This document shows, one piece after another, positions 1 through 64,000 of a stretch of DNA of 64,000 nucleotides. Positions within the stretch are counted from its first letter, which is position 1; each line of letters begins with the position of its first letter. The notes beneath the pieces are model-generated. The model did no database searches. It was not told the DNA's origin and was given only the letters and a program-made list of their open reading frames with translations. This stretch comes from a virus. Both the position numbers and the translations under genes were made by a program. The DNA is taken from UHGV virus genome UHGV-0038496, one strand, 5' to 3'.

Positions 1-504
1 TACAACCTGTGAACGTTTCTTAGGCCACCCAATGGTGAAAGTTTGGGTATCCGCTAAATAAACAATGTTGCATTGTTCATCGTTTATAGCCACTTTTTTA
101 GGCATTCCAACAGGATCCCACAAATAACCTTCTGCCACGGAAACTTTGAAAGCAGCATCTACTTCTTTAAACACTGACGGGGTAAGTGTGATATGAGCAT
201 CACCACTTTGCAGTGTTAAAGTGCTTTCATCAAGTTTCTCTGTGAAAAACAGAAGAACTGTACCCATACGGATGGTGGAGGCTTTCGTGTCGATTGGCAA
301 TCCAGTTTGTTCTGCAATCTGTTCGAAGAAATCCACAATTGTTCTGCATGGGAAGTGTTTTTCACCAACAACAAATTCGGTTGGTGGTAATAACGCAGAC
401 AGGCCTACATTGATTTCTGGATTGGCTTCTGCCAGAAATTCGTAGAAGTCTACCTGGTTATTGAAAATCCGTAATCTCGGATCATATTCAACTGGATAGA
501 ACAC
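1..504 (-). CDS. hypothetical protein, 3' end beyond window (head module, downstream of major capsid gene)
   Basis: Open frame from GTG at 504 to window edge, no stops; GGAG 6 nt upstream of GTG; not in ORF track because partial. Confidence 0.4.
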   Translation of the reverse strand, partial: MFYPVEYDPRLRIFNNQVDFYEFLAEANPEINVGLSALLPPTEFVVGEKHFPCRTIVDFFEQIAEQTGLPIDTKASTIRMGTVLLFFTEKLDESTLTLQSGDAHITLTPSVFKEVDAAFKVSVAEGYLWDPVGMPKKVAINDEQCNIVYLADTQTFTIGWPKKRSQVV

Positions 505-526
505 AAGAGTCTCCTTATAGCCCTAA

Positions 527-560
527 AACAAGAAAGGGGAGAGGGTCCCCCCTCCCCCCT
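527..560 (-). terminator. rho-independent terminator after major capsid gene
   Basis: GC-rich hairpin GGGGAGGGG...CCCTCTCCCC followed on minus strand by TTTCTTGTTTT. Confidence 0.55.
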
Positions 561-585
561 TCGAGGTTAGTCACCGATGTGACGA

Positions 586-1593
586 TTATTCACCTGCAAG
601 AGTGACTTTAACAACCAGTTCAGGACGGGTGTTAACAGCCAACATAGAGGTTTCAGACTCAACTTTTTCTTCACGCAGATAAGCGGAGTGTTTGTACCAC
701 ATGTACAATTCTTGTGCCGGAGCATTTGCTTCTTGCAGGTCATCTGCCGGAGCAAAGTGCAGCTGGAACATAGAATCGACACCCATCGGTACTAAACGTG
801 CTTCTTTTGCCGGGATGTTGCCGGAGATATCTTCGATGAAGGTCATACCTTTGTGTTCAAATACACGGTAGACTGAGTTTTCACCGCCAGCACCCAGACG
901 GCGACGCAGAGGTTCCTGTTGAGAGCCGTAGTAGGTGTAAGCCAGTTCTACCAGCGGATGATGAACCAGTGCACTGAAGAATTCAGGAGAGCACAGGCAG
1001 ATAATGCGGTATGCACCAGCATTGTCACCAGCTTGCAGAGCAATGTGCAGACGGCCTTCTTCGATGACTTCCATCGGGTCCTGAGCAGCATCAGCCGGAT
1101 CGATTTCGATAGCTTTCTGTTCTACGCCCCACAAGGTGTAGTAGTTGTACTGGCAGGTTGCATCGCCAGGAGCATAGGATTGACCCATGATAGCAGCAAA
1201 CAGTGCTTTTTCACGCAGTGCTTCATGAGAAATACGAATGCGACGAACTACACGGGTTACAACGTCTTCTACAGTTTTCGGAGCATCCGGGCTGAAATAA
1301 CGACGGAAGTTCTGAACGTCAGCAGCAGTGATACCTTTGTCGAGAGGGAAAAAAGGTATGTTCAAATTTTTAATCTGTGCACGTTCACTTCCGACGTAGT
1401 TTCTTTCGCCACCACGACGACGAGCAGGAATATCTGCTACAACTTCGTCAACGCGTTCGATTTGTGCGATGGTAGAAGTACCCAGGTGGGTTTCAAAAAG
1501 GTTCATGCCAGTGATCAGACGGAATTGGCGTGGAACCAGTTCAAGAGTTGCACCCAGGTCAACAATACCAAAATCATCTTTACGAGTGATCAT
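586..1593 (-). CDS. major capsid protein
   Basis: 335 aa ORF at end of portal-protease-scaffold-capsid order; size and position like lambda E-type capsid proteins; followed by strong terminator. Confidence 0.55.
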   Translation of the reverse strand: MITRKDDFGIVDLGATLELVPRQFRLITGMNLFETHLGTSTIAQIERVDEVVADIPARRRGGERNYVGSERAQIKNLNIPFFPLDKGITAADVQNFRRYFSPDAPKTVEDVVTRVVRRIRISHEALREKALFAAIMGQSYAPGDATCQYNYYTLWGVEQKAIEIDPADAAQDPMEVIEEGRLHIALQAGDNAGAYRIICLCSPEFFSALVHHPLVELAYTYYGSQQEPLRRRLGAGGENSVYRVFEHKGMTFIEDISGNIPAKEARLVPMGVDSMFQLHFAPADDLQEANAPAQELYMWYKHSAYLREEKVESETSMLAVNTRPELVVKVTLAGE

Positions 1594-1616
1594 TATTTTC
1601 TCCAGTATCAGTAAAA

Positions 1617-1994
1617 TTATTCTTGAACTTTGTTACCACGAGCTTCAAGAGCTTCTAAAACAGCTTTAGGAGCTTGTACACCGCCAGCGATAACCAGATG
1701 TTCTTTTGCAAAGGTAACGCCGCGAACAGCAACAACTAGTTTATATTTTTGACCAACAGTCAGCGGTTCAGCGAGGTTTACACGACCGCAGTCATCAGGC
1801 AGTAAAGCACGGTCTACCAGAACACCGAATGCATCAGAGCCATTTGCGTTAGCCAGAGCACCAGTAGCGGTAACTACAGCACCTGCTACATGGTCAGCAG
1901 TCAGTTGGATTTCGATTTCTTTAAAGTTGAAGCCAGCATCGCTTGCATCTACTTTGCCGAGCACGATATCAGAATATTGAGTGGTGATCATCAT
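1617..1994 (-). CDS. hypothetical head protein (possible decoration/auxiliary capsid protein)
   Basis: 125 aa Ala/Gly/Val-rich ORF between scaffold and capsid genes; assignment by position only. Confidence 0.3.
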   Translation of the reverse strand: MMITTQYSDIVLGKVDASDAGFNFKEIEIQLTADHVAGAVVTATGALANANGSDAFGVLVDRALLPDDCGRVNLAEPLTVGQKYKLVVAVRGVTFAKEHLVIAGGVQAPKAVLEALEARGNKVQE

Positions 1995-2006
1995 TTTCCC
2001 CTTGAA

Positions 2007-3062
2007 TTATTTGTTAGCTTTTGCAGCGAGAGCTTTCGCTACGTTTTCTGCAAGGATTTCTTCTGCGGATTTTTGAACATCATCCACAGTAGGTTCGCCG
2101 TCTTTACCGTGTTCGGCGGTTGCGAATTCTTCTTTGGTTTTTTCGACTTCGGTTTCAAGTTCAGCAATACGTGCCTGAGCTTTTTCAAGAAGTGCGACAA
2201 CTGCTTCATTAGCTTTTTCTAACATGAAGTCAACCAGCATTTCGTGATCTTCTTCAGTTACAAAGCTAAAAGATTTAGCTTTTTCAAGCATTTCTGCTTT
2301 TTTGAGTTCAACCTGAGCTTTGATGATTGCATCGGCTTCTGCTTGTTTAGCCTGCAATTCTTCAAATTGTTTCAACAGGTCAATGTACTCTTGAGATTTA
2401 GTTACATCTTCCACCGTATTCCCCTCGATATTTGCGGGTTCATTGTTATCAGTATTATCTGGGGTGTTTTCTGGAACTTCTTCCACAGAGTCAACTGGAA
2501 CTACTTCTTCAGGTACAGGTTCCGGTTTCGGCTCTGGTTGAGGTTCAGGTTCCACCACAGGTTCTACTGGGTCTTCGACCGCTTTAATAAGGTTCCCTTC
2601 TGCATCGAAGAGATCAGCGGTTACTTCCTCGAACTTCTGCTGTGCTTTCAGAAGCTCATATTGTTCGACTAAAGTAAGGTCTTTACCTTCCTGAGCAGCT
2701 TTGTGGAGCGTGACAGTGGAGTTTTCTTCTTCCAGCCATTCACGAACCATTTCAGCGTCGGCTTGCGCCCAATCATTGTCTGGGTGTTCTCTAGCGAAGG
2801 CTTCCTCTTCGATTTCAAACCCCAGTAGTGCAGCTAATTTTTTAGCATCATAGGACCACAAACCGAAGAATCTCATGAGGTATTCTTCAAAACTAAGATC
2901 CACCGTGACTTGACGCAGAGCTTTGACGATATCATCCGTCAGTTGTTCTGGTTCAAGATCACTTTTCATCAGCAAAGAGATTGGGCGTTTATTAGCACTG
3001 AAGCCTTGTGCTTCATGGCACAGTGCAATGCCTTTCTCTTGAATTTTGATGGTGTCTGCCAT
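2007..3062 (-). CDS. putative scaffolding protein
   Basis: 351 aa, very acidic, coiled-coil-like, PEPEPQPEPKPEP low-complexity tract; located between protease-like and capsid genes. Confidence 0.45.
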   Translation of the reverse strand: MADTIKIQEKGIALCHEAQGFSANKRPISLLMKSDLEPEQLTDDIVKALRQVTVDLSFEEYLMRFFGLWSYDAKKLAALLGFEIEEEAFAREHPDNDWAQADAEMVREWLEEENSTVTLHKAAQEGKDLTLVEQYELLKAQQKFEEVTADLFDAEGNLIKAVEDPVEPVVEPEPQPEPKPEPVPEEVVPVDSVEEVPENTPDNTDNNEPANIEGNTVEDVTKSQEYIDLLKQFEELQAKQAEADAIIKAQVELKKAEMLEKAKSFSFVTEEDHEMLVDFMLEKANEAVVALLEKAQARIAELETEVEKTKEEFATAEHGKDGEPTVDDVQKSAEEILAENVAKALAAKANK

Positions 3063-3490
3063 TATTCATCGCCCTCTTCATTTTCCACGATTGTGGCCCC
3101 GAAATTGATATCTGTAATCTCACCTGTCTCTTCGTCAACATGACCTGTGCACTGGATGCTTAAGCCACCGACAATGCCAGCTTTCTTAGCTTCCCACAAG
3201 GCTTCGTTGTTGTATTTGACTTTGGCGACCCATGAGCCAGCCTTGATAGGCTGTCCCGTTTCTGCAACAATCACATCGAATTCTTCCTGAATCCAGGTTT
3301 TTTCGATAGTGAATGCGTTGGTGGAGGTGAGATGGAAAAGGTTTTCTCTGGCGATGCCAGCGGCGTATGCCATATCCCAGCTCTCTTTCGCTTTGCGAAG
3401 AGTTTCTTCGGTCATCCATTCGCCGTGAGCATCTTTGGTGTTTGGTTCGTAGATGATCTCGTACGAAATCATCTCTTCAGTTGTAGACAT
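3062..3490 (-). CDS. hypothetical protein (candidate head maturation protease)
   Basis: 142 aa ORF immediately downstream of portal; position typical of prohead protease; no catalytic motif confidently recognised. Confidence 0.3.
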   Translation of the reverse strand: MSTTEEMISYEIIYEPNTKDAHGEWMTEETLRKAKESWDMAYAAGIARENLFHLTSTNAFTIEKTWIQEEFDVIVAETGQPIKAGSWVAKVKYNNEALWEAKKAGIVGGLSIQCTGHVDEETGEITDINFGATIVENEEGDE

Positions 3491-3556
3491 TTTTACCTCA
3501 TGTAAACTATTCTACCACACTGCAAATTAAAATGCAACCCTGTTTATGAAAATTTT

Positions 3557-5116
3557 TTAATTTTCCATATTTGATACAGAATTATCGCGTGTGGATGACA
3601 TTCTGGACGTGCCATTACCGTTGGTCCCCGCTGCCATACCGTCACCTGACCGACTTACATTCTGACCCAGTATTTGCATTAACTCTTCATTATCAATATC
3701 CTCTTCGACACGGTAGTCAAAACCACCAACTTCAAGGATTTTATTGATAACGCCTGGAGTTTTAGGCAGATAACCAACTGCACCGATACGCTGTACGAAT
3801 TTGGAGAACTCTTCCATGTCAACTTTTTCAGTCAACCCTGGTTTGAGTTTCGGCATATCCTCGTTGGAGAGGTAGATACCGTTCAGCGCCAGCATCTGAG
3901 GAATGAAGTCTTTGTTGAAAGCCTCAACAATAATGTCAATATCACGGTTAACGAAGTGACCATGTAAGGACTGTTTGGACTCAGACAACGAATAAGAACC
4001 AACGTTGTCGTTACCCAAGTTAATGAAACCAGCACCAAATCTATCAAGGATAGCTTTCTTACGTGCATCAACAAGATCTTTGGTGGAGTATTGTTTACCA
4101 GCACCATTGATCCCTTTCAGGTCCATAGAATACTGTTCTTTACCTGATTTATCACGATCCGATGGGAGAATAAAGAAACTCTGTTCACCGGAGTGGGCAT
4201 TTGCAGCATCTGCCATCAGGTTAGCAACCATCTGACCTTCCATAGAGGTGGGGTCGATACTTGCTTTATTCAGAATGTTGGATGGTATTTTCAGCTCAAG
4301 TACACCACCAAGGTCTTTAGAGCAACCAACCACTTCGAGGTTTTCAATCAGCACTTTCTCACGGAAGGATCTGTAACAACCGATCATGGGTGAAACACCT
4401 GCCGGATTGGACTCTGTACCGGAGAGAGTCATGATCATGATTTTCTTAGCAGGAATGAAAATTTCTTCCCCATTGAAGTCTGCCGGGGCAGAAAGCAGTG
4501 GGCCAGCGTATTTACCTTTCTTAGCTCCAGAGAACGCTGCGGGGTCCTGCCATATACCTTCAAGTTTGCGACTGTTTTTATCAAACTGGAACGGGTTACT
4601 GCGGGACAGGCTCGCTTGAGGCCTGAATGCAAACTTGTCGATAACTAATTTACCAGCGTACTCACCTTCCTGTTCACGACGGTAAACTTTCTCAAATACT
4701 GAGAAGCCGTATTCGTTAAAAGTGGCTGCACTTCTTGCGATATCGCGGAGTGTTTGCTGGTTAGCGAGATTACGCAAAGCATAATCAATAAAGGCTGCTG
4801 CTTTCTTAGATTCTTCACTCTCTTCGTTGCAGAGAATTTTGAAATCGTTGAAGGCTTTGGTGATCAGTACGTATTTAGAATCCAGAGCGGTAGCTACTGT
4901 TGAGTCGCATTTCATCGTCTCTACGGTAGCAATAAGGTTGGGCCAACGCAATTCCTCAACCATCATCTGCTGAGATTCAAATTGGATCTGAGCCAGTGCA
5001 CCGGAACCAATCTCTCCCAGACGAACATTATGCACCTGGGCATCTTGATTTCCAGCTTTTTTCACAGCCCTTACTTTGGCTGCTGCGTTGTTTTTCCTAC
5101 GGCTTTTCTTGGACAC
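3557..5116 (-). CDS. portal protein
   Basis: 519 aa ORF directly downstream of terminase large subunit, basic N-terminus and acidic C-terminus; gene order. Confidence 0.55.
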   Translation of the reverse strand: MSKKSRRKNNAAAKVRAVKKAGNQDAQVHNVRLGEIGSGALAQIQFESQQMMVEELRWPNLIATVETMKCDSTVATALDSKYVLITKAFNDFKILCNEESEESKKAAAFIDYALRNLANQQTLRDIARSAATFNEYGFSVFEKVYRREQEGEYAGKLVIDKFAFRPQASLSRSNPFQFDKNSRKLEGIWQDPAAFSGAKKGKYAGPLLSAPADFNGEEIFIPAKKIMIMTLSGTESNPAGVSPMIGCYRSFREKVLIENLEVVGCSKDLGGVLELKIPSNILNKASIDPTSMEGQMVANLMADAANAHSGEQSFFILPSDRDKSGKEQYSMDLKGINGAGKQYSTKDLVDARKKAILDRFGAGFINLGNDNVGSYSLSESKQSLHGHFVNRDIDIIVEAFNKDFIPQMLALNGIYLSNEDMPKLKPGLTEKVDMEEFSKFVQRIGAVGYLPKTPGVINKILEVGGFDYRVEEDIDNEELMQILGQNVSRSGDGMAAGTNGNGTSRMSSTRDNSVSNMEN

Positions 5117-5132
5117 AAGATTACCCTCAAGT

Positions 5133-5164
5133 TAGACAAAAGAAATAGCCCTCCGAAGAGGGCT
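5133..5164 (-). terminator. rho-independent terminator between terL and portal
   Basis: Hairpin AGCCCTCTTCGGAGGGCT followed on minus strand by ATTTCTTTTG; same hairpin sequence reused at 37614 on plus strand. Confidence 0.5.
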
Positions 5165-5216
5165 TAGTTATGCTCTATAGATTATTGTAACACATTCATC
5201 TAAAATTGGCAACTAC

Positions 5217-6021
5217 TTAAATCATCCTCTTATACATAGAGGGTGAAACAATCTTCGGAATAACACATGGCATCGCAACTTCCTCTTTTTCAAGGTAGTT
5301 GATTGCAGAAGCAATGGAGTCGGCCCAGTCATCTTTACGGCTAAAGGTTGACCGTTCGCCGTTGAATTTCTCCAGCTCTGTCAAAAATGCTTCCAGTGTA
5401 TCAGGGTCGAAACTTGACCTGACAAGCCGAACCATACCCTGTTGGGCAAGGTTGGCAAACGGTGAGAAACGGGTGAGTTTTGATTTGTTAGACGGCATTG
5501 GGTCTTCTTCCACCCTGAAACCTCCAGCAAGGAGTTTGCGGGATGAAGTAAGAAACTCACTCTTACCTGCCTGACCGGGGTCCACAGAGAAGACAATCAC
5601 ACAATCTTCACCATCAAACTCTGCCTGTTTCCTGATAATAACATCGCGTTCACCAGCTTTCTTGCAGAACTTACCGCTCAAGCCTGTGGAATACCTGCCA
5701 TCATCTACGTTTTCAGGACAATAGTCACCAGAGATGTAGTAGTAACCATCGCTATCCTTGCTGACTTTGATACTGGCTGTATAGTCGGGGAATTTGTTGC
5801 CAGAGGTACGTTCTGTACCAGCTTTATCCCACGCTCTTACAGAAACTGCTCCTAGGGGGACATGATCCGCATCTTTCAAGAATGTGCGACTGAAATAGTT
5901 TGCGCCTTCCGGTTTAGCGAACCAGTTACCATAGAGAAGTTGTGCTTTTTCCAGTTCTGGCAGACCTTCTAGGAATGCAAGATATTCTGGGTTATCACGC
6001 AAGCAGATAGGGTTATCGTGT
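5217..6021 (-). CDS. terL: terminase large subunit, exon 3 (C-terminal nuclease domain)
   Basis: Frame contains LLYGNWF-type terminase C-terminal motif; upstream boundary set where conserved intron 3' core ends (approximate). Confidence 0.55.
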
Positions 6022-7009
6022 CCTGGTGTTCAGGGCCGGACGCAACTCCGACCCCCGTTGGTTCCATCCACCGCATCCATGCTCGGCTGCATGTTACCAT
6101 GCAGAGCAGACTATATCACGATCCTGTTTCTCACAGGACCCTTCGCTTTTCGAGCACCATCAGCTTGTGCCCTACTCCCTTTCGGGATAGTCGTTGAACT
6201 ACAATTACCAATCATAATTGTTTGAAATGTAAGTATAAGTTTTCCTTTCCTTGATACTTTTCACTGTACGGTGAGAAACCCCCCACAATCTTGCCACCGC
6301 ACCAACGGATAAGCCTTTTTGTAAATCTTCGCAGATACCAATCACCTTGTGCTCACTTATTCTGTTAGCTGAAGGTATTTCCCTAAAGTGAAACTCCGCA
6401 GAGATATCTGGGTATACTGATCCATTCTTTATACCACTTACAAGGGTTTGATTGACACCGAACATCTGACAGATATCTTTTACCCTTGCACCTTGCTCTA
6501 ATAGCCTGCATATTTCAAGGGCAGTGGCATCATCCAAATACCTGTATTTATTTACATAATCTTTTTTAAGTCCAGTTTCATGGGCGTGGTGTGTGTTTTC
6601 CTCTGGGGTTGTCCACTCAAGGTTCCATGCGGCGTTATTCAACTTATTACCGTCCAAGTGATTTACTTGGGTTTTCACGCTAGGATTATCATTATCAACA
6701 AAAACCTCAGCAACAACTCTGTGAACAAGCACTTGGAACTTTTTGCCGTCCTCACACAGGGAAACCACAGCATAGCCTGTCTTTTTATGCGTAACAGGTT
6801 GAAGGAATTTATTAGAATACAAACTATAAATTCTGCCATCATATGTCACGCAATAGTGTGGGTAACCTAAAAATCCTAAATTCTTCATTTCAAACACTCC
6901 CTACTACAGTTTCGGAAGAATAATTATAGCTGCTGATTATCTGAAAGTCAATCAGATTTTCCAGCAATTAACGAAGTTATTCGACGTGCATTACTGCACG
7001 AAGCCACTA
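6022..7009 (-). mobile_element. group I intron A in terL (contains HNH homing endonuclease gene)
   Basis: Separates two in-frame terL fragments; RNA sense has AACGACUAUCCC and GAUAUAGUCUG (S-element-like) plus CUGCAUGG..ACAUGCAG hairpin; core near-identical to nrdD introns; 5' end approximate. Confidence 0.55.
6205..6897 (-). CDS. HNH homing endonuclease (intron-encoded)
   Basis: 230 aa; HRVVAEVFV...NHLDGNKLNN...NLEW HNH motif; lies inside terL intron A. Confidence 0.7.
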   Translation of the reverse strand: MFEMKNLGFLGYPHYCVTYDGRIYSLYSNKFLQPVTHKKTGYAVVSLCEDGKKFQVLVHRVVAEVFVDNDNPSVKTQVNHLDGNKLNNAAWNLEWTTPEENTHHAHETGLKKDYVNKYRYLDDATALEICRLLEQGARVKDICQMFGVNQTLVSGIKNGSVYPDISAEFHFREIPSANRISEHKVIGICEDLQKGLSVGAVARLWGVSHRTVKSIKERKTYTYISNNYDW

Positions 7010-7333
7010 CAGATTAATGGTTGCACCAATAAAGGCGATAGAGAGGGGTTTTGGAACTATCTCAACACCTTTACCGTTAACATACGTGTACTTCTCGATC
7101 AACTCTTCTGGCGTATCGCCGAAGATAAATTCCCCATCCCTACGGATGAAATAACGCTTAACGCCACACTTACTTTCATCGGGGTAGCCTTCGTCATCAA
7201 GCCACCAACGAACAAGTTTGGCTAAATAATGTTCAGAATCGGGGTTACAGCTGATCACCATTCGCGAAGAGTATTTTGATTTCGACCTCATACGGGAAAT
7301 CAGGTAGTCGATTTGCTCCCATTCGAACTGAGT
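7010..7333 (-). CDS. terL: terminase large subunit, exon 2 (boundaries approximate)
   Basis: Frame encodes ...MVISCNPDSEHY... terminase-like segment flanked by intron-like sequence on both sides; true splice donor probably within 7010-7080. Confidence 0.45.
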
Positions 7334-7966
7334 CGTTTGTGTTCAGGCAAGGTCGCTAATCTTGCCCCGCCACCATGTGGCAGCTGCATGTCTCCATGCA
7401 GACCAGACTATATCTTATAAGCGGTAACAACCGCCTATCCTCCCGTTTCGGCAGTCTTAAAAGACTGTGGGTTTCCCCAGCCGCTTGGCCCTAACGCCCG
7501 TAAGCGATAGTCGTTGAGCACACATCCTATCAGGATGCTTCGCTGCGGATTATCTAAATCAACACACTATTACCATACCTTCGGTCTTTCTCCAAAGCCA
7601 ATATTATGTTACCATAATAGATTGGTGGTGTCAATAGTAAAGATTTCCCCGCAATTAGGGAGGTTTTACGAGAGCTACCAACTAACCCTCGTCAAAGCAT
7701 ATTAAAGTATATTCCACTTTTGTCCCGCCGGATCGCTACTCCGACGCGGTGTGCTAAGACACCCGCCACATATTACCATGTGGAACAGACTATCTCTTCC
7801 ATCCTTGGCGTGCCGTTTGGATCACCAATCGCTTGTGATTCTACTCCCCTACACTCATCGGGGATAGTCGTTACACTCGGTTTCAATTAATCCTTTAACC
7901 GTAGCTCGGTATTGTCCTTTTGTCAAGGAGTTTCACCGAATTAGGCACGAAGGGCAGGTTTGTTTA
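7334..7966 (-). mobile_element. group I intron B in terL (ORF-less, duplicated core; possibly two tandem introns)
   Basis: Two copies of the AACGACUAUC(C/G)C ... (A/G)AUAUAGUCUG ... hairpin ... CCUGAACAC core in RNA sense; no credible ORF; boundaries by analogy with nrdD intron 2. Confidence 0.45.
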
Positions 7967-9079
7967 CCCTTGATGATTCAGCTTATCTTGGACGTATTCC
8001 ATGTGGCAGTACTTGATTACCGCACCATCCCTTTTCTTATTCCACTTACCTGTCTTTGCATCGTAATATGGAAAAGTAAACTTATGATCTTTCTCCCTAA
8101 ATTTTGGCCTCATATATTCAGGAAGATCCAGATACACACTTAGTGCTTTAGGCCACAGACCGCCTTCACCTTCCAGTTGTGGGGTTGTCCTACGGAACAT
8201 CACCACAGAGGTGTTTGGGTCATCTATCATCTTTAGTGGGAGAAGCTGCAAAAGAAAGGATTTACCACTGTTGCCTGTCACTGCAATGCAGTTTTCCAGT
8301 CTGGTGATAAAATAGCCTGTTGTGGTAGCAAAACAATATTTGTAACCATCTTCCGGCTCAAACTCTTCGAACGTTGCATCGTTATTAAGAGCAATCGTAC
8401 CTGCACGTTCGTTGGAGAACACAACTTTGTAACCCTTTTCGAAGAAGATCTGTGCATTGAATCCCAGAGATGATCCGAGGTATTGCAAGAAATCAGCCTG
8501 TTCTTTCGTTGGAACAACGTAGACATGCGAGTCATTACCGTTCAGGTAAATCTCATACCAGATCTGCAACAACTGGCGACGATCACAGTTATACCATTCA
8601 TCTGTGAATTTGTAATATCTTGCCTTTTCTTTCAGCTCTTCGTCAGAAATATCAAGGCCAGTACCACCCATGTTCACAAACGTGGTTTGCATACGCATTG
8701 CCAACTCATCGTTAGCATGTTGTTCGGCCACTTCACTGAAACAAAGTGTACCGTAATCTGTTCCGTCTTCTGGTACATACAGGACTGTGTGCTCGTCAGA
8801 CAATTCCTGACAAATACCATCCTGCACAACCCTGGTCAATTTATCGCATTCCAGCTTAACAAACTCTTCAGGCTGGATAAACATAGCCTTACCAGTTTCT
8901 TTATCAAACTGGAGGATATCTTGACCATCCCAGTCTGAGATTCTGATCCAACCGTTAGGTGTCATCACCTCATGTCGCATTGACAAACAACCCGCTGCCC
9001 CACCAATGATCAGGAAGTCGGCATCATTTTCCAGAATCATTTGTTGTTTACGGGAGCATGGGCCATACATTTTAGCCAT
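7967..9079 (-). CDS. terL: terminase large subunit, exon 1 (ATPase N-terminus, contains intein)
   Basis: N-terminus ...FLIIGGAAG then, after 240 aa insert, SGKSFLLQ: restored Walker A GGAAGSGKS; ATG at 9079 overlaps o-spanin stop. Confidence 0.6.
8270..8989 (-). mobile_element. intein inserted in terL Walker A (P-loop)
   Basis: 240 aa in-frame insert starting with Cys (CLSMRHEVMTPNGWIRISD, intein block-A-like) and ending ...IAVTGN before Ser+1; removal restores Walker A. Confidence 0.6.
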
Positions 9080-9375
9080 TAATTCTCCTTATTGAATAAA
9101 GATTTTACATAATCCTGCAAGATGATTAATTTGGCACGATCATTGCTACAGGAGAGATTGTTCTGCCTCATAATTGCAGAGTTCTCCGCATCTGGTGCAC
9201 CTTTCACCAGAGGGATAGCTTTTGCTGGTGGGATCATAGCTGCCGCAGGAGCCTCTACAGCGAGTTGTTCAACTTTCTGCGGTGCAACTGTGACTGTCGT
9301 ATTTTTAGGTGAGCTACAACCTACCAAGGACATAGAAAACGTAAGTGCAATAGCTAATGCAAGTAACCACCTCAT
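9079..9375 (-). CDS. putative o-spanin (outer-membrane lipoprotein)
   Basis: 98 aa; signal peptide with lipobox LVGC; overlaps upstream i-spanin-like gene. Confidence 0.45.
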   Translation of the reverse strand: MRWLLALAIALTFSMSLVGCSSPKNTTVTVAPQKVEQLAVEAPAAAMIPPAKAIPLVKGAPDAENSAIMRQNNLSCSNDRAKLIILQDYVKSLFNKEN

Positions 9376-9791
9376 TGCTGCACCTCCGAATTAATACTTT
9401 CGTTGTAGATATCGATCACTTTATCTGGGATCTGGCTCTGTTGCCCTTCAGGAGATGACTGGAACTGCTGTTGTGTAGCCCCACCAAAAGCTCCTGGAGA
9501 GTTCATGGCGTTCTGCATATTAGCCAGCTTCTGCTCAAGCTCCCTGACTTCATAAGCGTGTTCCAGCTTCGTCTGGTTTGCTTGCAGCTTCTGCTCCATC
9601 ATCAACTTATCCCATTTCTGCTCAGTTACAGCGACTCCTTCGTTGTAGGCATTCTGTATCTGGGTGTTGTACCAACTGTGCACTCCAGCGCAGGCTACAA
9701 CCAGTAAGACAGCCGCGATAGTCCATTTTATCACGCGCTTGTATTTTATCAGGAATGCAAGTACTGCTGGCACGAAACCTCCAGAATCCAT
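9372..9791 (-). CDS. putative i-spanin
   Basis: 139 aa; N-terminal transmembrane helix then coiled-coil-like periplasmic region; adjacent to lipoprotein gene. Confidence 0.4.
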   Translation of the reverse strand: MDSGGFVPAVLAFLIKYKRVIKWTIAAVLLVVACAGVHSWYNTQIQNAYNEGVAVTEQKWDKLMMEQKLQANQTKLEHAYEVRELEQKLANMQNAMNSPGAFGGATQQQFQSSPEGQQSQIPDKVIDIYNESINSEVQQ

Positions 9792-9828
9792 AAATAAAAA
9801 AACCCCGTGACCATTTCAGTCAACGGGG
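9792..9828 (-). terminator. rho-independent terminator
   Basis: Hairpin CCCCGTTGACTGAAATGGTCACGGGG followed by TTTTTTTTATTT on minus strand. Confidence 0.6.
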
Positions 9829-9896
9829 CGGGTTAAAACTTATAAACCAATGAAAGGAGATGTATCAATGAAACTGATTACGAACTGAAAACCACC

Positions 9897-10163
9897 TTAG
9901 TTGAACTGAACACGATGAATGATACGGACTGTAACAGCATTTTCATTCATTAGGTAAGCAGAAGTGTCATCATAAATGTAGACCTTCTGTTCACCATCCA
10001 TTACCACAGCAATGATACCTTCCTGATTTGGTTCATAGAAGATAACATCTGTGTTTTTATTCATGTCATAGTATGACTCGCGGAGATACGGTTTCGATGG
10101 GATGTTGGTATCTTCCGGTTCACCTTCTGGCATTACACGTTCTACGATTTTTAATGTATACAT
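9897..10163 (-). CDS. hypothetical protein
   Basis: 88 aa ORF followed by terminator. Confidence 0.45.
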   Translation of the reverse strand: MYTLKIVERVMPEGEPEDTNIPSKPYLRESYYDMNKNTDVIFYEPNQEGIIAVVMDGEQKVYIYDDTSAYLMNENAVTVRIIHRVQFN

Positions 10164-10206
10164 AGTATAAGTTCCTTTAAGTAAGTAGTGTTTTGGTTAA
10201 AAGTGT

Positions 10207-10282
10207 TGGCACCCCGTACAGGACTCGAACCTGTAACCTATGGCTTAGAAGGCCACTGTTCTTCCATTTGAACTAACGGGGC
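10207..10282 (-). tRNA. tRNA-Arg (anticodon TCT)
   Basis: 76 nt cloverleaf on minus strand: acceptor GCCCCGT/ACGGGGT (G1-U72), D stem GTTC/GAAC, anticodon stem GTGGC/GCCAT with loop CTTCTAA, T arm ACAGG-TTCGAGT-CCTGT, encoded CCA. Confidence 0.8.
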
Positions 10283-10351
10283 ACTGTTGAGCGGTGTTTC
10301 CAGTGCTTACCGCCCAAGCACTCTTCTCTCTTCAAGGAGACACAACAACGA

Positions 10352-10699
10352 TTACTGATCGTTGATCGGGATAATCTCTGTAGTAAACGGAGAGAACGGT
10401 GTTGGGGTCGCATCTACAACCGTAGATTCTTCTTCCTCTTCCCCGAACATTTCATCGTACTCTTCCTGCATGGAAGCAGCTTTCTCCAGAACGTATGTTG
10501 CGATGCCCTGACGAATGTTTTCTTTCGTTTTCGGGTTATTCATCATATCGCGGAGAACTTTGTGTGCTTCTGGAATCATTGCAATGAACGCTTCTTTCAT
10601 CTCAATAAGATTTTTATCAAGTTGGATAGCGTTTGATTCCTCTTTCAGAGGTCTGCCCCTGCGACGACGTTTTTTCGCTTTCTCTTTTTTGTCCACCAT
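10352..10699 (-). CDS. hypothetical protein (basic N-terminus, acidic C-terminus; small terminase candidate)
   Basis: 115 aa; KKRRRRGRP basic tract; GGAGG RBS; own promoter; function guessed only. Confidence 0.45.
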   Translation of the reverse strand: MVDKKEKAKKRRRRGRPLKEESNAIQLDKNLIEMKEAFIAMIPEAHKVLRDMMNNPKTKENIRQGIATYVLEKAASMQEEYDEMFGEEEEESTVVDATPTPFSPFTTEIIPINDQ

Positions 10700-10726
10700 A
10701 TAACCTCCAGAACAGTTGATAGGTCG

Positions 10727-10755
10727 AGTTTATCACGTATTCTGGAGATTGTCAA
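10727..10755 (-). promoter_or_regulatory. sigma70-like promoter
   Basis: Minus strand TTGACA-17 nt-TAAACT upstream of gene starting at 10699. Confidence 0.5.
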
Positions 10756-10996
10756 TAGATTGCTGGTCCGTCCCCAGCACTTTCAAGCCCTCTATGGGAT
10801 AGGGGCAAGCCATTACCGCACTCAGGCTCGACCTTATTACAGGTTGCCGGAACCCTACGCGTCCGTAGCCCCCACGTTCCTACCATTTTTCAGTGTGGTG
10901 CACTATCAAGCCCTCTAGGGGGAACACTGTAAGTATAGCGTTTTAACTTAACATTGTCAAGCTAAAAGCCATCAAATTCGTCTCTCATGGCGCTCC

Positions 10997-11239
10997 TTAT
11001 TGCAATACACAGAAGAACAATACATATTTCACATGTCTGCATTCTGGATCCGGGTAAAAATAGAAGATTTTGCTTTTATCTATTTGTGCACCTCCTTCCC
11101 AGAACTCCAATCCGTAACCTGTGTTCTCGCAGGCAATATCGTTTGCAACTTCAAAGGCATCATCAAAGAATCTGTGTTCAGATTCGTGTTCTAAGTAATC
11201 TCCTTCTAAGGATCTGAAAACGAGCTTAACCTTAAACAT
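10997..11239 (-). CDS. hypothetical protein
   Basis: 80 aa ORF in minus-strand block. Confidence 0.4.
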   Translation of the reverse strand: MFKVKLVFRSLEGDYLEHESEHRFFDDAFEVANDIACENTGYGLEFWEGGAQIDKSKIFYFYPDPECRHVKYVLFFCVLQ

Positions 11240-11318
11240 AGCATTTCCTGTAGACCTCTCAAACTAAAATTGTTTACCTCACCTCATGCTTCAATCTTAC
11301 CAAACAAACCGGGTATTG

Positions 11319-11573
11319 TCAACAAATTCTTGCAGCTTTCGCTCTTTCTGCATATTCTCTAATCGCAATCTCTTGAGCGTTATCTGCCAGGTCTTCCAGT
11401 TCATCTTCGAAGTACTCTTCAAGTCCTTCATCTAAATCTGGACACCAACCTTTCTTCCGATCAGCATGAGTTGCAGCCTTGTTAAACTTGTTGCAGTTTT
11501 TAGCAACAGGATTATTCATGATGTACCTCCTTTCGATAAGAAGAATATTAGCATGTTCGGTTGTGTTTGTCAA
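11319..11573 (-). CDS. hypothetical protein
   Basis: 84 aa ORF; acidic. Confidence 0.4.
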   Translation of the reverse strand: MTNTTEHANILLIERRYIMNNPVAKNCNKFNKAATHADRKKGWCPDLDEGLEEYFEDELEDLADNAQEIAIREYAERAKAARIC

Positions 11574-11577
11574 TCAT

Positions 11578-11910
11578 CTAAACCAGGTACTCAATAAAAT
11601 TGTACACCTGTTGCAAATCTTTATCGCCTCTGAAAACCGTATCTATCTCTTCGTCTAAGCACATCGGGTCTTCATGTGCGTCTTCTTTTGCCTGGTCAAT
11701 TGCCTGCTGGTATTTTTCAATATACTCATCCCTTCTCCTGCTGCTCAGTCCGAGGTAGATGAGATGGTCCATTCCTCTACCAGATACAGAAAGATAGATG
11801 GATGGGTCTTCAGGGTCATTCTGATGGCGAGGGTTTGGTATGCAACATACATCACACCCCTCACGGATGAATGCCAGTGCCATATCGTGTACTGTTTCTT
11901 GACTAATCAT
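11578..11910 (-). CDS. hypothetical protein
   Basis: Start moved to internal ATG (MISQETV...) preceded by GGAGGA; longer track ORF would overlap divergent promoter region. Confidence 0.45.
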   Translation of the reverse strand: MISQETVHDMALAFIREGCDVCCIPNPRHQNDPEDPSIYLSVSGRGMDHLIYLGLSSRRRDEYIEKYQQAIDQAKEDAHEDPMCLDEEIDTVFRGDKDLQQVYNFIEYLV

Positions 11911-12037
11911 GTTGTGCGTCCTCCATTTATCCGCTTGTGGGCGAACGATAACATATTCTGATCTCGTTGTCAATACTATTTTATTCTTGACTCCTACAAC
12001 GAGGTGTGGTATGTTTTGCACATAGGAGGAAACCACC

Positions 12038-12196
12038 ATGAGAAGAATCGTTTTCTACAGCGTTCAAACGTTCTGTGACGAAGAGAAGGTGTACATGCTC
12101 CCAATCCTGAGGGCGTACCCACAAATTCGCTGTAGCGTTCTTTTTATGACGTTTAAAGATGCATTACTCCTGATGATTGAAGCTGATAACAAGTGA
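12038..12196 (+). CDS. hypothetical small protein
   Basis: 52 aa ORF below track cutoff; AGGAGG RBS; TTGACT-17-TATGTT promoter upstream. Confidence 0.4.
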   Translation: MRRIVFYSVQTFCDEEKVYMLPILRAYPQIRCSVLFMTFKDALLLMIEADNK

Positions 12197-12204
12197 GGTG
12201 GCAC

Positions 12205-12324
12205 ATGCGTGGCGTTGAATACGTTGTTTATCGTTACTACTATAAAGAGGCACTTCTGAACAAACATTATGATGATGCAAGGAGATTCTTCGAGCAGATG
12301 ATAAAAGCATTACGTGATGAGTAA
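12205..12324 (+). CDS. hypothetical small protein
   Basis: 39 aa ORF with GAGGTGG RBS. Confidence 0.3.
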   Translation: MRGVEYVVYRYYYKEALLNKHYDDARRFFEQMIKALRDE

Positions 12325-12327
12325 ACA

Positions 12328-12356
12328 TTGACAGCAGGCCTTGTGCCTGCTATACT
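12328..12356 (+). promoter_or_regulatory. sigma70-like promoter
   Basis: TTGACA-17-TATACT; spacer GCAGGCCTTGTGCCTGC is itself palindromic. Confidence 0.55.
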
Positions 12357-12384
12357 CTGTTAAAAACAGAAGAAGGTAACAGAG

Positions 12385-13062
12385 ATGGCAGAACAAGAGA
12401 TCAAAGCAAGTGTACTGGAGAACTGGTTCAACAAAAACATCTGCTTTGGCAATGATGATTGCTACCGGAAGGTTGACAACCTGTTTGCTGTGTGGGTGAA
12501 AAATCCTGATGCTGTGACCAACAGGAAAGATTTCGATAAGCGAAGAATCCCTGAGGCGGGTAGTGTGTGGGCAGAAAAAAGCTGCCTGTTTCTGACCAAC
12601 ATTGATAAGGCAGTACTGAGTCATCTTGCTGACCAGAACAGAATCCAGTTCAAGTGCTACCAGATTCGTAAGCAGACAAGCTACGAAGATATGCACAGGA
12701 ACAACTGGTGCGGTGATTCCACACATGTGATCGCCATGGAAGCAGGGTTGCCGTACGACAAGAACCACAACAGGAACCGGAAGGTGGCAGAGAGTATCAA
12801 ATTCCTAGAGTCAATCGGCCTTGTGATTAGCAAACCACATGCACGGAGATTAGCGACTATTGATGAAATATCCACACACGAAGACGTGGAATATTTTCTT
12901 CTGCACCCTTCTAAAGACAGAACTTTAAGATCTGTTTTCAGCAGCAGAGCAGGTTTCCTGAAATGGGTAGAAGAAAACAGAGGTTGTGGATACAGCCAGT
13001 TACCTTACCAAGAGCATCATATTGACACGGATGTTCTCTTGTGGTATCCTTGTTACGATTAA
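12385..13062 (+). CDS. hypothetical protein
   Basis: 225 aa ORF after strong promoter. Confidence 0.5.
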   Translation: MAEQEIKASVLENWFNKNICFGNDDCYRKVDNLFAVWVKNPDAVTNRKDFDKRRIPEAGSVWAEKSCLFLTNIDKAVLSHLADQNRIQFKCYQIRKQTSYEDMHRNNWCGDSTHVIAMEAGLPYDKNHNRNRKVAESIKFLESIGLVISKPHARRLATIDEISTHEDVEYFLLHPSKDRTLRSVFSSRAGFLKWVEENRGCGYSQLPYQEHHIDTDVLLWYPCYD

Positions 13063-13079
13063 AAACAGGAGATGGGCTT

Positions 13080-13478
13080 ATGACAAATTTAGGGCAGTAC
13101 CACAAAATCTACTGGGAGATGACAGAGATAAAATACATCAGAAACAAGAAAGATGGTGGAGTAATCAGAGTAAAATCTGCACACATTTTAATCTACTCAT
13201 ACCTCCGTAGCTGTTTTGAAAAATATCTCAAAGCTATCAAGTTACGCAAAAACCAAGGTATGAAGGTTGTTCGGGCAGAGTTATGTGAGAAAGCAATGGT
13301 TGACAAATCTGTAGTCTGCAAAACTCTTAACGACCTTTCAGATGCTGGGTTGATATCTTTAATGAGTAACTCTGGTAAAAGGGGGTACGTATTCAATTTT
13401 GTAGCGGATGTTGAGTCTTTCTACAAAGCAGCAGTTGATGAGGATGGAGAGTCTATCTATGCAGTGGATACAGAGTGA
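13080..13478 (+). CDS. hypothetical protein (possible winged-helix DNA-binding protein)
   Basis: Start at ATG after ACAGGAG; immediately upstream of iteron array; DNA-binding call is tentative. Confidence 0.4.
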   Translation: MTNLGQYHKIYWEMTEIKYIRNKKDGGVIRVKSAHILIYSYLRSCFEKYLKAIKLRKNQGMKVVRAELCEKAMVDKSVVCKTLNDLSDAGLISLMSNSGKRGYVFNFVADVESFYKAAVDEDGESIYAVDTE

Positions 13479-13514
13479 TTATGACTGGTGCATTTTTGGC
13501 GGTTATAACCTCTC

Positions 13515-13640
13515 ATCAGTATGGAAACCATACCGTTTATCGGTATGGAAACCATTCATTATCGGTATGGAAACCGAAGAAAAAAGTGCGGTTTTATTTT
13601 TAAGAATATACCGATAAGAGGCGGTTTTCATACCAATAAG
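13515..13640. repeat. iteron array (3 direct 23-bp-period repeats ATC(A/G)GTATGGAAACC plus inverted partial copies)
   Basis: Direct repeats at 13515, 13538, 13561; inverted GGTTTTCATACC and repeated ATAAGAGG nearby. Confidence 0.6.
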
Positions 13641-13702
13641 AGGTGGAAATCGCCTAAAAACTCCAGAATTATCTTTATAAATCCTAGGGTTAAGTGCTGA
13701 CA

Positions 13703-13716
13703 GATCAGATCAGATC
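13703..13716. promoter_or_regulatory. cluster of three GATC sites
   Basis: CAGATCAGATCAGATCAG; three GATC within 14 bp next to iterons and AT-rich tract. Confidence 0.4.
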
Positions 13717-14391
13717 AGGGATAGTAACTTCGTTAGCATTCCCTCTAACTCGTTACTATGTAGTACTAAGCTCGTACTCTCGCTTACTACCGTAAGCTCG
13801 GTACTCACTAAGTACTACCATAAGCAATGTCTTGCTTAATTAATTTATCAATTAATTTTATCAGTACAAAATCAATCAATAAATTAATTAATCAATCCAT
13901 TGATACCACTAAGTTCGTTCCTCACTAAGTGGTATACATGCTGATAGCATTCCCTCTATCAGATGATACTAAGTTCACACTTCGTATCCACTCGTGTTCA
14001 CTAAGTATCATTGATCCATTATTGCTCAAATTTATTTTTTCTTTTCCCACAAATATGGCGCTCCTTTTACCGCTCGCTCGCGCTCGGCGGGTCGCGCCTG
14101 ATCATCGTCTGCTATCAACAAGTGGGCCTGTGGCAACAGAGCTGCCTGAGTTGTGTGGGAAGATCACCGACCGTAAGGGAGGTGCTAATGTGGGGATGAC
14201 GGTGAAAAGCGAAGCTGCCGAGAGGAACCGTCGAATTGTCTGCGCCGCCGCTTCAACCATACCCAGATACCAGAAATCAGTTTTGAGGCCTCTGGTAGCT
14301 TCTGTGGTTAGCTAATAGTGCCTGATGGCTACAGTTGCATTACTAAACTATCAACATCGTTACAGAGCGTTTGAGAGCGTTTAAATTAGTA

Positions 14392-14420
14392 TTGACAGCA
14401 GATGAAAATTATGTTATTGT
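14392..14420 (+). promoter_or_regulatory. sigma70-like promoter
   Basis: TTGACA-17-TATTGT upstream of 14462 gene. Confidence 0.45.
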
Positions 14421-14461
14421 TCGCCTACTGGTAAAAGTATGCATGAGAAGAGAGGTGCTAC

Positions 14462-14935
14462 ATGCAAGACGGTCGTAAAATGCGTGAAGAGAAAATGCTG
14501 ATCGTTCAGCTTATCCCTAAACCGTTGTGGGGAGTAGCAGGACGTGAAGCTATTGGTCGTAGCTTGTGGGATAAAGCTCGTAAACGCTGCTATAAAGAAG
14601 CAGAGTACAGATGCGAAGTCTGCGGTGGTAAAGGGCCTAAACACCCTGTGGAAGCCCATGAGTTGTATCTGTTTGAAGATCACAAGATCACCTGTGTGGG
14701 GCTGATCGCATTATGCCCAGACTGCCATATGAGCGTGCATCCTGGACGCTGCAACTGCCTCGGCAGAGATGTTTACCTCAAGGCAAGAAAGCATTTTGCT
14801 GACGTAAACTGGTTGACAGAACAGCAGGCACAGGAGTATTATGAAGAGTGTTTCGAAGAGTGGAGAGAACTAAGCAAGATCAAGATCTGGGAAACTGATT
14901 TTTCATGGTTGGAGAATTACGCAAAAGGTAACTAA
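14462..14935 (+). CDS. zinc-finger protein (CxxC...CxxC-H)
   Basis: 157 aa; CEVCGG and CPDCH pairs; AGAGAGG RBS. Confidence 0.45.
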   Translation: MQDGRKMREEKMLIVQLIPKPLWGVAGREAIGRSLWDKARKRCYKEAEYRCEVCGGKGPKHPVEAHELYLFEDHKITCVGLIALCPDCHMSVHPGRCNCLGRDVYLKARKHFADVNWLTEQQAQEYYEECFEEWRELSKIKIWETDFSWLENYAKGN

Positions 14936-14936
14936 G

Positions 14937-15215
14937 ATGAAACTGAAAGATCTCGAAGGAGACTTCGTGTTCGGTGGACAATTCGCTGCGCTGAAGGGCA
15001 TTGTTCAGGATATTGAACACAAGTTTGATGAAAAATTGTACTTTGATACCTGTGTGGTGAATGGTAGTAACTGGCGTAATGTCTGTGTAGGCCTGCACGG
15101 TGATCGTAACTTGATCAACCTTGTGGTGATCCGATTTATCAGCTGGCAACATATGAATGTACGTTACGATGATTGCCACTTGTTAGTTTACCCTGTTGAG
15201 GAGTTACCGGAATGA
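14937..15215 (+). CDS. hypothetical protein
   Basis: 92 aa ORF, tightly packed operon. Confidence 0.45.
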   Translation: MKLKDLEGDFVFGGQFAALKGIVQDIEHKFDEKLYFDTCVVNGSNWRNVCVGLHGDRNLINLVVIRFISWQHMNVRYDDCHLLVYPVEELPE

Positions 15216-15481
15216 AATTTGAACTGATTAAACCGATTGAAGCACACCAGTTTGATGGATCAAGCACAAGCGTGTCTGAATTGCAACACTGGCATGATAC
15301 TGAGGTGTTTGTTCGTCATGCTGTACGGACGAGAGATATCCGACCACAAGCCCTCATCTATGACGATTTTGGTGGGTATGTCCTCCATCGTGGTGACTGG
15401 TTGGTGAATTTCTTCGGGGATTTTTTGGTGATGAGCGATGAATCGATGCACCAGATATTCAAGGAGGTGGAAGATGCCTAA
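15212..15481 (+). CDS. hypothetical protein
   Basis: 89 aa ORF, overlapping start/stop with neighbours. Confidence 0.45.
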   Translation: MKFELIKPIEAHQFDGSSTSVSELQHWHDTEVFVRHAVRTRDIRPQALIYDDFGGYVLHRGDWLVNFFGDFLVMSDESMHQIFKEVEDA

Positions 15482-15767
15482 GGCAAAACAGCCGAAGAAA
15501 GCGCCTTTTGATAAAACAGCTTTTGTGTTTGATACCCCGCTCGATGATATTATTGCTGGTATGCAGAAGCTGTACCGAAAAGCAGAAGAGGAGAAGCTGA
15601 CAGAGAGTGAGCTGTATTGGCTTGGCTGGTGGGAACTAAATCTTCCGATAGCACAAGCCTACGGTCTGAAAACAGTCAAAACATGTGCCCAGGAGAACGC
15701 TGCTCTCGATATCTACCACAAACGCCGCAGAGCTACGAAGAAAGTGGCAAGGAAATCTGCAAAATAG
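15474..15767 (+). CDS. hypothetical basic protein
   Basis: Start at ATG after AAGGAGGTGG; Lys/Arg-rich termini. Confidence 0.45.
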   Translation: MPKAKQPKKAPFDKTAFVFDTPLDDIIAGMQKLYRKAEEEKLTESELYWLGWWELNLPIAQAYGLKTVKTCAQENAALDIYHKRRRATKKVARKSAK

Positions 15768-15784
15768 GGAGAAGGGGTGTATAG

Positions 15785-15982
15785 ATGTTTGTAAAATGTA
15801 CGAAAACACCAGCAATAGGTGATTACCTGTTCTCAACAGGTGGTGTTTACTACGCTTACCTCGAAGGTTGGGACTTAATGGTGGATTCACCCAATGGTGG
15901 TCTGGCGATCCGGTTGATAGATCTCGTGGTCGCCGGATACGAGTTCGAGGAAGAAAACGGTGCAGCTTGCCCGGAGGAGTAA
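15785..15982 (+). CDS. hypothetical protein
   Basis: 65 aa ORF with GGGAGAAGGGG upstream. Confidence 0.4.
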   Translation: MFVKCTKTPAIGDYLFSTGGVYYAYLEGWDLMVDSPNGGLAIRLIDLVVAGYEFEEENGAACPEE

Positions 15983-16060
15983 TCCTCCGGGCTATTTCCA
16001 CTTGACAATGCATGGATGTTTTGGGTATAATTGATAATCACACAGAATAAGGAGAGTAGC

Positions 16061-16345
16061 ATGTACACGTATAGAGTTCACCACCTTGAATCTGATGATA
16101 TTAAAGAGATTTCTCATGGCCTGAGCACTATGGTAATAGCTCTGAAGCGCAAGAAAGGTCTGCATGAGGTTTACATCCAGCCGAACGATGTTCTCCAGCT
16201 GGGAGATATGAAAGGGGTTAAAGTGAACCAGGTGGCAGGTGTGGATCAGAAAAGGTTTGTGAAAGGAAGCAAATGGAACGTAGTCTTCTTGTGTGCAACA
16301 AGTGAAGAAGCGTTGTACTACACAGTGACAGAATTTTGGTATTAA
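16061..16345 (+). CDS. hypothetical protein
   Basis: Start at ATG after AAGGAGAG. Confidence 0.45.
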   Translation: MYTYRVHHLESDDIKEISHGLSTMVIALKRKKGLHEVYIQPNDVLQLGDMKGVKVNQVAGVDQKRFVKGSKWNVVFLCATSEEALYYTVTEFWY

Positions 16346-16359
16346 CAGGAGCACCACGC

Positions 16360-17637
16360 ATGAATCAAGTAAAAACAACCCTCTATGCACTCAACCGTGA
16401 CGGAAGCGTACAGCGGTGGAAAGTGTTTACAGAGGGTGAAAAAGTAATAGTTGAGTTCGGTAAGAAAGACGGTAAAATGCAGTACAAGGAGACGATCTGC
16501 AAAGCTAAAAACGTAGGCCGTGCCAATGAGACTACTCCAGAGCAACAGGCCGTTCTGGAAGCAACCAGTAAGTGGGAGAAGCAAGTTCGCCTGGGTTATG
16601 TTGAAGATGAAAGCAATCTTGTGGTGGAAGAAAATCTGATTCCGATGCTGGTCCATGATTACCTGAAACGCGGTAAATCACTTATTCTGCCGTGCTGGGG
16701 ATCACACAAGCTGGATGGTCTGCGGCTGCTGGTAAACTTCGAAGGGGATACTCCTGTGTTTATCTCACGCGGTAACAAATCGTATCCTATCGAAGGGGAC
16801 ATTATCAAACAACTTAAACAGCTCCGTATCCGCACTGGATTCAGCCGTTTTGACGGTGAGATTTACATTCATGGTCTGCCGTTGCAGAAAATAGTGTCTC
16901 TGGCGAAACGCTGGCGCACACAGGAAGAAATTCAGGCCGAGATCGATAAAGACTATGCCGCCGACATAAAACGCCGTCAGGCAGCGATTAAGGCAGGAAA
17001 ACCGACGTATCTGAACTTCAACAAAGAAGAGTTTCCTGTTGAAGTCGAACCTGTGCGTGATGACATGCGTTACGGTGGTTACTCAAGCTACGATCTGCAA
17101 TACCACATCTTCGATATTCCGAGTAACAAAGTATGGTGGGATCCTGAAACAGAGCAAGGGCGTTGTGCAGATCTTCTTGGCATCAAAGATTTCATTGAAG
17201 ATCTTGACCACATCTTCACTGCTGAGCCGGAACTGTTCCACACGGTTGAAGAGTGTGAAGAATCGGTGGGACGCTACATGGCTGAAGGTTATGAAGGTAC
17301 AGTACTGCGTAATTTCTGTGGTGAATATGAATACGGTCAACGTTCATGTAATGCTTTGAAATGGAAGAAATTTAACACGGATGAGGCCAAAGTTGTCGGT
17401 GCTGAAGAAGATAAAAACGGTGAAGGTGTATTGATTTGCCAGCTGAAAAATGGTAAAGTATTTAAGTGCAAAATGAAAGGCACACATGGTGAACGGTTGT
17501 ACTGGAGGATGGCTAATCTGAAAGGTAAATTTATCACGTTTAAGTACCAGGCTCTCACAGAAGACGGTCTTCCTAGTTTCCCTACAGGTATAGCGGTACG
17601 GGATGTAGACCCAATTACCTGGGAGGTTTTAGAATGA
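16360..17637 (+). CDS. ATP-dependent DNA ligase
   Basis: 425 aa; adenylation motif I KxDG (SHKLDGLR) and downstream nucleotidyltransferase-like motifs; ACAGGAG RBS. Confidence 0.7.
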   Translation: MNQVKTTLYALNRDGSVQRWKVFTEGEKVIVEFGKKDGKMQYKETICKAKNVGRANETTPEQQAVLEATSKWEKQVRLGYVEDESNLVVEENLIPMLVHDYLKRGKSLILPCWGSHKLDGLRLLVNFEGDTPVFISRGNKSYPIEGDIIKQLKQLRIRTGFSRFDGEIYIHGLPLQKIVSLAKRWRTQEEIQAEIDKDYAADIKRRQAAIKAGKPTYLNFNKEEFPVEVEPVRDDMRYGGYSSYDLQYHIFDIPSNKVWWDPETEQGRCADLLGIKDFIEDLDHIFTAEPELFHTVEECEESVGRYMAEGYEGTVLRNFCGEYEYGQRSCNALKWKKFNTDEAKVVGAEEDKNGEGVLICQLKNGKVFKCKMKGTHGERLYWRMANLKGKFITFKYQALTEDGLPSFPTGIAVRDVDPITWEVLE

Positions 17638-18278
17638 AAAAGAGAAATAGAAAACCTGTAGAGTGGTATTTGTTAGATTTTGACTTTAAATTCAGAGATG
17701 GTACATGGTGCAACTGTACTGAAGTTGTTGTAGGTGATAAATCTTACAAAGTTTTAACAAAAGCAGGTATGATATGGTTTAATATCAAACAGAGAACAAG
17801 GTTGGGGTCAGCTTACCAGAAAAATAAGCCCACTTATGCTGGAGTAAAAAATTGTTTTAAGGATTTTCAAGATTTTTGTGATTTTTGCCAAACAGCCCCA
17901 GGGTATCACATGAAGGATAAGTATGGTAGAAACTATGCTTTAGATAAAGACATTCTTGATAGAAGTGGTAGAAAAGAGTATAGTAGAGACACCTGTTGCT
18001 TTGTTCCTTTGGATGTAAATAATATGTTGTTAACTAGAGGAGGTAAAAAGGCTTCAGACTGTCCACCAGGTATATGTATGACTTCTTGTAAAAAATATGT
18101 AGTTCGTGATGGTCGTGGTAAAAGCAAAGTCTGTAATACGTTAGAGGAAGCCATAGCTGTTAAAAATAAGTTAAAAGCCGAGAGAATCTTGAGCAAGGTG
18201 GAAAGTGGTTATCTCGATTATGACAAAAGGATAGCTTTGCGTTTAACGGAGATAGCTGAAGATCTTCTAGGAGGGTAG
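17634..18278 (+). CDS. putative homing-endonuclease-like protein (AP2-like C-terminal DNA-binding segment)
   Basis: 214 aa, Cys-rich, markedly AT-rich codon usage; C-terminal ...NTLEEAIAVKNKLKAE resembles AP2 domains of HNH-AP2 endonucleases. Confidence 0.35.
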   Translation: MKKRNRKPVEWYLLDFDFKFRDGTWCNCTEVVVGDKSYKVLTKAGMIWFNIKQRTRLGSAYQKNKPTYAGVKNCFKDFQDFCDFCQTAPGYHMKDKYGRNYALDKDILDRSGRKEYSRDTCCFVPLDVNNMLLTRGGKKASDCPPGICMTSCKKYVVRDGRGKSKVCNTLEEAIAVKNKLKAERILSKVESGYLDYDKRIALRLTEIAEDLLGG

Positions 18279-18282
18279 TCAA

Positions 18283-18783
18283 ATGGCTATAATAGATCGG
18301 ATGCCGATGCTGCAAAAAGCATTGCTGTACATACTGATTTTCACGCTGTGTAACATTGCGGTTGGTGTTTGGGGATGGTTGGTTATCCCGATAACGACTT
18401 CTTGCTGTGTTGCTGCAAACATGTTTCTGCGTGACAACGTGATCCACCAGTATGGAGCATTCTGGTCTATAAGCATGGTGGCAATAGCTGGTATGGTTAC
18501 AGCAGCTGTATCTCCTGTTGCCACACAGGCCGCGATAGGTTGCTTTGTGGCTGTTGTAGCAAGCTGCGGCGCTGCTAACATACTTTATAGATTCACAGAT
18601 AACATAGTGGTTGTTAATATCTGCACTGCTGCTGTAGATGCATTGATATTCAGTCCGGTTGCATTCCTGGAGATTATGCCAGGTGTTATGGCTATGCAGT
18701 TTGGGGTGAAATGCATTGCGGTTGTGCTGGTTGGGGTACTGATTGCTAAACTTGAACGAAGAGAGGCTCACAACAATGATTAA
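18283..18783 (+). CDS. integral membrane protein
   Basis: 166 aa, 4-5 hydrophobic helices. Confidence 0.5.
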   Translation: MAIIDRMPMLQKALLYILIFTLCNIAVGVWGWLVIPITTSCCVAANMFLRDNVIHQYGAFWSISMVAIAGMVTAAVSPVATQAAIGCFVAVVASCGAANILYRFTDNIVVVNICTAAVDALIFSPVAFLEIMPGVMAMQFGVKCIAVVLVGVLIAKLERREAHNND

Positions 18784-19480
18784 ACTGTACCGTAAGCTGG
18801 AAGAACTTTCACTTAGTAATAACTTCGTATGGGCTGCTGACCACGTACGAGACTGGAACCTCACTGCTGCACAGGCCAAAGGTGGTAAGTTTACACCTCT
18901 GGATCTGCAACTAAGTTTTGTGGAAGAAGAGTTCAACGAGGTGCTGGAAGCAATTGACGAAGGAAATATTGATCATCTGATGAAAGAGGCTTGTGATCTC
19001 TTCGTGGTGACAAGCTATGCCGGATACTTGCTCCGTGAAACATTGGTCTGGAGGGATTTATTCGAGCGTGACACAGAAAGCAAGTTTGAAATCGGAACGT
19101 TTATGCATCTCCTGAGTCGTGCGATGGTTGGTGATCATCAGTCAATGAACGTTGCTAAACTTTGCCGTATGTCAACTGCTCTGCTGTTCCAGCTCCGTGG
19201 CGATACTGAAGGCATGATGAAAAAAGTTCTGGAATCAAACGACAGTAAGTTTGCCACATTACAGAAACTTCGTGCAGCACACGGTGTTCCTGCTGTGCAG
19301 GTAGATATTCCGTCACTGATAGGTTTGGAGCTAAAAGAGTTGACAAACCGCTTCGAAGGGCGTTATACTGGTTTCACTTGCTCAGAAGTCGTCTACAAAG
19401 GTGAAAAACGCTTCGTCTTCCTTGACGGAAAAGGTAAGATCATGAAGCCTTCGAGCTTTGTAGATGTTGATGAACTGTAA
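18776..19480 (+). CDS. hypothetical protein (possible MazG-like nucleotide pyrophosphohydrolase N-domain)
   Basis: EEEFNEVLEAIDEG...EACDLFVV resembles MazG EExxE...ExxD; tentative. Confidence 0.35.
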   Translation: MIKLYRKLEELSLSNNFVWAADHVRDWNLTAAQAKGGKFTPLDLQLSFVEEEFNEVLEAIDEGNIDHLMKEACDLFVVTSYAGYLLRETLVWRDLFERDTESKFEIGTFMHLLSRAMVGDHQSMNVAKLCRMSTALLFQLRGDTEGMMKKVLESNDSKFATLQKLRAAHGVPAVQVDIPSLIGLELKELTNRFEGRYTGFTCSEVVYKGEKRFVFLDGKGKIMKPSSFVDVDEL

Positions 19481-19539
19481 CAACAATCGCCAGGGCTAGT
19501 CCCTGGCTTTGATCGTTGAAACTGCACACGGAGACTACT

Positions 19540-20103
19540 ATGAAAGTGACAGACGATAAAGATCGTGAAGAACTTGCCAAAAAATACGAAATCCCAGGTA
19601 AAACGTTCACATGGACACACGGTTATCAGAGAAACCATTCTGATATTAATGACCGTAAACACCCTGATTTGTGGTTGAAACCTCCTGTACAAGAGGAGGA
19701 GAAGAAACACGAAACAGTTACCCCACGCAAAGATGGTAACTACATTAAGTGTGGTAAATCATCCACACAGAAAGAGGGCTATGCCCTTGATGAGGTGTTG
19801 CATGATGTAGAAACTGTTGTTGATGAGCGCAAACAGCTGATGCTGCAATGGTATCAGAAAGGTTTCTTTGATATGCAAGCTATCAGGAAAGTTTGTGATG
19901 TTAAGAAATCTCAATACGATGATGACTCATTGCATCGTGCACTAAAACACTACGCAGAGCGCTACGGTATGGCTTTGGTTGAACTTGATAAAACAGTACT
20001 GTACCCGCTTGAAGCGATTGCTGGCAGGTTTGGTGATGCTTACGGCGAGATGCTTGGCAACGGGGACGATGTGCTGTTCAATAAAATTTATAGCGGCAAA
20101 TAA
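19540..20103 (+). CDS. hypothetical protein
   Basis: Start at ATG after CGGAG. Confidence 0.45.
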   Translation: MKVTDDKDREELAKKYEIPGKTFTWTHGYQRNHSDINDRKHPDLWLKPPVQEEEKKHETVTPRKDGNYIKCGKSSTQKEGYALDEVLHDVETVVDERKQLMLQWYQKGFFDMQAIRKVCDVKKSQYDDDSLHRALKHYAERYGMALVELDKTVLYPLEAIAGRFGDAYGEMLGNGDDVLFNKIYSGK

Positions 20104-20115
20104 CAGGAGGATACT

Positions 20116-21255
20116 TTGAGAGACTACCCATTACTTACCTCTATTGAGGAGTTAAAAGATCTTCTTGAACCTGATGCTAAAATCTACTACGACTTTGATC
20201 AGGTGGCTTATCAGGCTGCTGCAAGCTGTGAGAAACGCACCATCGAGGTCACTCACAAAGCGTCAGGACACAAGAAAGAGTTCAAGACCAGAACAGAGTT
20301 CTGGGGCAGACAGAAAAAAGCTGTAGGTGGTTGGCTGAAAGCTGAGAATGCTAACCGTGAAGCACGTTGCAAGAAAGCTGGTAAAGAGTTCGTACCCTGG
20401 ACCCGCGATGATTTTGATGTGCTGGATATACAGACACCTGAGCCTGTTGAGAATTGCCTCCACACACTGAAATGCAAAGCTAACGCAGTGCTCAACCACC
20501 TCGGTATCCCAGTTGAAAGATGTGTTGGCGTGCTCGGTGGGGAAGGGAACTTCCGTCTGGATCTCCCTATGCCGGAACAGTACAAGGCCAACAGGGCTGA
20601 CATGCTGCGACCCCTGATGCTGCCGGATGCACGTAGATACCTGCGAGAGCACTTCAACGCACAAGTGATCGACGGTATGGAAGCCGATGACTGGTTGGCA
20701 ATCCAGCAGTATTCCGGTTGGCTACATTACCAACAGACAGGTAAATTCGACAAACTGGTGATCAGTATCGATAAAGATCAACGCCAGACTCCTGGCCTGC
20801 TGTTTGATCCGATGCGTAATGACAAAGGTGATTTTGTTCGTGAAACACCGATGCTGATCGACGATTCCATAGGCCACATCTTCATGAAGCCGAACGGGGA
20901 TGTTGGTGGCTGGGGCCAGATGTTCTTCCATTACCAAATGTTGTGTGGGGATACCGCTGATAACATCAAACCCTATCAGGGGTTGATTGCTAAAGGCCGT
21001 TTTGGTGATGCTTCTGCATTCCAGCTGTTATCCGTATGCGAGAGTGAACTGGAGCTGTGGGAAGCAACGATCCAGCAGTATAAAGAGTGGTTCCCAGATG
21101 GGCGGGTGAAATACACCGACTTCAACGGCATTGATCGGGACATTTCGGTTGGTCAGTGGATGGGCGTTATTTTCGATGCTGTCTATATGAAGCGTGTTTT
21201 CAATGACAAAACTTCTTTATCTTCGACTTTACGTCGAGTGGGGATTATCAAATGA
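20116..21255 (+). CDS. putative 5'-3' exonuclease / flap endonuclease-like protein
   Basis: 379 aa; GMEADDWLA acidic motif similar to FEN/5'-exonuclease family; TTG start after AGGAGG. Confidence 0.4.
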   Translation: MRDYPLLTSIEELKDLLEPDAKIYYDFDQVAYQAAASCEKRTIEVTHKASGHKKEFKTRTEFWGRQKKAVGGWLKAENANREARCKKAGKEFVPWTRDDFDVLDIQTPEPVENCLHTLKCKANAVLNHLGIPVERCVGVLGGEGNFRLDLPMPEQYKANRADMLRPLMLPDARRYLREHFNAQVIDGMEADDWLAIQQYSGWLHYQQTGKFDKLVISIDKDQRQTPGLLFDPMRNDKGDFVRETPMLIDDSIGHIFMKPNGDVGGWGQMFFHYQMLCGDTADNIKPYQGLIAKGRFGDASAFQLLSVCESELELWEATIQQYKEWFPDGRVKYTDFNGIDRDISVGQWMGVIFDAVYMKRVFNDKTSLSSTLRRVGIIK

Positions 21256-21584
21256 ATAAAATCGATGGCGGTGACTTAGCAATTATGGCAGCAGTGTTCG
21301 AAGACGAACATAAAGTTGGTGTAACACAGCTTAAGCCGACGTTCATCGTAGCCACAGGGATGTGGCGTTTGTACGATGAAAATGACTTTGCTTTCATCCT
21401 TTGTACAGATGATTTTGCGAGTGATCGTGTTTTCGCATTGACTCTGAATAAGGATTGTGAGATAATTGAGGGTGAAAACTTATGTGTGTTCACCAGTGTG
21501 CAGGAAGATGCGACTGGTCCAGCATATTCTCTGGTACTTTTCAAAGAAAAAGCGTGGGATGGTGAGGAGGTTCCCGAAGAATGA
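21252..21584 (+). CDS. hypothetical protein
   Basis: 110 aa ORF, overlapping start/stop. Confidence 0.45.
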   Translation: MNKIDGGDLAIMAAVFEDEHKVGVTQLKPTFIVATGMWRLYDENDFAFILCTDDFASDRVFALTLNKDCEIIEGENLCVFTSVQEDATGPAYSLVLFKEKAWDGEEVPEE

Positions 21585-22135
21585 AATTCGTAACAGCAGA
21601 TCTACACCTATTGCATAAAAATATCCTGAATTTTGATTCATCGCAAAAACACAGGGGTATGTACAAAGGTAATCTGGACTCCATGCACAGGGGAATTATC
21701 ACTACGTGGAATGATCAAGTGTCTCCTGATGATACTGTGTTCCTTCTGGGGGACATTTGTTGCGCTAAGGATAAAGATATCGCACACGATCTGCAATACT
21801 TTTTGGATATTATGAACGGTCATATTATTCTTGTCCGTGGGAATCATGATACCGAAACCACAGTGCGGATCATGAAAGAGTTTGGTCATGAAGTGGTTGA
21901 CTACTACGAATGCCGGGACTTCGAAGATCTGATCTGCATGAGCCACTACCAGTTTGCTACATGGAATAAGAAACGCTACGGTGCAAGGCAGCTGTACGGG
22001 CATGATCATGGTACGGGGACTGAGTGCTACGGCAGGCAGATGGATTGCGGCTGGGATCTGTGGGGCAGACTGTTAACGCTGGAGGAGGCCTACAACATGA
22101 CAGGCGCACTTCCGGTATGGAATAAACATTGTTAA
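21581..22135 (+). CDS. calcineurin-like metallophosphoesterase
   Basis: LLGDICCA (GDxxD-like) and GNHD motifs. Confidence 0.6.
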   Translation: MKFVTADLHLLHKNILNFDSSQKHRGMYKGNLDSMHRGIITTWNDQVSPDDTVFLLGDICCAKDKDIAHDLQYFLDIMNGHIILVRGNHDTETTVRIMKEFGHEVVDYYECRDFEDLICMSHYQFATWNKKRYGARQLYGHDHGTGTECYGRQMDCGWDLWGRLLTLEEAYNMTGALPVWNKHC

Positions 22136-22144
22136 GGAGAACAA

Positions 22145-22879
22145 ATGATTAATTTCTTCTTTAATGATAATTTCCCATTTTGGTACAAAGATGGGGAGTT
22201 GATTTGGACAAAGAATCACTACAGAGGTAGAGGCAAAAGTCAACTCTTTATAAAAGCTGGCACAAAAGCGGGTTGTAAAGATAGGCAAGGGTATATCGGT
22301 ATTAAATCCTCAGAGGTTCGTGAGAGGAAACGTCATAGAATAATTTATGATATGTTTTATAACTCCTTAACAAAAAACTTTCTTGTCAGGCATTTAAATG
22401 ACATAAAAGGTCAGGATAACATAGAAAATCTCGCTATGGGCACGTACAGCGAGAACAATAAGGATCGCATAAGAAATAATTTACTACAGAAAAATAACTT
22501 GTACGGTCACGCAGGTGTTCATAAGAAACGTGAGAACGGTTTATGGTACGCAGAATATAACACCCTTGCGGGAGGGACAAGATTTGCTGGGTATTTTAAG
22601 ACCAAAGACGAGGCTGTAGAGGCAAGGAAACAGCTAGTTTCAGGCACTTACAAAGGCAAAACACTTAAACTCAATAACACATCTGGGTGTACAGGTGTTA
22701 AATGGAGACATGACACAGGCAAGTGGCAAGTTCAGATTGCTGAAAACAGCAAAAGGTATCACTTAGGGCAATACGCAGAGTGGTGGGACGCTGTATGTGT
22801 CAGAAAATCAGCAGAATATGCAAAACATAATGGTTTGTTGGAAGAGTGGTTGATTGGAGGTTCGAATGAAATTGAATAA
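22145..22879 (+). CDS. HNH-AP2 homing endonuclease (free-standing)
   Basis: HRIIYDMF...RHLNDIKGQDNIENL HNH motif; C-terminal AP2-like repeats; AT-rich. Confidence 0.6.
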   Translation: MINFFFNDNFPFWYKDGELIWTKNHYRGRGKSQLFIKAGTKAGCKDRQGYIGIKSSEVRERKRHRIIYDMFYNSLTKNFLVRHLNDIKGQDNIENLAMGTYSENNKDRIRNNLLQKNNLYGHAGVHKKRENGLWYAEYNTLAGGTRFAGYFKTKDEAVEARKQLVSGTYKGKTLKLNNTSGCTGVKWRHDTGKWQVQIAENSKRYHLGQYAEWWDAVCVRKSAEYAKHNGLLEEWLIGGSNEIE

Positions 22880-23345
22880 AGATAAGCAATTAAGAGCATT
22901 TTTTCGTCTTATTTCGTTCAGCGAGGGGACCGACCGTTATGGTGGAGAAGATGCTTCGTACCACATCCTGGTTGGTGGAAAGTACATAAGGGATCTCAGT
23001 AAGCACCCCGGTATCTATGTTAAACTGCGTCCAGGCTTAACGTCATCAGCATTCGGCAGATACCAGATCTTGGAGAAATATGCCAAGCATTATATGAAAC
23101 AACTTGGCTTAAAAGATTTTGGTCCGGCGAGTCAGGATGCTATAGCAAAACAACTGATCCGTGAATGTAAAGCCCTTGATGACATATATGAAGGAAGGAT
23201 CCGTTCAGCTATCTACAAATGCCGTAGCCGTTGGGCAAGTTTCCCACCGCCTCCTGGTTCTGGTAAACTTTATGATCAGCGGGTTGAGGATGTTGAAAAA
23301 ATGTTGAAAATCTTCCGCGATGCTGGAGGTGTGGTCACGGATTAA
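22866..23345 (+). CDS. endolysin, lambda R-like lytic transglycosylase
   Basis: FSEGTD...GRYQ...LGLKDFGP...SQDA...AGG matches lambda R hallmark segments; start at ATG after GGAGG. Confidence 0.7.
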   Translation: MKLNKDKQLRAFFRLISFSEGTDRYGGEDASYHILVGGKYIRDLSKHPGIYVKLRPGLTSSAFGRYQILEKYAKHYMKQLGLKDFGPASQDAIAKQLIRECKALDDIYEGRIRSAIYKCRSRWASFPPPPGSGKLYDQRVEDVEKMLKIFRDAGGVVTD

Positions 23346-23351
23346 GTTTAT

Positions 23352-23380
23352 TTGACAGCCTGCTTTGTTTTTGGTATACT
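23352..23380 (+). promoter_or_regulatory. sigma70-like promoter
   Basis: TTGACA-17-TATACT. Confidence 0.55.
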
Positions 23381-23407
23381 TCGGTTGTTGATAAAAAGGA
23401 GGGCACT

Positions 23408-23611
23408 ATGAAAACACTGTGGGCTGTCTTTATTTCTGCTATGATGTTTGCTTCTGGTTCTGCATGGGCAGGTGATACAGCTTACCTTGTGGACACTTAT
23501 CGTGGCAACGGGCAGAAAGTTTGTATCTATGAAACGAGCCAAGGTGAAGTGTACGAACTGGTGAAACAGGGTGAGGCTGGTAGTTGCCCACGTACACATT
23601 ATTTTGACTAA
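23408..23611 (+). CDS. small secreted protein (signal peptide)
   Basis: 67 aa; N-terminal MKTLWAVFISAMMFASGSAWA signal-like sequence; AAAGGAGGG RBS. Confidence 0.5.
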   Translation: MKTLWAVFISAMMFASGSAWAGDTAYLVDTYRGNGQKVCIYETSQGEVYELVKQGEAGSCPRTHYFD

Positions 23612-23628
23612 TATACAGGAGCGGGATC

Positions 23629-24066
23629 ATGAACCCACAAGATATGGCGAGCATTGAGGATGCTTTGCTATTTGTGAAGGGGGCTTCTGAGATCCTCGAA
23701 CTTGATGAAGAGCAGAGGGTAAACCTGTTGTGCAGAGTGCAGCAGGCTTACAATCTTCCTCAAATCCTGCTTCGGGATGATGAGCTATATAAAGAACCAG
23801 ATCCACAACTGATTCCTCTGGAGACAATCCTCCACCGGATGGGTTGGAGTCGTTCAAAGATTGCCAATAACATTGTGCTGGCTTTTCAGCATCTGGTGAA
23901 CAAAGGGGCTATGGTGCTTACGCAACAAGGCTTCTGCCTCACAGAAGAATCTGAGATTGGTCTGGGAAAGAATTTGTACGATGACGGGGCTGTACATCCA
24001 CGATTCTACGAAGATCAAATGAAAATTATTATCAATTTGCTGCGGGATTTCGATCCTGTAGTATAA
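23629..24066 (+). CDS. hypothetical protein
   Basis: 145 aa ORF, ACAGGAG RBS. Confidence 0.5.
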   Translation: MNPQDMASIEDALLFVKGASEILELDEEQRVNLLCRVQQAYNLPQILLRDDELYKEPDPQLIPLETILHRMGWSRSKIANNIVLAFQHLVNKGAMVLTQQGFCLTEESEIGLGKNLYDDGAVHPRFYEDQMKIIINLLRDFDPVV

Positions 24067-24076
24067 GGAGTTGACA

Positions 24077-24688
24077 GTGATTTTACTTTCTGTTGACCAA
24101 TCACTAACACATTCGGCCTGCTGTATATGGCAGGATGGTGTTCCGGTGCACAAAGCCGTCTTTAAGACAGCAGATAGCTGTGCCAAAGAGGTGAAGAAGG
24201 GGGCTTATCAAGCCCATTTTACCGTTGAGCGTATACAGTGGTTATGCGAACAAATAGCTGCACTTGCTGAAGAGTGGAAAATAGACCACTTTGTGATGGA
24301 AGACTTACCTTTCAACCTTGCCCGTGGCAACGCTGGCAAGGATTTGGCAGGTCTGTTCTATGCTATTGAGCTTGCCATGTTGAAGACGCTCGGAGACATA
24401 TCGAAAATTCACACAGTGAACGTAACTGCCGCTAAGAAGCAGGCTCACAGCTTTTTACCACCAGAACTTGCCTTTTATGAAGAAATAAAGGTTGACAAAC
24501 GTTCCGGTAAGGAGCATACTATTACGAAGCAAGTGAAAATGGATAAGAAACTTATGATCGCCGCTGCTGAAAGTAAGTGGCCTGGGTTTCTTGACGGTAT
24601 GAACTTGACTATGGGCAAGGCTGACGTAGCGGATGCTTTGTGGATAGGCTATTGTTGGTGGGAGGGTATATCAGGAAGCGCAAGGTAA
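24077..24688 (+). CDS. hypothetical protein (possible RuvC-like resolvase)
   Basis: N-terminal ILLSVDQSLTHSA resembles RuvC-family start; GTG start after AAGGAG; tentative. Confidence 0.3.
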   Translation: MILLSVDQSLTHSACCIWQDGVPVHKAVFKTADSCAKEVKKGAYQAHFTVERIQWLCEQIAALAEEWKIDHFVMEDLPFNLARGNAGKDLAGLFYAIELAMLKTLGDISKIHTVNVTAAKKQAHSFLPPELAFYEEIKVDKRSGKEHTITKQVKMDKKLMIAAAESKWPGFLDGMNLTMGKADVADALWIGYCWWEGISGSAR

Positions 24689-25221
24689 AAGCAAGGCGTA
24701 AGGCTGTGAAAGCCCCTGTGACGGGCAGGTGGTTGAAGGATTCGAAAGAAATTGCAGCTTTGCGTGAAGAAATGTCTGAGGAACAGGGTGGTCTGGATCC
24801 TGTACTTGGCGAGCCACTTCGCAAACCAGTACTCGACCATGACCATGCAGACGGACACTGTAGAGGTGTTTTATCACAGTGTGTGAATACCTGGGAGGGG
24901 TATATCACGAAATACTGGATGAAATACGTTGCAGAGTACACAGATTGCAGTCTATCAGAGGCGTTGCGCCGGATGGCTGACTATCTTGAAAATGACTACA
25001 GTGATCTCCCGTTCCACAAGAATTACAGAGATGATATGACTAAGTTCTTAAGGCGCTGTTCTAAGGCCACAATCATCGCCAGAGCGAAGAAAGACCTTAA
25101 TCTGGACATACCTGAGGACTTAACCAAACATGAAGCCATAGAGGCTTACATGAAGGAATTTATTAAGTATACAGAGGAGAGAGACTTTTATGTCGGAGAT
25201 CAGAGAGAAACCCGTGTTTAA
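24640..25221 (+). CDS. endonuclease VII-like recombination endonuclease
   Basis: LDHDH...G..RG.L...CN motif typical of T4 gp49 family. Confidence 0.55.
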   Translation: MDRLLLVGGYIRKRKVKARRKAVKAPVTGRWLKDSKEIAALREEMSEEQGGLDPVLGEPLRKPVLDHDHADGHCRGVLSQCVNTWEGYITKYWMKYVAEYTDCSLSEALRRMADYLENDYSDLPFHKNYRDDMTKFLRRCSKATIIARAKKDLNLDIPEDLTKHEAIEAYMKEFIKYTEERDFYVGDQRETRV

Positions 25222-25420
25222 ACCATGTGAATCAGTTGTACTAAGATTTCTTTACCGTAACTACAAAGGTAAATACTCTGATCGGATAGTCACAGAACCA
25301 CAAATCTGGTTCGGACATACAGAATGGCATCCTGAAGATTGTTACCTGATGCACGCTTTTGACATAGAGAAAGGCGAGTATCGGGACTTCAAGGTTCAAG
25401 ATATCGTACGATTCTACTAA
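25190..25420 (+). CDS. hypothetical protein
   Basis: 76 aa ORF. Confidence 0.4.
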   Translation: MSEIREKPVFKPCESVVLRFLYRNYKGKYSDRIVTEPQIWFGHTEWHPEDCYLMHAFDIEKGEYRDFKVQDIVRFY

Positions 25421-25430
25421 GGATAACGAA

Positions 25431-26414
25431 ATGGCTGATTTAACAGTAGAAAAAATCGTAGAGCTTAAGACTCAGGGTTGGACCAATAGGCAGATAGCTC
25501 GTGAGTTATTAGGTAAAGAATCCCGTGAAAGCTGGGTTCGTCTACAACTGAAAAAAGCCCAGGCTAACTTCAATGAGATTGCTGGCGAAGCTGCTGAGCG
25601 TTTCATGGAAGAGAACCGTGGTGCTAAAATCTGGATTTACGATACAGAAACCTCTCCAACCTGTGGGTGGTTTTTCGGTCACTATAAAACAAACATCCAA
25701 CCTGCTGGTATTGAAATATTACCATACATGCTGACGTTTGCAGGTAAATGGCTGGACAGTCCTACTGTTGTAGACTGTGGTTTGCCAGACTACCCTATGT
25801 GGCAGCAGGATATACACAACGACCACGATTTGATTGAAGATTTGTGGTATTACATGGATGCTTGTGATATAGCTGTGGCCCATAACGCCCCATTTGACGA
25901 TGGCTGGGGCAATATGCGGTTCGCTTTTCACAACATGCCACCAGTATCGCCGTACAAAGAAGTGGATACTTTGAAGATGATCAAGAAAGCATTCCACTTG
26001 AACGCCAACACACTGGAATATGCTTGCAAGTACTTCCAGCTTGAGCGTCAGAAACTGATGGATCATACTTTCCAGATGTGGGTAGATTGCGTGCACGGTG
26101 ATTTGAATGCGTTTGCCAAAATGCGTGAGTACAACGTAGGTGATATTCTTTCTCTGGAAGGGTTATACCTGCTTGCACGTCCGTTTGCGAAACAGCATCC
26201 AAACCTGTCGCTGTATTATCAGGACGAAGAACCTGTTCTGCGTTGCCCACGCTGTGGTGGTGTACACTTGACCAAGCAAGATGGTGTTCATGCTTACACC
26301 CAGATAAGTAAGTTCGAAGTGTATCGTTGTGAAGATTGTGGTTCAGTTGCCCGTGATCGTCGCAACATCCGTTCACGCGAAGAAATGAAAGAAACGTTGA
26401 TTCAGATCATCTAA
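25431..26414 (+). CDS. DEDD-family 3'-5' exonuclease-like protein
   Basis: IWIYDTETSP Exo I-like motif; C-terminal CPRCGG...CEDCG zinc ribbon. Confidence 0.5.
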   Translation: MADLTVEKIVELKTQGWTNRQIARELLGKESRESWVRLQLKKAQANFNEIAGEAAERFMEENRGAKIWIYDTETSPTCGWFFGHYKTNIQPAGIEILPYMLTFAGKWLDSPTVVDCGLPDYPMWQQDIHNDHDLIEDLWYYMDACDIAVAHNAPFDDGWGNMRFAFHNMPPVSPYKEVDTLKMIKKAFHLNANTLEYACKYFQLERQKLMDHTFQMWVDCVHGDLNAFAKMREYNVGDILSLEGLYLLARPFAKQHPNLSLYYQDEEPVLRCPRCGGVHLTKQDGVHAYTQISKFEVYRCEDCGSVARDRRNIRSREEMKETLIQII

Positions 26415-26452
26415 TAGAAGATGGAGGGGCTTAGGCCCCTCAGGAGCGGGTA

Positions 26453-26620
26453 ATGTTGAAAGCAAAATGCCTCAAAGAAGATGCCGATAAAACTTTGCAG
26501 ATCGGTTGTGTCTATTTGGTTGAGCAGGTCGGTTGTGATGTGCTGGTATATCTTCCCCACGGTATGAACAGATACCTCGGTATGTTTCCGGCATCATGGT
26601 TTGGAGTTGTTCAGCAGTAG
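26453..26620 (+). CDS. hypothetical small protein
   Basis: 55 aa ORF after CAGGAG; preceded by GAGGGGCTTAGGCCCCTC hairpin. Confidence 0.35.
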   Translation: MLKAKCLKEDADKTLQIGCVYLVEQVGCDVLVYLPHGMNRYLGMFPASWFGVVQQ

Positions 26621-26629
26621 GAGATTGTT

Positions 26630-27259
26630 ATGGATGTGATTGTTTTGAATGCTCCGATGAAGTCAGGTAAAGACTACCTTGCAGATCTGCTGGTAGGTAT
26701 CATGGATCAGAATGGTATTCCTGCTGCTCATCGTGAAGTGAAAGAAATGTTGTTCTCTGTAGTAATCAAAGCTGCTGGGATTACCCCACAACTATGGGCT
26801 GCGATCTATGATCGCCATTATAAAGAGGAGCCTTGCCCCTATTTGATGATTGATGGCAAGCATGTTTCCCCACGGGAGTGGATGATCCACTGCTCTGAAG
26901 ATTTGATTAAGCCCCTATTTGGTAATCATGCCTTCGGGGACGCAGCGGTCAACTCTCTGAGAAAAGATTATCCTGAAGGTGATGGAGTAATCATCTATTC
27001 AGACGGTGGCTTCATAGAAGAGGTTGAGCGTATTTCTGAGTATGCTTACAGCACTGGCGGTGATTTCATGCTGGTCCGTGTGCACAGAAAAGGTTACGAT
27101 TGGGGTATTGACTCACGCTCATACCTGAATTTAGCCTTAAATAATGTGCGTGGATATGAAATGGATATTGACAACAAGGAGGGATGTGCGTTAGAATGTG
27201 CGGAAACGATAGCAGAAGTCTTCTTCGCAGTTAAAGAGGGGACACAATTCGAGGAGTAG
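26630..27259 (+). CDS. putative deoxynucleoside monophosphate kinase
   Basis: N-terminal P-loop-like GxxxxGKD (NAPMKSGKD); size and context. Confidence 0.45.
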   Translation: MDVIVLNAPMKSGKDYLADLLVGIMDQNGIPAAHREVKEMLFSVVIKAAGITPQLWAAIYDRHYKEEPCPYLMIDGKHVSPREWMIHCSEDLIKPLFGNHAFGDAAVNSLRKDYPEGDGVIIYSDGGFIEEVERISEYAYSTGGDFMLVRVHRKGYDWGIDSRSYLNLALNNVRGYEMDIDNKEGCALECAETIAEVFFAVKEGTQFEE

Positions 27260-27263
27260 CAGT

Positions 27264-27866
27264 ATGTTAATAGGCGTTGATGTTGATCTCACACTTGTTC
27301 CTACAGATGGTGCATGGTGGAACTGGATGGAAGCAATGTACAGGGTGAATGGTGATTTCACTCTGCCAGAAGAGCCTCCTAAGAATGGCAGATTGTTCTA
27401 CGACCTTGGCAAATACTTCCCTGAGCCAGGTAAGCACATGCTGAAGCCTAAAGATTTCTGGGAAGATCCGTATTTGTATGATCGTCTTCGCCCGTATGGT
27501 CATGCAATGGATGTTCTTAAGAAATGGGTTAAACAAGGCCATCAGATTGCGTTTATCTCGATGTGCAACAAAGGTCATCAGGCTTCAAAAGTTCGCTTCT
27601 TGAAGCGTTGGACTCAGGATTTCATGGACTTGGATGATCACTCGCAAGGACACGGTTTCTATGCCACACATTTCAAAGGCAACATCAACTGTGATGTGAT
27701 GATAGACGACCGTAATGAGTTCCTTAACCAGTTTAATCCGGCTAAAACGATCCTGATTAAAATGAAAACTCCGTACGAACAGTATCATGAACTGACTAAC
27801 CCTGTTGACTGCTTGGCAGATGACTGGTATGATATTGAAGACTTCATGGACACTATTCTGGAGTAG
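27264..27866 (+). CDS. HAD-family 5'(3')-deoxyribonucleotidase
   Basis: N-terminal DVDLT (DxDxT) HAD motif I and C-terminal MIDD. Confidence 0.55.
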   Translation: MLIGVDVDLTLVPTDGAWWNWMEAMYRVNGDFTLPEEPPKNGRLFYDLGKYFPEPGKHMLKPKDFWEDPYLYDRLRPYGHAMDVLKKWVKQGHQIAFISMCNKGHQASKVRFLKRWTQDFMDLDDHSQGHGFYATHFKGNINCDVMIDDRNEFLNQFNPAKTILIKMKTPYEQYHELTNPVDCLADDWYDIEDFMDTILE

Positions 27867-27868
27867 TC

Positions 27869-28075
27869 ATGAGTCGGTGTGCTAAAGGTGGTGATCTTGT
27901 AGTGCATGAAGGTGACTGGCTGGAAGTGCGGGATAAGGACGGAAAGCTGGTCTTTGCCAACAGGATCAATCACGACATGTGTCAAGAAATGCTCAATCGC
28001 TACTTGGTGTTTAAAGCAGACATTGACATGACAAAAGATAAAGAGTATCATATCAGGGTAAGGAAATGCCAATAG
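27869..28075 (+). CDS. hypothetical protein
   Basis: 68 aa ORF, CTGGAG RBS. Confidence 0.4.
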   Translation: MSRCAKGGDLVVHEGDWLEVRDKDGKLVFANRINHDMCQEMLNRYLVFKADIDMTKDKEYHIRVRKCQ

Positions 28076-28181
28076 GCAAAACCTTACCCAGCGATAGATA
28101 ATTTGTAATTGATAAACCACAAGATATAGTGTAAAATAGAAGTTCGTCTCGCCCAAAAGACGGCTTCAAGGAGAGACAGAA

Positions 28182-28646
28182 ATGAGCGATATGATGACAC
28201 CTAAGAAAGTATTTATCTCTGTGACCCTTGATTTTCTGGCACAGTTGCCAGGTGTTAATCTTAAGACAAGAAACGGGCTACGAGCTGCACTCTATGCTGT
28301 AGGCTTTGACCTCAAGAACATAGATGTGATGAAAGGTAAGAACGTCCGTTGTAAAAACAAAACCACACATTATCGTAAAGCAGATATCTTTGCTGGTGCA
28401 ATGCGTAAAGATTTCCTGTATCCAGAAATTTATCATGGTGTGGATATTCTTGACGTAGAAGAAGTACCAGAAGATGCATTACTGGTTTCTGATCTGCCGT
28501 ACGATATTCCGGTTGAAGACCGCGTGAATGTTCGTAAGTACACAAAACGCCAGGACAAAGAGCAACAAATGTCTATAGGCGAAGATGAACCTTTCGACAT
28601 TGACGATTTCAAACGTCTGGAAAAATTGTTTGGACTTGAAGCATAA
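28182..28646 (+). CDS. hypothetical protein
   Basis: 154 aa ORF, AAGGAGAG RBS. Confidence 0.5.
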   Translation: MSDMMTPKKVFISVTLDFLAQLPGVNLKTRNGLRAALYAVGFDLKNIDVMKGKNVRCKNKTTHYRKADIFAGAMRKDFLYPEIYHGVDILDVEEVPEDALLVSDLPYDIPVEDRVNVRKYTKRQDKEQQMSIGEDEPFDIDDFKRLEKLFGLEA

Positions 28647-28659
28647 TACAGAGGGCAAA

Positions 28660-28905
28660 ATGAGTAAAAAATGGGAAGAAAGAGGTTTTGGTAGTCGTGC
28701 AGAATACGTCGGATGGTTGTGGTTTAATGGCCTCACTGATGACAACCGACTACGTGACGATGTTTATTTTGATGAATTTAAAGGAAAAGTCATCAATATA
28801 ATGGAAGAACTTGACAGACAAGAGCTGGAAGCTCAAATACGGGACGCCGATGTTGATATTGCCGAAAAAGAGTTTGGCATTGGTGATCCGAAAGATTATC
28901 AATGA
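28660..28905 (+). CDS. hypothetical protein
   Basis: Start at internal ATG after AGAGGG to avoid overlap with upstream gene. Confidence 0.4.
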   Translation: MSKKWEERGFGSRAEYVGWLWFNGLTDDNRLRDDVYFDEFKGKVINIMEELDRQELEAQIRDADVDIAEKEFGIGDPKDYQ

Positions 28906-28926
28906 TAAAATTAGAGGAGTTTTGCT

Positions 28927-29439
28927 GTGTTAAACGTAATCAAGAGAGATCTGACAACAGAACCTTTTGATGCTCGTAAAATAGTGGTAGCTGCACAAAA
29001 AGCCCTGGAGGCATCCGGGGCTGATGTGACAAGAGCATTTCATGCTGCACATTTTATTGCTGACGAGATTGTTTCTGAATTGGAGAGCTATGCTCAACAT
29101 GAAGAGGAGATAACAGTACCTGAAATCCACACAATGGTGGAAAACGCTTTGATGCGTTATGGTTATCTGGATGCTGCCCGTGCTTATATTGAGTACCGTA
29201 AAACCCGTGATAACAACCGTGAAGCTGCTGGTAAACTGCTGGCAGATGTTAATGGTTTCCTTGACCAATCCTGTGATGAATTCACTAAGGAGAATGCTAA
29301 CAAACCCACCAAGCATGTGCACACTCATCGTGATTTACTGGCCGGGATTCTAAGTAAGCACTTAGCTGTTACACAGATCCTACCGGAACATATTTCGAAG
29401 GCACATACTGATGGTTTTATACATGTCCATGAACAACAT
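28927..29439 (+). CDS. nrdD: anaerobic ribonucleoside-triphosphate reductase, exon 1 (ATP-cone); 3' boundary approximate
   Basis: N-terminus VIKRDLTTEPFDARKIVVA is ATP-cone-like; frame ends in intron-like sequence. Confidence 0.55.
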
Positions 29440-30452
29440 CGTGGCCTTACTGAGTGATCAGTATTGAATAACTCTGTTAACGCTAATTGCAAAGCGGTGT
29501 GCAGCGAAAAGCTGTGCTAACGGTTCAGAGGCAGGTGACTGCATTATGAGTAAGGGAGCCTAAACCCTTTGGACTAGGGGCAAGGTAATACCGTGCTAAG
29601 AATAGTGGCATCCTCTTAACTAGGAGGATGGTATGAATTTAGAATATGTTGATTGTGGGGATTACACAATCTATGAAGACGGTTATGTGGTTGACCATAT
29701 AGATGGCTATTGTGGTTGGGGGTACAGAAACGGTGGATACAGAGAAGCCTATGTTTACATAGGTGGAGAAAAGAGAAGAATGAAAGTTCACAGGTTAGTA
29801 GCTATGGCTTTTATTCCAAACCCTCTGAATTTGCCAGTTGTTAATCATCTGGATGGGAATAAGATGAACAACCACAGAGACAATCTTGAGTGGTGCACAC
29901 AAGGTCGTAACAATATACATGCAATTGAGACAGGATTAAGAAACGTCGCTGAATCGAACAGTAAGAGGTGGGATGACTCTGCATTCAGAGAAAGAACGGC
30001 TTCCAGAATAAGTGCGACACAAAAAGAACGCGGGACAACCGCTGGTAGGAATAATCCTCGTTTCAAGTATGAGATTGTTAAAGACGGAGATGTGTACACG
30101 GCTCCAGAGTTCTTCAATAAATTCAAAGATGTTTATGGTTTAAAACATTTGGAAAATCTGATAGGTAATTGTTGTGCATACCTCAAGCACAACTTGAAAA
30201 GAAAATTCTGGCTTAAAGTTGGAGCAGAGCCACGCTACGCCAAGAAAGAGTAAAACCTTCGGATGCCACTATTTATGTGTATCGACTATCCCGTAAGGGA
30301 GTAGGTGGGAGATGCTCCCCATCCAAAAGCAGAGGATCTCTAACTAGAGATCGTGATATAGTCATTGCCTACAGAAATGTAGGAGAATCAAGGATTTAGA
30401 TTACATAATTAGTCCATTAACGAACTGTTGTCTTGTAAATTATCCAGACATG
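29440..30452 (+). mobile_element. group I intron 1 in nrdD (HNH endonuclease-containing)
   Basis: Interrupts nrdD frame; contains ATCGACTATCCCGTAAGGGAGTAGG and GATATAGTC elements shared with terL introns; 3' end ...CAGACATG fits phase of exon 2. Confidence 0.5.
29633..30253 (+). CDS. HNH homing endonuclease (intron-encoded)
   Basis: HRLVAMAFIPNP...NHLDGNKMNN...NLEW; AGGAGG RBS. Confidence 0.65.
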   Translation: MNLEYVDCGDYTIYEDGYVVDHIDGYCGWGYRNGGYREAYVYIGGEKRRMKVHRLVAMAFIPNPLNLPVVNHLDGNKMNNHRDNLEWCTQGRNNIHAIETGLRNVAESNSKRWDDSAFRERTASRISATQKERGTTAGRNNPRFKYEIVKDGDVYTAPEFFNKFKDVYGLKHLENLIGNCCAYLKHNLKRKFWLKVGAEPRYAKKE

Positions 30453-31055
30453 CTGGAGCATGGATTTACAATAGGTAACGCAACCATAGGAACACCAAAT
30501 TCTATTAATGTAGCTGCAACAGTTCTTTCACAAATTTCAGCTGCTGTTTCTGGTGGGCAGTATGGTGGGCAGACGTACAGTCACATAGACCGCTACCTTG
30601 TCCCCTATGTAGAAAAAACACATAATAAAAACTTATCTTTCTGTAAAAAACACGGTTTGCCGGAAAGCGTTGCTGATGAAATGACAGAGAAAGATGTATA
30701 TGATAGTATGCAATGTTTTCTCTATCAAATCAACACCTTAACCAGCACCAACGGGCAAACTCCGTTTTTGACTATCAGTTTAGGTCTTGATACTTCTAAA
30801 TTTGGGAGGATGATCACTAAAAACTATCTTATGGTTCATAAAGGTGGCATTGGTGAAGACCATATAACCCCAGTATTCCCTAAAGTCTTGTTCTTCCTTG
30901 AAGAAGGGGTGAACATGAACCCAGGTGACCCAAATTACGATTTGAAACGCCTGGCTTTGGAATGCTCAGCAGAGCGAATTTACCCAGACTTCGTTTCTGT
31001 GCCTTTGAACAGAAAAGTGACAGGATCTACTGCTGGCGATGTTACAAGCATGGGT
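30453..31055 (+). CDS. nrdD: anaerobic ribonucleoside-triphosphate reductase, exon 2
   Basis: Frame continues reductase body; ends with U before splice donor. Confidence 0.55.
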
Positions 31056-31833
31056 AAACTACTATTGCTCATGTAAAACCTATCTAAACGGGGGAACTCT
31101 CTACGGAGAAAATCCCGTGCTAAACGTAACAGAACTCCCGGAGAAAAGGAGTCCTGAAATGAGAAAACAAATTCGTGATTTTGAAGGGTATGAAATTGAC
31201 GAGATGGGAAATGTTTATTGCACCCGCTACGAAAAGGAAAGAATCATCCATCCGTGGGAAGAAATAAACACAGGCTACCTTCTTGTCAGGATACGCAAGA
31301 ACAAGAAAACTGTTTGCCTGAGGGTTCACAGACTTGTTGCTGAAGCGTTTTTACCGAATCCAGACAATTTGCCCTATGTTAAGCATAAGGGTGACAACAA
31401 GAAAGATAACAGCGTATACAATCTTGAGTGGGGTGCTTGCCCAGATAATACCCAGGAAGGTTACGACAACAACTGTTATACTTTTTACACAAGGTGTCAC
31501 GGTGTGAAAGCTACCAACAAACTGACTGGTGAAGTTTTCCACTTTAAGAGTCTGAGATGCTGTGCTGATACTTTAGGGGTGGATAGAAAAAGAATATCTG
31601 CTATCCTGAAGCGTGGAGCACCTAATAACTATGATTACGAGTTCTGTTACGAAATGCCGAACGACTAACCGTGATGAATGTAGCGGTGTAGGGTGCAAGC
31701 CTATGGCACTCCAAAAGATAGGCACACGAAAGTGTGAAGATATAGTCTGATCTGCATGGTGACATGCAGCCGAGCATGGATGCGGTGGATGGAACCAACG
31801 GGGGTAGTGTTGCGAGCTACTCTGAACACAATG
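31056..31833 (+). mobile_element. group I intron 2 in nrdD (HNH endonuclease-containing)
   Basis: Exon 2 ends ...ATGGGT, intron ends ...CACAATG (omega-G), exon 3 begins TGT giving continuous ...SMG/CRSF...; AAGATATAGTCTG and CTGCATGG..ACATGCAG hairpin near 3' end. Confidence 0.6.
31159..31668 (+). CDS. HNH homing endonuclease (intron-encoded)
   Basis: Start at MRKQIRDFEGYEIDEMGNVY after AAAGGAG; VHRLVAEAFLPNP...NLEWG. Confidence 0.65.
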   Translation: MRKQIRDFEGYEIDEMGNVYCTRYEKERIIHPWEEINTGYLLVRIRKNKKTVCLRVHRLVAEAFLPNPDNLPYVKHKGDNKKDNSVYNLEWGACPDNTQEGYDNNCYTFYTRCHGVKATNKLTGEVFHFKSLRCCADTLGVDRKRISAILKRGAPNNYDYEFCYEMPND

Positions 31834-32808
31834 TGTAGAAGTTTCTTGAGTAAATACAACGATCCTGTAACAGGTGAAGAGAAATATCTCGGTCGTTTCA
31901 ACTTAGGTGTGGTAAGCCTGAACCTACCTATGATTGCAGCTCGTTCCAAAGCTGAACAGGTAGATTTCTTCAAACTGCTTGACGAGTATCTTGAACTGGC
32001 GTATGATGCTCATATGGTACGTGTGAACCGTTTGAAAGGCACAAAAGCTGGACAGAACCCGATCATGTGGTGTGAAGGTGTTCTGGCTCGTCTTGATCCT
32101 AATGAGGAGATTGACAAACTGTTCTACGATGGCTATGCTTCTATAAGCATCGGCTATATTGGTGTTTATGAAACATGCCAGATCCTTGGCAGAGAAGGCG
32201 ACAAAAACCTTGCTCTGGGTATCCTCCAGCACATGAAGGATAAATGTGTTGAGTTCAAAGAACGCAGCAGATTAGGTTTTAGCCTGTACGGCACACCAAG
32301 TGAAAATCTCTGCTATAAAGCGGCTACTTGCTTAGACAGGGCGTATCCTGGAGTTCTGGAGCACGAAAGGGAATATCTGACTAATTCGTTTCATCAGCCA
32401 GTCTGGATCAAGAGCAGTCCTTTCGACAAGTGGGACTATGAAACCGGATTCGCAGCGATCTCCAACGGAGGGTTCATAGGTTACGTTGAACTACCTAATT
32501 TACGTAACAATCTCGATGCTTTGGAAAAAATTGTTGATTACGGGTACACCCATTTGCCATATTTCGGCATCAACATGCCTGTTGACCAATGCTTCAAATG
32601 TGGCTTCCGTGGGGAATTTTCTGCCACTGCAAAAGGGTTCTGCTGCCCTGAGTGTGGTAACCATGACGAAAGTAGCATCAGTGTGATCCGAAGAGTATCA
32701 GGCTATCTGTCTGCACCTAATGCTCGCCCATTCAATCGAGGGAAACAATCGGAGGTGTTAGAAAGGGTTAAACATGTCGGCAACGTAGATTGTTGTAGTA
32801 TCTGTTAA
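31834..32808 (+). CDS. nrdD: anaerobic ribonucleoside-triphosphate reductase, exon 3 (C-terminal zinc ribbon)
   Basis: C-terminal CFKCG...CCPECG zinc ribbon as in class III reductases. Confidence 0.6.
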   Translation, partial: CRSFLSKYNDPVTGEEKYLGRFNLGVVSLNLPMIAARSKAEQVDFFKLLDEYLELAYDAHMVRVNRLKGTKAGQNPIMWCEGVLARLDPNEEIDKLFYDGYASISIGYIGVYETCQILGREGDKNLALGILQHMKDKCVEFKERSRLGFSLYGTPSENLCYKAATCLDRAYPGVLEHEREYLTNSFHQPVWIKSSPFDKWDYETGFAAISNGGFIGYVELPNLRNNLDALEKIVDYGYTHLPYFGINMPVDQCFKCGFRGEFSATAKGFCCPECGNHDESSISVIRRVSGYLSAPNARPFNRGKQSEVLERVKHVGNVDCCSIC

Positions 32809-32862
32809 CAGAGGTAGGAGCCACCTCTGGTGGGTGGCTCTATACCTTCGTAGGGAGGAGTT

Positions 32863-33372
32863 ATGAATGGAAGATGTTCTATACCTGTTCCTAAAGGTAG
32901 TAACGGAGAAATCTTATGGGATGAAATTTTCATAGCCAAAGATAAAGGTTTAGTGTGGAAATACGACAGAAGGATGGTTAAAGCTGGCGAGAAGGCAGGT
33001 ACAAAACAGAAAAATGGCTACTTTGCTGTCTATGTTTGTGGGAAACAGTATTATGTTCACCGAATAGTTTGGGAAATGCATAATGGTCCTATACCGAAAG
33101 GTAAAATGATTGACCATGTGGATCACGACAGAGAAAACAATGATATAAGCAATCTTAGGCTTGTTGATGATAAAGGCAATACGAGAAATGTATCCTTGAG
33201 AGCAGACAACAAGTGTGGTTGCCCTGGTGTGTGCTTCGACAACACAAGGCAGAAATGGCTTGTCACTATTTGCGGGAAATACATAGGTAGGTTTGATACC
33301 TTGTTTGAAGCAATTTGCGCCAGAAAATCTAGAAACGCAGAGCACGGCTTCCACAAGAACCACGGGAGGTGA
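32863..33372 (+). CDS. HNH-AP2 homing endonuclease (free-standing between nrdD and nrdG)
   Basis: VHRIVWEMHNGPIP...IDHVDHDRENNDISNL HNH motif; AP2-like C-terminus. Confidence 0.6.
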   Translation: MNGRCSIPVPKGSNGEILWDEIFIAKDKGLVWKYDRRMVKAGEKAGTKQKNGYFAVYVCGKQYYVHRIVWEMHNGPIPKGKMIDHVDHDRENNDISNLRLVDDKGNTRNVSLRADNKCGCPGVCFDNTRQKWLVTICGKYIGRFDTLFEAICARKSRNAEHGFHKNHGR

Positions 33373-33615
33373 CTATCGTAGCCCATAGAGGCCATTTAAA
33401 TAAGGATAGCCAAAGAACACAAAGAGGTGCTGTTAAGATAAGCAAATGCTGATTGTTAGGTAAAGAAGAGGTTTAATTGATTAAAGAAAAGGTTGAGGAA
33501 ATTGTCGAAAGTCCTGTAGAATGGTGTAAGCGAATGCAGGATGAAGCCGAGACAACAGAAGATGTGATGAATCACTATAAACTGGCCCAGATGTGGATGG
33601 GACGGGAGAAAAAAG

Positions 33616-34101
33616 ATGAACATAGTGGGGTATGACTCTACCTCTTATACAGAGGGTCCAGGTATCAGGGTTGCTGTGTGGGTGTCTGGTTGCGTACATC
33701 ACTGCAAGGGGTGTTTTAACGCTCATTATTTCGATCCGAAGGTAGGTACACCATTTTCAGAAAAACATCTTGACAAAATACTTCAAGATCTGGATAATAG
33801 CTACATCGACGGAATCAGTTTCCTCGGTGGTGAACCTCTTGCACCTTACAACGTGGAAGGCGTTCTTTCAGTAATGCGAGAAATCCGCAAAAAATTTGGT
33901 GACAAGAAGACAATTTTAGTGTATACTGGCTACGTATTGGAAGAACTACCGATTTGGGTACGTGCCCAGGTAGAATGCCTTGCTGACATGATTATCGACG
34001 GCAGATATGAGAAAGACCTGCCAACAAAGAAACCTTTCCGTGGTTCTGATAATCAGTGCTTTTATGTTAAGAAAGACGGCATCTGGCACAAGGTTGATTG
34101 A
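33616..34101 (+). CDS. nrdG: anaerobic ribonucleotide reductase activating protein (radical SAM)
   Basis: CVHHCKGC = Cx3Cx2C radical-SAM cluster motif near N-terminus; next to nrdD. Confidence 0.65.
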   Translation: MNIVGYDSTSYTEGPGIRVAVWVSGCVHHCKGCFNAHYFDPKVGTPFSEKHLDKILQDLDNSYIDGISFLGGEPLAPYNVEGVLSVMREIRKKFGDKKTILVYTGYVLEELPIWVRAQVECLADMIIDGRYEKDLPTKKPFRGSDNQCFYVKKDGIWHKVD

Positions 34102-34138
34102 AAAGCAAGCAAACAATACGTAATACTTAAAAGATTGG

Positions 34139-34168
34139 TTGACAAAGCCCAGTAAACTTTGCTATACT
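34139..34168 (+). promoter_or_regulatory. sigma70-like promoter
   Basis: TTGACA-18-TATACT. Confidence 0.5.
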
Positions 34169-34199
34169 TAGTTCAACAAAACAGAGGAGGAGCCTTGAA

Positions 34200-34322
34200 A
34201 TGGCTAAGAAAATGCTGAAAAAAGCTCTGAAGAAAGAAATGGCACTAGAGCTTAAACGTAGGCGTAAACACGAAGAGATTGAAAGGGCAAAACGTAAAGC
34301 AAAAGAAGAGGAAGAAGAATAA
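34200..34322 (+). CDS. hypothetical small basic protein
   Basis: 40 aa Lys/Arg/Glu-rich ORF after AGAGGAGG; stop overlaps next start. Confidence 0.35.
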   Translation: MAKKMLKKALKKEMALELKRRRKHEEIERAKRKAKEEEEE

Positions 34323-34681
34323 TGCCGATCAATGTAGACAAACGCAGAGCTTTGGCTCAGGAATTTGTGGATTTAGTATTTCCACGTATGATGGCAGGCC
34401 ATGCTGAAAGTATTCAGTTTGAACTGGAAGGTATTCGCCTGTTACTACAGAAATCTACCGATCCTCGTTTGATGAAAGACCTGGAAGCAAAAGCCAAACA
34501 GCTTGAAAAAGCATTGTTAGCTGAAACTCAGGCCAAAGTGCGGGAGATTATGGTGGATGCGATGGCGAAAGAGTTCTCCGTGAAAGAGTTGGAAGAACTG
34601 ATCCACACAGAGAAACTTAACATTCGTGTACAAGGTGTAGCAGCCGGACTTGATCAATCTTTAACTGAACTCCTGGGATGA
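34322..34681 (+). CDS. hypothetical protein
   Basis: 119 aa coiled-coil-like ORF. Confidence 0.5.
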   Translation: MPINVDKRRALAQEFVDLVFPRMMAGHAESIQFELEGIRLLLQKSTDPRLMKDLEAKAKQLEKALLAETQAKVREIMVDAMAKEFSVKELEELIHTEKLNIRVQGVAAGLDQSLTELLG

Positions 34682-34775
34682 TTCAAGAAAACAGCCGTTG
34701 ATTAGGCCGTGCGGTGCTGAAGTGTAGCGGTCTGAAACAATATTCCCCAATTATCCTCAACTAAGGAGTCCCAAA

Positions 34776-35585
34776 ATGGGCAGAAGTTTAGAGACTAAAA
34801 TGCGTCGTCAAGAGGCTCGTGAGGCTCGTAAAGAAAAACGCATGAAACATGCTGTTGAGAAATTTGCAGAGGAACGTGAAGAGATTCAGAAAGTTGAACC
34901 TCTGGTGGGCCTCAATCCTAAGCAAAAAGCTATGCTCCGTGCTCTGCGTGAAAAAACTCTTATTGTGGTAGACGGTTTAGCAGGGACTGGGAAAACATAT
35001 CTTGCGGCGGCTTTTGCAGCAGACCTTTTCCGTGAAAACCAGATCGATAAAATCGTTGTTACTCGCCCTTTAGTATATTGCGGGGGGAAAACAAGCGGTT
35101 ACAAACCTGGTGGCGTTGTAGAGAAAATGGGGCCGTATGTACGACCAATGCTGGAAGTAATTATGTCTCGCCTGGGTAAAGGTGCTTATAAAACTGCACT
35201 GGCGAATGGTACTGATGGTCGTATTGAAATTCTTGAGTTTGAAAGTGTGCGTGGTCGTTCTATTGGTTCAAGCAAGTGCCCGACAATTCTGATTGTTGAC
35301 GAAGCACAGAACGCAACACCAGAAGAACTTTTCAGTATGATCACTCGTATTGGTGAAGGCTCTAAAGTTATCTTACTTGGCGACGTATACCAACGTGATA
35401 CTCGCAATTCTGGTCTGAAATGGTTAACAACTTTCATTGAAAACCATGAAGGTCTTGACGAGTTTGCTGAGGTTATTCACTTCAACCGTCCAGAAGATAT
35501 TGTTCGTTCTGGCTTAACTAAAGCTATGATTACTGCTGTTATGGAAGATGCTGATGACGGTCTGTATGTTCCTATCAGTAAATAA
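34776..35585 (+). CDS. phoH: PhoH-like ATPase
   Basis: Walker A GLAGTGKTYLA and Walker B ILIVDEAQN. Confidence 0.7.
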   Translation: MGRSLETKMRRQEAREARKEKRMKHAVEKFAEEREEIQKVEPLVGLNPKQKAMLRALREKTLIVVDGLAGTGKTYLAAAFAADLFRENQIDKIVVTRPLVYCGGKTSGYKPGGVVEKMGPYVRPMLEVIMSRLGKGAYKTALANGTDGRIEILEFESVRGRSIGSSKCPTILIVDEAQNATPEELFSMITRIGEGSKVILLGDVYQRDTRNSGLKWLTTFIENHEGLDEFAEVIHFNRPEDIVRSGLTKAMITAVMEDADDGLYVPISK

Positions 35586-35625
35586 TTGACAGGAGGGAGG
35601 GGTGTCATGCCCCTCTTTTGCATAA

Positions 35626-36162
35626 ATGTCAAAAGCAAGAGAGATAGAGTTAAAATACGGTCAAGAAGGCTTCAATAAATTATTCCTTATAGACCAAAAG
35701 AACAATTTGGTGTGGAAAGTAAATAGAGGTGGTGGAGCAAGAATCGGGGATGTATCTTGCAACAGCAAAGACACTTCTGGTTACTTCATTGTTACAGTAG
35801 ACGGTGTGCATCTGGCAGCTCATAGGGTTATTTGGATTATGAGGCACGGCGATATACCGGATAACATGCAGATTAATCATATAGACCTGTGTAAAACCAA
35901 TAATGCTGACTCTAACCATGAGCTTGTGGCACATGCTACAAATTGCAGGAGGAGAGGTCCCCAGAGGAAAAGCAAAACGGGTTATGGTGGTGTGCATTAC
36001 CGTAAAGATCGGGATAAATGGAGAGTTTGCACAAGAAACGAGAAAGGTGAACGTGTAAACCTTGGGTGCTATGACGATCTCGACATGGCTAATACAGTTG
36101 TTACTTTGTACAAGATAACATTAGAAGCATTATTCGGAGAAGATTTTAAATATTTGTGTTGA
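35626..36162 (+). CDS. HNH-AP2 homing endonuclease (free-standing)
   Basis: HRVIWIMRHGDIP...INHIDLCKTNN HNH motif; AP2-like C-terminal repeat. Confidence 0.6.
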   Translation: MSKAREIELKYGQEGFNKLFLIDQKNNLVWKVNRGGGARIGDVSCNSKDTSGYFIVTVDGVHLAAHRVIWIMRHGDIPDNMQINHIDLCKTNNADSNHELVAHATNCRRRGPQRKSKTGYGGVHYRKDRDKWRVCTRNEKGERVNLGCYDDLDMANTVVTLYKITLEALFGEDFKYLC

Positions 36163-36187
36163 CAACCATCGTCGTTTCTGTTATAGT
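36159..36187 (+). promoter_or_regulatory. sigma70-like promoter
   Basis: TTGACA-17-TATAGT overlapping end of upstream endonuclease gene. Confidence 0.5.
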
Positions 36188-36213
36188 TAGTCCCATCAAG
36201 AGGAGAACGAAGT

Positions 36214-36531
36214 ATGGCAGAAAAGAGATTTCTATCATTGCAAGAAAGACTTAACAAAGTGTATTGCCTTGTCCCTAAAGGTGAAGGTTATATCGTAGCC
36301 AACAAGGGAACACGTAATGCATGGGTCAAGAATCCTGACGGTTCTGTAGAAAGTGTGGCAATCTTGACAAATTCGTCTTACAAGATGTTCACAGAGTCTA
36401 TGGAATATTTCACAAGTGAAGTAAAATTTGTTGGAGAAAAGGTTGACATAGACGGTGTAATCTGGTACATTGTTGACATTGCAGGAATCCCAGAGAACGA
36501 CAACACTTACAAATACGTTGTAGCAAGATAA
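36214..36531 (+). CDS. hypothetical protein
   Basis: 105 aa ORF. Confidence 0.5.
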   Translation: MAEKRFLSLQERLNKVYCLVPKGEGYIVANKGTRNAWVKNPDGSVESVAILTNSSYKMFTESMEYFTSEVKFVGEKVDIDGVIWYIVDIAGIPENDNTYKYVVAR

Positions 36532-36585
36532 GGTGGTGATGCAGTAACGCTACAACAAGTCTACCCTCACATAAGGATCGCTATC

Positions 36586-37599
36586 ATGAACAAATTTTAT
36601 AACAATCGTCGTCAGCCTGAACGCAACGAGAAAGCAGTAGAACCGATGCAGAACAAAATGTTTGGTATGCCTGGTGGCATCATGGAAACATACAGCTATC
36701 CTGCTCCGGTTATGGATCACGTCATCTATATTGATGACTTAGAAGACCTTCAGGACCATCTATCTCGTTTACAACTGATCCGTATGCTGCAACCTGATGA
36801 TTCTATTCGTATTATCATCAATAGCCCAGGGGGTTGCGTTAACATTGCTATGGCTTATCTCCAGGCAATGCGTGAATCTCAGGGCCATGTAGTTACTCAT
36901 GCGGAAGGTATGGTTTGCTCTGCTGGTACTATTTTGTGGTTAGGTGCAAAAGAACGTACTTTGTCTCCGAACTGTGAGTTCATGTTCCACAACTATCAGG
37001 GCGGTACTTTCGGAGACGGTGCTAACATGCACGATCAGGTGACTTTCTTCAAACGTCATTTTGATCGCTTGATTGATAAAATGTATACTGGGGTGTTAAC
37101 TGAAGAAGAGATTGCTAAAATTAAAGGTGGTGGTCAGGTTTGGTTGAACGAAGAAGAGATCGCTGAACGTACTGGTGCAATCATCCTTGACGAAGAGAAT
37201 ATTGCACGTATTCAGGCTGGTCAGCAGGCTTTACCTTTCAACAAAGACCGTGGCGTGTTAGGTGAAGAAGGTTTACCGGAAGTTCATCAATGCAGCTCTA
37301 TGGAAGAACTGGTAAAAGCTATCCATGAAGCGAAAGCAAAAAGCAATGAAGAAGATAAACCGAAAGATGTTTATCTGAATCTGCTGATGGACGATGGTCG
37401 TAACTTTAAACTGAACGTTGCAACGTTAAGTGAAGAAGAGCTGAAAGACTTCACTGTTGCAGAACTTCGTGAGATTCTGGTTCAATTACACGGTGCTTTA
37501 ACTGGTGAAGAAATTGAAGTTAAAGACAACAACCGTGGTCGTCTGGTTAAGAAAATCATCAAAGCTGGCAAAGATCTTCATGATAAATTGCTGGGCTGA
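36586..37599 (+). CDS. ClpP-like serine protease with C-terminal extension
   Basis: ClpP-type motifs around INSPGG and MVCSAG (Ser) in N-terminal half; about 150 aa acidic coiled-coil-like extension. Confidence 0.55.
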   Translation: MNKFYNNRRQPERNEKAVEPMQNKMFGMPGGIMETYSYPAPVMDHVIYIDDLEDLQDHLSRLQLIRMLQPDDSIRIIINSPGGCVNIAMAYLQAMRESQGHVVTHAEGMVCSAGTILWLGAKERTLSPNCEFMFHNYQGGTFGDGANMHDQVTFFKRHFDRLIDKMYTGVLTEEEIAKIKGGGQVWLNEEEIAERTGAIILDEENIARIQAGQQALPFNKDRGVLGEEGLPEVHQCSSMEELVKAIHEAKAKSNEEDKPKDVYLNLLMDDGRNFKLNVATLSEEELKDFTVAELREILVQLHGALTGEEIEVKDNNRGRLVKKIIKAGKDLHDKLLG

Positions 37600-37613
37600 T
37601 TAACATAACGCTA

Positions 37614-37637
37614 AGCCCTCTTCGGAGGGCTTTTTTG
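37614..37637 (+). terminator. rho-independent terminator
   Basis: AGCCCTCTTCGGAGGGCT followed by TTTTTT. Confidence 0.65.
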
Positions 37638-37653
37638 ATCTGGAGATTTATTT

Positions 37654-38172
37654 ATGACCTGTGCTCGCAAGCCAGATAGTGAACGTAAACCCTATGATGA
37701 GTATGTCACCCCACAATATTTAGCGGATGCACTGTTTGAACTGATTGACTTCCCTGACCACTTCACATTCATGGAGCCATGCAGAAACAGTGCAACAGGG
37801 CCGTTCTACAGTAATATGCCGTTAGGTTCAGCCTGGGGTGAGATTCAGGAAGGTGTAGACTACCTTGAAACAGATTATCCACATGTTAACTGCATTGTGA
37901 CCAACCCGCCATTCTCTAAAGCCAAAGAGTTTATTGAGAAAGGCATGGACGATGCTGATGTGGTGATCATGTTACTCCGTCTTAACTTCCTTGAGTCAAA
38001 GACACGTTATGAGTGGTGGCAAACTCACCAACCCACAACGATAATCACCATTGCCAAGCGTCCATCCTTCCAGGAGAACGGCAGAACCGATGGTCAGGCC
38101 TATGCCTTCTTTGTGTGGGATAAACAGGACCTGCTGAAACTTCCACCATTTATGTGGATAGGGCCAGAATAA
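37654..38172 (+). CDS. putative DNA methyltransferase-like protein (NPPF motif)
   Basis: VTNPPFS motif IV-like and EPCRNSATGPF motif I-like; short (172 aa). Confidence 0.35.
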   Translation: MTCARKPDSERKPYDEYVTPQYLADALFELIDFPDHFTFMEPCRNSATGPFYSNMPLGSAWGEIQEGVDYLETDYPHVNCIVTNPPFSKAKEFIEKGMDDADVVIMLLRLNFLESKTRYEWWQTHQPTTIITIAKRPSFQENGRTDGQAYAFFVWDKQDLLKLPPFMWIGPE

Positions 38173-38450
38173 TGAACGCCAGAGATACGCTACACAACCT
38201 AGCCAAAAAAGCTCCTATAACACTCCCAAAAGAGATGAACGAGCTTTATGATGCAGTTGTGGCTACAGCCAAAGAAAAGGCGGTTGCAGGCTTCTTTGGC
38301 TGCTCATTTACGCTGAAAATACCTGAGCATCTGTCAGATTACATTCCTCACATGATAGCTGACCTAAGATCTGGCGGCATATCTGTAGATGTGATCGGGA
38401 TGAATCCAGAAAAAGATGCCGTATTTGTGTTTTTGATGTTGACATGGTAA
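38172..38450 (+). CDS. hypothetical protein
   Basis: Start at ATG overlapping upstream stop (TAATG). Confidence 0.4.
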   Translation: MNARDTLHNLAKKAPITLPKEMNELYDAVVATAKEKAVAGFFGCSFTLKIPEHLSDYIPHMIADLRSGGISVDVIGMNPEKDAVFVFLMLTW

Positions 38451-38487
38451 GAGAGGTGTGCTACTATTCACAACATCGGAGGTGCTT

Positions 38488-38718
38488 ATGGCTTACGTTA
38501 AATTCAATATCTGGTTCCGCAAAAACAAACACTATACAGAGCTGTTCATCACACAAGGTGAAAAGCCTGAGGGGAATGGTTGGTGGTGCCGTGAGATGCT
38601 GCGTAAGGATGAGCACTTCAAAAGGCTGATTGGCATGATTCCGGCTGATGAAATTTATGATCTGGATCATGGCAGAGATGTGTTAGATTTAATAAAATAC
38701 ATGAACACTTGGAAATAA
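38488..38718 (+). CDS. hypothetical protein
   Basis: Start at ATG after GGAGGTG. Confidence 0.45.
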   Translation: MAYVKFNIWFRKNKHYTELFITQGEKPEGNGWWCREMLRKDEHFKRLIGMIPADEIYDLDHGRDVLDLIKYMNTWK

Positions 38719-38730
38719 CAGGAGTCCACG

Positions 38731-39141
38731 ATGAAAATCGAAATCGTAACAGGTGAGAGCGGTAAGAAAGAAGTGAACGGTGAATTCGCCACAGTGGTGA
38801 AAGACACAATGTTCGAGAAAACTCATTTCGGTGAAAGTGTTGTTGGTGACACTGTTCAGGTGATGGGTTTTGTACCTAAAGGTGCAACAATCCTGATCCT
38901 TGTAGCAGGTCAGGAACCTATGGAAGGTACTGTTGGCACAGACGGATACATCTGCATGACTGAACACCCTCGTATGCAGATGGAAGATAGTGCAGGCAAT
39001 CGTATCGGTTGCAAATTTGATGAAGTGGCTCTGATTTATGCAGAAGACCCTGAAAACTGCGAAAAAGAAGATATCATTGTTGGTAACGAACTCTTTGCTA
39101 TTGAAGAGTTGTCAATGGTAGCTCCGAAAACAGTTCAGTAA
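38731..39141 (+). CDS. hypothetical protein
   Basis: 136 aa, ACAGGAG RBS. Confidence 0.5.
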   Translation: MKIEIVTGESGKKEVNGEFATVVKDTMFEKTHFGESVVGDTVQVMGFVPKGATILILVAGQEPMEGTVGTDGYICMTEHPRMQMEDSAGNRIGCKFDEVALIYAEDPENCEKEDIIVGNELFAIEELSMVAPKTVQ

Positions 39142-39182
39142 GTTTCTTTAGCCTGCCAGGGATGGCCTTTCAGGAGGTTTAA

Positions 39183-39416
39183 ATGAAAGTTAAATTCCTT
39201 ACCGACCACGGTTACCCATCCCTTTGTGATTGTGTTGGCAAAATTGTCCCCTGTAAACGCTTGACAACCGATCCAACAATTGTTATAATCCGTGGTGTTG
39301 ACTTACTGGAGGCAGGTGCAAAAGAGGGAAGAATATCTCCCGGATACACCTACTACATGTCCCTTCTGCCACTCCCAGAGCATGGCGGCTTGGGGTTCGA
39401 AATAGTTGAGGAGTGA
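39183..39416 (+). CDS. hypothetical protein
   Basis: 77 aa, CAGGAGG RBS. Confidence 0.45.
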   Translation: MKVKFLTDHGYPSLCDCVGKIVPCKRLTTDPTIVIIRGVDLLEAGAKEGRISPGYTYYMSLLPLPEHGGLGFEIVEE

Positions 39417-39421
39417 CCACT

Positions 39422-39928
39422 ATGAGCAAGCTACTGTACACTTGGAAAGACTTTTACGTATCACCGGATAAGATCCACACATATTATTACTATGCTTCAG
39501 GAAAACATACTGAAGCAGATGTAAAACGTCATCAAATCATGATGGCTAAAGCTAAATATGCTTACTTTATCGCTGGTGTTTCTGAGGCAGTAGCTGCTTT
39601 TGTATCTTGCATGGATAAAGCGTTCGATGATAATACGCTTTACTTTGTTGAAGGTGAGGAAACAGGCCATCCAGAGCGCCGGGTAACACCATTCACTCTC
39701 GAAGGTCATGACCTGCCTGTTAAAATTGCTGTGAATTGGTATGATGGCTACAATGAATGTGGTCTGTATTCTTACAAAACTGTAGAAATAGAAGAGGAAG
39801 GACTCCTAACTAAAGCTGAGCGAGATTACATTGCAAGATTTATCTCTGAAGTGTTTGAAGAGTGTATGCGTGCTCATCACAGAAAAGCTCGTGATCGGAT
39901 GATCCGCAATATGGCAGAATTTAAATAG
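39422..39928 (+). CDS. hypothetical protein
   Basis: Start at ATG after GAGGAG. Confidence 0.5.
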   Translation: MSKLLYTWKDFYVSPDKIHTYYYYASGKHTEADVKRHQIMMAKAKYAYFIAGVSEAVAAFVSCMDKAFDDNTLYFVEGEETGHPERRVTPFTLEGHDLPVKIAVNWYDGYNECGLYSYKTVEIEEEGLLTKAERDYIARFISEVFEECMRAHHRKARDRMIRNMAEFK

Positions 39929-39939
39929 GAGTTGACACA

Positions 39940-40158
39940 ATGGGCATTGTTGAGCTATATTTCGGGGTAGCAGGATTGCTAATGATTGTTCTGGCAATTC
40001 TGTGTCTGAAGACTAAACGTCGGATCGATGGTGATGACGTTCACAATATCCTTGGGTTGGCAGGACTGTGGCCTTTCCTGTTCCTGGGTTTACTGATCGG
40101 CGTAATCGATTGGGTTAAGAATATGCGTAAGTTGAGAGGAGGTGGTGATGGAAGATAA
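39940..40158 (+). CDS. small membrane protein
   Basis: 72 aa, two hydrophobic helices, AGGAG RBS. Confidence 0.45.
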   Translation: MGIVELYFGVAGLLMIVLAILCLKTKRRIDGDDVHNILGLAGLWPFLFLGLLIGVIDWVKNMRKLRGGGDGR

Positions 40159-40315
40159 TATTCATGCCCAATTGCTGTGGCAAGTTCTCCACATCATAAA
40201 AGACCACAGAAACAATGCTGAAACGTTGGCTGATCAAATGTTGTTGCAAAACTTGCTGCATGAAGTTGTTGAACTGATCGAAGAGGTTGACCATGGGCCA
40301 AGCAATGCTGGTTGA
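40148..40315 (+). CDS. hypothetical small protein
   Basis: 55 aa ORF below track cutoff; GAGAGGAGG RBS; overlaps neighbours. Confidence 0.3.
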   Translation: MEDNIHAQLLWQVLHIIKDHRNNAETLADQMLLQNLLHEVVELIEEVDHGPSNAG

Positions 40316-40389
40316 GATGTTGACTGGGGTGTGCCTGTTCTTTGTTATCTTAGCGGGTGCAATTATCCTTTATCACAAACTGAAAGAGG

Positions 40390-40602
40390 ATGATGAAGAT
40401 GATTGACATTTCAAAGATTAATCCTGACAACATGTCTCTTGAACAGGCCAAAGAGTATATGCACCAGCTAATAGATGTGTGGGAGATGGACTACCGCGCC
40501 CACAACGTTGAGCATGGTGATGAATCTTGGCCTATGATCCGTTCTAATTGGGACTGGATTGATGATTTTAACTTCTTTTTGACTTTCGGCAAGGAGGATT
40601 AG
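40390..40602 (+). CDS. hypothetical protein
   Basis: 70 aa, AGAGGA RBS. Confidence 0.45.
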   Translation: MMKMIDISKINPDNMSLEQAKEYMHQLIDVWEMDYRAHNVEHGDESWPMIRSNWDWIDDFNFFLTFGKED

Positions 40603-41058
40603 ATGTTTGTGAAGTACGTCAGGTCTGGTCTTGAGAATCTGGATAAGAAGCACTGGATGATGCTCCTTGAGGCTGGTAAGATTGAAACGACAACTGGTGT
40701 GATTAAACTTTCACCATCAATTGACCATACCAAAGAGGTTCTTAGCATTTATGATTCTGAGGCGAATACACATTATTCTGTGTCAATGAATCGACTCATT
40801 GTGACTCGTGGTTCTGGAGGTAGCACAAAAGACTACGCTTTCGATGTGGTTACGGAGAAAGACGAAGGATCTGATAGTTTTAAAATGGCTGTCCATGATA
40901 TGAATCGCTCAGTTGAGCGTATCCTGAAAGCTCTGCCTGAATCACGTTCTGAAAAGATTCGTAAAATTGTTAACAATAAGGTCAACTGGGTAGTTCTTGC
41001 CATCGTGATAGTGCAATTAATGCTTATTTTACACCACGTAGAGCTACTCTTTGAATAA
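40603..41058 (+). CDS. hypothetical protein (C-terminal membrane anchor)
   Basis: 151 aa, AAGGAGG RBS, hydrophobic C-terminus. Confidence 0.5.
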   Translation: MFVKYVRSGLENLDKKHWMMLLEAGKIETTTGVIKLSPSIDHTKEVLSIYDSEANTHYSVSMNRLIVTRGSGGSTKDYAFDVVTEKDEGSDSFKMAVHDMNRSVERILKALPESRSEKIRKIVNNKVNWVVLAIVIVQLMLILHHVELLFE

Positions 41059-41190
41059 ATGTTACACAAGGATGTGTAAGAGGAGATGGTAACATGAAAA
41101 ATTCATTAAGGAGTTGGCAGAGGGGGTGTACTGGTTTGCGTTCGGTGCAGTGTTAGGTCTTCTGTTTGTTGAAGCTATGAGGCTCATTGT

Positions 41191-41580
41191 ATGAAAAATT
41201 TTCTGTTCAGTGTTGCTTTCGCCAAGTGTATGCTTGCTTTAGGTATCCTTCTGTTTTGCGGATTAGGCCTAGGATTCATTATTCATACACTGGGTGAAGA
41301 TTATAAAGATCAGGAGGCTTACGCTTGCCAGGTTGCAACGTACACGCTCCAACAAAGTGGCTACGAAGAAGTCTGTGTTGAAGCGACAATTGATGAAAAG
41401 TTGACTAAGAACAAAGATTTCTTCCACGGTTATGCTATTCTTTCTTCTGGTGAAGAGATAGAGTTCTGGCTTTATATGGATGAAGACCAGGCTCAGATGA
41501 GAATGGAAGCTCCAGCCGCCAGTGATCCGGTAACGGAACCTGAGCGGTACTCTGGGCCAGCAGATGGGGTTCGTATATGA
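41191..41580 (+). CDS. hypothetical membrane-anchored protein
   Basis: 129 aa with N-terminal hydrophobic segment. Confidence 0.45.
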   Translation: MKNFLFSVAFAKCMLALGILLFCGLGLGFIIHTLGEDYKDQEAYACQVATYTLQQSGYEEVCVEATIDEKLTKNKDFFHGYAILSSGEEIEFWLYMDEDQAQMRMEAPAASDPVTEPERYSGPADGVRI

Positions 41581-41780
41581 CAAAAGAGCAATTTGAGGTA
41601 TTCCAACGCATTTTTGACGAACTGGATCGGGATATCGTAGCTCGTCGCTACAACCCAACAATGGAGTCTCCTCTGGAAGATATGTTGCGTCAGCAGGGTT
41701 TTGACGTTGCATATGATGCCATTATGGATATCTACCACCAGATGTTGAAGGAGGAAGACAATGCTGTGGATCCATCATAG
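41577..41780 (+). CDS. hypothetical protein
   Basis: 67 aa; ATGA overlap. Confidence 0.4.
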   Translation: MTKEQFEVFQRIFDELDRDIVARRYNPTMESPLEDMLRQQGFDVAYDAIMDIYHQMLKEEDNAVDPS

Positions 41781-42069
41781 TGACGGTACACTTTTCTACA
41801 CGGCAGGTGTCCGTTATGAGACAGAAGAAAACGGGAAAACAATTATTATAAAAACATTTGACAAGGACGGTAAACTTCTGTTAGAATTGCCATACAAGGT
41901 CGGAGAGGTTGAGTCAGTAGAGATTGACATTGAAGAACATGACAATCCTTTGAAGAAACCTGGCCTTGGAAAGAACTCTCAGGCACATCTCATGCAGATG
42001 TTTAATGCAGATGATGAAGCTGGGGAATCTAAGAAAACAGCAAAAAGAAAAGGTAGAGGTAGACGCTGA
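41761..42069 (+). CDS. hypothetical protein
   Basis: 102 aa; AGGAGG RBS; basic C-terminal tail. Confidence 0.45.
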   Translation: MLWIHHSDGTLFYTAGVRYETEENGKTIIIKTFDKDGKLLLELPYKVGEVESVEIDIEEHDNPLKKPGLGKNSQAHLMQMFNADDEAGESKKTAKRKGRGRR

Positions 42070-42266
42070 TGGCTAACGAATTTAAATATGACACTTATTA
42101 CTTCAACAAGCAGAACGGCCTGTATTACATCGTGCACTCAGACGCTCCTGGTGTTGTAATGGTGTGCAGACCTGAAAATATAAGTAAGGGTAAGGCTTCT
42201 GCTTTCACGCAGGATCTTATGATAAAAGCTATTCAAATAGGTATTTTTGAAGAGGAGATCTTCTGA
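42069..42266 (+). CDS. hypothetical protein
   Basis: 65 aa ORF. Confidence 0.4.
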   Translation: MANEFKYDTYYFNKQNGLYYIVHSDAPGVVMVCRPENISKGKASAFTQDLMIKAIQIGIFEEEIF

Positions 42267-42460
42267 TGCCTACAGAAACAACTTTCATCATATCTGGTCG
42301 TATGTCTGTTGACGAAGACTGGCATTTGGTCAGGGTTCTTGTTTTTAAAGAAGGCACGACTCCTGAGTACATCCGTGATACTCTTGATGACGCTGGTGCC
42401 CTCTATAGCCGGACGTGGCGCTATGTGAAGCTGGAGGAGGTTACAGATGTGGCTCTTTAA
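42266..42460 (+). CDS. hypothetical protein
   Basis: 64 aa ORF, GAAGAGGAG RBS. Confidence 0.4.
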   Translation: MPTETTFIISGRMSVDEDWHLVRVLVFKEGTTPEYIRDTLDDAGALYSRTWRYVKLEEVTDVAL

Positions 42461-42716
42461 CTGGTGGCAGAAACGTAAATTCCACACAGTAGCTTATTGC
42501 CGCTGGAGTATAGAGTGGCTTGATGAGAGCGGCATGAAAATACCTGGAGATGCTGACACAGGTTTCTGGCTCTTCCAGGAGAACGGTTATGGTGAACGTC
42601 GTTTCTGCACCACAACTAAACCTTGTGGAATATCCCGCATTCCAGGGTATGCTCAGTGCGAGCTTTGGGTTGAAACAGGTATTTATCCAGCAGGTGCACA
42701 GCTGGTGGGAGGGTGA
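42447..42716 (+). CDS. hypothetical protein
   Basis: 89 aa, GGAGGAGG RBS, Trp/Cys-rich. Confidence 0.45.
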   Translation: MWLFNWWQKRKFHTVAYCRWSIEWLDESGMKIPGDADTGFWLFQENGYGERRFCTTTKPCGISRIPGYAQCELWVETGIYPAGAQLVGG

Positions 42717-42719
42717 CCG

Positions 42720-42983
42720 ATGGAAGTGGAATTTAAAATCTTCTTTGATGGTGTATGGTGGAGAGCACAGGTGAAGAAAGTTCACTTTGGCTTTATACCA
42801 ATGTGGCATGATATCTGGCTAAACGGTCAGCGTAAATGGCACGCTGAAGAACAGGCCGTTTGGGCTGCTGATTGCTACTTGAAAGACAGAGCTTTAACAG
42901 AGCAAGGTGCACAGTATTACACTGCTGACCAGATTCATGCTAAAGCTCATATGCCTAAGGCAGCACCGCCAAAAAAGCCGTAA
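42720..42983 (+). CDS. hypothetical protein
   Basis: 87 aa, GGGAGGG RBS. Confidence 0.45.
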   Translation: MEVEFKIFFDGVWWRAQVKKVHFGFIPMWHDIWLNGQRKWHAEEQAVWAADCYLKDRALTEQGAQYYTADQIHAKAHMPKAAPPKKP

Positions 42984-43055
42984 AGGACGATAAACCACGT
43001 CCACCTGAACCACCACAACCAATTATCCGCTATGAAGGCTGGTAAGGAGAGAGTT

Positions 43056-43331
43056 ATGCGTCATGTTCGTTTACTTGATGGCCTCGATGACGATCCGGTA
43101 GTAAACCGGGTAGCTGAATTAGTCAATAAGATGATGGAATACCAATACCGTTTGTCAAACGGCACATTCCGCATGTTCCGACGCAAAGATGCACAACGTA
43201 TGGAAGAGACGGTTGAGAAAATCCGTCGCCATATAGGCATACTGCTGGGTAAAGTTTATCCAGGTGGTGGCTACTGGGAGGTAACTGGGGTGCCGGATAC
43301 TCGTATCTTGCTCATGTATGTAGATGAGTAG
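43056..43331 (+). CDS. hypothetical protein
   Basis: Start at ATG after AAGGAGAG. Confidence 0.45.
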   Translation: MRHVRLLDGLDDDPVVNRVAELVNKMMEYQYRLSNGTFRMFRRKDAQRMEETVEKIRRHIGILLGKVYPGGGYWEVTGVPDTRILLMYVDE

Positions 43332-43340
43332 AGGTGGGTT

Positions 43341-43703
43341 ATGGTTATCGAGACAGTAATCCCTTCTGACTTCATGTATCAATTTTACATGGAGTACAGG
43401 AGCTGGGCATGGGGAGGTGCTAAAGACACTGATCCTGTGTTCCAGGATCATCGCGGTTTATGTGGTAACCTGGCTGAGTATGCCTCTTATCAAGGTCTTG
43501 ATACAGAGACGTACCATCAGCTCCAGGAAGAGCTGGAAACTGCTCTGGAAAAAGTTTATGGTGACACACAATTTCCGTTTGACAACGGGGATGCATACGT
43601 GTATTATAGTCGTAAGAACAAACACCTCAACGTTATGAGGATGTTGTTTGTAGATGCCATGATTCTGAACTATGAGGAGGCCCACAGAGGTGAATCTCTA
43701 TAA
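43341..43703 (+). CDS. hypothetical protein
   Basis: 120 aa, AGAGGTGGG RBS. Confidence 0.45.
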   Translation: MVIETVIPSDFMYQFYMEYRSWAWGGAKDTDPVFQDHRGLCGNLAEYASYQGLDTETYHQLQEELETALEKVYGDTQFPFDNGDAYVYYSRKNKHLNVMRMLFVDAMILNYEEAHRGESL

Positions 43704-44076
43704 AATAACTGCGCTGGTGGAAGATGCCTGGGATGTTGAGGATGACCACCAGAAAAGAAAACGTGTAATTGGCTACGCCATTGCGGGGGATGGTGTCTCT
43801 GCTGGCTGGTTAGCCGGATATTTATTTGCAAGATCGAATTTCGACCGTGGATATCAACGTGGTGGGTTTAATGGTAAAGTCCACGTAGATTTTGAAAAAA
43901 TTGACTTGACAACAGCACCTGAAGTGTTTATAATCAAACATCCTGATAGCAGATCTCCTTACTATTGGGACAATGATAAAAAACAGTGGACACCAGATAA
44001 AAACTGTGCTACAATGCTTAAAAATAGCAATCTTGATGACATGCCTCCGTATGGCAAAATTGAGATTAAAAAGTAG
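43690..44076 (+). CDS. hypothetical protein
   Basis: GTG start after GAGGAGG. Confidence 0.4.
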   Translation: MNLYKITALVEDAWDVEDDHQKRKRVIGYAIAGDGVSAGWLAGYLFARSNFDRGYQRGGFNGKVHVDFEKIDLTTAPEVFIIKHPDSRSPYYWDNDKKQWTPDKNCATMLKNSNLDDMPPYGKIEIKK

Positions 44077-44105
44077 TTGACAACACGATTTGAATCTGGT
44101 ATAGT
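44077..44105 (+). promoter_or_regulatory. sigma70-like promoter
   Basis: TTGACA-17-TATAGT. Confidence 0.5.
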
Positions 44106-44134
44106 TACCACATCAAAACAAAGAGGGTGCCAAG

Positions 44135-44395
44135 ATGAAACAAGAACTCGTTATCGACAACAACGGTGCATTCGGCCTTATCGCTGGTGTAGATTACGTT
44201 GAAGAAAGTATGGACCAATCTTGTCCTGGGGTACTTCCGGTACGTGGTGAACTCCATGCGGAAGATGGTGAGTTGAAAGCAGTACTCGAAGCATTACGCT
44301 TCGATCCTCAAGACGGACTTTCTCCTTTGGAACACGCCAAAGCGGTTCGTCAACTGGCCGACGCGCTCATTAAACTGGCGCAAGGTCACTTTTAA
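44135..44395 (+). CDS. hypothetical protein
   Basis: 86 aa, AGAGGG RBS. Confidence 0.45.
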   Translation: MKQELVIDNNGAFGLIAGVDYVEESMDQSCPGVLPVRGELHAEDGELKAVLEALRFDPQDGLSPLEHAKAVRQLADALIKLAQGHF

Positions 44396-44769
44396 TTAAC
44401 TAACTGGAGATTGCACTTATGGCATGTGGCAAAAAAGGTGGTTGTAAAGGAAAAGGTAAAGGGAAAGGTAAAAAATAATTTACCTCTTTTCCGAATTTTA
44501 ACTTTACACGAGCAGCAAGATGGTGTAGTATGTACGACATGATTTTGATGTTTCTCATCTATACTTTTCTTGTCTGTGGAATCATTGGAGGGCTGGACTT
44601 TGTAATCCAGCTCCTCCGTGAACACTACAAACAAGATAAATAACTACCAACTAAGGAGAATATGTAATGCGTTTAGAGATAGCTTGTCTGTTAATTATGA
44701 TTTTCTTGATAGCTGTTGTTAACTTCTTAGGCTACGGCTATTAATTCTACCCAAAAAGAGGACCTTCTG

Positions 44770-45042
44770 ATGAAAATTAAATTACTGAACACTGAAATTG
44801 CTGATCCAATCCATGGCCTGACTGAAGGTATGATCGTAGAAGCTAAAATGCCTACACCGGAAGATGTTGCTCGTGATGCTCTGGGCGACGAAACATTCGA
44901 AGGCATGGGCGAAGCTGAACGTGAAGCTCTGCTCACTATGGTTGAACTGCACCTGCCAGAAGGTATGGCTACTTTTGATGCCCCAGGGAGCGGTGAAAAC
45001 CTGATTGTTTTACCTGAAAACTACGAGGTAGTTGAGGAGTAA
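44770..45042 (+). CDS. hypothetical acidic protein
   Basis: 90 aa, AAGAGGA RBS. Confidence 0.45.
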   Translation: MKIKLLNTEIADPIHGLTEGMIVEAKMPTPEDVARDALGDETFEGMGEAEREALLTMVELHLPEGMATFDAPGSGENLIVLPENYEVVEE

Positions 45043-45215
45043 AGCATGTTAGCGGTCGCTTATCTCTTAACTGTCGTAACAGCACCTGTAGTTCTTGCTT
45101 ATGGTGTCTTTATGGTCACTCAAGCTAAAGTTTTGAAAGAGTTTCTCTGATAAACTTGCAGTTACCTCACTAACTTAGGCACAGCGGATGTGCCCTTTTA
45201 CAAAAGGTACTCACA

Positions 45216-45509
45216 ATGCGCCAACCAGATTTTAAAGTAGTGCTTAAAGGTGTAGACGAAGAAACAGCAAAAATCTTCGGTATCAAAGACGGCGAAATTC
45301 ATGATGCATTTGTCCCAAGTCCGGCAGATGTGTTGAAAGAGATCACTTCTCACGGTGATCCTGATCCTGGTGAAGATGCATTACAGCAGGTCACTCTGAT
45401 GATGATCCTCGAAGGTGTTGTTTTCATTTTCCCGAATGGTGATGAAAGTAACGGTCTGGCTATACCTGGTGATTTCTGGGATGTTGTTGAAGAAGAGGAG
45501 GACGAATAA
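45216..45509 (+). CDS. hypothetical acidic protein
   Basis: 97 aa; similar in composition to 44770 and 45509 ORFs (possible paralog family). Confidence 0.45.
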   Translation: MRQPDFKVVLKGVDEETAKIFGIKDGEIHDAFVPSPADVLKEITSHGDPDPGEDALQQVTLMMILEGVVFIFPNGDESNGLAIPGDFWDVVEEEEDE

Positions 45510-45781
45510 TGAAAATTCGCCTGACTAAAGTTGAAGACGGCATGACTCCTGATGACATGAAAGAAATGGTTGAAGCAACTGGGATGATCAAGGTAGGTGC
45601 GGTGCTTGATGCACACTACCCGGATAAAGAAGAACTGCTTCGCTTGGGTGTCGCAGAAGAAGATGTTGGTATTCTCCTGGTTATGCTGACTCTCGACCAA
45701 GCGATCGTTCTTGAAAATATCCCTGGCTTCGAAGCAGACCCAATGATTGTTTGCGGTGATTGCTACGAAGTAATCGAATAA
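45509..45781 (+). CDS. hypothetical acidic protein
   Basis: 90 aa, GAGGAGG RBS. Confidence 0.45.
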   Translation: MKIRLTKVEDGMTPDDMKEMVEATGMIKVGAVLDAHYPDKEELLRLGVAEEDVGILLVMLTLDQAIVLENIPGFEADPMIVCGDCYEVIE

Positions 45782-45796
45782 CAGGAGGACTCTCCC

Positions 45797-46072
45797 ATGC
45801 TGGTTAAAGTTAGATTGATTGGTGTGGGAGATGTTTTAGCAGAGTACGGGGTTCACGAAGGTGACAAAGTTGTTGGTGAAACTCCTACTAAAGAATCTGT
45901 AGCTAAAGCACTCTCACACGAGGACCTCTCCACTTGTGGATTGACTGAAGATGATATCTTATTCCACATGGTAAGAGACAATGTAATTATCTGTTACTTC
46001 TATCGTAATGGTGCACCAGAAGCCTTCATATTCAAACCTAACCATTATGAACTTTTGGAGATCATACCATGA
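45797..46072 (+). CDS. hypothetical protein
   Basis: 91 aa, CAGGAGG RBS. Confidence 0.45.
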   Translation: MLVKVRLIGVGDVLAEYGVHEGDKVVGETPTKESVAKALSHEDLSTCGLTEDDILFHMVRDNVIICYFYRNGAPEAFIFKPNHYELLEIIP

Positions 46073-46161
46073 ATAAAGAGATGCTGAAATTGTTTTTAGG
46101 AACAATGGCTATTACAGCGGCAGCAGTTATCGCACTTATCATTCTGATCTAAGGGGACTTT

Positions 46162-46419
46162 ATGGTGGTCAGTACATTGACCGCCATTCTTCTGGCAATC
46201 TTGATCCTGTTTATTATTTGCAGGGTTGCCGTAGAATGGTGTAAGATAGAACTTCGTAAACAGGGTTTCAGTGAGTTTGATATCAGCCGTCTGGAACTTC
46301 GTGGTGAACTGTTTGTAGCCTGCCGCTTGTGTAAAGAATACTACTACACAGCGGAAGAAGTTATCCATGCGATTGACGAAGGCTATAAACTTGAAGATAT
46401 CCTGAAAGGTATTCGATAG
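46162..46419 (+). CDS. small membrane protein
   Basis: 85 aa with N-terminal transmembrane helix. Confidence 0.45.
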   Translation: MVVSTLTAILLAILILFIICRVAVEWCKIELRKQGFSEFDISRLELRGELFVACRLCKEYYYTAEEVIHAIDEGYKLEDILKGIR

Positions 46420-46429
46420 GGGGTGGCTT

Positions 46430-46576
46430 GTGGACGTTTCCATGGTAGATATCTATGTCCTGTTGTTGATCTTCGGTGTATCCATTGTACTTGGCGGGAT
46501 ACTTGCTGGGGTATCGTATCTGCTGAAAGTGGCTTGTGACCGGATTCGTGAGGAGTTGAAAAATGACAAACGGTGA
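46430..46576 (+). CDS. hypothetical small membrane protein
   Basis: 48 codons from GTG after AGGGGGTGG; hydrophobic core. Confidence 0.3.
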   Translation: MDVSMVDIYVLLLIFGVSIVLGGILAGVSYLLKVACDRIREELKNDKR

Positions 46577-46781
46577 TTGCTTCGCAGTGAAATGCCTCGG
46601 TGATTACTGGGGGTTCACTAAAGGTGGAATCTACGATGGTTACGTTGTCCACCATCCGAATATTGAAAGTGAGTTAGCTTTCTATACGATTGATGACGAT
46701 GGGGATAGCCGTTACATCTGCCTGAATGTGATTGAATCGCCAGAGTACTTCAAAATCGTAGATATTTTTGATCAGGAGTAG
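46563..46781 (+). CDS. hypothetical protein
   Basis: 72 aa, GAGGAG RBS. Confidence 0.45.
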   Translation: MTNGDCFAVKCLGDYWGFTKGGIYDGYVVHHPNIESELAFYTIDDDGDSRYICLNVIESPEYFKIVDIFDQE

Positions 46782-46785
46782 CACT

Positions 46786-47121
46786 ATGCACTGTAAACAT
46801 TGTGGTCACAAAGTATTAGACGAAGCTGTTATTTGCCCATCTTGTGGGTGCGAATTGAAAGAAAAGACTCAGGTTGGTAAATCGAAATGGGTTGCATGGA
46901 TACTCAGCTTTTTCTTTGGTGGCTGGGGTATTCACCGCTTCTACATGGGCAACCCGATGATTGGTATCATCTATTTGTTAATTAACCTGGCTGGTTGGTT
47001 GGTTACTGGTGGTATTCTCAGTATGTTCTTGTACATCTTCTTAATTTTTGAAGGTATCTACATCATCACTCGTAACGACGAAGACTTCCAGAACATGTGT
47101 GGCAAGAAAGGGGACCTCTAA
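46786..47121 (+). CDS. zinc-ribbon / TM2-domain membrane protein
   Basis: N-terminal CKHCG...CPSCG zinc ribbon; WGIHRFYMGNP...G TM2-like segment. Confidence 0.5.
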   Translation: MHCKHCGHKVLDEAVICPSCGCELKEKTQVGKSKWVAWILSFFFGGWGIHRFYMGNPMIGIIYLLINLAGWLVTGGILSMFLYIFLIFEGIYIITRNDEDFQNMCGKKGDL

Positions 47122-47122
47122 G

Positions 47123-47428
47123 ATGGCACGTACTAAAGTTGAACTGTTTACTTCTCTTCCGGCTGATCCAGCAGAACGTGAACGTCTGCGTAAAACAGTT
47201 GAAGAACTGGTTGATCTCCAGTTGAAAATTAAAGACATGAAGGAAGCAATGAAGGATATCATCAAGGTGGAAAAAGAAGACCACCTGATTTCTCCTAAAT
47301 TCCTGAAGTCACTGGTGGCTACTGAATTTGACCGTCGATTTGAAGCAGAGAAACGTCGTGCAAGACTGGAAGCCGAAGTGGATGCTATGGAAGAGACTGA
47401 TATCCTCTTCAAGCGTTCAGCAGAATAA
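47123..47428 (+). CDS. hypothetical coiled-coil protein
   Basis: Start at ATG after AAAGGGGA; followed by terminator. Confidence 0.45.
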   Translation: MARTKVELFTSLPADPAERERLRKTVEELVDLQLKIKDMKEAMKDIIKVEKEDHLISPKFLKSLVATEFDRRFEAEKRRARLEAEVDAMEETDILFKRSAE

Positions 47429-47431
47429 CCT

Positions 47432-47458
47432 GGAGGGAGCTTCGGCTCCCTTTTTCTT
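47432..47458 (+). terminator. rho-independent terminator
   Basis: GGAGGGAGCTTCGGCTCCC followed by TTTTTCTTT. Confidence 0.6.
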
Positions 47459-47472
47459 TATCTGAGGTTTAC

Positions 47473-47778
47473 ATGTTCAGTGATCACGAATTGTTACCTG
47501 GTGACAGCCCTACACTTGTAGCTGTCTGCACAGGTATTGACAGAACATTCAATATCATTAGCCCCGATGATAGCACTATCGATGAAATCTTTCCAAACCT
47601 TGACAAGAAAGATGCTCTGGATAAGATGCTACCCAGGGACTTCTGTCAGGTTATGATAGATCTGCACTGGCTGAACACATGCAGAGAATCTTTGTGTACC
47701 AGGACTGATGCCGATCTCAATGCTTTGCAGGATTTCACGAAAAACCGCAGGGCCGCTTGTGAAGCAATCTTTGGATGA
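47473..47778 (+). CDS. hypothetical protein
   Basis: 101 aa ORF. Confidence 0.45.
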   Translation: MFSDHELLPGDSPTLVAVCTGIDRTFNIISPDDSTIDEIFPNLDKKDALDKMLPRDFCQVMIDLHWLNTCRESLCTRTDADLNALQDFTKNRRAACEAIFG

Positions 47779-47789
47779 TGGAGGACGAG

Positions 47790-48065
47790 ATGAGATACAC
47801 TATGCGAGAACTGAGCAAATTGACCTGTGAAGAAGGTTTATACCCTCTCATGAGTGTCATGTGCGTAAAAACAGGCAATATCGAAGGGTTGTACCTCGGT
47901 GAGATCTATACGGTGCTCTATGCCCATCAGAGAAATTTTGAATGCATCGTTACAGAAACTGGGCAGACTATCTTCCTGCAAGGTCTTACTACTGGTGAAG
48001 TTGTTGCCCCTGGCCTTGATTGTGAATTTCTCCCCTGGAAAGACTATGACGCTGATCATAAGTGA
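47790..48065 (+). CDS. hypothetical protein
   Basis: Start at ATG after GGAGGA. Confidence 0.45.
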   Translation: MRYTMRELSKLTCEEGLYPLMSVMCVKTGNIEGLYLGEIYTVLYAHQRNFECIVTETGQTIFLQGLTTGEVVAPGLDCEFLPWKDYDADHK

Positions 48066-48081
48066 TCGGAGGTAATGCAAA

Positions 48082-48297
48082 ATGGAGTTCAGTGTGCTCT
48101 GCTCTGAAGGTGAGGTGCATAATTACCCTTTCGAGAACTCTTATCTAGCCAGTATGCCTCTGGACTTCTGGACAACAATAACTGCGGTGCACAATAGAAA
48201 CACCAGACGTGCACTTGCACAGGATCTTGATATGATCACAGACACTGCCTGGCTTGAAGAGTTCACTAAAATACTTCGTGAAAGGGAGGAGTTTTAG
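48082..48297 (+). CDS. hypothetical protein
   Basis: 71 aa, CGGAGG RBS. Confidence 0.45.
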   Translation: MEFSVLCSEGEVHNYPFENSYLASMPLDFWTTITAVHNRNTRRALAQDLDMITDTAWLEEFTKILREREEF

Positions 48298-48504
48298 CGT
48301 ACCCTAAGACTAAAAACAGGCCCCAGATTTCAAATTTAAGGGGCCTAGACGCAATTCTGACGCATTTTTCTCAGGAATGTGAGCAAACGCCTTACCCTAA
48401 CATAAAAACCCTTCACAGGCCTTCTTATAGCGTTTTAGGAGGTCTGTATACTTTCTCGCCAGCGGCGAGCTGTCCAAAATTTTTCCCATCTTACCTTCAC
48501 TGCT

Positions 48505-48570
48505 CAGAAAATGTACTATTTTCTTCGAGGCTCTGCCGAGATACTGCCAGAAAATGTACTATTTTCTTCG
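48505..48570. promoter_or_regulatory. two direct copies of 23-bp operator-like element CAGAAAATGTACTATTTTCTTCG
   Basis: Exact repeats at 48505-48527 and 48548-48570, each with an imperfect palindrome GAAAATGTACTATTTTC; immediately upstream of promoter at 48581. Confidence 0.5.
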
Positions 48571-48580
48571 CGGTTTATGC

Positions 48581-48609
48581 TTGACTCCTTCTCCTGTTTG
48601 TGCTATTAT
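48581..48609 (+). promoter_or_regulatory. sigma70-like promoter
   Basis: TTGACT-17-TATTAT. Confidence 0.5.
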
Positions 48610-48634
48610 CAGTTTGCATTTGAAAGGAGGGGCT

Positions 48635-48787
48635 ATGTACAAGCTGATAATCGTTTTACAATCGGGTGAGCGTATAGAGCTTGGAGATCGCTTCCACACA
48701 ATTGAAGAAGCAGACAGGGAGGGTTATCGTATCCTGCAAGAATCAAGATATGCAGACTATTTTGAAGTAGCAAAAGCAATGCAATAG
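48635..48787 (+). CDS. hypothetical small protein
   Basis: Start at ATG after AAAGGAGGGG (MYKLIIV...). Confidence 0.45.
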   Translation: MYKLIIVLQSGERIELGDRFHTIEEADREGYRILQESRYADYFEVAKAMQ

Positions 48788-48796
48788 GAGGAGCGT

Positions 48797-48937
48797 ATGA
48801 AATCAAGTGAAGTCACAGACGGAATCATCGTCTATTGTCTGGTTACACTGGCAATCCTGTGTGCTGTATTGTGTATAGCTGGAGCATATACAATGCTATC
48901 TTTGCTACTGGAGTATGTTGCAGGGCTATTGTTCTGA
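48797..48937 (+). CDS. hypothetical small membrane protein
   Basis: 46 aa with single hydrophobic helix after AGGAGGAG. Confidence 0.35.
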   Translation: MKSSEVTDGIIVYCLVTLAILCAVLCIAGAYTMLSLLLEYVAGLLF

Positions 48938-49447
48938 CACGTAACTCCTCTGCCCACACATCCACAACAATCGCAAGCTCTGTTGCCTGAAGAGTCAGAC
49001 AAACTTCAGCGATAAGTGCTTTAGCAAGTAGCTTTTAGCTAATTGTGCTGTTCACACATGCCTACCAATTCTGGTAGGTATCTTCCGTATTGCAATTCCT
49101 TTCATCTCCTGCTATAATTTAGATCTTCTCTCTCTTTTCCAGAATACGCTTCTGGGTTTCTCTCTCTTCGGATTGAAGGAGATAGGGGAATATCGACTGA
49201 GTGAACAGTGTGAACATCCGAACGAATGGAGTATCGCACGAGCTTGTCGAGGTTGGAGAGCGGGAGCGGTTATAGCGACCAGCCAACTGCGATGTAATAT
49301 AGGCAGTAAGGCACAATAACGGTAGAGTTTAAGTACCAGCGTTGTTGGGGAGACTAGAACCGGGGGTAGGGGGTTAGGCACATATAGATACTTAGCCTGC
49401 TAATTATTGCATAACTAAGTGATTATAATGGCTTCCTTGCCTGAAAA

Positions 49448-50158
49448 CTACATTCCATAATCCTCATCCTGCTTCTGAGCCATTCCATGATAAACTTCCC
49501 AGTACTTAGAGGCATACACCATATCCCATTCTTCCTGAGTCACCCATGCAATCATCCCACTGAGAATGTCTCTCACCTGTTCCCATTCTTCCCTTTGAGC
49601 AATAGCCTCTTCCTGTGTTTTGAATGCTTTCGCTATACGTTTTGTAACGGTATGACGAGTGACAGCAATACTTGCCCTCCAGTAAGTGTACGGGCCATTA
49701 TGATATTCACTTACCCCACAAATACCAGACTTGTTAGTTTTGTGCATACCACTGTTAGTCATGTTCTGTAGGCGACTAACCAGTCTGAGATTGTCCAGGT
49801 GGTTGTTACCAGGGTCACGATCAATATGGTCAATCTCCATACCTTCCGGGATTGGACCATGATGCATCACCCAGATAATCCTTGCACCCTGGAGCAGAGT
49901 CTGTTTCCCGTCCACCAGCCAGCCTACAACATAGCGACCATCTTTAGCTGCATAGCTACCAGCAACAGCCCCCTTCTTCGCATTAGAAGAACGAGTAAAT
50001 TTATTCCTCAACACACCAAACTCAGCATCATAAACGAAATAGATGCTCCAGTCTGTAGTGTTATACACCTCCTCAAATTTCACCACAACTGTTTTGTTGT
50101 GATTGTTCTTCACAGCGTTATCATAATACGCCTGGGCATCAGCCTTGAACTCAAACAT
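49448..50158 (-). CDS. HNH-AP2 homing endonuclease (free-standing)
   Basis: WVMHHGPIPEGMEIDHIDRDPGNNHLDNLRLV HNH motif and AP2-like segment; isolated in ORF-poor region. Confidence 0.6.
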   Translation of the reverse strand: MFEFKADAQAYYDNAVKNNHNKTVVVKFEEVYNTTDWSIYFVYDAEFGVLRNKFTRSSNAKKGAVAGSYAAKDGRYVVGWLVDGKQTLLQGARIIWVMHHGPIPEGMEIDHIDRDPGNNHLDNLRLVSRLQNMTNSGMHKTNKSGICGVSEYHNGPYTYWRASIAVTRHTVTKRIAKAFKTQEEAIAQREEWEQVRDILSGMIAWVTQEEWDMVYASKYWEVYHGMAQKQDEDYGM

Positions 50159-50199
50159 CCTGACCTCCGAAACCTTTTACCAGTATCGAAAATATACCA

Positions 50200-50525
50200 C
50201 AAATGGCCTGAAGAGTCAAATCATTTCCCCTCTTTAAGCCTCTTTGATCCGATTAACATGCTAATTATTCACAGAAAATACCCACACATAGCCTAAGCAC
50301 TTGATTTCATTGTGAAATATGGCCTGAAGAGCACCACATATTTTAACATACCTTTAACATAATACTTCCCCCGTATATACCTCCCCGCCCTGTCCAGGAG
50401 TCCCGTAAATACTGGCTTCCCCACAAATATCAGCACCACAAATATCACAGGCCTGAAGAGGGCCTCATTTTTTTTTATTCGCACCTCCCCCTCCCCCGTA
50501 GGGCGGTACATAGCCTGAAGAGGCA
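50200..50525. repeat. four dispersed copies of (G)GCCTGAAGAG
   Basis: Copies near 50208, 50322, 50449, 50512 in ORF-free DNA. Confidence 0.45.
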
Positions 50526-50921
50526 TTCATACAATCAGGGGCAAATATCCCAGACTTACATTTGAGGTATTAGGCAGGCGAAACGCGACTCCTTCTCATA
50601 ATGCGAATGATTCTCAAATATCACGGCTGCTTTCGTTATTGATAGCCTGGGCCTTGCAGCTATTGGCCTGGTTATTGCACGGTAGTTACTCACAGCGATT
50701 AATAGTTACACACAGAGATTATAGGGTTGACTGTTCACGCCCTCATTGTGTGGGGTTGAATAATAACATGCGTTACAGTTTTCCACAGGAGCATTTAAGT
50801 TGATGATAAGCCTTCTCATTTGGGAATAATTATTACTTCGTATTGTTCATCATACGTAACACCAGTTATACGCACTTATGATCATCTGTACAGTAGTTCC
50901 ACACAAAGGTAGGACACTGGG

Positions 50922-50961
50922 TTATCCACAGGTGGCAGGGTTATCCACAGACTTATCCACA
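50922..50961 (+). promoter_or_regulatory. three tandem DnaA boxes (TTATCCACA)
   Basis: Exact consensus 9-mers at 50922-50930, 50941-50949, 50953-50961, same orientation. Confidence 0.6.
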
Positions 50962-51299
50962 GCTCACGTATGACGCTACGCGGAATAATCACAGGTCAAA
51001 CGACAGGAAACGAAAGGAAACGAAAACAATCGAAAGAAGATTAATTGCGGTTTATTACAGCACGAAAAGATTAATCATTGCAATAGTTAGCCTGCTATTA
51101 ATTATATTTACAGGGGTGACAGTTACGTCATGTTACAGATGACTGGGCATCATATTGCACTGGCACACTACCATACCAGCTATATAACATGCCCCACAGA
51201 TGCATCTTATAACTGGTCTGACCACTTACGCATAAAAAATCGTTGACAAAAAGAGCGAAATTTGTTAGGCATACTTTCCCCATACTTCGGTCATACTCC

Positions 51300-51480
51300 C
51301 CCCACAGTTTACAGTTTGAAAAGCCCATAATCACACCTCAGGCCTCTGGCCTTCGAGGTAACGCAGTTACGAGACACGCATTGAAATCATAACATCCCAT
51401 GACTGTTTACACAGCGTAGCACTGAGGCCCCGCCGATTTTACACATCTGACAGTTTACACGCATGACAGTTTACGCCTTG
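51300..51480. repeat. ACAGTTTAC(A/G)C repeat family
   Basis: At least five copies (about 51308, 51315, 51402, 51449, 51465). Confidence 0.45.
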
Positions 51481-51596
51481 ATTTACAAGGAAATAGTTGC
51501 GACATGTAACTACCGCAAGACGGTATAGTTGCGCCGTGTTATCGTTGCATGTGTAACTTTACCGTGAAGCCATAGGCTGAATGTGTAACATTACTT

Positions 51597-51928
51597 CAGC
51601 GTTATTGTCACAGATCTGATAGTTTGCACTCTACTCTTAACCAGTGTTATAGTAACACCTGTTACTACTACTTTTGACATAATAACGCTGGGAAAACGTA
51701 ACCGTTTTTGATTATTAACATGTAATAACCCAGCGTTACCATAACAATTTTTATTGTTATTGGAGGACATAATAACGCTGAGGATTATTACATGATAATT
51801 TATGATATAATTTCGCTGGCTATGCCAGGTGGACTACGTCCACCCCGTAGGGCGTTATCATAAATTAGCGAGATAATAATGCTGGATAATAACACGGGGG
51901 TGTTATTGTCACTCAGCGTTATTATGTC
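51597..51928. repeat. iteron family GACATAATAACGCTG (direct and inverted copies)
   Basis: Direct copies at 51677, 51767, variant 51872; inverted CAGCGTTATT at about 51597, 51732, 51914. Confidence 0.5.
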
Positions 51929-52651
51929 GCTCCCTCCGGTCGCGCCATGTTATCGTTGCATAATGTGATTATTGCATTCGCAAATTATTATTTATCTTAT
52001 TTTACTTTATGCAATTTATATATTTTCATTGATTGTAATTTTATTTATTTTATATTTTATTGTATCTCATAATCTAATTATATTACTAATATTATACTAT
52101 ATAGATTATTGAGATACAGAATAATCACCGCCTGAAAGTATATTAATCCCACAGCAGAATAGTCACTGCATGAAATAATGTGGGGTGGGATAGTCACACC
52201 TCGGCATGACTGCCTTGCGGAATAATCACCATATTTACCACACCTGCCAGGTTGTTGAGAATATTTCTCATATGTTAGCTATGCACTAATATTGCATAAT
52301 TAAAACATACCTATCAGATGCATCTTATCGTGACGCTACGTGAAAAATAGAATTTTGCGCCTATAGTTATACCCGATTTTTCAAAAAATGGACTTTATAA
52401 CTCACTGTTTTATAAAGATTTATAGTTGTTGACACAGCCATATAAAATGTGCATCAGCCGAAAAGTGTGAGATACTTCACAAAATGCCCTACATTTGACA
52501 GCCGAAAACTGAAAAAACTTAAAAACTATGTATGCAAATACAGCTATTTTACTGTGTGGTTAATTTTTAGGCATTTTATTTTATGCATTGTTTGAATACC
52601 GGATTCACAGCTTGCCCATGAAGCTACGCTGAATAAATCACTATATTACAG

Positions 52652-52683
52652 ACAACAAAAAGGCCGCTTATTTGCGGCCCCTT
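52652..52683 (-). terminator. rho-independent terminator
   Basis: AAGGGGCCGCAAATAAGCGGCCTTTTTG on minus strand after gene ending at 52701. Confidence 0.6.
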
Positions 52684-52700
52684 ATTATTTCGTTGATAAA

Positions 52701-53120
52701 TTATAGCGCTTCGTATATTTCATAGATTCGATTTGCAAGGTCGTTACGGTAGCGGAATTTTTCGTCACGCTTGATCATTAAATCTTTATAGCCATACTCC
52801 TTAAGCACTTCATTAACTTTATGGCGGCATACCTGCATATTGTCCTGAGCGTCACCAATAAACTTGTTGCTGTGGTGCATTGCTTTAATTTCTTCTTCCA
52901 GGACCAGGGCAACTACCCGGACCGGATCAAGCTGGTAGGCGTTAACATCCATGCGGCACTGTAGGCGGCTTTTAACATCGTTTACCGGATATACTGCAAC
53001 CTCTTCCCCGTCCACGTTGACAATAACCAGCTTGTCGCCGATCTCGAATCCTTTAGCCGCTGGACCGTGGCAAAAAGCGTTATCAAAACTATATGCGGGA
53101 TTGTTTGATTCAATGTTCAT
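52701..53120 (-). CDS. hypothetical protein
   Basis: 139 aa, GAGGAAAA RBS. Confidence 0.5.
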   Translation of the reverse strand: MNIESNNPAYSFDNAFCHGPAAKGFEIGDKLVIVNVDGEEVAVYPVNDVKSRLQCRMDVNAYQLDPVRVVALVLEEEIKAMHHSNKFIGDAQDNMQVCRHKVNEVLKEYGYKDLMIKRDEKFRYRNDLANRIYEIYEAL

Positions 53121-53177
53121 GGTGTTTTCCTCTTCGTTGTGTCTTAGTTGGGCCTTTCGGCCCTTGCAATTATCTTA

Positions 53178-53450
53178 TTACTTGATGCGGCAAAATTCAA
53201 GCGTTTTTAATTGATAATCTTCTTCGGCTTGCATCACCACGCAATTGATCATGTGGTCGGCGTTATCGAATCCACATTTCACAGCGAAATCATCGGCCCC
53301 GCCTTTGTGGTCATGTTCTGCGTTCATAGCCTCTACAAAATGGTACTCAAGATTATTCAAGTAAGGGCTAGATGTGCCGTCTTCTTTTTCAATAAGATCC
53401 CAGATAGCATTAAAACGTTTTTCAGTCGCCTTTTTAATCCACCCTTTCAT
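53178..53450 (-). CDS. hypothetical protein
   Basis: 90 aa, AAGGGG RBS. Confidence 0.45.
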   Translation of the reverse strand: MKGWIKKATEKRFNAIWDLIEKEDGTSSPYLNNLEYHFVEAMNAEHDHKGGADDFAVKCGFDNADHMINCVVMQAEEDYQLKTLEFCRIK

Positions 53451-53729
53451 AATTTTGCCCCTTATTGTGTGAGATATTTACTTCTTCCATTTTCATTATA
53501 GCCTATTTGTGGATTGATGCAAGATTGTTTTTTAGTTACAACATTCCAACCCCCTCCAACCGGACCGGACCGCCGTCACGGCCTGGACCGGACCACAGGA
53601 AACGCAACAGGAAGCATTTTAGGGGCATGAAAAAGGAGGCTATGCACTTGCAAGGCCTCCTCCAGTTTATCCCGCCTGTGTGGCGATTATGTGGGCTATT
53701 TTTGATTTGCAGCTTTCGAGTATAGTCGG

Positions 53730-54026
53730 CTATTCTTCAACAGGGAAAACATCGTTCACGAAAGCGATGATCGCACCCTGGACCAGGTAGCGCGGGAAGA
53801 TGGCTTGATCCCCTGCCTCCTGGTGACCGTCTTCAAAGAGGCGATAGATCACCAGATAACTTTTTTCGTCAACCTTTTGGATCTCGACCTCCAGCCATCG
53901 ATCATGGTCATGGTCATCACGGAATGCCATCACCTGGCCGCCGTTTTTGTTGGCAATCTCAACCATTACAGCGGCATTGTCGATCATGCCGTCAAAGAAG
54001 AATAAACCGTTTGCAGGGATAAACAT
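53730..54026 (-). CDS. hypothetical protein
   Basis: Start at ATG after AAGGAG (MFIPANG...); His/Asp-rich. Confidence 0.45.
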   Translation of the reverse strand: MFIPANGLFFFDGMIDNAAVMVEIANKNGGQVMAFRDDHDHDRWLEVEIQKVDEKSYLVIYRLFEDGHQEAGDQAIFPRYLVQGAIIAFVNDVFPVEE

Positions 54027-54085
54027 AATAATCACTCCTTTCGATTTGGTGGATAGCTGGCGGGGTATCGTCCCCGCCTGGTTGC

Positions 54086-54376
54086 TTATTTGTTTTCTTT
54101 AATCATTTTGCCGATATACTCGATCACTGCTTTCAGCTGGCGGCGATCCTTGATCCAGGCTGGGAGGTCTTCCAGGTAGCTGCATAAGCTGCCACGGAAA
54201 AACATTTCTTCACCCTGTAAGTGATACAGTACTAAAGGCTCGCATTCATTTTCAAGATCCCAGATCCAGACTACGGGAACGGCCTTTTCTTCCACCTCGT
54301 TCCATGCTTCTTCAATCGTTACGTCCACACCGCGATTATTAGCAAAGTTAATTAGTTTTTTATCGATGATGCTCAT
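54086..54376 (-). CDS. hypothetical protein
   Basis: 96 aa, GGGAGG RBS. Confidence 0.45.
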   Translation of the reverse strand: MSIIDKKLINFANNRGVDVTIEEAWNEVEEKAVPVVWIWDLENECEPLVLYHLQGEEMFFRGSLCSYLEDLPAWIKDRRQLKAVIEYIGKMIKENK

Positions 54377-54453
54377 TTTATTTTCCTCCCTTCCTGCTCT
54401 TTATGATTAGTTTAATACCCTGGGGACTGCATTGCAAGCCCCTATCTTAAAAT

Positions 54454-54618
54454 TTACATAATTACCGCCTTTTTGCCTTCGGCTATTGCGATCCGGTAAA
54501 CTTCCATTGCTCGCATCCAGTCGCCTCCCTCGTACATCAAACGATAATTGCCGTTTTCCAACACTTCATAAATGGCATAGGCGGGAGCGCCATAATCTTT
54601 TACTAAATCTGCGTTCAT
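54454..54618 (-). CDS. hypothetical small protein
   Basis: 54 aa ORF below track cutoff; GGGGGAAAA upstream. Confidence 0.35.
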   Translation of the reverse strand: MNADLVKDYGAPAYAIYEVLENGNYRLMYEGGDWMRAMEVYRIAIAEGKKAVIM

Positions 54619-54631
54619 GATGTTTTCCCCC

Positions 54632-54724
54632 TTAAGCTACCACGATTGCCACAGCTGCCACTACACCTATTACAACTGCCGCCATAGTCAGAGCTAACAC
54701 ACTGCCTACGAATAAAGTTGCCAT
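54632..54724 (-). CDS. hypothetical small hydrophobic peptide
   Basis: 30 aa all-hydrophobic ORF after GGGGAGG. Confidence 0.3.
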   Translation of the reverse strand: MATLFVGSVLALTMAAVVIGVVAAVAIVVA

Positions 54725-54928
54725 AATCTTTTCCTCCCCTTCGTGTTACTGTTTACTGCCTTCACCTATAGAATACAGTATGGGGGGCAGTAGTCAACAC
54801 CTTTTGTAAAAAAAAATCCTGGTAGTCGTTGGCATCGGCGGCACTGACTAACCAGGATGGGCAAACATCAAAAATAAGGCATCAAACGGGGCGTAGGACG
54901 CAAAAAACTTAGTTCCCTTTGTACTTCT

Positions 54929-55282
54929 TCATAGCTGGATAATATAGCCCTTAGAATCGTATAGACGGCGTTCCAGCGCTTCATAATAAAAACCCGCAAG
55001 GCTAAAAAGGCAGTGATTAGCACGTAAAACTTCCGCTGCATAAGCCGGATCCGCTTCCATTCGTTTGATTAGAATATTCTGCCACGCCAGGCGACGGATC
55101 TCACCGTTAACGTTACGTTTGATCAAAGTGTCTACTTTGTAGAGTCGTGCGGCTTGAGCGGCTTTTTTCGCTTTTACCCGCAAGGCCTCTTTTTCGTAGG
55201 CTATCACCGCGCCGATGGCCTCATCCTGGGCTTTTGCTGCCAATAGGTCGAAAGTTAACAGGCTAACGCTTGCACGTTTCAT
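54929..55282 (-). CDS. hypothetical protein
   Basis: 117 aa ORF. Confidence 0.45.
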   Translation of the reverse strand: MKRASVSLLTFDLLAAKAQDEAIGAVIAYEKEALRVKAKKAAQAARLYKVDTLIKRNVNGEIRRLAWQNILIKRMEADPAYAAEVLRANHCLFSLAGFYYEALERRLYDSKGYIIQL

Positions 55283-55308
55283 AGTAATTTACCTCTTATG
55301 CTGTTGCA

Positions 55309-55536
55309 TTATTTATTATCATTCCGGTAAATAACTTTTCCGTTCCGGTCCATCAGCACGCCGATTAATCCGTGGCGTTCGTGGTAGTATTTTTCCATTT
55401 TGAAGATTAAAAAATCTTCTGCTTTATCATATTCATAGCAAGAAACGATATAATCAGGGCGAAAATATATAAAATGGTTAGCATGTGGATTTTTTTCTTT
55501 TGCCTGATTAAATGCTTTGCTGTCAACGATAATCAT
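55309..55536 (-). CDS. hypothetical protein
   Basis: Start at ATG after GGGGAG (MIIVDSK...). Confidence 0.45.
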   Translation of the reverse strand: MIIVDSKAFNQAKEKNPHANHFIYFRPDYIVSCYEYDKAEDFLIFKMEKYYHERHGLIGVLMDRNGKVIYRNDNK

Positions 55537-55553
55537 GATCTTTACTCCCCTTG

Positions 55554-55802
55554 TCAACCGTGCAATGCCTGCACATTGAAAGCGCCATAGATAGGATCAG
55601 CCGGAACATCAATTTTGTATTTTTCGCATTTAAAGACGATATAAACATAGTCTTTTTTGTCCTGCCTGATCGCACGTTCGACCATTTTCCCATTGTGCAC
55701 AAATACAACGTAACCGCTTGCGATGTACTGGTTAATGGCGACAGGTATCATAGTACGGCGAACGTTAGTACCCTTGTCGATTAAAGCGCTTAGATTTTTC
55801 AT
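55554..55802 (-). CDS. hypothetical protein
   Basis: 82 aa, GAGGAG RBS. Confidence 0.45.
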   Translation of the reverse strand: MKNLSALIDKGTNVRRTMIPVAINQYIASGYVVFVHNGKMVERAIRQDKKDYVYIVFKCEKYKIDVPADPIYGAFNVQALHG

Positions 55803-55843
55803 TTTGCTTACTCCTCTTTTCTTGTTGGACTTAAGGCCCTGCC

Positions 55844-56023
55844 TTACAGGGCCATTTTTAACAATTCATGCATGTCGAAATTTTCAAGGTTTTTAGCCAG
55901 GTAGACGGCTTTTTCTGCCACCTCCTCATCGATATCGTCATCGGGGAGAAGGTCCAGAGCATTTTCACGTTCACGCATTGCAACATTTACCAGGTTGTTA
56001 ACTTTTTTGATATTCCGTTTCAT
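55844..56023 (-). CDS. hypothetical small protein
   Basis: 59 aa ORF below track cutoff; AAGAGGAG RBS. Confidence 0.4.
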   Translation of the reverse strand: MKRNIKKVNNLVNVAMRERENALDLLPDDDIDEEVAEKAVYLAKNLENFDMHELLKMAL

Positions 56024-56100
56024 GATTTAGTACTCCTCTTATTTGGTGTGGTACTTCTTTTATTTACATCTTACAACAACCTGGCAGCTTGTCAACCTTT

Positions 56101-56631
56101 TTATTTCATCATTTTGCGAATTTTGTTAGCCATTGCCGGGTTATCTAGTACAAGGTTGTAGAGGTCTTTAAAATTCTCGGCGGCATCCTCATAACCATTC
56201 AGGCCATAGCCTTTTACCATTTTGTTAAAACCTGCTTTATCTTCCTCTATAACTTCCTCTTTTTCTTTGAAAATTAATTCGCCGTTATCATCAACCAGGT
56301 TGGCCCCATTGTCAAAAACCAGATTCCCTTTTTCCCCTTTATAAACATGGTCACGGATCACGACCTCTTTTAAAGCCTCCTGTATAACATATTTTGCATC
56401 ATTTGCACAATTGCGATCCGCCTTTTTCAACCAGGCCCCTTTTTCCTTGATATCCGCATCAGGATTAAAGGCGACCATAGGGGCAACAACTTCCCCGGCG
56501 CAATTCATTATAATTTCTTTCACATAGACGGGATTGATATGCTCAGGGGCTTCAACTTTAAAGCCGCCAGCGTTTACATTCGCACCGATAACCATCGCCA
56601 GGGCAGCTAAAACATATTTGAATGCTTTCAT
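56101..56631 (-). CDS. secreted/periplasmic protein (signal peptide)
   Basis: Start at MKAFKYVLAALAMVIGANVNA after AGAGGA; hydrophobic signal-like N-terminus, no lipobox Cys. Confidence 0.5.
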   Translation of the reverse strand: MKAFKYVLAALAMVIGANVNAGGFKVEAPEHINPVYVKEIIMNCAGEVVAPMVAFNPDADIKEKGAWLKKADRNCANDAKYVIQEALKEVVIRDHVYKGEKGNLVFDNGANLVDDNGELIFKEKEEVIEEDKAGFNKMVKGYGLNGYEDAAENFKDLYNLVLDNPAMANKIRKMMK

Positions 56632-56711
56632 GATTTTTTCCTCTTTCAAGTGGTTAATACTGCTTTCAGTTTTATAATATACTATCCTGGCAAGGTGTCA
56701 ACACTTTTATC

Positions 56712-56897
56712 TTATTTTGCTTCTCTTTCTCTTCGTGCCAGGTACTTACACCGGGCCAGGGCTAGATCGAAATCTGCGTAAGCGCTATCACAAGTAGAAT
56801 GTGTTAAACCTTTTACCATCACCTGGTAAACTTCCGGCCTAACCTCAAGGATCCAGTAGTTGCCCTCTTCGTAAAGTATTTGAGATTCTTTAATCAT
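56712..56897 (-). CDS. hypothetical protein
   Basis: 61 aa, AAGGAG RBS. Confidence 0.45.
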   Translation of the reverse strand: MIKESQILYEEGNYWILEVRPEVYQVMVKGLTHSTCDSAYADFDLALARCKYLARREREAK

Positions 56898-56945
56898 GGT
56901 GTTTACTCCTTTTAGTGCTTTATGTTGTGTTTTTATGTTCTGTCG

Positions 56946-57212
56946 TTATTTATGAGCGCCTTTTACGCCAACCAGGCGATTATATTCTAAGTGCTCAACA
57001 ATTAACCAATCTTTGAAATCGCCGTCACGGTTTAACAGCCGCCAATCTTTGTTGATATTGTATTTATAGCCATAGCCGCAATTTAACTTAGTAGGATGCA
57101 CCGCTTTCGCGTTGTGTGCTTCCAGGATGCTCAGGGCTTTTTTAAGAACGTTTGCGGGAGTATTTTTTTGCATTTTAACGTTCTTGATACCTTTAACGTC
57201 GATCATTTTCAT
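56946..57212 (-). CDS. hypothetical protein
   Basis: Start at ATG (MKMIDVK...) after AAAGGTGA. Confidence 0.4.
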   Translation of the reverse strand: MKMIDVKGIKNVKMQKNTPANVLKKALSILEAHNAKAVHPTKLNCGYGYKYNINKDWRLLNRDGDFKDWLIVEHLEYNRLVGVKGAHK

Positions 57213-57308
57213 GATGGTCACCTTTTTGTGTTTTGTTAGTCTTAACTACTTCTTTTAATTTAATTGTATATCTTTTAGATTCTGTGTCAACTACTTTTTT
57301 CTAACTTT

Positions 57309-57518
57309 TTACCCCTCCCTGGCAAGGCGTTCAAGCCGGATAACCATTCTTGCGACCGCCCTCCAATCCGCATCATTAAATTCATCCATAGGGGCCGGAT
57401 TGTTCATTACTTCCAGGTTGTTGATATTGACGTGATACGGTACAGCTTTTACAGGTGCGGCCTTTGCTGCCGCTTTTCTTGCTTTCGCCGCTTTGCGTTT
57501 ATCTCTACCCATGCCCAT
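57309..57518 (-). CDS. hypothetical protein (basic N-terminus)
   Basis: 69 aa, GAGGAG RBS, KRKAAKARKAAAKAA tract. Confidence 0.45.
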   Translation of the reverse strand: MGMGRDKRKAAKARKAAAKAAPVKAVPYHVNINNLEVMNNPAPMDEFNDADWRAVARMVIRLERLAREG

Positions 57519-57611
57519 GATTTGTTACTCCTCTGGTTGTTGGCCTTACTTCTTTCTTCATCTTTATAGTAAGAAAAAGGCCTGCACATTGCAAGCCTTT
57601 ATGAAGATTTT

Positions 57612-57893
57612 TTAAAACAACGCATGTAGCGGGTAACGGTTACCAGGGTAATAAATCACCTTGATCATTTCGTCCGGCAGGAAGAAGTTAAACCATTCGC
57701 CAGTGTTATCGTCTGGATCTTCGTCCGCATACATGAAGAAGTAGTCTACAGTTTCCTCGCCAGGGGCCTGGCCTTCGTTGTATTCTACCCTAGTTAATTT
57801 CAACGGGCGATCATTACGGATTATAACCATACCAGCCTGTAAATAACGGGCTTCAAAATTGATAACCGCGCCAGGTAATAAGTTAGGGAACAT
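57612..57893 (-). CDS. hypothetical protein
   Basis: Start at MFPNLLPG after AGAGGAG; G10 tract in 5' leader. Confidence 0.45.
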   Translation of the reverse strand: MFPNLLPGAVINFEARYLQAGMVIIRNDRPLKLTRVEYNEGQAPGEETVDYFFMYADEDPDDNTGEWFNFFLPDEMIKVIYYPGNRYPLHALF

Positions 57894-57917
57894 AATTTTA
57901 ACTCCTCTGTTGTTGGT

Positions 57918-57927
57918 GGGGGGGGGG
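57918..57927. repeat. homopolymeric G10/C10 tract
   Basis: Ten consecutive G in 5' leader of 57612-57893 gene. Confidence 0.7.
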
Positions 57928-58200
57928 TATTCCCCTTTCAAGAATAAGTATACACACAACAGACCACATTGCAAGAAAAATTTTATCAGATGATAACTAT
58001 TCTCATTTTGCAGGAGGCAACACTTTTGAGTCTGGATCGCTTCGAGGTTGGCAATAGTGGAAGCGTTGAAATCGATTTTTAGGCACCTGGCAGGGCCTGT
58101 AACGGCCTGGAATGGTGGGGGCTTTACACTTGCATATCTTGCTGGTAAATCTTGATGGCGGGGCTTACAGGAAGGATTTAAAACACAGGAGGCAGGGCCA

Positions 58201-58228
58201 TAAAAAAGGCCGCTGATTTGCGGCCCTT
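58201..58228 (-). terminator. rho-independent terminator
   Basis: AAGGGCCGCAAATCAGCGGCCTTTTTTA on minus strand. Confidence 0.6.
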
Positions 58229-58246
58229 CATAATAGTTTCACATTG

Positions 58247-58363
58247 TTATCTTTTCGCGTCGTGTTTATCGCCAGCTATACCGAAGACCTTCCAGCCTAC
58301 ACCGATCCCGATGATACAGATAAACCAGACAACCAGGGCACCAAGCCCGATCAAGATGTGCAT
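58247..58363 (-). CDS. hypothetical small membrane peptide
   Basis: 38 aa hydrophobic ORF after GAGGG, followed by terminator. Confidence 0.35.
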   Translation of the reverse strand: MHILIGLGALVVWFICIIGIGVGWKVFGIAGDKHDAKR

Positions 58364-58368
58364 TGTCG

Positions 58369-58719
58369 TTACCCTCTAAAATAATGTTTTACGATTGCAA
58401 TAATTACAGGCGCAACATAATAGACCACTGCACCCAAGACGGCCCACGGGGCCAGTTTTTTGGCGACTGGATAAATGTATTCACCGCACACATAGCACAC
58501 GATCCAGGCCAACATAATTTTAATCGGTGCATTGTAAAAGATGTTATGCACCCAATCAATATAAGCGTATGCCATACCGAAAAGCACCGCACCGATAGCG
58601 GCCCCACGGCATTTAATTTTACGGGCCGCTTTTTCGGCAGCTTCTCGATCAATGGCGTTCATCTCTGGGGCCATCTCGTTGACGTCCGGCATACGGTTTA
58701 ACAGGTCGATGATTCTCAT
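58369..58719 (-). CDS. integral membrane protein
   Basis: 116 aa, GAGGAAG RBS, three predicted hydrophobic helices. Confidence 0.5.
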   Translation of the reverse strand: MRIIDLLNRMPDVNEMAPEMNAIDREAAEKAARKIKCRGAAIGAVLFGMAYAYIDWVHNIFYNAPIKIMLAWIVCYVCGEYIYPVAKKLAPWAVLGAVVYYVAPVIIAIVKHYFRG

Positions 58720-58752
58720 TGTTTTTCTTCCTCATGGTTGTTTCCTTCTGCG

Positions 58753-58872
58753 TCAATTATAGATCGCTATAAAGTAAATGCCAACCCCCATAAGTGTTTC
58801 AATCGCCAGGATCTCACACCACGTTATCAAGTGGCTGATTGTATCATTGCAAGGTCGAGGCTTGTCTTTCAT
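58753..58872 (-). CDS. hypothetical small protein
   Basis: 39 aa ORF after AAGGGGAA. Confidence 0.3.
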   Translation of the reverse strand: MKDKPRPCNDTISHLITWCEILAIETLMGVGIYFIAIYN

Positions 58873-58933
58873 TTTCTTATTCCCCTTGTTGGTTGATGAT
58901 AGGGCCGGACTTCCGGCCCTGGTTGAAATTGTG

Positions 58934-59164
58934 TTACATGATAGTAAGTTTACGGCCTTTGATCATGATGTAACCGTGTCCAGCATTGCCCCAGATATCA
59001 ACGTAGACGCGGCGCATCCGGCCCTCGAAGTTGATCATCCAGTTAGTCGGTAATTTTTTACCGTAACCGCTTGCAGGCATTTTGGCGTTGACTGGTTTTT
59101 CAATCATGACTACATCAAAAAAGTTTTTATAGTCAAATGTTGCAACAGCTGGCATAAGGTCCAT
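58934..59164 (-). CDS. hypothetical protein
   Basis: 76 aa, AAGGGG RBS. Confidence 0.45.
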   Translation of the reverse strand: MDLMPAVATFDYKNFFDVVMIEKPVNAKMPASGYGKKLPTNWMINFEGRMRRVYVDIWGNAGHGYIMIKGRKLTIM

Positions 59165-59245
59165 GATGTTTCCCCTTCTTACTGTGTGGTTGAGTTCTCT
59201 TTATTGATGATCCACTTTCTCATCGTGGACCATCTAAAAGCTAAC

Positions 59246-59440
59246 TCATGCGGCTATTGCAATGATTCGTTCTGCTGCCTCAACCGCTTCATAGTCCAGA
59301 TTATTGTGGTGCGCTACATCCAGGAGGAAAGTTAGTGCATCTTTATAATCTTCGTAGTCGCAACGATAAGCCTCTACACCTTCAACAAGAATCGCAATTT
59401 TACCAGCTTTTTTCAGGTTTACGATGTTAATGTGTTTCAT
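59246..59440 (-). CDS. hypothetical protein
   Basis: 64 aa, AAGGAG RBS. Confidence 0.45.
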   Translation of the reverse strand: MKHINIVNLKKAGKIAILVEGVEAYRCDYEDYKDALTFLLDVAHHNNLDYEAVEAAERIIAIAA

Positions 59441-59515
59441 GATTTGTCACTCCTTTTAAATTGTTTACTGCTTTCGATTATCAGTATACTTGTTTTTTCT
59501 GATTTGTCAACCTTT

Positions 59516-59743
59516 CTAGACTTCTTCCGGTGCCGCTTTAAAGAATCCTCTAATGATCCGGCCTCCCCTTACACTTCTTGAAAAAATTGCGTCAACCTCG
59601 CGCCTGAATGCCTCTACCCAGATATCGCCCTTACTATCGCTATTCCTAACAATCCAGGCCATACGGTAGACCTTGTTATCGAAATTAATCACACCTTTAG
59701 ATGGTTTAACTCGATTCATGGGGAACTTGATAACGTTGCTCAT
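59516..59743 (-). CDS. hypothetical protein
   Basis: 75 aa, GAGGAAAATAAA-ATG. Confidence 0.45.
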   Translation of the reverse strand: MSNVIKFPMNRVKPSKGVINFDNKVYRMAWIVRNSDSKGDIWVEAFRREVDAIFSRSVRGGRIIRGFFKAAPEEV

Positions 59744-59907
59744 TTTATTTTCCTCGCTTAGTTGTTTATTTTTGTAGTGGGAGGTTTATAACCTCCCTCC
59801 TCTGTGTTTATAATGCTGCCCGTATATGATGTACCAGATGTTTAAAAGCTCGCGCCAGGTAAATTTATCATCTTCGGGCTTTTCTTTATCGTTTTTCATA
59901 CCCAACC

Positions 59908-59994
59908 TCATTTTTTGTTATTCAGACCTTTTAACATTTCTTTAATGAAATCTTCCACCCTTTCATATTCGTTTGCTTTGTAGTAGTCTTTCAT
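59908..59994 (-). CDS. hypothetical small protein
   Basis: 28 aa ORF with the same GAGGAAAATAAA-ATG context as the 59516 gene. Confidence 0.25.
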   Translation of the reverse strand: MKDYYKANEYERVEDFIKEMLKGLNNKK

Positions 59995-60300
59995 TTTATT
60001 TTCCTCGTTTTCTTTCAGCTTCCCCCGGTTTATCCGGTCCTTGTTGCCTCCCTGCATCCTTTCCTTTCAACTTTATTTTACTGCTTTGTGTTACCTTGTC
60101 AACCTTTTTTACTTCTTTCTAGTTTTAGGGCTTTTCGGCTCCCTCGGTCCTTCGGTTAGCTATGCTTCAAGGCTTTTCCTTTACCCTTCTTTTCCCGCTC
60201 CCGGAACTTTCCTTTCTGTTCCCTTTCTTCTCCTTTCGACTATAGAATACCAAACCGGGGGGCCGTGTCAATACCTTTTTCACAACTTTCTTAAAAATTT

Positions 60301-60405
60301 TTACTTCCGCATGTTGCTTAAGATAAAACCAACAACCAGGCAGCAGATAACCACAAAGGCCAGGCCCACAGCGATAAACGGATTCATCAGCATTTCAAGT
60401 AACAT
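60301..60405 (-). CDS. hypothetical small membrane peptide
   Basis: 34 aa hydrophobic ORF after GGAGG. Confidence 0.3.
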   Translation of the reverse strand: MLLEMLMNPFIAVGLAFVVICCLVVGFILSNMRK

Positions 60406-60407
60406 GA

Positions 60408-60617
60408 TCAGGCCTCCAATACCATAATTTCAAAGCGTGCGACGATAGGGCTAACGTCTACGAGGCACATCGGATCGACTACGCGATGGATAACGACTAG
60501 ATGATCATCATGCTTATCGATGTAATAATCCTCGTTATCAATTATTTCGCTTAGGTCATAATAACGGCCTTTCTCATAGCGGCCCCGTGCATCATTGGCA
60601 TAATCACAGTAGACCAT
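60408..60617 (-). CDS. hypothetical protein
   Basis: Start at ATG after AGGAGG (MVYCDYAND...). Confidence 0.45.
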   Translation of the reverse strand: MVYCDYANDARGRYEKGRYYDLSEIIDNEDYYIDKHDDHLVVIHRVVDPMCLVDVSPIVARFEIMVLEA

Positions 60618-60773
60618 TTTGCTTTCCTCCTGCTGTGTTTCTTCTTTCAATTAAAATAATACGCAGATCCTACAAGAAGTAAATAAGGTTTTACCTATTG
60701 ATTTTTGCGTTAGATGTGTTTTACAGGTTGGGGAGTGGCAAACGAAGAAAGGCCCCACCAGGGGGCCTATCGG

Positions 60774-60995
60774 TTAAATTTCGTCTGCTTTCATGCGTTC
60801 ACGCCGTGCTGCATATTTCATTTGCTGGCGTTCACGTTCAAGTAACAGGCGGCGTAAATTACGGTCGTAATAGTTGCGCCACAGTTTACCGAAGCGGCGC
60901 GGCTTGTTCAATTTGTTGTTACGCTGGCGGCGTTCCGGCAGTTCATCAGATAAATGATTGCGTTTAGTGATTTTTTCAAAGTTTACCATGTTCAT
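60774..60995 (-). CDS. hypothetical Arg-rich protein (possible nucleic-acid binding)
   Basis: 73 aa, about 25 percent Arg/Lys; AGGAGC RBS. Confidence 0.45.
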   Translation of the reverse strand: MNMVNFEKITKRNHLSDELPERRQRNNKLNKPRRFGKLWRNYYDRNLRRLLLERERQQMKYAARRERMKADEI

Positions 60996-61009
60996 AATCG
61001 GCGCTCCTG

Positions 61010-61348
61010 TTACTCGTTATCGTCGTTTTCTTCTGCTGCAATATTTGCCGCTACTGCTTTAATAAATTTTTTCGCGTCACCGTTGCGGCCCCACAGGTCA
61101 ACGATTAAAAATCCTGCCTGCTTTATCTTATTCGTGTACTCCAGCAAGTTGTAAGCCGGGATCGGCGACGGCGTTACATATTGTTTCCCGTGTCGGTCCT
61201 GGTACTTGATAACATAATCAGCACCCGGATCAATATCCCACGGATTCACCCGAAAAGCCTGGCACCTGGCGTAATAACTTTGATTTCTTACTTTGTTCCA
61301 GACTACCCCGATTGCAATAAATGTAAGTATGCACGTCACTAGATCCAT
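61010..61348 (-). CDS. membrane-anchored protein
   Basis: Start at MDLVTCILTFIAIGVVW after AAGAGGA; one N-terminal transmembrane helix. Confidence 0.45.
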   Translation of the reverse strand: MDLVTCILTFIAIGVVWNKVRNQSYYARCQAFRVNPWDIDPGADYVIKYQDRHGKQYVTPSPIPAYNLLEYTNKIKQAGFLIVDLWGRNGDAKKFIKAVAANIAAEENDDNE

Positions 61349-61435
61349 AGATTTTTCCTCTTTGCTATTGTGTGGGCATAATGTCACCTCCTCCTGGTTG
61401 GATAGGGGGCCGGACTCCCGGCCCCGCCTGGTATG

Positions 61436-61684
61436 TTATCCTAACATTTTAAAATAGTTGACGTTCAAAATTTTTTCAATATCGTCAACCGCTTTGATAT
61501 GCATGAAAGCAATCAATTTACCATCGATGCGGATAACCGGGCGGCCCAGGTGATAACCTTTAATCATACGCGCTTTTACTTTTCCACCTGCTCCCCCTTC
61601 ACGCCACCAAATGGCTTTTCCGTTGCTGTAATACCAATCAGCTTTTACCAGGTCCACCGCTGCAAAGTTAATTAATTTAGCCAT
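61436..61684 (-). CDS. hypothetical protein
   Basis: 82 aa, GAGAGGAG RBS. Confidence 0.45.
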   Translation of the reverse strand: MAKLINFAAVDLVKADWYYSNGKAIWWREGGAGGKVKARMIKGYHLGRPVIRIDGKLIAFMHIKAVDDIEKILNVNYFKMLG

Positions 61685-61761
61685 TGCGTAACTCCTCTCT
61701 TATTGTGGTTACACTAAATTATCTTTATGGATGGCCCCGCCAGGGCCATCTAAAAGGCAAC

Positions 61762-62100
61762 TTAGTTACGTAACGCTTCCTCTACTTCCTGCAATTCTGC
61801 TTCAAGGTCGGCCAATTCGTCGCACAAATCACAATAGTTTGCGTCATCGCTTACGTCTACGCTGTCTACATAGTCATTCAATCCGCAACGATAAGCAATC
61901 GGATCCAATTCGCGTAAGATTCTAGACGGTAAAAATTCGCAACCGCCTACCACTACCGCACCGCCTTCGTCTAGTACTTCATTGTAGTCATCTTCATAAT
62001 CAGCCGGATCGATTTCAAAATTCTCGATTTTATTGTTCAGTTGTTCGATAGCTGCAACCAGAGCGGCACGACGTGCAATCATTTCGACGTTAGCGTTCAT
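61762..62100 (-). CDS. hypothetical highly acidic protein
   Basis: 112 aa, Asp/Glu-rich; AGAGGAGA RBS. Confidence 0.5.
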   Translation of the reverse strand: MNANVEMIARRAALVAAIEQLNNKIENFEIDPADYEDDYNEVLDEGGAVVVGGCEFLPSRILRELDPIAYRCGLNDYVDSVDVSDDANYCDLCDELADLEAELQEVEEALRN

Positions 62101-62137
62101 AATGTTTTCTCCTCTGTTGTTACTTATTACTGTGGTT

Positions 62138-62166
62138 AGTTTACTTTATTGATGGCCCCGTGTCAA
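62138..62166 (-). promoter_or_regulatory. sigma70-like promoter within inverted-repeat module
   Basis: Minus strand TTGACA-17-TAAACT; -35 flanked by inverted repeat GATGGCC (62151-62157) / GGCCATC (62177-62183). Confidence 0.5.
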
Positions 62167-62198
62167 TACTTTTTGAGGCCATCTAAAAGCAAGCTATT

Positions 62199-62558
62199 TT
62201 ATTTGTATGCTAGTTCCACATAAAACCGCGCCATCAGTTCAAACCATTCTTCAATGTAACGTTCTTTAGTATCTTCTTTAGTTTTTTCATCAATGATCCC
62301 GAACTCACGCAGGCGGTTTAAAATGTCATCGTTGCAAAAATCGATATCAACACCGCTAGGAAGACCAGCCAGCCAGTCAGCCATAGCCTTCACACGATTG
62401 CCATTGAAGCGACGGATATAATAGCCGTCGAAATGCTCAGCTTCAAAGCGTGCTTTCAGTTCCTCAACGTCGTTGTCGTGTTCCATGTCATCAAAGTTCA
62501 AGCTATCAACTACATACTCACGAATTGCGTTAGCCATAGCCTTATTGATGCGTTTCAT
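62199..62558 (-). CDS. hypothetical protein
   Basis: 119 aa, AAGAGGAAAA RBS. Confidence 0.5.
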   Translation of the reverse strand: MKRINKAMANAIREYVVDSLNFDDMEHDNDVEELKARFEAEHFDGYYIRRFNGNRVKAMADWLAGLPSGVDIDFCNDDILNRLREFGIIDEKTKEDTKERYIEEWFELMARFYVELAYK

Positions 62559-62650
62559 AATATTTTCCTCTTTGTGATTTACTAATTACTTCTTTCAGTT
62601 TTAAGTTTACTTATTTTTGCTACCGTGTCAACTAATTTTTTGAATTTATT

Positions 62651-62743
62651 TTACATCATTACACGAAAGACCAACATAACCAGGTAGACCAGTACCATAA
62701 TCATAACATCGCGGCGGATCTGATAGCGAGAATAATTTTTCAT
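62651..62743 (-). CDS. hypothetical small membrane peptide
   Basis: 30 aa ORF after GAAGGGGAAA. Confidence 0.3.
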   Translation of the reverse strand: MKNYSRYQIRRDVMIMVLVYLVMLVFRVMM

Positions 62744-62774
62744 GATTGTTTCCCCTTCGTTGTGTGGATTTTTA

Positions 62775-62803
62775 GGTTACTTTATAGATGGCCCGGTGTC
62801 AAT
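62775..62803 (-). promoter_or_regulatory. sigma70-like promoter within inverted-repeat module
   Basis: Minus strand TTGACA-17-TAACCT; inverted repeat GATGGCC (62788-62794) / GGCCATC (62810-62816) around -35. Confidence 0.45.
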
Positions 62804-62825
62804 ATCCAGGCCATCGAAAAACAAC

Positions 62826-63236
62826 CTATAAGCTCATATAGTCACGATGTGCAATCATCCATGCAGCGTCTTTGTTTTCACAATAGCCGACGTGGCGAGA
62901 CTCCCCATCATAACGATAGATAACCTGGTAAACTGCTTCCCCTCTAAGGTCCAGGACGTGGCGCACTTCGTAACGTTTGCAACGTTTAACTTGTGCGATA
63001 CGTGCCCCGAAAATTAGTTTTACCAGTTCTTTCCAATGGCGACGGGCATCAGTTAAAGACACCACACTAAACCATGCTTGCCGCTCGCCATCAGCATTAA
63101 AAGCGCGAACATGGTAGCAACCGTGGGCCTTAAACAGATCCACCATTTCACGATCCCGCCCCTCTACCATTTGAACATATCCGCAAGCTAAAGCGAACGC
63201 AGTTAAACCATTTGCATTACGGAAAGTAGTTTTCAT
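62826..63236 (-). CDS. hypothetical protein
   Basis: 136 aa, CAGGAGAAAGG RBS; Cys/His-containing. Confidence 0.5.
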   Translation of the reverse strand: MKTTFRNANGLTAFALACGYVQMVEGRDREMVDLFKAHGCYHVRAFNADGERQAWFSVVSLTDARRHWKELVKLIFGARIAQVKRCKRYEVRHVLDLRGEAVYQVIYRYDGESRHVGYCENKDAAWMIAHRDYMSL

Positions 63237-63315
63237 GATCCTTTCTCCTGTGTTTTATTAATCTCGTTTACTGCTTTCATTGTTAAGTATACTTGTTTTT
63301 TATCGCCTGTCAACT

Positions 63316-63426
63316 CTATTTTTCATCTTTTTTAAAGAAATCGATCAGGCCTTTGATAACTGCCGCCAGGTGCAAGCCCAGCAAAAAGAAGGCATAGCCT
63401 ACAATGATTGCCGCGATAATGTTCAT
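63316..63426 (-). CDS. hypothetical small membrane peptide
   Basis: 36 aa ORF after CAGGAGG. Confidence 0.3.
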   Translation of the reverse strand: MNIIAAIIVGYAFFLLGLHLAAVIKGLIDFFKKDEK

Positions 63427-63500
63427 AATGTTGCCTCCTGTTGTGTGAATAGTAACTTTATTCATGGGGCCGTTGCTACAGCCCCAGGGTAAAGCGGCTA

Positions 63501-63746
63501 TTAGTGCGGCATTCCTACCATAGCGGCGCGGATGTTAGTTTTATTGTAAGGCACTCCATCAGGCGTATGAGTGATCCCCTCTTCTTTCAAGCGGTAAACC
63601 ATTAAATCAGCTGCCGCGTCTTTATTGCCACACTCATTAATCAGGCCCATCGCTAAAAACCATAAACCTTCGTCATTGTTGATCCAAAGTGCGACGTTCC
63701 ATTGATTGTAATTTTTCCAACCGTTATAACCTTTATTGCCTTTCAT
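63501..63746 (-). CDS. hypothetical protein
   Basis: 81 aa, AAGAGGA RBS, Trp/Asn-rich. Confidence 0.45.
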   Translation of the reverse strand: MKGNKGYNGWKNYNQWNVALWINNDEGLWFLAMGLINECGNKDAAADLMVYRLKEEGITHTPDGVPYNKTNIRAAMVGMPH

Positions 63747-63802
63747 AATTTTATCCTCTTTAGTTTTTGCCTCTGGGGAAATTTCTTTCCCTTTCGGTTT
63801 AT

Positions 63803-63830
63803 ATACTACATCTTTATTCTACCGTGTCAA
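63803..63830 (-). promoter_or_regulatory. sigma70-like promoter
   Basis: Minus strand TTGACA-16-TAGTAT; -35 overlaps stop codon of upstream partial gene. Confidence 0.45.
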
Positions 63831-64000
63831 CATTTTTTAAAGAATTTTTCTACCGTGATATCTTTCCCAGCAGGTTTAGCCACTTTCAGAATTTTATCAT
63901 GCACCGGGCGCCCGAAAGAATAAGCGCCATACACAGTAAGCCAATAATCCCCGTTAGGCTGTACTATTACCGCTGCATATGGTACGCCTTTCTCGTTATC
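63827..64000 (-). CDS. hypothetical protein, 5' end beyond window
   Basis: Open frame from window edge to TGA at 63827-63829; not in track because partial. Confidence 0.35.
   Translation of the reverse strand, partial: DNEKGVPYAAVIVQPNGDYWLTVYGAYSFGRPVHDKILKVAKPAGKDITVEKFFKKC

Follow-up and report, generated by a model that had tools for sequence, protein, structure and literature searches.

The window analysed here is the whole 64,000-nucleotide stretch of the UHGV virus genome UHGV-0038496. Its minus strand carries a gene for the large terminase subunit (TerL) that is interrupted by three group I introns, termed A, B and C, and by one intein. The features are listed in the order of transcription.

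5217..9079, minus strand: whole interrupted TerL gene; four exons, three group I introns and one intein
7966..9079, minus strand: exon 1, 1114 nt; placed by tblastn with the HMD-6 TerL, a P1 helix with a U·G pair and the junction alignment
8270..8989, minus strand: intein, 240 aa, precursor residues 31-270; absent from intein-less homologues, recognised by family alignment, AlphaFold (AF2) and Foldseek
7717..7965, minus strand: group I intron A, 249 nt, no ORF; placed by Rfam, presence/absence, compensatory pairs, the P1 U·G pair and the terminal G
7685..7716, minus strand: exon 2 (mini-exon), 32 nt; placed by tblastn against HMD-6, contiguity in P0008 and P0001, and junction alignments
7334..7684, minus strand: group I intron B, 351 nt, td-like and without an ORF; placed by Rfam, site occupancy and td similarity
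7017..7333, minus strand: exon 3, 317 nt; encodes TQFEWEQIDYL...FIGATI
6022..7016, minus strand: group I intron C, 995 nt, its P6 loop holding an ORF; placed by Rfam halves, fold and presence/absence
6205..6888, minus strand: HNH homing-endonuclease ORF, 227 aa from the ATG at 6888; recognised by Pfam, identity to rV5 ORF65 and its position in the fold
5217..6021, minus strand: exon 4, 805 nt including the stop codon; nuclease domain, HDNPICLRDNPEY...KRMI

Three minus-strand ORFs with homology to TerL (7964-9079, 7007-7291 and 5217-6002) had been read as pieces of one terminase, and once joined they do match as such: the reconstructed protein scores 77.6 bits against Terminase_6N (cut-off 22) and 32 bits against Terminase_6C (cut-off 22.6) in Pfam. 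The original prediction of at least three exons was literally true, the actual number being four, with three introns and one intein. The 0.6-1.0 kb non-coding stretches are group I introns as it proposed, but the 0.6-kb stretch is not a single one; the 632-nt gap after the first ORF consists of intron A (249 nt), a 32-nt exon and intron B (351 nt). The expected three or four selfish elements are thus four, introns A, B and C and the intein.

Joining of the exons at the predicted junctions CAAGGGU^UGGAAU, GAGGGU^ACUCAG and AACCAU^ACACGA (^, point of joining or insertion) gives an in-frame coding sequence of 2268 nt for a precursor of 755 aa, or 515 aa without the intein. All three spliced junctions align without gaps, at the nucleotide level, to the empty-site alleles of close relatives. 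When the spliced product was set against uninterrupted terminases, as had been suggested, the mature TerL was of the same length as the homologue P0008 (515 aa) and colinear with it, free of gaps; P0008 runs uninterrupted through the three junction points (...NHQGLEYTMVCFDEGTQFEWEQ... and ...GATIFDNPV...). The exon frames are all intact and 93-100% conserved relative to relatives. Exon 1 ends in ...CAAGGGU, in codon phase 1, and the UAA that closes the first ORF spans the exon 1/intron A splice site (GGG U^AA). In each intron the reading frame meets a stop codon either at the 5' splice site or no more than three codons beyond it, so that unspliced TerL RNA would yield truncated protein only. 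Placement of the 3' splice sites at a shared CCUG^AACAC was dropped, as in HMD-6 a TAA lies in frame at this point and extra residues would enter the product; the sites chosen (…AAACG^, …CCAGG^), 9-10 nt downstream, match the intron-less alleles exactly.

The three introns have group I signatures in common. AACGACTATC was found at 7872, 7515 and 6195, GATATAGTCTG at 7414 and 6117, GAGATAGTCTG at 7796, and a CTGCATGG..ACATGCAG hairpin at 7401-7384 and 6104-6087; the hallmarks quoted in the original prediction were all recovered. In introns A, B and C alike, P1 places a U·G pair at the 5' splice site and the last nucleotide is a G; the P10 pairings are weak in all three. The Rfam group I intron model (RF00028; gathering score, 50 bits), one of the checks proposed, matches all three, and its gathering score is reached by intron B only (80.3 bits at 7384-7720, minus strand). 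Intron A falls below it with 44.7 bits at 7766-8028, minus strand (E 2.7e-9 locally, 3.8e-8 window-wide), as does intron C, the core of which is split by its ORF and gives two weak halves of 28.6 bits (6087-6395) and 21.9 bits (6666-7026).

The P1 helix of intron A is AAGGGU/GCCCUU. Relative to the TH18 copy, 10 of the 74 predicted pairs of this intron are changed on both sides yet paired, in a comparison of three sequences only. The exon that follows (UG GAA UAU ACU UUA AUA UGC UUU GAC GAG GGU) finishes the codon for Leu132 and then encodes residues 133-142 (EYTLICFDEG), which include the Walker B motif. It was located by tblastn (VEYTLICFDEG here vs LEYTMVCFDEG in HMD-6), and its sequence is contiguous with its neighbours in the uninterrupted TerL P0008 and in P0001. 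Omission of exon 2 from the spliced mRNA would shift the frame. The 5' splice sites of introns A and B both end in RAGGGU, and the guide of intron A pairs equally well with the end of exon 2 and with its own exon. Exon skipping through use of exon 1 by the intron B guide was also considered and looks weak (-4.1 vs -11.5 kcal/mol).

For intron B, the P1 of the Rfam alignment, which starts at 7720 within exon 2, was set aside and the U·G helix ACGAGGGU/GCUCUCGU adopted in its place. The intron B site is filled in rV5, HMD-6, L007 and L011 and empty in L008, L010 and L015. Wherever intron B is present, the upstream exon closes with GGT and thereby provides the U that is needed; in alleles free of the intron the codon is GGA, GGC or GGG. 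The tandem arrangement of intron A, exon 2 and intron B had no match in IMG/VR or the JGI metagenomes when searched with a pattern validated on its own sequence, and no INPHARED phage carries introns A and B together. What is new is the accumulation of four elements and, found only in this phage, the tandem layout A–32 nt–B.

Intron C has a short P1 of 6 bp (CCAU^UA/UAGUGG). Without its ORF it folds into P1-P9, with P6 closing around the ORF, the stop codon of which sits within the P6 3' strand; a GGGAG Shine-Dalgarno sequence lies 8 nt upstream of the ATG at 6888. An HNH homing endonuclease had been predicted in one of the intervening stretches, and the ORF (6205-6897) exceeds the Pfam cut-offs for both HNH_3 (27.9 bits; cut-off 24.8) and HTH_23 (33.6 bits; cut-off 24.6) and is 84% identical to rV5 ORF65, annotated as an HNH homing endonuclease. 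Judged from its sequence, the predicted HNH/HTH endonuclease is apparently intact and intron C is probably actively mobile. Introns A and B, which are ORF-less, and the intein, which has lost its LAGLIDADG region, probably persist through splicing competence together with co-conversion or recombination in co-infection. That the HNH ORF might act in packaging as a cofactor (Kala et al., as cited in PMC7344957) was considered and set aside, because close relatives have or lack the ORF together with the intron and its HTH modules resemble those of I-HmuI.

The intein that had been placed in exon 1 is a 240-aa block (CLSMRH...AVTGN) inserted exactly between G30 and S31, in the Walker A P-loop (GGAAG^SGKS). 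The homologues of HMD-6, rV5, L009 and P0008 have no such block. Searches of Pfam, NCBIfam and the PDB (phmmer) gave no sequence match to the intein even at E <= 1-10, because the family is too divergent for these profiles; its identity is therefore drawn from tblastn relatives, alignment, AF2 and Foldseek. The AF2 model has a HINT fold (pLDDT 92.4, pTM 0.88). All 14 Foldseek matches in the PDB at E <= 0.001 are inteins (6zgq at 1e-7, 7qst, 1dq3, 1zd7, PI-SceI), the weaker matches being other HINT-fold domains, and homologues of the intein occur inside RtcB and primase/helicase genes.

An alignment of 11 family members (158-329 aa) has as invariant residues C1, S64/H67 (S64-D-E-H67), C219, T238, G239, N240 and S+1. 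Class 1 features are present in the N-terminal Cys1, the block B (T/S)xxH, and the C-terminal Asn with Ser+1 (T-G-N240, then Ser+1). The penultimate His (block G:6) is absent, its place being taken by Gly239 throughout the 11-member family. This His is common in inteins and poorly conserved in phage inteins (PMC5050341), so that Gly239 is no bar to intein membership. A two-motif test for LAGLIDADG was negative; about 90 residues, including LRLQVAVMADG and WDGS, are missing relative to the 323-329-aa relatives. Class 3 (WCT) inteins are defined by the absence of an N-terminal nucleophile together with Trp at B:12, Cys at F:4 and Thr at G:5 (PMC7891396, PMC5050341). Two of these four features are found here, Cys219 (KYCF, at F:4 by our own block assignment) and Thr238 (G:5); with Val69 at B:12 and an invariant Cys1, the intein was not filed as class 3. 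The combination of an invariant Cys1, Cys at F:4 and Thr at G:5 with no penultimate His could define an undescribed family with a hybrid or class-3-like route. Intein-bearing exon 1 belongs to a 90%-identity cluster of 432 member sequences.

Relatives occupy the insertion sites in varied combinations: none in L009, the intein only in L008, the intein and intron B in L011, the intein and introns A and C in both L015 and TH18, introns B and C in rV5, the intein and a further intron, D, in L010, and the intein with introns A, B and C in the phage studied here. The UHGV-0038496 sequence itself comes from a metagenome assembly, and the population sampled is polymorphic at precisely these insertion sites.

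The identities of the elements, their exact boundaries, the restoration of frame and the presence/absence polymorphism at each site in close relatives are established by these data. The gene is very probably a single TerL, a DNA-packaging ATPase/nuclease, of an uncultivated Vequintavirinae-like (rV5-like) phage, carrying four self-splicing mobile elements, all of which would splice. The three related td-like group I introns would each excise to join exon 1, the 32-nt exon 2, exon 3 and exon 4, the last exon base U of each P1 helix pairing with a G of the intron guide sequence and each intron terminating in G. The 755-aa precursor would then shed the 240-aa intein (Cys1 ... Asn240 / Ser+1), rebuilding the Walker A sequence GAAGSGKS in an enzyme of 515 aa. 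We infer that all four splicing reactions occur and that packaging needs them.

It is extremely improbable that the gene is instead split without splicing, its separately translated fragments assembling into an active terminase on the model of Aeh1 NrdA, which is split by mobE. Non-splicing endonuclease insertions do split phage genes (discussed in PMC7344957), and gene callers report the fragments as separate ORFs, but the 32-nt Walker B exon cannot be a gene of its own, exons 3 and 4 start mid-motif with no start codon or ribosome-binding site of their own at the homology boundary, and the intervening sequences hold complete group I cores, exact removal of which gives colinearity with uninterrupted TerL. 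We also hold it to be most unlikely that at least one element is splicing-dead (the His-less intein, for example, or the low-scoring intron A) and that TerL is a pseudogene of a defective phage. Such decay would fit an intein with Gly for the penultimate His and a deleted endonuclease, and an intron A under the Rfam gathering score. However, TGN^S is invariant in 11 of 11 family members and is therefore a family trait, phage inteins often lack this His (PMC5050341), the exon frames are intact and conserved, the helices of intron A are preserved through compensatory changes, and the cluster of intein-bearing exon 1 is large (432 sequences).

An assembly chimera, in which co-occurring strain alleles were joined such that no single phage has all four elements and introns A and B perhaps never occur together, is very unlikely. 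These very sites are the ones at which close relatives in one IMG/VR sample set (3300045988) differ, the tandem pattern went unmatched in IMG/VR and the JGI metagenomes, and the contig of a second assembly, Logan ERR7738938, stops inside intron B at position 7493, a break typical of a branching assembly graph. Up to that break, however, the Logan contig has 0 mismatches across intron A and exon 2 and for 192 nt into intron B, and the ENA contig k141_617802 (140.7 kb) is identical to it over the same stretch. The exact exon-1 ORF ending at the intron A splice site is present in four contigs, and the distance from intron A to the start of intron B, 32 nt, is well inside one k-mer (141) or read.

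The exact junctions now permit a correct TerL join annotation, where gene callers give three unrelated ORFs and miss the 32-nt exon in which the catalytic residues of Walker B are encoded. Together with its relatives, the locus provides a natural series in which five or more insertion sites (the intein and introns A-D) are occupied in varied combinations, in phages 85-96% identical. This series suits the study of how homing elements build up in a single essential gene, what allows ORF-less introns to persist and how flanking exons are co-converted, the GGT wobble base fixed wherever intron B is present being an example of the last; the tandem introns around so small an exon offer a test of exon skipping by phage group I introns. 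If the fuller reading is true, a TerL with three ribozymes and an intein would be more densely parasitised than any phage packaging gene seen so far, its 32-nt Walker B exon would force coordinated splicing of introns A and B, and the balance between correctly spliced mRNA and skipped or mis-spliced forms could be a packaging gate sensitive to GTP or folding. The joint proposition of the densest parasitised phage packaging gene so far, coordinated A/B splicing as a packaging gate and an undescribed hybrid-route intein family is unlikely. The general picture is unchanged, since intron- and intein-interrupted terminases are already established.

The novelty of an interrupted TerL was overstated in the original prediction: the rV5 gene was published in 2013 as a three-segment gene with an HNH intron (Kropinski et al. 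2013, PMC3606486), and GenBank annotates it as a three-piece join (rV5, or V5, ORF64ABC; DQ832317). The rV5 gene is of the same family (79-89% aa identity per exon, about 79% nt), with introns at sites B and C and a shared intron C HNH homing endonuclease (84% aa); in contrast to the gene described here, it is without the intein and without intron A, and has three exons and no mini-exon. The TerL genes of Escherichia phages vB_EcoM_TH18, 18-1-2, 19-1-2 and 24-2-1 (ON075799 and others) have their intein at the identical P-loop position, an intron A of 81% nt identity whose insertion point is displaced by 1 nt, and an HNH-bearing intron C, but lack intron B, exons 2 and 3 being fused. Their intein is full-length (329 aa) with LAGLIDADG motifs and 38.5% identical to the 240-aa intein here; in the TH18 record the elements are unannotated and the pieces are given as separate 'terminase large subunit' CDSs. 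The td intron of T4 belongs to subgroup IA2 and has the I-TevI ORF in its P6 loop. It shares 82% identity with intron B over the 3' 80 nt of the latter (P7'-P9-P9.x), and the P6-loop position of its ORF is that of the endonuclease ORF in intron C; it differs in host gene and in encoding a GIY-YIG rather than an HNH endonuclease.

Two or three group I introns interrupt TerL genes of the Bastillevirinae (Nucleic Acids Res 2025, PMC11878797), e.g. that of SIOphi, in which skipping of an exon was seen. In the same group of phages, a small exon was reported between two introns of the phiNIT1 ribonucleotide reductase large subunit gene (PMC11878797). These are phages of Gram-positive hosts with an unrelated TerL lineage, and TerL inteins are not reported there (PMC11878797). 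An intein within the Walker A P-loop is found in mycobacteriophage TerL (Kelley et al. 2016, PMC5050341), inserted at GK^T, whereas the intein here lies between x3 and x4 of GxxxxGKS; Gly as the replacement of the penultimate His occurs in phage inteins (PMC5050341). The best structural match to the intein is the AceL NrdHF intein (PDB 6zgq, PMC7891396), which likewise lacks the penultimate His and has Cys at F:4 and Thr at G:5. In contrast to typical class 3 inteins, the family described here keeps an invariant Cys1. In the related phage CB7, splicing of the TerL HNH intron was shown by RT-PCR (PMC7344957).

The large terminase gene (TerL) occupies 9079..5217 on the minus strand and was reconstructed as four exons separated by three group I introns (A, B and C), with one intein. 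The original prediction of a split terminase gene was real and correctly read: the three TerL-like ORF pieces lie on the minus strand, and all the quoted motifs were found (AACGACTATC three times, GATATAGTCTG twice together with GAGATAGTCTG, and the hairpin CTGCATGG/ACATGCAG twice). The structure can now be stated precisely, with coordinates for each of four exons, three introns and one intein. The Rfam group I intron model RF00028 scored 80.3 bits at 7384-7720, exceeding the gathering score, and in a local scan the score was 44.7 bits for 7766-8028, with 28.6 and 21.9 bits for the opposite ends of the stretch that carries the ORF. Two ribozyme cores, and not one, thus separate fragments 1 and 2; between the cores an 11-residue tblastn match (VEYTLICFDEG) was obtained with the TerL of the single-intron phage HMD-6 as query. 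Splice sites were assigned by two rules, a terminal U in the 5' exon that pairs with a G of P1 and a terminal G in the intron. The predicted exon junctions are CAAGGGT^TGGAAT, GAGGGT^ACTCAG and AACCAT^ACACGA.

Features of the TerL gene (all on the minus strand)
9079-7966, minus, exon 1, 1114 nt
7965-7717, minus, intron A, 249 nt
7716-7685, minus, exon 2, 32 nt
7684-7334, minus, intron B, 351 nt
7333-7017, minus, exon 3, 317 nt
7016-6022, minus, intron C, 995 nt
6888-6205, minus, HNH ORF in intron C, 227 aa, with a GGGAG Shine-Dalgarno sequence 8 nt upstream
6021-5217, minus, exon 4, 805 nt

The spliced coding sequence (2268 nt) is in frame and encodes 755 aa, or 515 aa once a 240-aa insertion is taken out; the reconstructed protein matched Terminase_6N (77.6 bits) and Terminase_6C (32 bits) in Pfam. 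An uninterrupted TerL database protein of 515 aa (P0008) runs through all three predicted junctions (...KLNHQGLEYTMVCFDEGTQFEWEQIDYL... and ...FIGATIFDNPVCLRDNPEY...), and 90-nt windows of the spliced sequence centred on each junction were aligned without gaps to the intron-less alleles of relatives. Junction C was 94% identical to the allele of the related locus L008, whose empty site reads GGTGCAACAATACACGATAACCC. The exon preceding intron B ends in GGT, giving the required U, in all seven alleles that carry the intron, and in GGA, GGC or GGG in the six without it.

For intron A, a P1 with a U·G pair at the splice site was recovered by both minimum-free-energy and alignment folds, and comparison with the copy in Escherichia phage vB_EcoM_TH18 (TH18; 81% identical) revealed 10 predicted pairs changed on both sides with pairing kept. 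Intron C, folded without the ORF region, gave P1, P2, P3, P4, P5, P6 and 3' hairpins; in the predicted fold P6 (CUAUAAUUA/UAAUUGUAG) closes around the ORF, and the 3' strand of this helix contains the ORF's stop codon. This ORF gave HNH_3 and HTH_23 matches exceeding the Pfam cut-offs and is 84% identical to an HNH homing endonuclease annotated in Escherichia phage rV5. Core segments and the 3' tail are common to the three introns, and the final 80 nt of intron B share 82% identity with the td intron of T4.

In every intron the reading frame meets a stop at the 5' splice site or at most three codons beyond it, and a functional TerL would depend on splicing three times at the RNA level and once at the protein level. 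Skipping of exon 2 (CAAGGGT^ACTCAG) was computed to cause a frameshift, with a stop after residue 400. Some mis-pairing of guides is possible, because the intron A guide has similar pairing energies for the end of exon 2 (-10.7 kcal/mol) and for its own exon (-9.4 kcal/mol), but a skipping route via intron B seems unfavourable, since the guide of intron B strongly prefers its own exon (-11.5 versus -4.1 kcal/mol).

The Walker A motif (GAAG|SGKS; GGAAGSGKS in homologues) is interrupted precisely between G30 and S31 by the insertion (CLSMRH...AVTGN). This insertion was detected neither by curated profiles nor by PDB sequences. Relatives were found by tblastn in the TerL of Av-05 and TH18-like phages and in RtcB and primase/helicase genes of unrelated phages; inteins typically spread across different host genes. 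Across 11 aligned members of the family, which range from 158 to 329 aa, the invariant residues are C1, S64/H67 in block B, C219 in block F, T238-G239-N240 and Ser+1. An AlphaFold model (pLDDT 92.4) was compared with the PDB using Foldseek, and all 14 matches with E <= 0.001 were inteins, led by the AceL NrdHF intein, VMA inteins, PI-PfuI and PI-SceI; weaker matches were other HINT-fold domains. The homing endonuclease of this intein is probably dead, because about 90 residues with LAGLIDADG-type motifs present in the long relatives are missing. Of the three 'WCT' residues that define class 3 (PMC7891396; PMC5050341), family members carry two, Cys at F:4 and Thr at G:5. A class 3 intein was not called, as Cys1 is retained and B:12 is Val.

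Occupancy was scored by mapping the mature TerL protein onto the loci of relatives, and five insertion sites were found to be filled in differing combinations.

Insertion sites in mature TerL
aa 30/31, intein
aa 131/132, intron A
aa 142/143, intron B
aa 248/249, intron C
aa 479/480, intron D

Elements present in the window and in related loci
L009: none
L008: intein
L011: intein, B
L007: intein, B, D
L010: intein, D
L015: intein, A, C
HMD-6: B
rV5: B, C
L014: C
TH18: intein, A, C
Window: intein, A, B, C

A genuine group I intron occupies site D (70-72 bits; L010 6300-6582, L007 5195-5477), in the nuclease domain after residue 479; this site is empty in the window. Together with the window's four sites it brings the TerL lineage to at least five. 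The tandem arrangement of A, 32 nt and B was seen only in contigs of the window's own phage; it had no match in IMG/VR or JGI metagenomes, where the search pattern was confirmed by a positive control, and no INPHARED record holds A and B together.

The insertion of intron A is offset by 1 nt relative to the frame between the window (7966/7716, GGG T^TG) and TH18 (~4017/4257, GGT^TTG); GGGU, pairing with the guide GCCCUU, precedes it in both. An unrelated phage, Escherichia phage vB-EcoP-XT18 (OR757434, 76909-77637), carries a sequence related to intron A (76% identity over 59% of the length), together with an HNH ORF, inside a DNA primase/helicase gene. Intron B reaches ~885 nt in some rV5-like phages (L012/L013 1638-2523; GenBank KP869102 and related records) and there includes an ORF with the annotation recombination endonuclease VII. 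The window has the ORF-less form, of 351 nt.

The region is ~79% identical in nucleotide sequence to rV5 and other Vequintavirinae, and no phage closer than the rV5-like relatives was found in the INPHARED set. The identical sequence is present within a 140.7-kb metagenome contig (ENA ERZ27287477 k141_617802) and in the Logan assembly of ERR7738938. TerL is flanked by spanin-like genes on one side and the portal gene on the other, as in rV5 and HMD-6. Upstream of the lysis/terminase block is a tRNA gene (10210-10282, minus, 68.3 bits), an arrangement also found in rV5-like genomes.

Elsewhere in the window, an nrdD-like (anaerobic ribonucleotide reductase) gene at 30450-32808 (plus) is apparently split by a fourth group I intron. 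This putative intron carries an HNH ORF (31039-31668), its 3' half matches RF00028 with 34 bits (31663-31769), and its P9 and 3' tail are almost identical in sequence to the tail of TerL intron C; two spurious ORFs, one at 5969-6100 (minus) and one at 31756 (plus), both start MVTCSRAWMRWMEPTGV. HNH-like ORFs at 29633-30253 and 32863-33372 (both plus) flank the nrdD region and resemble free-standing homing endonucleases. Megablast of 20000-44000 returned 223 phage records with a best match 95-99% identical; overall, the genome shares only ~77% identity with any phage. The pattern suggests recent exchange of short mobile segments, probably introns or homing-endonuclease genes common to T4-like and other phages.

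Precedents exist for each of these elements. Splicing of a TerL intron encoding an HNH protein was demonstrated by RT-PCR in the related phage CB7, in which NrdA and NrdB each contain an intron and an intein (PMC7344957). The Bastillevirinae include phages whose TerL has two or three introns; exon skipping is described for the TerL of SIOphi, and a small exon between two introns occurs in this group in a non-TerL gene, the rNDPL of phiNIT1 (PMC11878797). The commonest mycobacteriophage inteins are P-loop inteins (PMC5050341). Given these precedents, every component and the idea of stacking such components are already known; the novelty of the window's TerL is modest, and it is an extreme member of its kind, an unusually crowded new example.

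Follow-up and report, generated by a model that had tools for sequence, protein, structure and literature searches.

A shared 3′ tail in two group I introns of an rV5-like phage: probable patch conversion between resident introns of terL and nrdD

Genes, introns and splice junctions

The window, meaning the whole 64-kb stretch of DNA analysed, is assigned on sequence grounds to an rV5-like phage (Vequintavirinae). Its terL and nrdD genes show about 79% nucleotide identity to rV5-like genomes, and no record covers either query in full. The two genes lie on opposite strands; terL is interrupted by three introns and nrdD by two, five in all (Table 1). The segment 6022-6200 is the 3′ ribozyme half of terL intron 3 and contains P6′, P7, P7.1, P7.2, P3′, P8, P7′, P9, P9.1, P9.2 and the terminal G. 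HNH genes had been proposed as the cargo of these introns, and the Pfam domain HNH_3 is indeed present in all three intron ORFs. It is accompanied by HTH domains in the endonuclease of terL intron 3, while the endonuclease of nrdD intron 2 matches both HNH_3 and an I-HmuI NUMOD-like domain, weakly in each case.

Table 1. Features of the interrupted terL and nrdD genes and of the repeat that links them (positions in the window)
Feature	Position	Strand	Size	Remarks
terL	9079..5217	minus		holds an intein-like insert besides its three group I introns
terL intron 1	7965..7717	minus	249 nt	no ORF; site NHQG/LEYT; not listed separately in the sequence-only reading
terL exon 2	7716..7685	minus	32 nt	between introns 1 and 2; Walker B motif (LEYTLICFDEG)
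terL intron 2	7684..7334	minus	351 nt	no ORF; site CFDEG/TQFEW; "B" in the sequence-only reading
terL intron 3	7016..6022	minus	995 nt	predicted T4-type group I; site FIGATI/HDNP; "A" in the sequence-only reading
HNH homing-endonuclease gene of terL intron 3	6897..6205	minus	230 aa	in P6 loop
Repeat arm 1	6051..6117	minus		in terL intron 3
Family-wide P7′/P9 block of arm 1	6117-6086	minus	32 nt	first part of the arm; GAUAUAGUCUGNUCUGCAUGGNNACAUGCAGC
Private P9.1-region module	6085-6051	minus	35 nt	CGAGCAUGGAUGCGGUGGAUGGAACCAACGGGGGU
nrdD	28927..32808	plus		two group I introns
nrdD intron 1	29431..30392	plus	962 nt	site HVH/DLD
HNH gene of nrdD intron 1	29633-30253	plus		in P6 loop
nrdD intron 2	31056..31833	plus	778 nt	predicted T4-type group I; site SMG/CRSF
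HNH endonuclease gene of nrdD intron 2	31159-31668	plus	169 aa	stop codon within the P7 5′ strand
Repeat arm 2	31739..31805	plus		in nrdD intron 2

The exact intron boundaries were set by comparing both genes with intron-free homologues. The spliced TerL aligns without gaps to the product of the uninterrupted terL of MiataMamis at all three junctions. In L019, a metagenome contig whose source is an 89%-identical relative, terL introns 1 and 3 are missing, and the gene reads NHQGLEYT and GATIHDNP, exactly matching the predicted junctions. The spliced NrdD has 713 residues and no internal stops, and is colinear with the NrdD of T4 and of phiWec193, both of which are uninterrupted at the two intron sites of the window gene. 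Another metagenome contig (L016) is uninterrupted at the site of nrdD intron 1 (GFMHVH/DLDYIV).

All five introns are preceded by U and terminated by G. The P1 guides, as read off the sequence, pair GCUCAU with AUGGGU in nrdD intron 2, GCCCUU with AAGGGU in terL intron 1, GCUCUCGU with ACGAGGGU in terL intron 2, and GUGG with CCAU both in terL intron 3 and in nrdD intron 1. The splicing predicted for the introns of both genes would appear to be still functional. For terL intron 3, two alternatives were rejected, namely the junction INL/HDNP and a 3′ splice site at 6031, which add two to five residues relative to the intron-free alleles.

The P-loop of TerL also carries a 240-aa intein-like insert, within GGAAG/SGKS. 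It starts with Cys1, ends in a terminal Asn, is followed by Ser at +1 and is absent from the intron-free homologues. Searches of Pfam, NCBIfam and PDB sequences gave no match to this insert, and its single-sequence AlphaFold model (pLDDT 36.5) was too poor for a fold search.

Membership of a T4-type intron family

The Rfam group I model (RF00028, gathering score 50 bits) recognizes terL intron 2 above its gathering score, with 80.3 bits and E=8e-19. Sub-threshold scores are obtained for terL intron 1 (44.7 bits, E=3.8e-8), nrdD intron 2 (34 bits) and terL intron 3 (28.6 bits, E=0.0025), and nrdD intron 1 has no match to this model. The low scores of the three ORF-containing introns arise because inserts of 0.5-0.7 kb split them, and a custom family alignment of the P7-to-P9 segment was therefore made. 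The resulting covariance model is based on 11 introns, all from outside the window, comprising those of T4 td, nrdB and nrdD, introns of rV5-like, Avunavirus and phi92-like phages, and L019. The alignment covers P7, P7.1, P7.2, P8 and P9; of its 26 consensus pairs, 14 show compensatory changes.

When run against the 64-kb window, the custom model returned exactly five matches, one per intron, and no others. The scores were 93.7 bits (nrdD intron 2), 84.2 (terL intron 3, at 6195-6086), 74.9 (terL intron 1), 53.9 and 45.3 (nrdD intron 1, at 30281-30385, E=1.4e-8), with E values from 1e-19 to 1e-8. Since a model made from introns outside the window matches just these five sites, the proposal of the sequence-only reading that one intron family occupies both terL and nrdD holds. 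All five introns are classified by this model as members of the T4-type phage family (td/nrdB/nrdD-like, subgroup IA2-like). The best explanation of terL intron 3 is a predicted self-splicing group I intron that interrupts terL.

Orthologues of these introns are present in related phages. Those of terL intron 2 occur in rV5, phiWec193, A13b and L019, and that of terL intron 1 in Avunavirus 18-1-2/TH18; no nrdD was present in the 45 kb of TH18 examined. Intron 3 of terL and intron 2 of nrdD both have same-site orthologues in rV5-like and phi92-like phages. The terL of SYGMH1 is intron-free and phiWec193 lacks nrdD intron 2; of the rV5-like phages compared, A13b alone has both introns. No orthologous intron of nrdD intron 1 was found in 50,697 phage records.

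Part of the likeness among the window introns is generic to the family. The ends of terL intron 2, terL intron 3 and nrdD intron 2 had been described as nearly identical, and this does not extend to terL intron 2. What the latter has in common with the other two is a 34-nt block around GAUAUAGUCUG..CUGCAUGGNNACAUGCAGC and the terminal CUGAACAC. Overall, 64/99 and 65/98 positions match in the comparisons with these two introns, falling to 35/67 (52%) with either partner beyond the generic block, and the tail of terL intron 2 is nearer to that of the T4 td intron (65/81). Likewise, the motif CGACUAUCCCG(A/U)AAGGGAGUAGG is present in both nrdD intron 1 and terL intron 3, as had been noted. However, it is a generic one: T4 td and T4 nrdD contain CGACUAUCCC...GGGAGUAGG, and the pattern CGACUAUCCC..GGGAGUAGG occurs in at least 120 IMG/VR contigs. 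The two introns agree at about 71% over 91 nt, chiefly in such generic motifs. The similarity is thus limited to short consensus elements for terL intron 2 and for the motif of nrdD intron 1, but not for the pair formed by terL intron 3 and nrdD intron 2.

The tail common to terL intron 3 and nrdD intron 2

The strongest long-range repeat detected in the window by a repeat finder is an inverted repeat of 67 nt with 97% matching positions, whose arms lie 25.6 kb apart in these two introns. It is here that the described near-identity of intron ends stands. The repeat includes a perfect run of 44 nt (6094..6051 = 31762..31805), and its two mismatches fall on the upstream side, in J7/9 and the P9 loop. 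Counted from GAUAUAGUC through the terminal G, the whole 3′ segment matches at 84 of 96 positions, and the local alignment of the two introns scores 132, compared with a maximum of 26 for shuffled sequences.

The repeat is composed of two parts of different standing. The P7′/P9 block GAUAUAGUCUGNUCUGCAUGGNNACAUGCAGC has matches in 676 phage records, among which are those of T4 td, nrdB and nrdD. The remaining 35 nt, CGAGCAUGGAUGCGGUGGAUGGAACCAACGGGGGU, are lineage-specific and not an element of the family. A 20-mer of this private module had no exact match in IMG/VR. A scan of metagenome contigs gave three matches, of which one is relevant (the nrdD intron 2 of L016); the other two were discarded as chance matches in unrelated DNA. 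No further carrier was found in phage records or IMG/VR, and nothing similar was found among about 120 other family tails.

The tails were folded one by one, as a MAFFT alignment misplaced P9.1 and P9.2 structurally. In the relatives, folding yields three clean hairpins (P9, P9.1 and P9.2) with differing stem sequences. In contrast, no convincing hairpin was obtained on folding the private P9.1 region. The module resembles the rV5-type P9.1 (AGCACGUAAUGGUGCGG), from which it would derive by a 14-nt insert that partly repeats the bases just before it. It probably arose in one intron copy and then passed to the other.

Two explanations would dispense with any transfer between the introns. The first is an assembly artefact, in which the assembler switched introns through the common P9 block, as might happen in a genome where a block of at least 32 nt is present in three to four nearly identical copies. 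However, this would require a second switch, back to the terL-specific P9.2 and exon, with only about 6-8 common bases to guide it. Moreover, the nrdD copy (not the terL copy) is independently confirmed in L016, and terL is in frame with a correct junction; hardly any credence is given to this explanation. The second is convergence of the tails under selection for the same trans factor or the same tertiary contact. P9.1 hairpins such as GUUCAUAAGAGAAC do recur in many unrelated family members, suggesting constraint, but convergence would not yield 44 consecutive identical bases that include the 14-nt insertion, and the P9.1 sequences with which the orthologues work are very different. Convergence is considered extremely improbable.

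The comparison of each intron with its orthologues, segment by segment, separates the tail from the rest (Table 2). The P7-P8 cores are 54-60% identical between the two window paralogues, against 73-89% to their orthologues, whereas the tails are 84% identical between the paralogues, against 49-64% to the orthologues. The endonuclease of terL intron 3 has 84% amino acid identity to rV5 gp066, the endonuclease of the rV5 terL intron, and that of nrdD intron 2 has 94% to its SYGMH1 orthologue and 89% to that of nepoznato. Between the two window endonucleases, the identity is 31-46% and involves the HNH domain only. Compared over their whole length, the two introns are not nearly identical outside the tail.

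Table 2. Identity of two window introns and their surroundings to rV5-like phages, by segment
Segment	terL intron 3	nrdD intron 2
Flanking exons	70-77%	68-76%
5′ part and endonuclease gene	82%	90%
3′ core	78-81%	87%
P9	97%	97%
Tail	53-56%	59%

These data bear on the idea that a whole intron was recently copied between the genes, by ectopic homing or reverse splicing, and acquired a new HNH gene later. The repeat described above (67 nt, 97%), with 44 nt of it perfect, would fit such an event, as would the membership of all five introns in one family. So would nrdD intron 1, absent from relatives and without an orthologue in the 50,697 records, so that one intron or more was gained specifically in this lineage. 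Nevertheless, nrdD intron 1 resembles terL intron 3 mainly in the generic motifs described above. For the pair with the shared tail, both sites hold orthologues of 82-90% nucleotide identity in rV5-like and phi92-like phages, and outside the tail the identity between the two introns is only 54-60% for the cores and 31-35% for the endonucleases. The recent intragenomic spread of whole introns put forward in the sequence-only reading is therefore contradicted, and copying of an entire intron is judged very unlikely. Both terL intron 3 and nrdD intron 2 are best described, from their orthologues, as old and separately resident introns.

The tail is closest to its paralogue while its flanks follow orthology, which is the pattern expected of gene conversion. 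The cores group with their orthologues and the tails with each other inside one genome, which indicates a conversion patch instead of a newly copied intron. The tail identity is thus probably the product of patch gene conversion between the paralogous terL intron 3 and nrdD intron 2, and the recent transfer appears limited to the P9.1 module of 35-44 nt.

As to the recombination mechanism and its direction, we infer the following. A short non-crossover recombination would have replaced the P9.1 hairpin region with the lineage-specific 35 nt. Upstream homology would come from the invariant P9 block, and downstream homology from the conserved P9.2 loop or the CUGAACA end. The positions of the two mismatches of the repeat imply that the tract starts after the P9 loop. 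At the other side, the P9.2 stems of terL intron 3 and nrdD intron 2 differ (UCGGA/UCCGG and GUAG/CUAC, respectively), and the tract would end ahead of the P9.2 stem. Since the copies are inverted, a crossover would invert 25.6 kb; it would also join the 5′ exons of nrdD to the 3′ exon of terL. Non-crossover patches alone should survive.

The P9.2 stem UCGGA/UCCGG is common to terL introns 1 and 3, unlike their orthologues. A second conversion at P9.2 is possible, although the approximately six independent bases are too few to call it.

Transfer from nrdD intron 2 to terL intron 3 seems the more likely direction, by a factor of about two over the reverse, on the basis of two short metagenome contigs. 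In L016, nrdD intron 2 matches that of the window at 95-97%, and its tail at 62 of 62 positions, next to an nrdD exon that is 79% identical; thus, this intron variant moves horizontally together with its tail. The second contig, L019, has no terL intron 3, and no close relative carrying that intron was found. Both introns are better conserved than their flanking exons (82-90% vs 68-77%), which is taken to indicate homing between phages.

Since none of the close relatives provides an ancestral tail for terL intron 3, the conversion could predate homing and could have occurred elsewhere. The tail would then have been exchanged in another phage before homing, or both tails would have been copied from a third, unsampled intron during co-infection. 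The contrast between introns and exons, combined with the near-identical intron of L016 beside its 79% exon, speaks for active horizontal movement, and the lack of terL intron 3 in L019 means that this intron may be a recent arrival. However, IMG/VR and the phage records yielded no further carrier of the private module, the sole further metagenome copy is itself an nrdD intron 2, and a conversion from intron to intron would still be required somewhere. An origin of the shared tail outside this lineage is regarded as rather unlikely.

Some signs of similar exchanges are found among the relatives. The phi92-like terL intron 3 and the T4 nrdB intron have an identical P9.1 (AGUUCAUAAGAGAACG), and the rV5-like terL intron 3 has a P9.1 of the nrdD-intron-2 type. 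Exchange of P9.1 modules thus seems to be common in the intron family. Because some P9.1 types recur widely, sharing of the rV5 type is ambiguous and could reflect ancestry or selection instead of conversion. A finer level of concerted evolution (GUAAAG vs GUAAUG in the P9.1 loop) had no same-genome pair for comparison in SYGMH1 or phiWec193. The multi-intron contigs L082/L083, L106 and L090 showed no homogenisation of tails, which makes the patch conversion a sporadic event and no rule.

It is distinctly unlikely that the 3′ domain from P9.1 to P9.2 is an exchangeable module actively kept identical among co-resident introns. If it were, identical tails might couple the splicing of terL and nrdD through one trans factor or a 3′-domain activation step. 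The tail identity would then have been selected as a regulatory connection of DNA packaging with dNTP supply, and would not be a neutral patch.

Comparison with known intron systems

The three introns of phage T4, in td, nrdB and nrdD (sunY), are known to be homologous to each other. They belong to the same sequence and structure family as the window introns, with a 32-nt P7′/P9 block that is 92-95% identical. Both sets also have in common the P7-P7.1 motif, the three-hairpin tail and an end of the CUGAACAYAAUG type. T4 likewise harbours several homologous introns in the nucleotide-metabolism genes of one genome. The hosts differ, being terL and nrdD in the window, and the insertion sites in nrdD are not those of T4 nrdD. 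The window endonucleases are all of the HNH type, whereas those of T4 td and nrdD are GIY-YIG enzymes. Unlike the T4 introns, one pair in the window shares a private module that goes well beyond the family consensus. For the homology of the T4 introns, PMC2993671 cites Sandegren & Sjoberg (2004).

The closest precedent for the locus is rV5, whose terL is described as having three segments and a homing endonuclease in one intron (Kropinski et al. 2013, PMC3606486, section "Introns in terminase"). The rV5 gene is annotated accordingly, as three joined pieces plus an HNH gene, and terL introns 2 and 3 of the window are same-site orthologues of its introns. The window phage is only about 79% identical to rV5 and differs from it by the altered tail, by one additional intron in each gene (a third in terL and a second in nrdD) and by the intein-like insert. 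The terL and nrdD genes of rV5-like phages are thus already known to harbour T4-type introns that carry HNH genes; the apparent natural domain swap from intron to intron adds a modestly interesting twist.

Dense occupation of single genes is also known from other phages. In the excerpts of PMC11878797, two or three group I introns per gene are reported for Twort orf142 and for Pol and TerL of the Bastillevirinae, and multi-intron phage genes are described with very small internal exons and with HNH or GIY-YIG cargo. These are other phage lineages and intron clades than those of the window phage, and the same excerpts make no mention of tail sharing between genes.

Selfish elements are unusually densely stacked at the window locus, where two essential genes harbour five introns, an intein-like insert and four HNH genes. 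The locus is therefore well suited to studies of intron and intein dynamics, although it represents no new class of biology. It also carries the lesson that local identity can mimic "recent spread" between elements that are old residents.

The proposed exchange would be a natural case matching experiments in T4, in which co-resident introns recombine through conserved elements and swap peripheral RNA domains. In those experiments, T4 introns are said to have recombined via short conserved elements to form hybrid introns, reportedly under laboratory selection and through crossovers accompanied by genome rearrangement. The exchange in the window, in contrast, would be natural and fixed, a non-crossover patch between inverted copies 25.6 kb apart, and it appears to have wrecked neither of the essential genes terL and nrdD.

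Insertions in the terL gene

The terminase gene terL is interrupted not only by introns but also by an in-frame insert located within the Walker A motif (P-loop) of the protein (see table). This insert begins with Cys and ends with Asn, followed directly by Ser, and is lacking in the terL genes of the phages MiataMamis and SYGMH1. From these sequence features, it looks like an intein. Searches of Pfam, NCBIfam and PDB sequences gave no matches, and a set of 5.8 billion proteins yielded only two close homologues. AlphaFold, run on the single sequence, gave a model too poor to be used (pLDDT 36.5).

Further downstream, the Walker B motif is encoded by a micro-exon flanked on both sides by introns devoid of ORFs. 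As judged from this arrangement, correct TerL would need two splicing events together with the retention of the 32-nt exon. Exon skipping is on record for a phage terL gene with several introns (PMC11878797).

The intron content of terL differs in a relative with 89% identity (metagenome contig ERZ27303200 k141_662370, region 5260-5674). Introns 1 and 3 are missing in this contig, intron 2, with 233 nt, is shorter than the window copy, and an additional intron of the family, absent from the window, is found close to the C-terminus (after ...SRKDD). Pooling the relatives, terL offers at least four intron sites.

The same P9.2 stem is shared by terL introns 1 and 3, while the stems of their orthologues are not alike (CUCAGU/ACUGAG in intron 1 of phage 18-1-2 and GGUGG/CCACC in intron 3 of rV5). 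The shared stem may reflect a second small conversion, with a match too short for certainty.

Features of the terL and nrdD regions and of the window end
Feature	Window position	Strand	Details
TerL insert, 240 aa, in frame	8270-8989	minus	C...VTGN, between GGAAG and SGKS (Walker A)
P9.2 hairpin, terL intron 1	7738-7756	minus	GUCGGAGUAGCGAUCCGGC
terL micro-exon, 32 nt	7685-7716	minus	LEYTLICFDEG (Walker B)
Endonuclease stop codon, terL intron 3	6205-6207		inside P6'
P9.2 hairpin, terL intron 3	6038-6055	minus	GUCGGAGUUGCGUCCGGC
nrdD intron 1	29431-30392		between HVH and DLD
Endonuclease stop codon, nrdD intron 2	31666-31668		inside P7 5' strand
Free-standing HNH_3 endonuclease gene, 169 aa	32863-33372		HNH_3 match, E=2e-20
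Repeated motif, five copies	59463-59515, 60079-60107, 62584-62632, 63266-63318, 63807-63835		

Endonuclease genes and a repeated motif

The free-standing HNH_3 gene, the fourth HNH gene of a 5-kb region, lies directly downstream of nrdD and ahead of nrdG (33616-34101). Since the stop codons of the endonucleases in nrdD intron 2 and terL intron 3 fall within ribozyme helices, endonuclease translation must compete with ribozyme core folding in both introns.

Near the window end, a motif of about 30-50 nt (..TACTTGTTTTTT..TGTCAAC..) is repeated five times inside 4.4 kb, and the copies may be phage promoters or regulatory sites belonging to one family.

nrdD introns and the T4 nrdD intron

No orthologue of nrdD intron 1 was found among 50,697 phage records, nor does it have a counterpart in the nrdD genes of T4, phiWec193 or the related metagenome contig L016. 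Therefore, this intron seems to have been gained in this lineage only, at an nrdD site not reported before. Its tail is short, comprising P9 without P9.1 and P9.2. Across relatives, nrdD has at least four intron sites: one after about residue 278 in T4, one after TSVNG in phiWec193 and the two of the window.

The T4 nrdD intron and window nrdD intron 2 (region 31056-31110) occupy different insertion sites. However, both have the guide sequence GCUCAU, and their 5' exon hexamers are similar (AUGAGU in T4 and AUGGGU in the window), a combination that fits a single intron lineage relocating between guide-matching sites.

Follow-up and report, generated by a model that had tools for sequence, protein, structure and literature searches.

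How does a phage express its large terminase subunit (TerL) when two coding blocks of the gene are separated by a 633-base gap that carries the motifs of a group I intron core twice? This question is raised by the gap at 7334-7966 of the window, by which we mean the whole stretch of 64,000 nt that was analyzed. A sequence-only reading of the interval had left several arrangements side by side, namely a twintron, two introns placed back to back (possibly with a tiny exon between them), and a single intron in which the catalytic core is doubled. We conclude, with a probability of about 0.9 and on comparative evidence, that the interval consists of two separate ORF-less group I introns (A and B) in tandem, flanking an exon of 32 nt. 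Intron B ends at 7334 and exon 1 at 7966, which places the first intron base at 7965.

The TerL gene and its insertions

The TerL gene occupies the minus strand from 9079 to 5217. By its nucleotide matches, it belongs to a phage that is distantly related to Escherichia phage rV5 and of the Vequintavirinae type. Megablast searches with the TerL region and with a 24-kb stretch of the window gave about 77-80% identity to the best record, over part of the query only, and neither query found a close phage record in a collection of 50,697 phage records. Matches to phages that are free of intron B start at window positions 7333-7327 (megablast query positions 1768-1774). A tRNA gene (68.3 bits; 10210-10282, minus strand) lies upstream of the spanin-like and TerL genes, at a position that parallels the tRNA cluster upstream of TerL in rV5.

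The features of the gene are listed below from its 5' end (^ marks a junction, here and throughout the text).

7966-9079, minus strand: TerL exon 1, from Met to KLNHQG plus the first base (U) of a Leu codon, holding the intein-like insert; taken from the ORF list.
8270-8989, minus strand: intein-like insert in Walker A, 240 codons (IGGAAG^CLSMR...IAVTGN^SGKSF), delimited by its precise absence in rV5 and YP-6.
7717-7965, minus strand: intron A, a predicted ORF-less group I intron of 249 nt with P1, P3-P9.2, and P7.1/P7.2 hairpins.
7950-7955, minus strand: predicted internal guide sequence of intron A, GCCCUU, forming P1 with the end of exon 1, AAGGGU (7971-7966).
7685-7716, minus strand: mini-exon of 32 nt, (L)EYTLICFDEG, with Walker B; placed by frame and by collinearity with uninterrupted alleles.
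7334-7684, minus strand: intron B, a predicted ORF-less group I intron of 351 nt (Rfam RF00028, 80.3 bits).
7668-7675, minus strand: predicted internal guide sequence of intron B, GCUCUCGU, forming P1 with the 3'-terminal 8 nt of the mini-exon, ACGAGGGU (7692-7685).
7017-7333, minus strand: TerL exon 3, TQFEWEQIDYLISRMRS ... IGATI; placed by translation, its 3' boundary inferred from L005 and rV5.
6022-7016, minus strand: intron C, a third predicted group I intron, with an HNH_3 and HTH homing-endonuclease ORF (6897-6205).
5217-6021, minus strand: TerL exon 4, with the nuclease domain (Terminase_6C).

Core motifs and open reading frames of the interval

The interval had been described as carrying a series of four core motifs twice, about 330 nt apart. 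Most of this repetition holds. The motif AACGACTATC has three minus-strand matches in the 64 kb (7872-7863, 7515-7506, and 6195-6186) versus 0.06 expected, the third of which belongs to intron C; ATAGTCTG is found downstream of each interval copy (7793-7786 and 7411-7404), and a P9 hairpin follows each motif copy in the interval, so that these three elements are doubled far beyond chance. The fourth, however, is unduplicated: CCUGAACAC has a single copy in the interval (7347-7339), its other copy in the window (6034-6026) sits in intron C, and intron A ends in ...GGGACAAAAG in its place. The upstream J8/7-P7 motif reads GAGAUAGUCUG and thus deviates by one base from the consensus (A/G)AUAUAGUCUG noted before. 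The measured distance between the two interval copies is 357 nt instead of about 330 nt.

We found no minus-strand ORF of at least 40 aa in 7334-7965, in agreement with the earlier statement that the interval contains no credible ORF, and at this length introns A and B have no homing-endonuclease ORF on that strand. The only two ORFs of the interval, of 63 and 56 aa, are both antisense. A scan with the Rfam group I model RF00028 (gathering threshold 50 bits; intron A seen with relaxed reporting) returned the two separate cores that had been suspected. Intron B (7720-7384) scores 80.3 bits (E 8.4e-19), above the threshold, and intron A (8028-7766) scores 44.7 bits (E 3.8e-8 for the whole window), below it.

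Splice junctions and the mini-exon

The 5' exon of a group I intron ends in U, which forms a U-G wobble in P1, and the intron itself ends in G. We applied these rules to the junctions, with the last exon base taken as a U that wobbles with a G of the guide sequence and the last intron base as a G. Exon 1 ends in ...CAU CAA GGG U (7966), with the U opposite the G of the intron A guide sequence. Intron A ends in ...AAAAG and intron B in ...AACACAAACG (...AAACG), both with the terminal G, and exon 3 starts with ACU CAG UUC GAA UGG at 7333. The mini-exon between the two introns reads UG GAA UAU ACU UUA AUA UGC UUU GAC GAG GGU in RNA. The joined exons are in frame (...KLNHQG LEYTLICFDEG TQFEWEQIDYL...), and the predicted spliced TerL spans the peptide ...LNHQGLEYTLICFDEGTQFEWEQ.... 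Within it, LICFDE, with four hydrophobic residues followed by Asp-Glu, has what we take to be the Walker B form of ASCE ATPases. The predicted spliced protein without the intein-like insert is 515 aa long; its residues 24-294, which include both junctions, match Terminase_6N (E 1.4e-21), and it also matches Terminase_6C (Pfam); a PDB sequence search with TerL gave no match.

The junctions given here for A and B are the only ones that fit a U at position -1, a terminal G, and an open frame. Alternative 3' splice sites of intron A, after ...GUG or ...GUGG, lead to immediate stop codons, and alternative junctions of intron B either disrupt the frame or fail to supply the necessary U or G. A direct junction of exon 1 with exon 3 would cause a frameshift with a stop after 29 codons and delete Walker B, so the mini-exon must be retained. 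As the mini-exon has no start codon and is untranslatable alone, while it holds Walker B, both splicing reactions with inclusion of this exon would be required for a functional terminase.

In-frame stops are present at or just past the 5' splice sites, specifically GGG U^AA at intron A (7963-7966) and GGU^UAG at intron B (7682-7684), and another one is found near the 5' splice site of intron C (AU^U AAU CUG UAG; 7005-7016, minus strand). On unspliced RNA, translation would therefore stop at the intron boundary.

Occupancy of the two sites in related phages

The insertion sites of A and B show precise presence or absence of the intron, and all four combinations were found (alignments of three and five sequences, and the window clade). 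In the aligned TerL genes, neither intron is present in YP-6, L010, and L012, only B in rV5 and L013, only A in TH18, L004, and L017, and both in the window phage, L006, L007, and L005. All four states are also present inside the window clade, in which TerL is 93-96% identical (best-matching segment); there, intron B of L013 shows 92% identity and intron A of L004 and L017 97%.

The empty allele of YP-6 runs uninterrupted across both sites (CATCAAGGCCTTGAGTACACCATGGTTTGCTTCGATGAAGGCACGCAATTCGAATGG). TerL of rV5 continues uninterrupted past the A site (...KLNHQGLEYTMVCFDEG) up to an intron at the B site. In Escherichia phage TH18 (ON075799), the A site is occupied by an intron of 83% identity, followed by an uninterrupted ...FDEGTQF.... 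In both rV5 and YP-6, TerL is contiguous as ...KLNHQGLEYT.... Every uninterrupted allele aligns collinearly with the mRNA predicted after splicing. Comparison with the intron-free alleles therefore fixes all four junctions, for which simple phase rules had earlier yielded no unique solution, and the very short exon that had been considered around the tandem introns takes shape as a 32-nt exon that keeps the frame.

All intron-bearing alleles have a U at the junction (GGG U^UG at the A site; GAG GGU^AC at the B site), whereas empty alleles never do (GG(G/A/C) CUU and GA(G/A) GG(G/A/C) AC, respectively). A-bearing and A-free alleles also differ at nearby synonymous sites (UUG GAA UAU versus CUU GAG UAC). 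At both sites, a U at -1 and the accompanying synonymous flank changes go strictly with the presence of the intron, a pattern as would be expected from exon co-conversion or from selection for P1 pairing.

The metagenome contig L005, which belongs to the TH18 lineage, carries A and B with a 33-nt exon between them, so that the tandem state recurs in a second, diverged lineage. Both L004 and L005 were found in a metagenome collection with a shorter intron A core pattern; an exact-pattern scan of IMG/VR with a 26-mer of intron A gave no match. Among the 50,697 phage records, intron A homologues were found only in the TH18 group (four records), where they are unannotated. The identical TerL region, including the product of the exon 1 ORF, is present in ENA and Logan metagenome assemblies, of which L006 (a 140.7-kb contig) covers the whole TerL gene and L007 reaches only to a contig edge inside intron B. 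With at least two independent assemblies behind it, the arrangement does not stem from a faulty assembly in a single data set. When close relatives were compared segment by segment, the identities formed no clear mosaic that would point to a donor of intron B.

Structure of introns A and B

All copies of intron A score below 50 bits with RF00028 (44.7, 49.0, 34.1, and 33.9), and the intron B copy of L005 scores 67.9 bits. The Rfam alignment of intron A begins in exon 1, misplaces P1/P2, and leaves the P7.1/P7.2 insert unmodelled. The 'P1/P2' hairpin of the Rfam model, which uses the mini-exon (intron B) or the end of exon 1 (intron A), was replaced by a P1 with its U-G pair at the allele-fixed junctions. 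Likewise, an unconstrained RNAalifold fold of intron A, in which the region of the P3/P7 pseudoknot was mispaired, was discarded in favor of an explicit canonical structure that was written by hand (P1, P3, P4, P5, P6, P7, P7.1, P7.2, P8, P9, P9.1, and P9.2, with the P3/P7 pseudoknot).

The canonical structure of intron A comprises 66 pairs in 12 helices, with 99.2% of the cells paired over the window, L004, TH18, and L005, versus 33-48% in controls in which the partner was moved by 1-3 columns. Nine pairs, in P4, P5, P6, P7.1, and P9.2, are compensatory among these four copies, which represent only two diverged lineages and thereby limit the power of covariation; P3, P7, P7.2, and P8 are invariant and therefore uninformative in this respect. 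For intron B, RNAalifold found 22 compensatory pairs (window, L013, L005, and rV5) and recovered P1, P3, P4-P6, and P9-P9.2. In the window lineage, J8/7 of intron A reads GAGAUAGUC versus the usual GAUAUAGUC.

Introns A and B agree fully in their P7 strands and differ in P1, P3, P4-P6, and P8. Their global similarity is weak (z 4.2), and each of them reaches a z of about 8 against intron C. By these comparisons, A and B are members of one phage intron family (with P7.1/P7.2) and no product of a recent duplication. For the guide sequence of intron A (GCCCUU), pairing is about as strong with the end of exon 1, AAGGGU (-7.3 kcal/mol), as with the end of the mini-exon (-7.7 kcal/mol). The guide sequence of intron B gives -10.5 kcal/mol with its mini-exon target ACGAGGGU versus -3.8 kcal/mol with the end of exon 1, with which it forms only five pairs, so that exon inclusion is favored. 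We infer that A and B are removed by self-splicing.

Proposed splicing of the tandem introns and alternative readings

A group I ribozyme excises itself by two GTP-initiated transesterifications. A and B would each self-excise in this manner, leaving exon 1, the mini-exon, and exon 3 joined (...KLNHQG-LEYTLICFDEG-TQFEWEQ...), and the joined product would restore the Walker B motif of the packaging ATPase. Intron A would recognize its own 5' splice site by pairing GCCCUU with AAGGGU, and intron B by pairing GCUCUCGU with ACGAGGGU; the mini-exon would thereby serve A as 3' exon with its first bases and B as 5' exon with its last eight bases. As these bases do not overlap, neither reaction needs to wait for the other, and no fixed order is required. 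Independent splicing of A and B, probably co-transcriptional, is a plausible inference.

That the P7, J8/7, and P9 motifs are present twice, in A and B of the same intron family, could also mean that 7965-7334 is one long ORF-less intron with a duplicated catalytic core, a single pair of junctions, and no internal exon, as had been envisaged. This is almost certainly not the case: removal of the whole interval brings the frameshift with its stop after 29 codons and the loss of Walker B, the 32 nt that separate the cores can be aligned to uninterrupted TerL genes codon by codon, each of A and B is found alone in relatives, and their likeness stays at family level, with differences in P1, P3, P4-P6, and P8 and a global z of 4.2. 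Two close cores and no ORF are likewise what a nested twintron would present, in which one group I intron lies inside the other and has to be excised first to rebuild the outer ribozyme. However, A and B are each complete from P1 to the terminal G, neither interrupts the other, and conserved coding sequence of 32 nt separates them. Each occurs alone at the same site, with exact boundaries, in other phages, and the presence of A alone (L004, TH18) or B alone (rV5, L013) in complete phage genomes implies that they are spliced separately, so we regard the nested form as extremely improbable.

A further alternative accepts the tandem introns and adds substantial exon skipping, with the B ribozyme or an A/B hybrid using the end of exon 1 as 5' splice site; the resulting truncated or ATPase-dead TerL would be a by-product or a regulator, for which Twort orf142 and SIOphi TerL are precedents. 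AGGGU stands at the end of both 5' exons, the B guide sequence can form its five pairs with the end of exon 1 (-3.8 kcal/mol), A shares its P7 strands with B, and the 33-nt mini-exon of L005 means that skipping would be in frame there. Skipping has been documented for the 23-nt exon of Twort, the 34-nt exon of Coxiella, and the internal exon of SIOphi TerL (PMC10136302, PMC11878797). Nevertheless, we judge it quite unlikely to be substantial in the window, where it would cause a frameshift with a 29-codon out-of-frame tail, where the cognate P1 of B is much stronger (-10.5 versus -3.8 kcal/mol), and where the different P3 helices of A and B disfavor a hybrid ribozyme. Finally, the score below the Rfam threshold and the substitution in J8/7 would suit an intron A that is a decayed, non-splicing remnant, with TerL being a pseudogene or made as separate polypeptides. 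This is very unlikely, given that the 32-nt exon is untranslatable alone and yet bears the essential Walker B, that the helices of A have been kept by compensatory changes, that a second complete phage contig (L004, about 137 kb) retains the same copy, with the G in J8/7, at 97% identity, and that the window phage has been assembled repeatedly.

Mobility and insertion phase

The tandem layout would have arisen because two mobile introns target sites that are 32 nt apart and flank a catalytic motif. A and B may have spread by recombination or co-conversion with endonucleases acting in trans, for which the ORF-bearing intron B of other Vequintavirus phages, the HNH enzyme of intron C, and a co-infecting phage are candidate sources. 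In APECc02-type Vequintavirus phages, intron B contains an ORF of about 590 nt in P8, and in the window, intron C with its HNH_3 and HTH enzyme lies about 317-330 nt downstream of intron B.

The P8 region of intron B is variable, with the ORF of about 590 nt in the APECc02-type phages (L009, KR698074, 1216-2098) and a different, short P8 in L013 (4355-4698). A long P7.1/P7.2 extension of intron B is common to the window and L005 and absent in rV5. The GenBank product names near intron B are shifted or inconsistent between records, and related records give recombination endonuclease VII.

Intron A is found in phase 1 in the window, L004, and L017 (CAA GGG U^UG) and in phase 0 in TH18 and L005 (CAG GGU^UUG); the positions compared are 7966/7716 of the window versus 3511/3756 of L002, and L005. 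In both lineages, intron A directly follows AGGGU, and the spliced sequences differ by substitutions only. Intron B, 32 nt downstream of the A site, also follows AGGGU. The exons of the two TerL lineages with intron A share about 68% nucleotide identity. As a consequence of the one-nucleotide phase shift, the mini-exon is 32 nt long in the window and 33 nt in L005.

Endonuclease-mediated homing should keep the insertion phase. The shift of intron A possibly reflects intron sliding, slipped microhomology-mediated repair, or an independent insertion directed by the guide sequence. A broader and rather doubtful proposal is that the position of A is set by its own guide sequence and not by endonuclease homing, through ectopic reverse splicing or microhomology-slipped repair, with introns seeding adjacent sites. 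If guide-directed insertion were true, the block of intron A, mini-exon, and intron B might move as one composite element.

Other candidate mobile elements of the window

The intein-like insert has a Cys at position 1 and a C-terminal Asn followed by Ser, with Gly as the penultimate residue, and the insert-free homologues of rV5 and YP-6 read IGGAAGSGKSF. Searches with the insert gave no Pfam match and no PDB sequence match. The insert is present in all close relatives, in TH18, and in L005.

Intron C matches the Rfam model in two halves, both sub-threshold (28.6 and 21.9 bits). Its ORF (6205-6897, minus strand) contains HNH_3 and HTH_23 domains (Pfam). The intron is homologous to the HNH intron of rV5 and is absent in L005 and EI-SP-GF. 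The best reading of its junction is ...IGATI^HDNPICLRDNPEY; the junction ATINL^YNP was dropped for ATI^HDNP by comparison with L005 and rV5.

A gene similar to nrdD (anaerobic ribonucleotide reductase; about 30450-32808, plus strand) is apparently split by another intron. An ORF of 209 aa within this putative intron (31039-31668) has features of an HNH endonuclease by eye and is followed by a sub-threshold group I 3' core (34 bits; 31663-31769; Rfam). The P9 sequence of TerL intron C recurs in this 3' segment, and the same spurious peptide, MVTCSRAWMRWMEPTG, results from both.

Significance for annotation and experiment

By this annotation, one essential gene holds four predicted self-splicing elements, namely an intein-like insert and three group I introns. 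The insert lies in Walker A, and A and B lie around Walker B, which fits mobile elements that target invariant catalytic sequence. Gene callers split this TerL into four or five fragments, whereby the 32-nt exon is lost and the predicted protein has no Walker B, and GenBank records of the TH18 type show the same fragmentation. As TerL is a common marker for phylogeny and packaging type, this annotation error is carried into such analyses.

The near-identical phages in all four A/B states represent a natural experiment on how two ribozymes that are 32 nt apart fold and splice without skipping, and the spread of ORF-less introns can be followed in these phages as well. Since relatives infect E. 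coli, the system should be experimentally tractable.

Comparison with known systems

As summarized in PMC10136302, introns 2 and 3 of Twort orf142 flank an exon of 23 nt, the skipping of which was shown experimentally (Landthaler & Shub, 1999). In the terms of that summary, Twort orf142 and the window both have tandem group I introns around a mini-exon (32 nt here, 33 nt in L005). However, the two Twort introns are highly similar to each other whereas A and B of the window are only distantly alike, splicing in the window is read from sequence, and the Twort host gene encodes the tail tube whereas the gene of the window is TerL, with a mini-exon that encodes a catalytic motif. The same source describes two group I introns in the 23S rRNA gene of Coxiella burnetii that flank an exon of 34 nt. 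From that description, Coxiella resembles the window in that two group I introns unlike each other lie some 30 nt apart and have a guide of their own, and in that the short exon has to be kept; it differs in that the introns belong to subgroups IB2 and IA3 and reside in a bacterial rRNA gene instead of a protein-coding phage gene.

Phages of Gram-positive hosts offer further parallels. The ribonucleotide reductase gene of phiNIT1 has a small exon between two introns, TerL of SIOphi shows skipping of an internal exon, and exon skipping is documented for comparable natural and engineered tandem introns (PMC10136302, PMC11878797). Like the window, such phages have two or three group I introns in a gene for TerL or nucleotide metabolism; the internal exons are small, and skipping is a documented risk. 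Their TerL proteins are unrelated, however, and their introns mostly bear ORFs and are supported by cDNA, whereas the window is known from its sequence.

A further comparison is with rV5 itself, the terminase gene of which contains two introns and is divided into three segments (ORF64ABC; NC_011041) (Kropinski et al., 2013, PMC3606486). Introns B and C of the window correspond in position to these two and are their homologues, with nucleotide identities of 79.5% and 82%. rV5 has neither intron A nor the intein, so that it has no mini-exon and its exon 1 runs straight through ...NHQGLEYTMVCFDEG. The Escherichia phages vB_EcoM_TH18 (ON075799), 18-1-2, 19-1-2, and 24-2-1 share with the window the homologue of intron A (83%), the intein, and an HNH intron, but are devoid of intron B, and their split TerL is annotated as separate CDSs. 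In addition, their intron A lies one nucleotide upstream with respect to the frame (GGT^TTG versus GGG T^TG in the window).

Pairs of group I introns with a tiny exon between them are rare but already known from phage and bacterial genes. A literature search found no description of a tandem intron pair or a mini-exon in TerL of Vequintavirinae. Introns B and C of the window are thus already known in the form of their rV5 homologues, and the putative A-B pair in a Vequintavirinae TerL is newly described here.

Follow-up and report, generated by a model that had tools for sequence, protein, structure and literature searches.

The non-coding gap that follows the gene at 13080-13478 in the virus genome UHGV-0038496 has, in our estimate, an even chance of supplying the cis-acting sequences of a replication-origin module in an uncultured, rV5-like myovirus, a candidate that rests on sequence comparison and predicted folds. 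Positions are those of the window, the whole stretch of 64,000 nucleotides that was analysed. The gene encodes a small winged-helix protein, and the gap behind it holds phased iterons, a block of hairpins around a meltable A+T-rich palindrome, and a G+C-rich structured element (Table 1). In two other lineages the same arrangement was found with unrelated iterons, and in one comparison the gene and its repeats were exchanged as a unit.

The locus and its winged-helix gene

The window comes from a metagenomic contig of 140.7 kb (ENA ERZ27287477). The source phage is an uncultured myovirus and a distant relation of rV5 (Vequintavirus); its ATP-dependent DNA ligase is ~70% identical, at the protein level, to the rV5/FV3 ligases. 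Genes left of ~12.1 kb lie on the minus strand and include terminase, portal, a group I intron and one tRNA. Those from 12385 on lie on the plus strand and belong to DNA metabolism (ligase, exonuclease, resolvase, polymerase subunit, NrdD), and the module stands at the head of this cluster. The gap measures 983 bp here, between the winged-helix ORF and an HNH-type gene at 14462-14935. It recurs with 980-1290 bp, followed by the same HNH-type gene, in all relatives that have the complete gap on the contig; the gene upstream of the winged-helix gene varies from phage to phage. Relatives of the 132-aa protein are 81-97% identical to it and form about a dozen 90%-identity clusters, all from metagenomes. 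A nucleotide search of GenBank phages with the locus matched the HNH gene only, and tblastn with the 132-aa protein gave no match. Because the GenBank match is limited to the HNH gene, this clade is known from metagenomes only.

Pairwise identity along the gap was ~62% in the iteron part, which is the most variable stretch of the locus, and 91-99% in 13721-14011, except for one window of 86% within the A+T tract. It was ~95% in 14040-14100 and 60-81%, with large insertions, in the remaining G+C-rich part; the flanking genes averaged about 85-88%. Gene conversion from the HNH gene was considered for the high identity of the block 13721-14011 and was ruled out, since the intervening 14100-14370 is only 60-81% identical.

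The sequence-only reading had placed a small putative DNA-binding protein beside the repeats, and the protein searches bore this out. The structure model (pLDDT 79) consists of a single winged helix with short N- and C-terminal extensions. The best match by four methods was PDB 4RO3, on which sequence, profile and fold agree: a PDB profile search gave E 1.3e-3, and Foldseek ranked 4RO3 first, followed by the staphylococcal RepA initiators 4pql/5kbj/4pt7. Pfam DUF6945 was matched at E 2.3e-4, with a score under the curated cut-off, and identity to the matched domain is 17-22%. 4RO3 is the N-terminal DNA-binding domain of RepA from the Vibrio cholerae satellite PLE. PLE RepA is an initiator of the RepA_N family which was shown by experiment to bind semi-palindromic iterons at the PLE origin (Barth et al. 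2020, PMC7145576). RepA_N proper (PF06970) gave no match at E up to 0.1, and the C-terminal domain of full RepA_N initiators is absent from the 132 aa, which hold one winged-helix domain. Fusions to helicase, primase or other domains were sought among the homologues, which span three lineages and 88-156 aa, and none was found. The protein corresponds to the DNA-binding domain of an initiator only, and this is the main weakness of the initiator label. Judged by its sequence and modelled fold, the adjacent gene is initiator-like.

A HMMER scan of 1.8 billion representatives returned one distant homologue (P0013, 33% identical), and its contig, L019, is a true rV5-type genome. With hhalign the 132-aa protein was linked to rV5 gp075 / FV3_00072 (92.6%, E 4.5e-7), and rV5 gp075 is, by this profile comparison, a remote homologue. 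It was first labelled 'putative transcriptional regulator' and is now a 'replication initiation protein' (RefSeq, PHROG 12838). The rV5/FV3 homologue also matches N-terminal parts of larger PHROG families with the name 'replication initiation protein'.

Table 1. Features of the locus, in window coordinates
Feature	Position	Strand	Remark
Sigma-70-like promoter TTGACA-17-TATCCT (with TG), upstream of winged-helix gene	13022..13050	+	consensus scan, 10/12; consensus match only
Winged-helix protein, 132 aa, resembles RepA_N / DUF6945 N-terminal domain; candidate iteron binder	13080..13478	+	
Three direct iterons ATC(A/G)GTATGGAAACC, core GGTATGGAAACC	13515-13529, 13539-13553, 13561-13575	+	spacing 24 and 22 bp
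Hairpin AAACCG/CGGTTT followed by T-run; weak-terminator-like for winged-helix gene	13571..13601	+	read from sequence; overlaps iteron 3
Inverted iteron copies TTATCGGTAT, GGTATGAAAACC and related semi-palindrome GGTGGAAATCGCC	13608..13657	-	
(GATCA)3 microsatellite GATCAGATCAGATCAG	13703..13718	.	left edge of conserved block
Hairpin U1; apical loop CATTCCCT on plus, AGGGAAUG on minus	13721..13759	-	
Hairpin U2; outer stem GTAGTACTAAG/CTAAGTACTAC and inner hairpin	13760..13818	-	
A+T-rich 78-nt imperfect palindrome, candidate unwinding element	13825..13902	-	minus strand: continuous helix of ~26 bp with G.U pairs
Hairpin U3 ATACCACTAAG/CTAAGTGGTAT; minus-strand loop GAGGAACGA	13903..13935	-	
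Hairpin U4, CTGATAG-CATTCCCT-CTATCAG	13941..13962	-	
Hairpin U5 ATGATACTAAGT...ACTAAGTATCAT	13963..14011	-	
G+C-rich structured element	14053..14390	+ (uncertain, leaning plus)	core motif common to rV5-type phages
Sigma-70-like promoter TTGACA-17-TATTGT for HNH-type gene 14462-14935	14392..14420	+	consensus scan; right edge of non-coding region

Iterons, hairpins and the G+C-rich element

The three direct repeats and the inverted copies that had been read from the letters were confirmed. Tandem Repeats Finder gave them a score of 87 (period 22, 2.6 copies), the top score of the 64-kb window. The iteron consensus ATCGGTATGGAAACCATACCGATT can be written ATCGGTATGG-AAA-CCATACCGAT, a palindrome around AAA, and the spacing of 22-24 bp is about two helical turns. 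RepA_N iterons typically have inverted sub-repeats that converge on an A-tract, so the palindrome around AAA matches the form described for them (PMC7145576). Of the inverted copies, GGTATGAAAACC is on the minus strand at 13623-13634 and ATACCGATAA lies at 13608-13617. With up to 2 mismatches, GGTATGGAAACC has 8 matches in the window, four of them within 120 bp, and the chance expectation is 4.6 in 128 kb, both strands counted. All clade members retain the core GTAYGGAAACC. Each phage has the same base at Y in all its copies, T in some phages and C in others, the inverted copy included; L003, L017 and L018 carry the change from T to C in every direct and inverted copy. The repeats, which are phased and semi-palindromic and change together, thus behave as a set of binding sites for one factor. 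Three phased direct repeats adjoin the gene of their candidate binder, and the layout is found in two other lineages too. The terminator-like hairpin that shares bases with the third iteron has invariant alignment columns in the clade; the terminator scan did not call it because of its 12-nt loop.

In L019, the homologous gene is immediately followed by phased semi-palindromes GGCCACT-N-AGTGGTC. The corresponding place in FV3/rV5 has TGTCCGT-NAT-ACGGACA in four copies, and an A-rich tract adjoins them; across L019 and rV5/FV3 the copies number 3-4. The iteron sequences are unrelated among the clade, L019 and rV5/FV3. L019 and FV3 have a collinear backbone (87% and 83% identity), except that L019 4633-5957 has been replaced whole. 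Along with the winged-helix gene and the iterons, the replaced block contains a small ORF and the hairpin/A+T part, and L019 and FV3 become similar again exactly where the G+C-rich element starts. That the gene and the adjacent repeats were replaced jointly is a strong argument for a shared function of protein and repeats. Such replacement is the behaviour of replication-specificity modules and thus supports the origin reading.

Two further elements of the sequence-only reading, a GATC triplet and an A+T tract, stood in part. The triplet is present, but in half of the relatives (L003, L006, L012 and L017) it is replaced by (ACAATA)n or (ATAGA)3, and the L003 gap has no GATC cluster and two scattered GATC only. 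A role for Dam is therefore unsupported, and a Dam-site cluster, of a Dam-regulated origin or of a pac site, was ruled out because the GATC cluster is not conserved. The A+T tract is real and sits at 13835-13904, not at 13850-13920. It has 14-16% G+C, compared with 43% overall, and ranks second in ease of melting among the 70-mers of the 64-kb window. Across relatives its sequence changes, with A+T-richness and palindrome kept, and positions 13846/13881 show a compensatory change from T:A to G:C. In this clade the tract is ~260 bp from the iterons; in rV5/FV3 it follows them directly.

Repeated ACTAAGT/TAGCATTCCCTCTA motifs had also been pointed out. They are present, not as loose motifs but as parts of six nearly invariant hairpins: the block 13721-14011 folds consecutively into U1, U2, the A+T palindrome, U3, U4 and U5. 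Five of the 14 copies of ACTAAGT in the window fall within 13807-14006, and TAGCATTCCCTCTA occurs exactly twice, at 13734 and 13945. The folding z-scores of the block are -10.5 for the plus strand and -11.2 for the minus strand, and the right-hand hairpins (109 nt) have about six variable columns among 13 distinct sequences, and the A+T centre is more variable. Loops with GGA are found in four of the six hairpins (AGGGAAUG twice, GAGGAACGA and GUGGAUACG). The loop CATTCCCT is carried by three different stems, TTAG/CTAA, CTGATAG/CTATCAG and TGGGAAG/CTTCCCA, the last from L019, whose protein is 33% identical. One loop on three different stems indicates that the hairpin itself is conserved, and not only its sequence. 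In U5, positions 13966/14008 show a compensatory change from A:T to T:A.

The hairpins are best paired on the minus strand, which a model of iterons and an unwinding element does not predict. Folding of the alignment gave -106 kcal/mol for the minus strand vs -69 for the plus strand. In a strand-neutral set of pairs, 14 variable pairs gave G.U on the minus strand and the mismatch C.A on the plus, vs 3 in the reverse sense (binomial p 0.013); these counts are columns of related sequences and not independent events, so that the strand bias is suggestive and not proof. Two further variable pairs change from one Watson-Crick pair to another. On the minus strand 99.9% of 1339 cells are paired, and none of 500 shuffles reached the covariation score. 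The palindromes of rV5-type phages have the same minus-strand lean, 4 to 1. Most likely the hairpins act in a single strand of minus sense, which could be an RNA antisense to the flanking genes or single-stranded DNA exposed on opening. A promoter and terminator scan, together with sequence reading, gave no convincing sigma-70 promoter or intrinsic terminator that would bound a minus-strand RNA. A 25-mer of hairpin U3 had no match in one genome per bacterial species. Rfam 15, at gathering and at permissive thresholds, gave no real match, with nothing in 13400-14500 below E 5. We put forward tentatively, as possible though short of probable, that the block is a new strand-specific structured element that acts in single-stranded minus sense, either a ~300-nt ncRNA or a signal for loading or priming on ssDNA, and that it works in conjunction with the G+C-rich element and with a cassette, itself exchangeable, that comprises the initiator-like protein and the iterons.

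The G+C-rich element is no more stable than shuffled sequence, and several of its hairpins contain compensatory changes. The relatives have a variable number of extra hairpin modules, each with terminal TGTGTGGG. A motif made of CYAWTGTGG, 2-3 nt, a 6-bp stem, a loop starting with GWAAGC and the other side of the stem is shared by the clade, L019 and rV5-type phages; its stem exists in five different versions and is complementary in all. Between L019 and Vequintavirus, the element is the only part of the gap found by nucleotide search (81-83% identity). A sequence-only nhmmer profile of the rV5-type element against the window gave E 2.6, which is not significant, and the homology between the elements of the window and rV5 rests on the motif, with its five covarying stems, and on position. 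In the strand test rV5-type phages lean weakly to the plus strand, 9 to 4. Rfam had no real match on the rV5 gap; the best hit, rli43, reached 24 bits where the threshold is 100. Among relatives the G+C-rich part shows large insertions, and indels whose lengths are not divisible by three, which rules out protein coding there. The rv5_gp074 reading frame is rich in Arg, 1-nt indels between lineages disrupt it, and we regard it as spurious. Transcription probably runs through the region in rV5, since the gene after the gap lacks a promoter there.

Candidate origin and alternative readings

The layout of a plasmid- or phage-type origin proposed by the sequence-only reading held for the initiator-like gene, the phased iterons and the meltability of the A+T tract; the Dam sites gained no support, and the hairpins go beyond that layout. 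We infer binding of the protein to the iterons, unwinding of the tract and a start of replication at this place. The 132-aa protein would bind, probably as a dimer, the three phased iterons and the inverted copies after its own gene, and would thereby mark and distort the DNA. The 78-bp A+T-rich palindrome ~260 bp away would then open. The flanking hairpins would fold once the minus strand is exposed, or else in a transcript of minus sense, and would signal to the conserved phage primase-helicase and polymerase where to load or prime.

An origin would account for the initiator-like protein, the phased iterons and their replacement jointly with the gene, as well as for the meltable palindrome and the position at the head of the cluster. 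By itself it does not explain hairpins that are conserved above the level of genes or pairing on one strand. Origin DNA is not usually more conserved than genes, and the identity of 91-99% and the minus-strand wobbles therefore fit a structured RNA at least as well. In a second reading, to which we give a real but clearly lesser likelihood, the winged-helix protein is a transcription factor or roadblock beside a structured-RNA locus. The repeats would be its operators and would control read-through from its own gene or transcription of ncRNA, namely a ~300-nt minus-strand RNA of six hairpins and the G+C-rich element on the plus strand. The pairing bias (14 vs 3, p 0.013, from columns of related sequences; -106 vs -69 in folding) and the loop CATTCCCT/AGGGAAUG kept on three stems agree with such an RNA, although G.T wobbles are tolerated in ssDNA hairpins too and the bias is no proof of RNA. 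Probable transcription of the rV5 region, the overlap of iteron 3 with the terminator-like hairpin and the original annotation of the rV5 protein as a transcriptional regulator point the same way. Against it, a convincing promoter or terminator on the minus strand and an Rfam match are lacking, the closest relative of the protein is an initiator domain and not a repressor, and an operator would not usually consist of 3-4 phased semi-palindromes that follow a gene instead of lying at a promoter.

A packaging (pac) or partition-type site, with repeats and hairpins read by a small DNA-binding subunit, is in our view improbable. TubR, a winged-helix binder of repeat arrays, was found at Foldseek rank 41, terminase small subunits also bind repeats, and the terminase genes are ~4 kb from the locus. 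The locus does not adjoin them, however, and a better small-terminase candidate, with the basic N-terminus KKRRRRGRP, is predicted directly beside the terminase at 10352-10699. Nearby there is no gene of TubZ or ParA type, and a lytic phage needs no partition system. A genome end or packaging start inside the block was ruled out: two IMG/VR loci end there at a storage boundary, and their contigs continue. The idea that the repeats are functionless slippage products in a gene-poor spacer draws on the variability of the iteron part (~62% pairwise identity). It has very little left in its favour and is close to refuted by the clade-wide core GTAYGGAAACC, by copies that change together and by the block replacement; moreover, two other lineages have this layout with different repeat sequences, and the adjacent block is more conserved than genes.

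Another part of the window may be a rival or a second candidate origin. The region 50.3-52.7 kb is free of ORFs, has many dispersed repeats and includes the most easily melted stretch of the window. Six of the 13 DnaA-box-like sites (TTWTNCACA) of the window lie within 50265-51445, three of them perfect and within 40 bp; in 13480-14460 there is none, and many, though not all, iteron-type origins have such boxes. The region 50.3-52.7 kb has a partial counterpart in Vequintavirus at about 103-105 kb. This counterpart lies near one of the skew changes that the rV5 genome paper describes, in which an origin was sought and could not be defined. Phages with two origins are known, e.g. ICP1 (PMC7145576), and the regions at 13.5-14 kb and 50.3-52.7 kb are thus not mutually exclusive.

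Relation to known systems

Origins made of iterons and an initiator are already known, and the rV5 homologue is already labelled 'replication initiation protein' by similarity. In the literature searched there was no account of the rV5 gp075 locus as an origin and no study of the locus. Nor was there an account of a domain-only initiator with an exchangeable iteron cassette, of a strand-biased and nearly invariant hairpin array or of the conserved G+C-rich element. Collections for phage typing and therapy make use of rV5-like (Vequintavirinae-type) phages, which are common coliphages and whose origin has never been defined. The locus offers a concrete candidate, with a small RepA_N-like protein, iterons of its own and a meltable palindrome in an arrangement conserved across three lineages. 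It also contains two conserved non-coding elements, the hairpin array and the ~340-nt structured element, which are blank or lie under spurious ORFs (rv5_gp074) in current annotations. If the hairpin array is an RNA or ssDNA signal, it would show a large lytic phage that starts or controls replication with an initiator reduced to its DNA-binding domain.

PLE RepA (4RO3) is the closest match of the 132-aa protein in sequence profile and fold (PMC7145576). PLE RepA has a C-terminal domain, which the 132-aa protein lacks, and PLE is a satellite that needs a helper phage, whereas the phage that carries the present locus is large and lytic and encodes replication genes itself. The passages of PMC7145576 that were searched describe nothing like the hairpin array or the G+C-rich element for the PLE origin. 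Compared with the staphylococcal RepA_N plasmid initiators of pSK41 / pTZ2162 (4pql, 4pt7, 4pta, 5kbj), the repeats stand here after the gene, and PF06970 is unmatched. In pSK41 / pTZ2162 the origin lies inside repA, and an antisense RNA controls repA.

In ColE1 (RNA I / RNA II) and in the single-strand initiation signals of plasmids and phage G4, hairpins in single-stranded RNA or DNA control or start priming. The likeness to these is in form only, a strand-specific chain of hairpins at or beside an origin, with no sequence or Rfam match. Lambda O has a winged-helix N-terminus, and ori-lambda consists of four phased inverted-repeat iterons beside an A+T-rich stretch; ori-lambda is inside the O gene, and the C-terminal domain of O recruits P-DnaB. 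Lambda-related phages exchange initiator and iterons together. The 132-aa protein had no sequence or profile similarity to lambda O in any search, and the two systems are alike in a winged-helix initiator or initiator-like protein, phased inverted-repeat iterons, an A+T-rich stretch and joint exchange.

The gap at rV5 gp075 (640-660 bp, Vequintavirus) differs from that of the window in its unrelated iteron sequences, in the absence of CATTCCCT hairpins and in the arrangement of the flanking genes. The two are alike in the order of their parts, with the gene, four semi-palindromic iterons in rV5, an A+T tract with ACTAAG-type palindromes and the G+C-rich element, and they share the core motif CTAATGTGG with its 6-bp stem and GWAAGC.

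A second non-coding region at 50.3-52.7 kb

Positions 50265-52700 of the window contain about 2.2 kb without ORFs. Perfect DnaA boxes are clustered there (table), and this region holds 6 of the 13 TTWTNCACA sites of the window. Dispersed and tandem repeats are numerous, including the repeat GACATAATAACGCTG, which is present in four copies with inverted copies besides. The stretch at 52039-52108 is the most meltable and the most A+T-rich of the window, with a G+C content of 10%. Partial similarity to the region was found in Vequintavirus DNA near 103-105 kb. We consider 50265-52700 to be a candidate origin, either as a rival of the winged-helix module or as a second origin beside it.

Borders and surroundings of the winged-helix module

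At the left edge of the conserved hairpin block is a short tandem repeat (13703-13718) whose identity depends on the relative. In the alignment of clade relatives, the versions are (GATCA)3, (ACAATA)n or (ATAGA)3, and some repeat is present in every case. Directly upstream of the winged-helix gene, 12385-13062 is a variable gene slot, as it is in the corresponding loci of the metagenomic relatives (L003-L014). The product of this slot has 225 amino acids in the window; in relatives it has 236, 160, 103 or 90 amino acids, or there is no gene. Across the divergent junction from the slot lie KilA-N, AntA, pRha or Bro-N genes. In one relative, L012, an IS200/IS605-type pair (Y1 transposase and OrfB/TnpB, 1483-3066) is inserted upstream of the module, at a distance of about 1 kb.

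Over the module locus, about 18 GenBank records (MG0656xx) titled 'Campylobacter phage' are near-identical to E. coli Vequintavirus genomes. These records look mislabelled or contaminated.

Terminase region and G+C-rich element

The large terminase gene of the window seems to be interrupted, because a group I intron and an HNH-type ORF lie between the terminase-region ORFs on the minus strand (5217-9079).

Location of features in the window and in rV5-type genomes
Feature	Position	Strand	Remarks
HNH-type ORF	6205-6897	minus	
Group I intron	7384-7720	minus	Rfam, 80 bits
tRNA-Arg	10207-10282	minus	single; anticodon TCT
G+C-rich structured non-coding element	14053-14390; rV5 locus (L029) 695-1030; distant rV5-type relative (L019) 5958-6300		conserved; ~340 nt
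Perfect DnaA boxes TTATCCACA (n = 3)	50922, 50941, 50953		

No Rfam family was found for the G+C-rich element. Its hairpin modules, each ending in TGTGTGGG, differ in number among close relatives, and its TGTG(T/G)GG motifs number two in the window and four in the metagenomic relative L006. The element is common to the window and the rV5-type phages, in which it either lacks annotation or lies under a spurious ORF, rv5_gp074 being one example.
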